A model generated the notes under the pieces. The model saw only the letters and a list, made by a program, of their open reading frames with translations, was not told the origin of the DNA and made no database searches. A program made the translations under genes and the position numbers. From assembly GCA_964593455.1 (NCBI GenBank), contig CAZQHK010000042.1:1-30090 (forward strand): a DNA stretch of 30,090 nucleotides, in the 5' to 3' direction. Shown here piece by piece: positions 1 through 30,090 of this stretch (positions within the stretch are counted from its first letter, which is position 1; each line of letters begins with the position of its first letter). The stretch is from an uncultured bacterium (GTDB lineage: Bacteria; Muiribacteriota; CAYSPT01).

Positions 1-165
1 GACCGGGTCATGCCCATGCGGCTGCCGGAAGGAATCTGGATGAAACTATTCGATTCAGCCGATGAACAGTGGAACGGACCGGGGTCTTCCCTGCCGGAGC
101 GGACGGACGAATCCGGTAAGCTGACGTTACCGGCAAACAGTTTCACGGTCTACCGAAAAGGGTGA
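1..165 (+). CDS. 3' end of an upstream gene (partial, product unknown); open frame 1 runs from the window edge to TGA at 163-165
   Basis: Uninterrupted frame-1 reading (…LTLPANSFTVYRKG*) from position 1. There is no start inside the window. Too short to assign a family. Confidence 0.3.
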   Translation, partial: DRVMPMRLPEGIWMKLFDSADEQWNGPGSSLPERTDESGKLTLPANSFTVYRKG

Positions 166-333
166 TGATAGAGTAATGAAACCACGGGACCGGTTGTTGG
201 AATTCCCTTGACTTTAAAGGAGTATAATTCGTACTCTCTTTATACTCTTCAACTTCCCATTATCTATTAATGCTATATGGGATATATTTCATAGTGGTGG
301 TAGACGCCGGTGTATCCAAGTCAGAAGCAGTGA

Positions 334-1587
334 ATGACTGCTCGTCGGCAAAAGAAAAGAGAGATACCTATGATTACCAGGATACTATTCGATACACAGC
401 GGGGAAAATACCGGCTTTGGCTATTACCGTTGGTGCTGCTGATTCTCGTGCTTGTCATGTTCAAGCTCGTTGGCGGTAAGATCCAGAAGAACAAGGTTGG
501 TAAACCGGAAATACTGGTCAGTACGCAGCATGGCCGGGTACAGGAGGTCTATGTCAAGCCAGGAGACGTGATCCAGCCGGGCAAAGAGCTGGTCAACTTC
601 GTCGTCACGGATCAAACAGGTAAAACCGGGACGGTACAGGAGCGGGATGAGGCTGTCGATGTCACGGTGAAAACCATTGCCGGTGAACAATTTGTCGATC
701 AGGTAGAACTTCCCGGAATCACCAGGGCGTTCCTGGAGTGCGAGGTATCGGCCAAGGTAGGTGGTGAAATCGTTGAGATCCTGGTGGGAGAGGGCCGTGA
801 CATTAAAAAGGGTGACGTGATCGCCAGAATCGAGAAAAAGGATTACGTCATCGCTTTAGCCCAGGCGCAGGCCGCTTTCGATCTGGCCAAGCTACAGTAT
901 AACCGGATGCAGAAGCTGGTCAAAGAGAAAGCCACCGCTCAATCCGAACGGGACAAGGCGGCGGCTGATTATCAAAGTGCGAGTTCGGCTTTGGATCGCG
1001 CCCGGCTGCATCTCGATAGATGCGATATTCTTGCCCCGGTGGAAGGTATCGTCAACCGAAAATATGTTGAGGTGGGGGAGAGCATCGATTCCGGCAAAGA
1101 AGTGGCCAGGATTCTCAACATCGACAAGATTAAAATCAGTATCGGTATCCCCGAGCAGGACGTGAGTTATGTCAGAAACATTAAAGAGATGACCTTTACC
1201 ATTCCGTCAATTGGTAACCGGATCTTTTCAGGACTGGTGGATCATCTTTCTTTTTCCACATCTCCCATAGCCAAGGTGTATCCGCTCGAAATCCATGTGG
1301 CCAATGAGGACCATGCACTTCTCCCTGGCATGGTGGTCAAAGGCCGGGTGGTTAGAAAAGTATACGAGAACGCCGTTTTGCTCCCGCTCTTTTCGGTCAT
1401 TCCGGGTGACAACGAGTACTACACGTTCGTATACCGGGACGGCCGGTCCGAGAAACGGGAGATCAGCCTGGGTACATTCCAGGAAAAATTGGTTCACATT
1501 CTGGACGGGTTGAAACCCGGCGACCGGGTAATCGATAAAGGTTTGCGGCTGGTGGCGGACGGAACCAAGGTACGGATCGTGGAGTAG
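334..1587 (+). CDS. RND efflux periplasmic adaptor subunit (membrane fusion protein, HlyD/AcrA family); the real start is probably ATG at 370 (MITRILFD…)
   Basis: N-terminal membrane anchor, then a biotinyl/lipoyl-like beta hairpin (GDVIQPGKELVNF … KGDVIARIE), then a coiled-coil hairpin and a beta-barrel. It lies 12 bp upstream of an AcrB-type pump, which is the typical adaptor-pump operon order. Confidence 0.85.
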   Translation: MTARRQKKREIPMITRILFDTQRGKYRLWLLPLVLLILVLVMFKLVGGKIQKNKVGKPEILVSTQHGRVQEVYVKPGDVIQPGKELVNFVVTDQTGKTGTVQERDEAVDVTVKTIAGEQFVDQVELPGITRAFLECEVSAKVGGEIVEILVGEGRDIKKGDVIARIEKKDYVIALAQAQAAFDLAKLQYNRMQKLVKEKATAQSERDKAAADYQSASSALDRARLHLDRCDILAPVEGIVNRKYVEVGESIDSGKEVARILNIDKIKISIGIPEQDVSYVRNIKEMTFTIPSIGNRIFSGLVDHLSFSTSPIAKVYPLEIHVANEDHALLPGMVVKGRVVRKVYENAVLLPLFSVIPGDNEYYTFVYRDGRSEKREISLGTFQEKLVHILDGLKPGDRVIDKGLRLVADGTKVRIVE

Positions 1588-1599
1588 ATCTGAAGATCG

Positions 1600-4500
1600 A
1601 TGATAATCAGTGACATTTCAGTGAAAAATAGAGCCAGTGTGTGTATGCTGGTGCTGTTGATCGTGATCCTGGGGACGGTTTCGTATATCGATCTTCCTCG
1701 GGAAGCGACCCCGGATGTCAAAATTCCGTATGTTTTCGTGTCCACCGGTTACACGGGGGTGGCTCCCAAGGACATCGAAACCTCTATTACCATTCCTATC
1801 GAGGACAAGTTGAAAGGACTCAAGAACGTCAAGGAGATTAAGTCGAGCTCCGCTGAGGGTGCCAGTTCCATATCAGTGGAGTTTGTCACCGGCACCGAGA
1901 TCGACGATGCCGTCCAGTGGGTCAAAGACAAGGTTGACATGGCCAAGCGGGAACTCCCCTCCGATCTGGAGGATGATCCGGCTGTTTTTGAAATAAATCT
2001 TTCCGAGATGCCGATCATAGCTCTGGGGCTCAAGGGCCCCATGGGCCTGAGACAGCTCAAGGAGATAGCCGAGGATTTCAAAGATGAGATCGAGGCTATT
2101 CCCGGTGTGCTGGAAGTGGACCTGGTAGGCGGGCTCGAACGGGAGATCCACATCGAAGTCGACCCCGATTTGCTGGCGGTCTACGGGATACCCTTCAATG
2201 TGCTTTACCAGGTGGTGACCGGGGAAAACCAGAACGTCTCCGGCGGCAATATCGCCATGGGAGACGGCCGTTACCAGCTCCGGGTGCCTGGTGAGTTCAA
2301 AAATGTCGAGGAATTCCGCAACTTGATCGTTACCATCGTTGAGGACTCCCCCGTTTATTTGCGCGATATCGCCGTTATCAAGGATTCGTTCAAGGACATC
2401 ACCAGTAAATCAAAGCTCAATTCTAAAGATTCCATCAACCTGTACATCAAGAAACGGGTCGGCGAAAATATCATCTACATCGCCGACGCAGTCAAAGTGC
2501 TCCTGGAGGAACACAAACTGACCTTCCCGGCGGGCTTGACGGTAACGGTCATGATGGACCAATCCGAAATGATTCGTTTCATGCTGGAAGACCTGGAAAA
2601 CAACATCATTACCGGGTTCCTGCTGGTGCTGCTGGTGCTGATGTTCGCCATGGGATTCAGAAATGCCCTGCTGGCCAGTATCGCCATTCCACTCTCCATG
2701 GCTTTGAGTTTTGCCATACTCTACTTCATAGACATTACCCTGAACATGGTGACACTGTTCAGCCTGATCCTGGCCCTGGGGATGTTGGTTGACAACGCCA
2801 TCGTCATCGTGGAAAACATCTATCGGTTCACCAGCCAGGGTGTTCCCCGGATGCGAGCGGCCATGAGGGCCACCGGCGAGGTAGCCTGGCCGGTTATCGC
2901 CTCCACCGCCACTACCGTGGTGGCCTTCTTACCGCTTTTGTGGTGGGGCGGTCTCATGGGTGATTTCATGCGCTACATGCCCATCACCCTGATCACCACG
3001 TTATCCTCGTCGCTGTTCGTGGCCCTGGTGATCAACCCTACCTTCTGCTCGTTGTTCATTAAATCCGTGAAACAGACGGGCCGGCCAAGATCCGAAGAGG
3101 AGATCCTCGCCGCCGGTGAGAAGCCCTTACAAGGCGGCGGCTGGATTATAAAGAGTTATGAGTATATACTGCGAAAATCTCTCGAATCGCGTATGGCAAT
3201 GCTGGTTTCCTCGGTGTTGCTGTTGGTACTGCTCACCAGCGTGTGGCTTTTTCGTACCGGGATCGAGCGGCCGGTGGAGTTCTTTCCGTCGGTTGACCCG
3301 GAGACCTGCTACGTCAATATCGAACCTCCCGAAGGTATGGACTTGGAGGCCCTGGAAGCCATTGCCTCCCAGGTCGAGGACCGTCTGAGGTCATTCGAAG
3401 CGGTCCCCGAAAAGTTCTTTTCGGAGAAGGTGAAACCACCGGTTCTGTCGCCACGGGCCGAGAAGAAATTCGCAGCCTATCTCGAAGAGGAAGGCCTGGC
3501 GGACCAGGAGAAGGTCAGCGATCTCCAGAACATCAAGTTCATATACACCCGGCTCTCTACCCGACTCGAATCCAAGATGTTCATGGGGGGAGGAGGTCTT
3601 TCCAACCATATCGGGGTGCAGTTCCAGGACTTCGAAGGGAGACCGGAAAAATCGTCCGACACCATCGAGCGCATCAGGGCCCGGCTGAAAGGGATTCCCG
3701 GGGCCCAGATCACCGTGGCCCAGCAGGAAGAGGGTCCGCCCACCGGCGCTCCTATCAACATCGAGGTGTCGGGAGACGATTTCGAGATACTGGGGCTGAT
3801 AGCCGAGAAGGTCAAGATGGTTGTCAGTCAGGTGCCTTACGTTAAAGAGGTTGAAGACGATTTCCAAAAAGGGGCGCCCACCATCGAGCTGATCGTGGAT
3901 CGCAAGAAAGCGGCGCTTTTCGGAATTACCACCGGCATGATCGGCACTACCATCAAAACTGCCATCAGCGGCTGGAACGTCTCGACCTACCGCGAGGGGG
4001 ACGACGATTACGATATTTTTATCCGGGTAGCTGATGCGTACCGCAAAGACGTGGACATCCTGCGCAAGCTCTTCCTGCCGACACCCCGGGGTCTGGTACC
4101 GCTCTCGGACCTGGTTACCATCAACTACATCGGGGGGCTGGGGGCCATCAATCGCATTAACCACCGCCGCGTGGTTACCGTGAAGGGGGATGTTGACGAA
4201 ACGAAAATACCCGGCGCCGTGGCCCGGATGATCGCCCAGAAGATGCTCCAGAAGTTCGATCTTCCTCCCGGCTACACCTTGAAATTCACCGGTGAGGAGG
4301 CGTTCCAGACGGACTCCGAAGCGTTCTTGAAAAAGGCGTTCATGATCGCCCTGTTCCTGGTGTTCATCGTGCTCGTGATTCAGTTTAATTCGATCTTAAA
4401 CGCCGTTATCATTATGTTTACGGTCATCCTTTCCCTGGGTGGCATTTTTCTCGGATTGGCGATGGCCAACATTCCTTTCGGTATCATCATGACCGGTATC

Positions 4501-4875
4501 GGTGTCATCTCTCTGGCCGGCGTGGTGGTCAACAATGCCATCGTGCTTTTAGACTACACCAACCATCTCCTGGACCGTGGCCACTGTTTGACGGAAGCGG
4601 TGGTGAACGGCGCCAAGACCAGGTTCCGGCCGGTCATGCTCACCGCCATTACCACTATTCTGGGACTGCTTCCCATGATTACCGGGGTCTCCTATAACTT
4701 CAAAAAATGGGAGTTTATGACCGCTTCCCAGTCCCAGCAGTGGTGGTTCTCCATGGCCATCGCGGTGGCCTTCGGCCTGGCGGTGGCCACGATGCTGACC
4801 CTGGTGGTGGTACCGACCATCTTCCACCTGGTGACCGATCTGAAGCAGCGGGCGCGACGGCTGGTCGCGAACTGA
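1600..4875 (+). CDS. RND efflux transporter permease, AcrB/AcrD/AcrF (HAE1) family
   Basis: 1091 aa. Two large periplasmic loops and 12 TM segments. Conserved TM4/TM10 motifs (ALGMLVDNAIVIVENIYR; GVVVNNAIVLLDY). It directly follows the adaptor gene. Confidence 0.92.
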   Translation: MIISDISVKNRASVCMLVLLIVILGTVSYIDLPREATPDVKIPYVFVSTGYTGVAPKDIETSITIPIEDKLKGLKNVKEIKSSSAEGASSISVEFVTGTEIDDAVQWVKDKVDMAKRELPSDLEDDPAVFEINLSEMPIIALGLKGPMGLRQLKEIAEDFKDEIEAIPGVLEVDLVGGLEREIHIEVDPDLLAVYGIPFNVLYQVVTGENQNVSGGNIAMGDGRYQLRVPGEFKNVEEFRNLIVTIVEDSPVYLRDIAVIKDSFKDITSKSKLNSKDSINLYIKKRVGENIIYIADAVKVLLEEHKLTFPAGLTVTVMMDQSEMIRFMLEDLENNIITGFLLVLLVLMFAMGFRNALLASIAIPLSMALSFAILYFIDITLNMVTLFSLILALGMLVDNAIVIVENIYRFTSQGVPRMRAAMRATGEVAWPVIASTATTVVAFLPLLWWGGLMGDFMRYMPITLITTLSSSLFVALVINPTFCSLFIKSVKQTGRPRSEEEILAAGEKPLQGGGWIIKSYEYILRKSLESRMAMLVSSVLLLVLLTSVWLFRTGIERPVEFFPSVDPETCYVNIEPPEGMDLEALEAIASQVEDRLRSFEAVPEKFFSEKVKPPVLSPRAEKKFAAYLEEEGLADQEKVSDLQNIKFIYTRLSTRLESKMFMGGGGLSNHIGVQFQDFEGRPEKSSDTIERIRARLKGIPGAQITVAQQEEGPPTGAPINIEVSGDDFEILGLIAEKVKMVVSQVPYVKEVEDDFQKGAPTIELIVDRKKAALFGITTGMIGTTIKTAISGWNVSTYREGDDDYDIFIRVADAYRKDVDILRKLFLPTPRGLVPLSDLVTINYIGGLGAINRINHRRVVTVKGDVDETKIPGAVARMIAQKMLQKFDLPPGYTLKFTGEEAFQTDSEAFLKKAFMIALFLVFIVLVIQFNSILNAVIIMFTVILSLGGIFLGLAMANIPFGIIMTGIGVISLAGVVVNNAIVLLDYTNHLLDRGHCLTEAVVNGAKTRFRPVMLTAITTILGLLPMITGVSYNFKKWEFMTASQSQQWWFSMAIAVAFGLAVATMLTLVVVPTIFHLVTDLKQRARRLVAN

Positions 4876-4986
4876 TCTGCATATTTCACTAATCCACATG
4901 ACGTTCAAATTAGCACCTACTTGCAGTTCTATCGTTTAAATTGATAGACTTTATTCGAGCTAAAAAAGTAAAGGAGGAGAAAAGAC

Positions 4987-5259
4987 ATGACGAAGAATGT
5001 TTCACTGCGGTCCGTAGTCTATGTCATTCTGTTGATGGTGGTGCTCCAGGTTGTGATGACGTGGTCTTCTATGCAGGTGGCGGAAGCCAAAACTGACGCC
5101 GCGGCAATCGGGCGTTACCAGGTGAGCGCTTACGGCGGTATCACGCAGGTCGAGGTTGGTGGTGGCAAAGGTGTTCCCCGGGCCATCAACGGTTATGTGA
5201 TTATCGATACTGCCACCGGTAAAGTGGAAAAGAAGTACTCTAAGATGCAGGTGGACTGA
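4987..5259 (+). CDS. small exported or membrane-anchored hypothetical protein (90 aa)
   Basis: Strong RBS (AAAGGAGGAG) 7 nt upstream of the ATG. N-terminal hydrophobic signal or anchor (VVYVILLMVVLQVVMTW). No recognisable domain. Possible promoter TTGCAG-N17/18-TAGACT at about 4920-4950. Confidence 0.5.
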   Translation: MTKNVSLRSVVYVILLMVVLQVVMTWSSMQVAEAKTDAAAIGRYQVSAYGGITQVEVGGGKGVPRAINGYVIIDTATGKVEKKYSKMQVD

Positions 5260-6184
5260 CCGGCGCGGCTTTCATCTTTCCTTCGGAAGTATTATCAAAA
5301 AACCGTTGGGTGGGATACGCGAAATCGATGCCGTCGCATCGGGAGAACTCCCGCAGTATCTCCATCCAGAGTTTCTCGGCGCTGTTGCGGCGGTTCCGCG
5401 GGTGACAGATATACCGGATGGTGAGCAGCACTCCGCTGTCCGCCACCCTGGTGTAGACGATGGGATCCAGGGTGGGGTAGAAGATCATAAACTCCCGGCT
5501 GGCTTCCTTTATCTCTTCCTGTGCGCTTTCGCTCGGATTGGGACCATGATCGCGGACGATCCTGAAAAGTATTTCCCGGGCTTCCTCCCAGTTACTCTCG
5601 AAGGTAATCAGTACCGGCAGTTCGTTCCAGATATACTGGAAGCCGCGGGTGTAGTTGGCGACACTCTGACTGAAGACTACTCCGTTTGGGATCTGAATGA
5701 TCCGGCCGGTGCTCTGATCGGCATCCACCCAGTTGCCGACCTCCAGGAGGGTGAACTGGAACACCCCGATATCGATCACGTCTCCCGCGTGTTTACCGCA
5801 CTGGATACGGTCGCCGAGCTTAAATGGCTGCCGGGAGATAATGAAGATCCAGCCGGCCAGGCTGACCACCAGGTCCTTGAGGGCGATAGCCAGACCGGCA
5901 GAGACCAGACCCAGGAAGGTTGTCAGGGAATCGAACCCCACCAGCCAGGTCCGGCCCACCAGGAGCACGGCCAGGATCACCAGGATATAGAGTGAACTCT
6001 TGCTCCACCAGTAGCGGGTCCGGACATCTTCGGTTCGTTTGCGGATCAGCACCAGCGCAGCGGCACGGACTATCCACAAAACCAGGAAAATACTCACCGA
6101 CACCACTATCTTGTTGAAAACCGCCGGTTCCATTCCCATATTGGCATGGACCCATTCACCGGCCAAACTCAACATCGTCGTCAC
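5240..6184 (-). CDS. mechanosensitive ion channel protein, MscS family
   Basis: Three N-terminal TM helices, then the MscS beta-domain signature (GDRIQCGKHAGDVIDIGVFQFTLLEVGNWVD…GRIIQIPNGVV). Convergent 20-bp overlap with the preceding small ORF. Confidence 0.8.
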   Translation of the reverse strand: MTTMLSLAGEWVHANMGMEPAVFNKIVVSVSIFLVLWIVRAAALVLIRKRTEDVRTRYWWSKSSLYILVILAVLLVGRTWLVGFDSLTTFLGLVSAGLAIALKDLVVSLAGWIFIISRQPFKLGDRIQCGKHAGDVIDIGVFQFTLLEVGNWVDADQSTGRIIQIPNGVVFSQSVANYTRGFQYIWNELPVLITFESNWEEAREILFRIVRDHGPNPSESAQEEIKEASREFMIFYPTLDPIVYTRVADSGVLLTIRYICHPRNRRNSAEKLWMEILREFSRCDGIDFAYPTQRFFDNTSEGKMKAAPVSPPAS

Positions 6185-6245
6185 CTTTTTCTTGTCCTGG
6201 AATACCCGTGCTATCTGAGGATATCACTTAAAAGTCACCAGACCA

Positions 6246-6310
6246 ACCTTACTTTCTGTGCTTCTTGCTTGAGGTGGCAGTGAAGATTTCAGATCTCAAT
6301 CTCTAAAATC
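6246..6310 (+). repeat. short copy of a dispersed intergenic repeat (core cttactttctgtGCTTCTTGCTTGAggtgg, then tcagatctcaatctct)
   Basis: The core matches 14917-14946 and 14977-15006 directly. It also matches the reverse complement of 28288-28318. Confidence 0.5.
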
Positions 6311-6349
6311 AAAAGTCAGGTGGATGACTCGGTTGGTTGGTGTCTGAAG

Positions 6350-8176
6350 TTATTTTTTCCGGGTGATGAGGATTCCGAAGCCCTGTCCGCTCAGCGGTTC
6401 GTTAAAGATCTGTTTTACCGGCTGGTAGTTGTCCAGAATCCATCGAAAGACATTTTCGCCGTAACCGGGGTGACCGAAGTACCGGTACCCCCATTCGGCG
6501 GCTTCCTTGTCGGCAATTATTATAAAATCCGGTGGATCGTCTTTAAACGATTGCAGTATCGTGCTTTGTCCGAAGATGGTAAACTCCGTAGGCATGAAGT
6601 TCATGTAGGGTACGGTGCTTCGGCGCCTGGCAAGGTAGTTGAGCATGACTCCCTCGGGGACCACGGTGAACGTTTCTTCTTTCCCAATAAGTTCCTCGAT
6701 GACCGTTAAAGCCTCTCTCATTCCCTCTCCTCGCAACGACATTTTACGTTTCTCGGTTACGATCTTGTCCCTGCCTTCCCCCACGGAAAACGTTTTAACC
6801 AGTAGCACCGGCAAGGCCGACAGGACATGGCCGGTCAGGACGATGCCCAGCAGAATCACTGACACCTTCTGCAGAAACCGGCGGGTGGTCAAAGACGTTG
6901 CCAGTCGGGAAGGGAGCAGGTGAACCAGGGCTGCCGCGATCATCAGAGAAGCGGGCATAGCCAGGGCGAAACCGTACCGGTAAATCTTGGCGTTGAGGAT
7001 GATTTTAGCCATGAGAATGAGTGAGAACATTGAGAAAACGAAGAGTGGAAGAGCCGTGTTTACAATGTCTCGATCATTGCGGCCGCGGATAAACGTTACA
7101 GCGTAATAAATCACTATTCCGGCCGTGGCCAGGGGCAGTGGCCTGGCTATACTCAACCAGGGAATCGTATACGCCAGCGCCGGTCCGGCCAGGAGAAGCA
7201 GGGCCGTAACCGATTCCGTCATGACCGTTTTGTGCGCCGGTTCTTCCAGTCGCCGGTGAAGCCAGCCTAGCAGGACCAGAATGAGAATAACAAAGCTGCA
7301 GATTCCAGCGGTCTCGAGCAGGGCGGTCAGGTTGGTCCACGGCTTGTCCATCCCCTGGACCGAGCTGAAAAAAGGGTTGGCGGTGACCGCAGAATCGAAG
7401 AGGTACAGGTACGGCCGGATGAGGCTGGCCGCGGCCTTCGAAAATCCTAAATGACGCGTCATGAATAAGATAAATCCGGTTATTGGAATGAGAAAACCAC
7501 CCAGTCCCAGTCCGATTGCCAGGACCGTTAACCGTCGAGACGGTTTCCGGGTCCATAGGTACCCGATAAAACCCGACCAGAGGGCGATGGCAGCCGCCAG
7601 AAACACTTCCGATTTGGTCAGGGCGGCCATTCCGGCCAGGATTCCTACCGGCAACCACCATACCGGTTTTCCGTCCTCAATGAAGTTACTGAAGAAGTAG
7701 ATGGCAGCAAACGAGAGAATGATACCGTGGGGTACTTCCGGTGTGTACGGACACACCCAGTTCCAGTTGGCGATTCTCCCGCCGTACTGGGAGAAAGCGA
7801 AGATAGTCAGAAAGGTAGTGACTGCGCAGGCGGCGGTCAAACGGTCGATGGTTTTCAGGAAAAACCGGTAGATCAGGATACAGAGGATAGTCACCAGGGT
7901 CATGTTTCCGGTGGCAATGGTCATCATTCCGGTGCCGAACAACCGGAAAAGGCAGGCATTGAAGTAGTGAGATAGCGGCCCAAAAAACCAGGCGATATCC
8001 CGGTAAAGCACCTCTCCCTCATTGAGACGCCAGGGAATGTAGAGCGACATCCCGAAATCCACCTGCACGTCAGGCCATTTTCGCCAACTTAGCCACAGCA
8101 TGGCCGCGCCGGCCAGCATCGGGACGGCGATACCGATAAGTGACTGAATCAGCTGGTTTTTCTTCATGGCTTTCAA
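6350..8176 (-). CDS. polytopic membrane protein, putative GT-C fold glycosyltransferase (ArnT/PMT/YfhO-like), about 14 TM plus a C-terminal soluble domain
   Basis: 608 aa, very hydrophobic N-terminal 450 aa with many TM segments, then a C-terminal soluble domain. The family assignment rests on architecture only. Confidence 0.55.
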   Translation of the reverse strand: MKAMKKNQLIQSLIGIAVPMLAGAAMLWLSWRKWPDVQVDFGMSLYIPWRLNEGEVLYRDIAWFFGPLSHYFNACLFRLFGTGMMTIATGNMTLVTILCILIYRFFLKTIDRLTAACAVTTFLTIFAFSQYGGRIANWNWVCPYTPEVPHGIILSFAAIYFFSNFIEDGKPVWWLPVGILAGMAALTKSEVFLAAAIALWSGFIGYLWTRKPSRRLTVLAIGLGLGGFLIPITGFILFMTRHLGFSKAAASLIRPYLYLFDSAVTANPFFSSVQGMDKPWTNLTALLETAGICSFVILILVLLGWLHRRLEEPAHKTVMTESVTALLLLAGPALAYTIPWLSIARPLPLATAGIVIYYAVTFIRGRNDRDIVNTALPLFVFSMFSLILMAKIILNAKIYRYGFALAMPASLMIAAALVHLLPSRLATSLTTRRFLQKVSVILLGIVLTGHVLSALPVLLVKTFSVGEGRDKIVTEKRKMSLRGEGMREALTVIEELIGKEETFTVVPEGVMLNYLARRRSTVPYMNFMPTEFTIFGQSTILQSFKDDPPDFIIIADKEAAEWGYRYFGHPGYGENVFRWILDNYQPVKQIFNEPLSGQGFGILITRKK

Positions 8177-8193
8177 AGCCGTCTCCGGTGATG

Positions 8194-8439
8194 TCAGTCT
8201 TTAGGATATCCCACTGTCTGGGAAAGAATGATCCGTTGCTCCGGCCCGAGTCCCATCGCTTTTGACAGGGCCGGCCGGTCAACCCAGCCTCGTACTCCGG
8301 TGGCGGCTCGGAGATTTTTCTTAAGCACGAGGGTCAAAGTGTGCCCGGCGGTGTTGTAAAGATAGAGTCCGCCAGGCATACGATTAATTGATCTCTTGTC
8401 CCCATAGTTCTCCTCCCTCAGGCGTAATGCATCGTTCAC
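8194..8439 (-). pseudogene. C-terminal remnant of a nitroreductase/SagB-type dehydrogenase family gene (81 aa; the N-terminal 100+ aa are absent)
   Basis: Translation ends …RGWVDRPALSKAMGLGPEQRIILSQTVGYPKD. This resembles the nitroreductase C-terminal motif (…CWIG.FDE…LGLPE……GYP). Only 120 bp separate it from the next gene, and that space holds a terminator, so a full-length gene cannot fit. Confidence 0.4.
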
Positions 8440-8503
8440 TTATTATACCTGATTCTATTTACTACCATGATCTGGCTAAAGATTCAATTGGAAAGGAGGA
8501 GGA

Positions 8504-8542
8504 ATAAAAAAAGCGCCGGCCTTTAATCGGCCGACGCTTTTG
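8504..8542 (-). terminator. rho-independent terminator for the MVP-like gene (hairpin AGCGCCGGCC/GGCCGACGCT, T7 run on the minus strand)
   Basis: GC-rich imperfect 10-bp stem with a 6-nt loop, followed on the minus strand by TTTTTTTAT. It sits 20 bp after the stop at 8561. Confidence 0.6.
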
Positions 8543-8560
8543 AGTACAGGTTTCGGTGTG

Positions 8561-16636: not shown

Positions 16637-18556
16637 ATGAATCGTATAAGGCACTGGGCCCTGATGGTCCTCGTGGCTGCAGTAGTAGCTGTAAATTGCT
16701 CAACGGTGTTTGCCCTCGATTTAAAATCTCCGGAAAACAATGCCGCCCTGGACACCACAAAACCCAACTTGTCCTGGAGTAAAGTGGATAAAGCCAAAGT
16801 CTACCAGTTACTAATTTTCGATTTTAAAACCTTTAAAATGGTCTATCAGCGGTTTATCCCGGGGACGAGCCATACGGTTGAAAAAGGTCTTCTCAAAAAG
16901 GGCAAATCCTATTCCTGGGTGGTCAAGGCCAGGGAAAGTTTGAGTAAATCGGCCTTTGACACGAGTGACCGTTGGAAGTTCACTATCGGTTCTTCGACGT
17001 CAGCCGCCGAATCCGGAGGAACGTTCGAGAGGACCGGATACACCATTGTTGTCCCGGTGGAATTCAAGTCGCACAAGTTCAAGGGCGATCCGGTAGCGGT
17101 CGTGACCAAGAAAATGAACCAGCTGGTAGAGTACTATCGTGTCATCTCTTACAATGCCGAGCGCACCATGCAAGAGGTTACTTTCGACGTGGCGCCCGGC
17201 GTCTTTCTGAACGAAAACCGGAATAAATACTCCGCTGATAAGCAGGACAGCGGGAAGAACTGGATGCGGGACTGCGGTGATTTCGGCCGTTCCTGGGCGG
17301 GTGCCCACCAGATGAAGAAGATCGTCCTACCGCACGTATTCAAGGCCGGTGTTCCCGTCAAGGAGTACCGCCACATCATCTATGTCGTACCCGAGGGCGG
17401 CGGAAACAGCTGGGGGAGTGACCAGTTCTGGCCTGCTTCCACCGGCGGCAGACCGTCCGGGATCAAGTTCGACGAGAAGCGCAATGTAGTGAGCGGTTCC
17501 TACTCCTGCGGTATCGTCATGGGTATCGGTGTGAGCACCGGCACGTACAGCCATGAATTTGGCCACCAGCTCGGTCTTCCCGATCTCTACCCGTACTCTA
17601 ATAGTCCCAAACGCGATCTTGGGTACAGTGCTCTCATGGCCGCCGGTAACCAGATCGGGCAAAAGGGCGTGAACATGTTCGTACTTTCCCGGAAAAAAGA
17701 ATACTCCGGGTCGGGTTTGAAACAAGACTGGATTCAGGACAAGCTGAAGGTCCTCAAGAAAAGCGAAACTATCTGGCTGGAATCCCGCACCTCGAAGGGT
17801 GAAATAGTGGGAGTAGTGATCCCGGATACTTCGACTTCCAATAAAGAAGACCACTATGTTATCGAGGTGTTTGACCGCAAGAGCGTGGACAAGGACTTCG
17901 TCGGTTTCTTCCAGGGGCTAAAAGGGAGGGAAAGTAAAGCCAACGTAGCCGTTTTTATCTCTTTCGTCGATAACCTCGATGTCAACAGGATCAAGGTTGC
18001 TCAGGGTGTTCCCGCCAGCAAATCACGCAAGCAGAATTTTTTCCTCTCCGGTGGTGAGTACAAGAAGGGCAATTTCGCCGTCAATATCGGCGATGTCAAG
18101 GATCTGGGCGATCGCTGGGCGGCCAGGATCTCGGTGACCATTGACGGTCAGGCGCCGCAGGGTGACCCGGAACCGCCGATCGGCCGCAAGGACGATGATA
18201 AGAAGATCGCTGAAGAGAAGAAACGTCAGGATGAGGAAACGAAAAAACGTGAAACGGAAGATAAAAAACGGGTAAATGAGCTGAAAAAGAAGGTCGTAGA
18301 GGAGAAGAAGAAAGGCGAGGAAGACGAAGCGCGTCGCAAGAAGGAAGAGGAAATGGAAAAGCAGCTGGATGAGTACCAGCAGCTCTTAAAAGACCAGAAC
18401 AAATGGATGGAAAAAGAACGCAAGCAGTTGGAAGAAGAGAAACTCCGGCTGGAAGAGCAGCTGAAGAAGATGAAGGAAGAAGAGGAAAAGCGCAAACAGG
18501 CTTCGGTACTCGGCTGGTTGAAACGGGTCTTCGGATTTGCCTCGGCTCCCCGGTAG
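16637..18556 (+). CDS. secreted zinc metallopeptidase, M6/immune-inhibitor-A-like (HEFGHQLGLPDLY), with a roughly 115-aa C-terminal E/R/K-rich charged helical tail
   Basis: Signal peptide (MNRIRHWALMVLVAAVVAVNCSTVFA). HExxH plus the downstream GLPDxY signature typical of M6. The C-terminal 510-625 aa are almost pure K/E/R heptad-free charged sequence (EEKKRQDEETKKRETEDKKR…EEEEKRKQ), followed by a short amphipathic end (VLGWLKRVFGFASAPR). Confidence 0.7.
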   Translation: MNRIRHWALMVLVAAVVAVNCSTVFALDLKSPENNAALDTTKPNLSWSKVDKAKVYQLLIFDFKTFKMVYQRFIPGTSHTVEKGLLKKGKSYSWVVKARESLSKSAFDTSDRWKFTIGSSTSAAESGGTFERTGYTIVVPVEFKSHKFKGDPVAVVTKKMNQLVEYYRVISYNAERTMQEVTFDVAPGVFLNENRNKYSADKQDSGKNWMRDCGDFGRSWAGAHQMKKIVLPHVFKAGVPVKEYRHIIYVVPEGGGNSWGSDQFWPASTGGRPSGIKFDEKRNVVSGSYSCGIVMGIGVSTGTYSHEFGHQLGLPDLYPYSNSPKRDLGYSALMAAGNQIGQKGVNMFVLSRKKEYSGSGLKQDWIQDKLKVLKKSETIWLESRTSKGEIVGVVIPDTSTSNKEDHYVIEVFDRKSVDKDFVGFFQGLKGRESKANVAVFISFVDNLDVNRIKVAQGVPASKSRKQNFFLSGGEYKKGNFAVNIGDVKDLGDRWAARISVTIDGQAPQGDPEPPIGRKDDDKKIAEEKKRQDEETKKRETEDKKRVNELKKKVVEEKKKGEEDEARRKKEEEMEKQLDEYQQLLKDQNKWMEKERKQLEEEKLRLEEQLKKMKEEEEKRKQASVLGWLKRVFGFASAPR

Positions 18557-18584
18557 TTAAAAGCTAGAAATTGAATTCAACAAA

Positions 18585-18612
18585 GAGCGGTAACGCCGTT
18601 CTTTGTTTTTTT
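18585..18612 (+). terminator. rho-independent terminator (GAGCGG-TAACG-CCGTTC, then TTTGTTTTTTTG)
   Basis: 6-bp stem including one G·U pair, 5-nt loop and a U-rich tract. It lies 29 bp after the peptidase stop. Confidence 0.65.
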
Positions 18613-18754
18613 GTCCCGGGTTAAAGGCTTTTCAGCCGGTTGATCACAAAGGCAAATTTGTCGTCTCAGGCGACATTTTTCTCAGGCTTACATGGTAAAA
18701 AATAGCTCAAAAAAGGAGGCTCGATTTTAACAAAAGCATGGTAATATTCCCCCA

Positions 18755-18864
18755 GGATACCCGGATAGGAGTAGTCAATGATTGCCCAGTGCTGTAAATG
18801 CCATGCGATTCGGATCCAGGGTCATTGGTGTGATCTTGGTTTGACTGCTCCTATCCGGGTATCC
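18755..18864 (+). promoter_or_regulatory. 24-bp near-perfect inverted repeat (GGATACCCGGATAGGAGTAGTCAA … TTGACTGCTCCTATCCGGGTATCC) with a 62-nt spacer; the left arm contains the RBS and start codon of the small ORF
   Basis: Read directly from the sequence. One mismatch in 24 positions. AGGAG at 18767-18771 would pair with CTCCT at 18848-18852. Confidence 0.45.
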
Positions 18865-19017
18865 CACACCTACTGCCCGAAATGCATGGTGGAAGTAGAT
18901 CTTCAGATCCAGCAATTCAAAAGCCGCCGCGACCGTCTGGCAGCAGACGGAACAGTAGTGCCCGGCAAGAGCTTTGATGGGGCTGATGAACTTCCGGCTT
19001 TGGCGGACATAGCCTGA
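18778..19017 (+). CDS. small Cys-rich hypothetical protein (CxxC…CxxC zinc-ribbon-like), 79 aa; coding status uncertain
   Basis: CCKCH…(25 aa)…CPKC. Good RBS spacing (AGGAG 6 nt upstream of the ATG). No homology recognised. It may instead be part of a structured RNA. Confidence 0.3.
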   Translation: MIAQCCKCHAIRIQGHWCDLGLTAPIRVSHTYCPKCMVEVDLQIQQFKSRRDRLAADGTVVPGKSFDGADELPALADIA

Positions 19018-19049
19018 ACGAAGATGCTGGCTTTGTCCGGAAATAGCGG

Positions 19050-20219
19050 GTGATACCTATTAAAATCAATACTCTGGTGCGGGACATTAGCTCTCCGCCA
19101 ATCGTAAAACTCTATGAAATGGCTACTCCGTACCGCCAATCGGGCCAGTTGCTTGATCTCTCCCAGGCGGTACCGTCCTACGGGCCACCGGCTGTGATTC
19201 TCGACGAAATGATAAGCAGCCTCGCTGAGCGGGATATTCATCGATATACGGCGGATCCGGGGACCGAATCCCTGCGATCTGCTATAGCCCAAAAACTGCG
19301 GGTATTCAATGATGTCCAGGCCGAAGCCGGAAACGTCATCGTCACCGCCGGAGCCAACCAGGCATATCTCATGACCGTTATGACCCTGCTCGATCCAGGT
19401 GACGAGATGCTGCTCTTAACGCCGTATTATTTTAACCACCATATGGCGGTTGCCATGATCGGCGCCGTACCGGTTGAAGTTCCTCTCGATTATGAGAAAG
19501 GATTTGTGATGGAGCCAGAACGTGTGCTGGAGATGATCACGCCTCGCACACGTGCCATCACCATCGTCAGTCCGTCCAATCCCACCGGGACCGTTTATCC
19601 TCAGGAAACGCTGGCTTTGCTGGCTGATCTGCTCAAAGATACCGGAATAATGGTTATTTCAGACGAAACCTATGAGTATTTCACTCCCGGTCCTTTTACC
19701 GAGGGGCATTTTTCCATCGGAGCTATACCGGAAATGGCTCAAAGGACGTTTACGATATCTTCCTTCTCCAAAGCGTTCGGTATTACCGGGTGGCGTGTGG
19801 GATACGTGACAGCTCCCCGCGAATATGTGGGAGACATGCTGAAGGTTCACGACACCATGGTGATTTGCGCCCCGCATGTCAGCCAACGGGCTGCCCTGGC
19901 CGGTTTGACCGGGGGAATGAAATGGCTCGCGCGGAGAGTCGAGGAGATGAATGAAAAGCTCGAATGGCTGAAGACCTGGAATTTCTCGGGCGGCCGGTTT
20001 CAAATAAGTAGTTCCGGCGCTTTTTTCGCCTATCTCCGCCACCGGTTCGACGGTGACTCGTTTAGGGTGACTGAACGTCTCCTGAAAGAAAAACAGGTGC
20101 TGCTTATTCCCGGCCAGGTATTCGGCAGCGGACAGGAAAAGTTCGTCCGGGTAGCTCTCGGCGGCGTGGACAAAAAAGGTCTTAAAGAAGCCATGGAACG
20201 AATCGACAGCCTGCGGTAG
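19050..20219 (+). CDS. PLP-dependent aminotransferase, class I/II (aspartate/aromatic aminotransferase-like)
   Basis: PLP-lysine motif SFSKAFGITGWRVGY. The N-terminal LS.R…P… region is typical of the family. GTG start. Confidence 0.85.
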   Translation: MIPIKINTLVRDISSPPIVKLYEMATPYRQSGQLLDLSQAVPSYGPPAVILDEMISSLAERDIHRYTADPGTESLRSAIAQKLRVFNDVQAEAGNVIVTAGANQAYLMTVMTLLDPGDEMLLLTPYYFNHHMAVAMIGAVPVEVPLDYEKGFVMEPERVLEMITPRTRAITIVSPSNPTGTVYPQETLALLADLLKDTGIMVISDETYEYFTPGPFTEGHFSIGAIPEMAQRTFTISSFSKAFGITGWRVGYVTAPREYVGDMLKVHDTMVICAPHVSQRAALAGLTGGMKWLARRVEEMNEKLEWLKTWNFSGGRFQISSSGAFFAYLRHRFDGDSFRVTERLLKEKQVLLIPGQVFGSGQEKFVRVALGGVDKKGLKEAMERIDSLR

Positions 20220-20258
20220 ATAAAGGAATTTCCAGCCGCGGGCGGCCTGGTATGAACC

Positions 20259-20929
20259 TTACCCCGCCAGATATTTTCTTTTGCGGATCTCTTCCAGGCG
20301 GAACGGCAGAAAATAGGGGATCAGAAGAAAGCCGGCCGCAAACCCGGCGAAATGCGATGGCCAGGAGATATTGCTTCCGAGTTTCATGAAACCCAGGTTC
20401 ATCAGGAACCAGATACCAAGGTAGAACCACATGGGGATCTTGAACGGATAGAAGAGCGGGAAGAAGACCTGGTACAGGCTGACCGTGGAAACAGCCGCCA
20501 GTAAGCGGCCATAACTCCACTGATTGCTCCACTGGCTCCGATGATAACTTTGAATTCGAAGTATACCATGCAGGCTGTAATCCCTGAAATGATCAGCACA
20601 ACGGTGTAGAAAAACAGGAACATGAGCGGACCCTTGCGCTCTCCGTGATCATAGAGAACGTCTATGACATTGTCCCCGAATATCCAGAGTATATACATAT
20701 TGCCGATCAGATGCCACCAGTCCGCATGGAGAAAGCCGGCGGTGATCAACTGGTAGCAACCGGCCAGAGTGAGGGCTTGTTCGGGTACTTTTCCAAACAT
20801 GTGGATGAAAGGTTCGACCATATTCGCCGGCATACTTCGCTGCAGTCCGAAGACGCCAAAATTGACGGCTATGATAGCCAGCAGCAGGGACGGGAATCGT
20901 TTCCGGGGATTGAACACCTCCACCGGCAA
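20259..20929 (-). pseudogene. rhomboid-family intramembrane serine protease interrupted by a -1 frameshift near 20488-20507
   Basis: The upstream frame carries HxxxN (FLHADWWHLIGNM) and the catalytic GASGAISGVMAAY, then runs into out-of-frame S/R-rich sequence. The +2 frame continues as …LLAAVSTVSLYQVFFPLF…ISWPSHFAGFAAGFLL (catalytic His) to TAA at 20259-20261. Confidence 0.7.
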
Positions 20930-20974
20930 CTGGGAGAACAGGCAGAACAGGTAGACGGGAACGCCGATAGACGC

Positions 20975-21475
20975 CTATTCGGCGGCCTGTTTGTGGTCGA
21001 ACGATTGGTAGTGTTTGAGTGCGGTATCATCTGTTTTGAACCCGGGTTTGGGAGGAGGAAGGAGCGGTCGTGGCCGCAAGGCCGATGGTTGGCGTCGGAG
21101 CGCATCCGCTTCTACCAGCCGGATCTGTCCGAGTTCGCCTTTGTCCAGCCAGAACCCTTTGCAGGTCGTACAGTGGTCGATCGTTACGGTGAAGCGGCGT
21201 GCCCGGTACTCCAGAGCGGTCATGAGTTCCCGGCATACCGGACAGGCGAGTTCGGAGGTTCCCAGGTCCATGTTGCGCATGAGGGAGTCGTAGTCGTAAT
21301 GGGGACCCAGTACTCCCTTTAGTTCACCGTCGTCATACCATGTTCCGTTACAGTCCGGGCATCGGTCGATGGTGATGGCCATGACCGTCTTGGTGTCCAG
21401 GGCTGTTTCATGGCATCGCGGGCAGTCAATATCTCTCTTCCCGCCGGTAACGGCGCCGGGAACATGGTTGCTCAT
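20975..21475 (-). CDS. tandem zinc-ribbon domain protein (two C-P-x-C … C-x-x-C TFIIB-type ribbons) with a Pro-rich tail
   Basis: CPRCHETALDTKTVMAITIDRCPDCNGTWYDDGEL and CPVCRELMTALEYRARRFTVTIDHCTTCKGFWLDKGEL. ATGA overlap with the upstream ADA-like gene. Confidence 0.65.
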   Translation of the reverse strand: MSNHVPGAVTGGKRDIDCPRCHETALDTKTVMAITIDRCPDCNGTWYDDGELKGVLGPHYDYDSLMRNMDLGTSELACPVCRELMTALEYRARRFTVTIDHCTTCKGFWLDKGELGQIRLVEADALRRQPSALRPRPLLPPPKPGFKTDDTALKHYQSFDHKQAAE

Positions 21476-22722
21476 TTGCCCTTTTTATCTTCGGCCGCCG
21501 CCGCGGCGTCGAAACGTCTGTTAATCTCTTCCAGCACCTCACCGTATTTGAGCTCCTTCTCGACTGCTGACCGGAAATCCCGGAGCTTGTCGTAGGAGTT
21601 GTTGGATTTTGGATAATAGGTGTTATGCAAGGTTGCGTTAAAGCCGTGCATGACCATCAGTTTTACGTAATCCAGGTCCAGGTCGAAGACCTTGGTGGCA
21701 ATGTAAAGTTCTTTGCTCACCGTGGTGTTGGAGACCAGCCGGTTATCGGTGCACAGCACCGTCCGGAGACGGTGGTTGAGATAGATGCCGAGTGGATGCT
21801 TACCGTAGTTGAAAAGCTCGTGATTGGTCTGGAGATTGCTGGTCAGGCAGACTTCCAGGGGAATGCGCTCGTTCTTGAAGTAGTTCATCAACACCTCGTC
21901 TTTGTAGAGGTTCGTGCCGTGTCCGATCCGCTTGACGTGCAGGTAGTGGACCGATTCCAGGATCGACTCGGCTCCAACCGCCTCTCCGGCGTGGACCGTT
22001 ATGGGAACCAGCCCGTTGGTGGCGGTATAGAAGGCTTTCTTGTAATCTTTGGCCGGATTGTCTTCCTCGCCCCCGGCCAGATCGAATCCCACAATCCGGT
22101 GATTTTTTTTCGCCATGTTCACCGTGTGCCGGGCGGTTTGAAGGGCCATCAGCCAGGCGCCGTCTTCCAGGTCTCCGTATGGCAGAGACCGGAGCAGGTT
22201 GTCTTCGATACCGCACGGTACGTAGTGCCGCATGGCACAGATGATGATCCCGGTGATAATGTCAAAATCCTTCTCCGCCCGGGCCAGTCCTTCCGACACC
22301 GCCGAGGTAATGTCTTCCAGACTCATCCCCCGGTTGGTGTGAAGTATGGGGGCAAAACGCAGTTCCAGGTAACGGACGTTTTCCTGGGCGGCGTCCTCGG
22401 CCACCTCGTAGGCGATCTGTTCCAGCGATTCCTGGTCCTGCATGACCGAAGTGGTGATTCCGAAAGCCTGGAGGTAGTCGCCCAGGGAGCTGTTCTTGAT
22501 GAAGTCGGGATCGTCTTTAACTACCAGTTTACGAAGTTGTTCCCGGTCTACGGGGTAGGGCATACCGGTCTTTTTTATCAGCGAGATGATCGTATCGAGC
22601 CGCAGCGAACCGTCCAGGTGACAGTGCAGATCGGTCTTCGGCAGCTTGTAGATCTCTTTGTAGAGATCATCCTGTGTCATGTTCTGTATAATGGCCTTTT
22701 CATTTATGGGTTTTTGAGCCAT
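21472..22722 (-). CDS. adenosine/adenine deaminase family metallo-hydrolase (ADA fold) with an atypical C-terminal motif and an about 40-aa C-terminal extension
   Basis: DLHCHLDGS (the two zinc His). GFDLAGGEED. VHAGEA. RIGHG. The final zinc-Asp motif reads LCTDNR instead of the canonical SLNTDDP. 416 aa. Confidence 0.8.
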   Translation of the reverse strand: MAQKPINEKAIIQNMTQDDLYKEIYKLPKTDLHCHLDGSLRLDTIISLIKKTGMPYPVDREQLRKLVVKDDPDFIKNSSLGDYLQAFGITTSVMQDQESLEQIAYEVAEDAAQENVRYLELRFAPILHTNRGMSLEDITSAVSEGLARAEKDFDIITGIIICAMRHYVPCGIEDNLLRSLPYGDLEDGAWLMALQTARHTVNMAKKNHRIVGFDLAGGEEDNPAKDYKKAFYTATNGLVPITVHAGEAVGAESILESVHYLHVKRIGHGTNLYKDEVLMNYFKNERIPLEVCLTSNLQTNHELFNYGKHPLGIYLNHRLRTVLCTDNRLVSNTTVSKELYIATKVFDLDLDYVKLMVMHGFNATLHNTYYPKSNNSYDKLRDFRSAVEKELKYGEVLEEINRRFDAAAAAEDKKGK

Positions 22723-22759
22723 GACCGTACCTTCTTTCTCGCATCAGGAGAGGAACTGT

Positions 22760-23185
22760 TTATTCCCCGATAATTTTTACCAGTACTCGTTTTTTCCGCT
22801 GGCCGTCGAATTCTCCATAGAAAATCTGCTCCCACGGGCCGAAGTCGAGTTTGCCGGCGGTGATGGCGACCACCACCTCGCGGCCCATGATGGTCCGTTT
22901 GAGATGCGCGTCAGCGTTGTCTTCGAAGCCGTTGTGCCGGTACTGGTTATATGGTTTCTCCGGCGCCAGTTTTTCCAGCCACCGCTCAAAATCGCTATGG
23001 AGGCCGCTTTCATCGTCGTTGATGAAGACACTGGCGGTAATATGCATGGCGTTTACCAGGCAGAGCCCTTCTTGTATGCCGCTTTTTTTCAGCAACTCAG
23101 TGACCTTCGGGGTGATATTGATATAGGCCCGGCGAGTGGGTGCCTGAAACCACAGATGTTCGGTCAGCGATTTCATACGAGTCAT
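22760..23185 (-). CDS. YjbQ/UPF0047 family protein (secondary thiamine-phosphate synthase-like)
   Basis: 141 aa. Family-typical blocks: [52 protein letters not shown] … [53 protein letters not shown]. Confidence 0.8.
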
Positions 23186-23294
23186 TCTCCTTCTCTAAAG
23201 GAATATTCTTCAGGCTACCATGTGCAGTGAGATTTCACAAGGATTTCAGTTGCCTGCCGGACGGCAGTCAAAAGCTATCCTTCGTGACCTATGT

Positions 23295-23323
23295 TTGACA
23301 CTGCATAATACCGTTGGTACAAT
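23295..23323 (+). promoter_or_regulatory. near-consensus sigma-70 promoter TTGACA-N17-TACAAT for the TPR/peptidase-MA/pcm/ligA operon
   Basis: TTGACA at 23295-23300, a 17-nt spacer, TACAAT at 23318-23323, then RBS GGAGGT and ATG at 23344. A 6-bp palindrome CTGCCGgaCGGCAG lies about 35 bp upstream. Confidence 0.5.
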
Positions 23324-23343
23324 TCTACCTGGAGGTATCTATA

Positions 23344-24713
23344 ATGGATATAAAAAGGGTAACGCCTGTTTTTATTTTCATGGTTGTTATTTTTATCCTT
23401 GCTTCAGATACCCCCGGGTACGGGAGAGATAGTGCCGATGATTATTATCTGCGGGCTCTTGAACTGAATCGTGCCGGGGATCTCAAAGGGGCCCTGGAAG
23501 AATTGGAAGAAGCATACCGTCGCGATGACGATAATCCTAAGATTCAAAAAGCACTGTCGGTGGTAGCCAACAATCTGGCAGTGGCCCTGTCCGGTCGCGG
23601 TGAGTCGGAGGATGCTCTCAAATATTATAAGCGTGCTCTGGAAATCTTCCCGGACGACGTGGTCAGACAAAGCTATGCGAGGTGCCTGTTCTCCGCTAAA
23701 CGGCCTTACGACGCCATCAGGGTATTGGATGATCTAGTCGCTTCCGATAATCCCGACACCGAGCAGGCAGCCCGGTGGATTCTGGCCCAGATTCATTTCT
23801 CCCTACGGGATTTCGAACAAGCCGTGGTCGAGCTGGAAGAGATAATATACCAGAACGATAAAAACGCGGAAGTCCATTTTCTTCTGGCCCGCAGCTACGA
23901 GCAAACCGGCGAAAAACAGAAGGCAGCCGAGCATCTTAAACGGGTACAAGAGCTAACCGGAGACAGTAAGGTGCAGTCCTATGCGGAAGATCTACAGGGT
24001 CGCCTGGAACGGGAAAACACCATAGAAGAGGAATTCGAACAAGACTCGAGCCATCACTTTAAACTGGTGTTCGAGAGCGGTCGCCGGGATGATCTCATGG
24101 ACGAAATTATCGAGTATCTGGAAGAAGCCTATGACGATGTGGGACGTGAACTCCAGTTCTACCCGACCCGGGAGACAAAGGTTATCATTTACACCCCGAA
24201 ACAATTCGTGACCGTGACCCAGTTGCCCAGCTGGGTAGCGGGTGTTTACCAGGAGTGGATTATCCGTATCCCCATTCCTACCGGCGGTACTCGGGGCGAT
24301 AGTTTGAAAGACGTGGTGTTTCATGAGTACACCCATCTGCTGGTTCAGGCTCTGGCCGGTGGTAACTGTCCAGTGTGGCTCAACGAGGGGCTGGCGGTAA
24401 CCATGCAGCCGAATAGAACCGGCTTTGAAAAAATACACATTTTGCAGCAGGAGCTCAACAAGAAATCGCTGCCGGCCATCGATAAGCTCGATTCAAATTT
24501 TATCAAAGCTGACAGTCATAAACAAGCCATGATTGCCTACATCTCGGCCCGTTTTCTGATCAAGTTCATCGATGAAGAGTGGGGGCTGTACCGGGTCTCA
24601 AGGATGCTTGAAATGTTCAAGGGGAATATCGATACGAGCACAGTCCTTCAAGACGTTTTGGGTTTCGATCTCGAGCGTTTTGAAACAAGATGGCATGAAT
24701 TTCTCGAGGATCA

Positions 24714-24717
<4 letters not shown>
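23344..24717 (+). CDS. exported TPR-repeat protein with a C-terminal peptidase-MA-like (HExxH) domain
   Basis: Signal peptide. About 5 TPR units in the first 230 aa. VFHEYTHLLVQ…WLNEGLAV (HExxH with a downstream E) in the C-terminal half. Start at the second Met, preceded by a good RBS. Confidence 0.7.
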
Positions 24718-28198
<3,481 letters not shown>

Positions 28199-28211
28199 CC
28201 ACATTAGTCAT

Positions 28212-28352
28212 TTGGCATGCTTTCTACGCTCACTATTCAATTGAGATTTTTACCCGGGCGTCGGCTTGTAAATTCCGCCAAAGGTGAGTGCGAACATTGA
28301 GGTGTAGCGTGAGCCAGGTGGTCCCACCCTCAAGCAAACCAGAAAGTGAGGT
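28212..28352 (-). repeat. long copy of the dispersed intergenic repeat, in inverted orientation relative to 14975-15110; it abuts the stop of the collagen-like gene
   Basis: The reverse complement (cctcactttctggtttgcttgagggtgggaccacc…cgctacacctcaatgttcgcactcac…cgcccgggtaaaaatctcaat) aligns along its full length with 14977-15095. Confidence 0.6.
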
Positions 28353-29373
28353 TAATCGAGAGGAGGAGATCCACCGGCGGTTGAAAACGATATGACCAGC
28401 CAGTTGGAACCACCACTGACCAGTTGAGCCGAATCGTATTGGGATTCGAGTACCAGGGTCGAGGCTCCATCAATTATTTCCGAACCGGCCGCGGCAATGG
28501 TAATAACATTGTTTGATCCGTCGACTTTCTTGATAACATATATTCTCCCGGCAATCCCCGAGGCAGTGGGCAGTGTGATCGTGATGGCTCCGCCGGTAGC
28601 GTTCGCTGCTACGAAATAATCGCTGTCCGTGAGGGTGTAGGCAGCTGTTTCCAGCCACTTGTCGTCACCCTTGGCCCCGGCATCGCCCTTGGTGCCCTGC
28701 AGACCCTGGAGCCCGGTGTCGCCTTTGTCACCTTTGGGGACTTGATTCCCTTGGCCGTCTCCGGATACCAGGGCTGAGGTCTGGACGGTGCCGTCCGGGA
28801 ACTTGATTCCTCCGTTGGTAATGTGAACAAGTCCGTCCACTTCAAGGGGAGAGGATGGGGCGGTGGTACCGATTCCAACATTGCCGGTGCCTCTGTCTAT
28901 CACAAATAGTTGTTTTCCTTCTGCTGTATCGCTGTCTTCAGGGACATAGACGTATTCAGCAAGGTTGTACTCCTGGTTTCCGTGTCGGTCTTTGACCCTG
29001 ACGCCGAACACGTACCGGTTGCCTGGGCAATCACCTGTCCTTCAACCGTTCCTCCCTGGAACGAAAGGAGAGTTGCTGTTTCCAGGATATAGGCATCTCC
29101 GGGTGGAATGGCGATGGCATCGGTATATTCATAGGTTTCGTAACCTTGATGGACTAGCCTGATCTGGTATGATCCCACCGGTATCTGCTGAATGTTGAAA
29201 GAACCGTTATCGTTCGTATAGCCCAGGGTCTCCAGAGACGAGGATTCATTGGCAGGCGTGCTGCTTCCGCCTCCCCCACCTCCGCAGCCGTTGATCATTA
29301 CTATACAACCGATTATCGAGAATAAGGTAAGAACAGATGTTCGTTTGTTGTTATTCCTGGTAGTGTAATTCAT
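28352..29373 (-). pseudogene. lipoprotein with a CarbopepD_reg-like beta-sandwich, a collagen-like Gly-X-Y repeat and a tail-fibre-like C-terminal domain; interrupted by a frameshift near 29015-29040
   Basis: N-terminal lipobox plus a Gly run (IIGCIVMINGCGGGGGGSS) and a beta-rich domain (frame A, 28900-29373). Frame B (28352-29041) contains GDGQGNQVPKGDKGDTGLQGLQGTKGDAGAKGD, then ITITLPTASGIAGRIYVIKKVDGSNNVITIAAAGSEIIDGAS…SNWLVIS. Each frame turns to low-complexity or stop where the other becomes protein-like. Confidence 0.6.
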
Positions 29374-29644
29374 ACGTGCAGACCTTCCATCGTCCGTGAT
29401 GCTTTTTCTTCCCGGGTGTACGTACTGCCCTAAATTGCTCCGATGTAATTATAACAGCCTTTTCCTCATCTGGTCATTTTTTTATGTATGGAAAGACGAA
29501 ACTTTATTAGGGCTTGGATATAGGATATGTTATATGTTTAAGAAATTCTCAATATGAGAAATTCATCCTGCTTGACCGGAAAATCATGATCGTTTCTGCC
29601 TGATGCTTTACTTTTAAATGGATATTGGTTACCCTGCAAACAAT

Positions 29645-30090
29645 ATGAATATTGACCTTCTTCTCCCTGAAAACATCGTTCCCGAGTTGGATAGATTTTC
29701 TCTCGGTACACCGTATTACTACCTGGATGAAATTGGGTCGACCAATGATTACTGTACCGGTCTGGCAAAAGACGGCGCGCCGGAAGGAACCCTGGTGGTG
29801 GCCAGCCGGCAGTTGAAGGGCCGGGGGCGGCGCGGAAGAAGATGGGTGTCGCCTCCCGGAGGGTTGTATCTGTCTCTGCTGCTTCGGCCGCGGTTTGAGG
29901 TAAAAAAGGCAGCTCTTCTTCCGCTGGCGGCAGGTGTTGCCGTGGCTGAGACCCTGGAAACATGCGGGTTAACGCCTCAGTTAAAATGGCCGAATGACAT
30001 ACTGGTGGAAAACAAGAAACTGTGCGGTATCCTGGTAGAAAGTGGATTCTCAGGGACCGAGCTACTCTACAGTATCGCCGGAATCGGGAT
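29645..30090 (+). CDS. birA: biotin--[acetyl-CoA-carboxylase] ligase (BirA catalytic domain; no N-terminal HTH; 3' end beyond the window)
   Basis: BPL signature QLKGRGRRGRRWVSPPGGLYLSLLL, then KWPNDILVENKKLCGILVE. The open frame runs off the window end. It is absent from the ORF track because there is no stop codon. Confidence 0.8.
   Translation, partial: MNIDLLLPENIVPELDRFSLGTPYYYLDEIGSTNDYCTGLAKDGAPEGTLVVASRQLKGRGRRGRRWVSPPGGLYLSLLLRPRFEVKKAALLPLAAGVAVAETLETCGLTPQLKWPNDILVENKKLCGILVESGFSGTELLYSIAGIG

Follow-up and report, generated by a model that had tools for sequence, protein, structure and literature searches.

Deletion scars in a frame-broken gene for a fibre-like lipoprotein between ligA and birA of an uncultured bacterium

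Between ligA and birA, in a 30,090-nucleotide stretch of DNA from an uncultured bacterium (the window, meaning the whole of the stretch that was analysed), two overlapping minus-strand reading frames together encode pieces of what looks like a lipid-anchored fibre protein, with the anchor in one frame and the tip in the other. The question raised by this locus is whether it holds a gene interrupted by a sequencing indel, a recently inactivated adhesin, or a surface protein switched by slippage, the three options named by the first-pass annotation, or a working pair of genes. Comparison with homologues suggests that it is probably a recently decayed remnant of a fibre lipoprotein gene: a pseudogene, or at most a split gene that is badly impaired.

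Reading frames and surviving domains

Both ORFs lie at the coordinates first given for them, with ORF B in frame -1 relative to ORF A, and the following features fall within them:

28900 to 29373, minus strand: ORF A, ATG start, 157 aa, TGA stop at 28902-28900
29284 to 29373, minus strand: signal peptide with lipobox, aa 1-30, located by regular expression and by nine aligned homologues
29056 to 29244, minus strand: N-terminally truncated CarboxypepD_reg-like domain, aa 44-106, 82% identical to residues 167-226 of the relative P0001
29023 to 29055, minus strand: orphan first strand GGTVEGQVIAQ, equivalent to the start of CarboxypepD_reg domain 3 in all relatives
28352 to 29011, minus strand: ORF B, GTG start, 219 aa
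28943 to 29014, minus strand: orphan last strands of an Fn3-like domain in frame B (YVFGVRVKDRHGNQEYNLAEYVYV), with weak fn3 and Y_Y_Y matches on P0001 347-415
28769 to 28885, minus strand: single fibre-stalk unit, GNVGIGTTAPSSPLEV...GGIKFPDGTVQTSAL, matching the end of the second beta-helix region of Bd2133 (8OND)
28661 to 28732, minus strand: short collagen-like run of 8 Gly-X-Y triplets, 24 aa uninterrupted
28355 to 28663, minus strand: all-beta tip domain at the C-terminus, whose 103-aa model shows the fold of phage tailspike, gp9 and tail-fibre attachment domains

The promoter-like site and the good Shine-Dalgarno sequence (GGAAGG) upstream of the ORF A start codon are both intact, and the exact ORF A product is present on 15 public contigs. 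In a three-frame translation frame B, which encodes for example the peptide GNVGIGTTAPSSPLEVDGLVHITNGGIK, is open from 29041, and ORF A and ORF B overlap by 142 nt. ORF B has neither a signal peptide nor a Shine-Dalgarno sequence. The public gene call, here ORF B', begins at a GTG at 28903 and runs for 183 aa; its start overlaps the ORF A stop as GTGA, with a purine-rich AAGGA about 13 nt upstream.

ORF A consists, in order, of the lipoprotein signal, a Gly6 linker, the truncated CarboxypepD_reg domain, the orphan first strand, about 37 out-of-frame codons and the TGA. Its N-terminus has the sequence features of an SPase II lipoprotein signal (n-region, h-region and, by residue 35, a lipobox Cys): basic residues R6, K10 and R11 are followed by a hydrophobic stretch, two candidate lipobox cysteines (C23 and C30) and GGGGGG, so that the lipoprotein signal and poly-Gly linker of the first-pass annotation were both found. 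C23, in SVLTLFSIIGC, fits the PS51257-type lipobox pattern, and C30 (INGC followed by GGGGGG) aligns with the lipobox Cys of nine homologues, which read (L/I/M/T)(A/S/T/C)GC plus poly-Gly; C30 is likely the lipidated residue. The transthyretin/CarboxypepD_reg-like domain that had also been proposed is recognisable, but it is truncated at its N-terminus and its Pfam match (PF13620) stays below threshold, with 29.1 bits for ORF A, where the cut-off is 32.3, over profile positions 25-77 of 82, and 27.8 bits for the merged A+B protein. The orthologous domains in P0001 are above the cut-off (89 bits), and the window copy is, judged by its profile coverage, a truncated member of the family.

In frame B the retained last Fn3-like strands read YVFGVRVKDRHGNQ..., and residues 37-81 of ORF B, the stalk unit, match residues 202-246 of the 8OND chain of Bd2133 (E = 2.7e-14). 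A Gly-X-Y run of 33 residues had been reported; the uninterrupted run is confined to the eight triplets listed above, and Pfam Collagen (PF01391) gives 14.6-15.3 bits on the window protein, short of its cut-off of 27.2. The tip domain has an all-beta AlphaFold2 monomer model built on a 54-sequence alignment (pLDDT 93.2, pTM 0.85). A Foldseek search with this model returned 385 viral proteins at E <= 0.001, many of them named tail fibre, minor tail or collagen-repeat, and the domain also matches PHROG families 37034, 20556 (baseplate) and 15797, all of which supports the tail-fibre-like C-terminal domain that had been suspected from the residue pattern. The model gives a confident structural match to solved members of the phage gp9/tailspike attachment-type fold.

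Deletions and genomic setting

A search of 5.8 billion proteins with both ORFs joined found a single close relative, P0001 (462 aa), which is encoded on contigs L001-L003, all three identical and one being a scaffold from Tara Oceans, and which has, like the window gene, a divergent birA (biotin ligase) neighbour. By BLASTP and BLASTN the window aligns with L001 in four collinear blocks, at 77-88% nucleotide identity, with large gaps between them:

window 30090 to 29215: collinear with L001 516 to 1402
window 29223 to 29022: collinear with L001 1826 to 2027
window 29016 to 28884: collinear with L001 2508 to 2640
window 28483 to 28398: collinear with L001 2664 to 2749

Two scars were located in the window from this alignment:

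29215 to 29223, minus strand: deletion 1 scar, with one GGCTATACG left where L001 has two GGCTACACG copies 432 nt apart
29014 to 29022, minus strand: deletion 2 scar and frame switch point, where 480 nt of L001 (2028-2507) correspond to 5 nt (29021-29017)

Deletion 1 measures 432 nt, or 144 codons, and is in frame; it took out CarboxypepD_reg domain 1 together with the N-terminal end of domain 2, which is why the window match lacks the first 24 profile positions. The GGCTACACG copies at 1394 and 1826 of L001 are perfect 9-nt direct repeats that bound the missing segment. Deletion between short direct repeats is the usual signature of slippage or illegitimate recombination.

Deletion 2 has a net loss of about 475 nt (3n+1) and comprises nearly all of CarboxypepD_reg domain 3 and most of the Fn3-like domain, cutting across domain boundaries, so that all that survives is the opening strand of domain 3 and the closing strands of the Fn3-like domain. 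The frame switch, placed earlier near 29015-29040, is put by homology between 29022 and 29014, to which the breakpoint can be resolved at this divergence, with GTAC and GCTGGT microhomologies both possible. P0001 reads through the same junction in a single frame, with 160 extra residues there and a complete Pfam CarboxypepD_reg domain at 227-300 (profile positions 2-78). The frame break is, by this alignment, the scar of the deletion of about 475 nt and not a small indel. A one-base deletion in an ACN codon, also considered as its cause, was dropped because of the 160 residues missing there relative to P0001.

Both deleted segments are kept in P0001 and in all nine giant homologues described below, and in a MAFFT alignment of the N-termini of the nine giants, P0001 and the window, both gaps are unique to the window sequence, from which it follows that DNA was lost in the window lineage and not gained in L001. 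A tblastn search with P0001 and the merged protein found the missing segments, as paralogue or silent cassette, neither in the window nor in its 10-kb flanks.

The deletions are fixed in the sampled population. Of the 15 contigs with the exact ORF A product, 10 were retrieved and compared, and every one of the 10 matches the window at 100% identity over a 1,462-nt span that runs from where ligA ends to where birA begins. Six are ENA assemblies (BioSamples SAMN18055982, SAMN18055983, SAMN18055984, SAMN18055987, SAMN21575213 and SAMN21575218) and four are NCBI assemblies (GCA_024711605.1, GCA_024711645.1, GCA_024711805.1 and GCA_024711905.1). A difference in gene content between L084 and L085 upstream of the locus was traced to N gaps in the scaffolds and is not biology.

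The L001 gene carries damage of its own. Its conserved ATG, with the same GGAAGG Shine-Dalgarno sequence, lies 76 nt from the P0001 Met, as against 75 nt in the window, and is out of frame with the gene body, with the extra base among A7 runs. Further on, the 400 nt at 28883-28484 of the window are represented in L001 by 23 nt, through an out-of-frame deletion that took most of the collagen run and the tip; the tail of the tip (SEPIDGASNLILESQYDSAQLISDGSNW) is left in another frame than that of P0001, which stops early. At the homologous position the first GNVGIGTT stalk unit survives in the window and has been lost from L001, and a stretch of about 29 residues found in the giants is missing from both. 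As separate observations on these contigs, the one-base offset at L001 1249-1325 falls in a stretch with two A7 runs and may be a real frameshift or a homopolymer miscall, three assemblies agreeing on it, and just past the P0001 gene, at L003 2110-2290, a segment of about 160 nt lies between the inverted repeats GGATATTTCAC and GTGAAATATCC. L001 and L002 both end inside that segment, which suggests a multi-copy, assembly-breaking element, unrelated to the window repeat described next.

The gene lies in a segment that is itself peculiar to its lineage. The window LigA is at most 71% identical to that of any GTDB species representative, the best being that of an uncultured bacterium (locus L015) and the others reaching at most 60%. 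In L015 birA follows directly after ligA (8025-8040), where the window has 1.4 kb between them (28198-29618), and the adjacency of the two genes in L015 marks the window fibre gene as apparently dispensable, lineage-specific cargo. Among 80 loci in GTDB species genomes, scanned with ligA as the anchor, none has a homologue of the lipoprotein next to that gene; a scan of genome contigs with P0001 found no relatives, and neither did a scan of metagenome contigs that used the window/P0001 alignment as its query. One border of the segment is marked by a repeat:

28240 to 28352, strand not assigned: repeat of about 113 nt abutting the ORF B stop, bordering the lineage-specific 1.4-kb segment between ligA and birA

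The first-pass annotation had noted one copy of a roughly 135-bp repeat at the stop codon; it does abut the stop, and its length is about 113 nt. The sole other copy is inverted, at 14996-15100, and 82% identical, and each copy sits between the 3' ends of convergent genes. No further copies occur in the 10-kb flanks, L001 or L015, Rfam at gathering thresholds finds nothing in the window, and the fold of the repeat has no energy signal relative to shuffled sequence (z 0.0 to 1.6). It may be a small intergenic mobile or REP-like element. Elsewhere in the window, a direct repeat of 214 nt with 74% identity (25170-25383 and 25869-26082) lies inside a 484-aa ORF (24714-26168), whose product has two PCMT/methyltransferase units in public Pfam matches; the repeat looks like an internal domain duplication.

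Decay, selection and competing explanations

A real frame disruption combined with the loss of conserved domain segments relative to homologues is what characterises a pseudogene, and both are found here. The proposed history starts from an ancestor in which a lipid anchor and a poly-Gly linker preceded three transthyretin-like CarboxypepD_reg domains and an Fn3-like domain, followed by a presumably trimeric stalk of GNVGIGTT-type units, a collagen-like run and a phage-like tip. Deletion 1, in frame between the two 9-nt direct repeats, took away domain 1 with the beginning of domain 2, and deletion 2 took domain 3 and most of the Fn3-like domain while shifting the frame. From the conserved ATG, translation would now yield a lipoprotein of 157 aa that has a single incomplete domain and a tail of about 37 nonsense residues, and the stalk unit, collagen run and tip now stand in another frame, where they have no export signal. 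The window gene would thereby have lost its function. Relatives with an intact single reading frame, for which a check had been proposed, do exist, as the nine giant homologues are uninterrupted and P0001 is in one frame across the junction. Among the three options first offered, the recently inactivated adhesin is the one that fits the deletion scars, its adhesive role being assigned by analogy.

Selection on the gene was estimated by comparison with L001. Nei-Gojobori dN/dS values of 0.245, 0.18 and 0.18 over 67, 43 and 28 codons, which are averaged over both lineages and noisy, accompany a dS of 0.3-0.6 (0.34-0.64 across the three coding blocks), and the low dN/dS extends to segments that are now downstream of the frame break. 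By these substitution patterns, purifying selection is estimated to have dominated most of the time since the window and L001 split, a pattern that is read as inactivation of the two genes recently and independently. Either the breaks would be recent relative to this divergence, or the downstream frame would still be translated.

The latter possibility underlies the suggestion of a functional split, in which ORF A is a small lipoprotein and ORF B' (183 aa), coupled to it at the GTGA, forms a separate small trimer. This is unlikely, although the stop/start overlap with its upstream AAGGA, the low dN/dS in frame B and a tip domain that is intact and modelled with high confidence all speak for it. 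Export of ORF B' as a surface fibre would be impossible for a protein with neither signal peptide nor anchor, and ORF A would consist of a truncated domain followed by its nonsense residues. The GTGA overlap, moreover, also occurs in L001, where it is an off-frame by-product of conserved FVID codons. Conservation of the two ORFs as separate genes elsewhere, which would count against a broken gene, is seen in none of the relatives.

A broader proposal is that the scarred locus is still used, as a lipid-anchored stub with a translationally coupled mini-fibre, and that deletion between short repeats is a recurrent way of changing length or tip in giants resembling the mosaic adhesive trimer fibres of Bdellovibrio. 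The different deletions carried by the two orthologous loci and the purifying selection visible in their downstream frames are compatible with continued use, yet this proposal is to be regarded as decidedly unlikely.

It is very improbable that the break is an artefact of sequencing or assembly, with a missing base or collapsed repeat concealing one continuous ORF. Metagenome assemblies can collapse repeated domains, and this gene has three similar CarboxypepD_reg domains, but the deleted segments are not near-identical DNA repeats, and the stretches shared at them measure only 9 nt and 6 nt. Among the 10 contigs, which come from at least six BioSamples and include ENA re-assemblies as well as NCBI assemblies, the locus does not differ by a single base, and the junction lies outside any homopolymer. 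The sequencing indel envisaged earlier also fails on the product, as one added base would fuse domain fragments (a first strand with last strands) and would rebuild no sensible, intact protein.

Phase variation by slipped-strand mispairing, the slippage control suggested earlier, or programmed -1 ribosomal frameshifting joining ORF A to ORF B can hardly be credited: the -1 relation and the overlap of the two ORFs would suit such a switch, but 29050-28900 contains neither a slippery X_XXY_YYZ heptamer in the zero frame (that of ORF A) nor a short tandem repeat, the sole homopolymer of at least four is AAAA at 28916, about 100 nt from the junction, there is no length variation among the 10 identical population samples, and the joined product would still be short of two and a half domains.

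With decay as the preferred reading, the locus is best annotated as a disrupted gene and not as two proteins, an assembly error or a phase-variable gene.

Giant fibre lipoproteins and known fibre systems

In an exhaustive HMMER search, residues 2-425 of P0001 align as one stretch to the N-termini of nine proteins at 43-52% identity. These homologues are giants of 1,920-3,821 aa, all starting with a lipoprotein signal, xxGC and poly-Gly, followed by three CarboxypepD_reg domains, an Fn3-like domain, a long stalk full of the GNVGIGTT-type motif, and varied tips. The C-terminus is Peptidase_S74 in two of them, P0125 at 59 bits and P0123 at 56 bits (cut-off 22), and P0123 also has strong collagen repeats (Pfam Collagen, 91.5 bits). 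P0126 (3,201 aa) ends in the window tip domain, with 46.6% identity, and P0122, P0129 and P0132 carry other tips. The window gene has in common with the giants (P0122-P0132) the lipobox, the poly-Gly and an ancestral module of three CarboxypepD_reg domains and an Fn3-like domain, with the first stalk motif at the same position; the giants differ in having 1,500-3,300 more stalk residues, in being uninterrupted and in their genomic context.

Two of the giants, P0126 and P0122 (2,697 aa), stand in tandem on contigs L094-L096 (9-18094), with the same N-terminal module and different tips, and the same 287-kb contig is reported to carry a third, P0132 (1,920 aa). In the clusters of P0124, P0125, P0129 and P0130, members within 90% identity span 453 to 3,821 aa. 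Some of the shorter members, on contigs of about 100 kb, start internally; these could come from genes that are split or frameshifted, from N gaps, or from genuine variation in length.

By analogy with known fibres, the intact giants most likely act as trimeric fibres, anchored by lipid, that hold a binding tip out from the cell surface, and this family of giant lipoprotein-anchored fibres in uncultured bacteria is apparently undescribed. The window remnant itself matters little; the giant family is the worthier object for the study of cell-cell or cell-particle recognition.

Three kinds of known protein invite comparison. The phage comparators of the tip are the N-terminal region of CBA120 TSP4 (7REJ/7RFV), gp9 with the proximal subunit of the long tail fibre (9F4A), and Solidus gp83 (24QJ). 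Sequence identity of the window tip to these solved phage structures is only 18-23%, and unlike phage attachment domains it stands at the extreme C-terminus of a bacterial lipoprotein, beside the housekeeping genes ligA and birA; no phage genes near the locus were noticed in the gene lists of the public contigs. Bacterial collagen-like adhesins such as Legionella Lcl and streptococcal Scl1/SclA have, as the window does, a Gly-X-Y run before a globular C-terminal domain. The window protein has only eight triplets, however, has no similarity to Lcl or Scl1/SclA outside the Gly-X-Y run, and scores far below the NCBIfam cut-offs (24 against 500 and 16 against 400 bits).

The third comparison is with the mosaic adhesive trimer (MAT) fibres of Bdellovibrio bacteriovorus (PDB 8OND, 8OJN and 8OML; Caulton et al. 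2024, PMC10769870). In MAT proteins the signal peptide leads straight into a conserved N-terminal domain, rich in beta structure and about 130 aa long; the stalk is a beta-helix whose hallmark is the capping-loop motif VG(I/G/N)G..P...L, and the C-termini are mosaic, with either a Peptidase_S74 chaperone or an alternative tip, which define S74 and NS74 subfamilies (PMC10769870). The window stalk unit, GNVGIGTTAP...GGIKFPDGTVQT, matches the MAT protein Bd2133 just before the linker and tip (E = 2.7e-14, as above). Such stalk units number one in the window and many in the giants, and the mosaic C-terminus is likewise found, as S74 in P0125 and P0123 and as a non-S74 tip in P0126 and the window. 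The N-terminus of the giant family (lipobox, poly-Gly, three CarboxypepD_reg domains and Fn3-like domain) looks different, by description, from the MAT N-terminal domain, and the size of its members, 1,900-3,800 aa, sets the family apart. Beside MAT fibres the window copy is a relic of 1 kb, scarred by deletion and broken in frame, with a single stalk unit. At the level of sequence, both the stalk and the mosaic tips of the family to which it belongs resemble those of S74 and NS74 MAT fibres, and by the same analogy the members of this family would form trimers and serve in adhesion.
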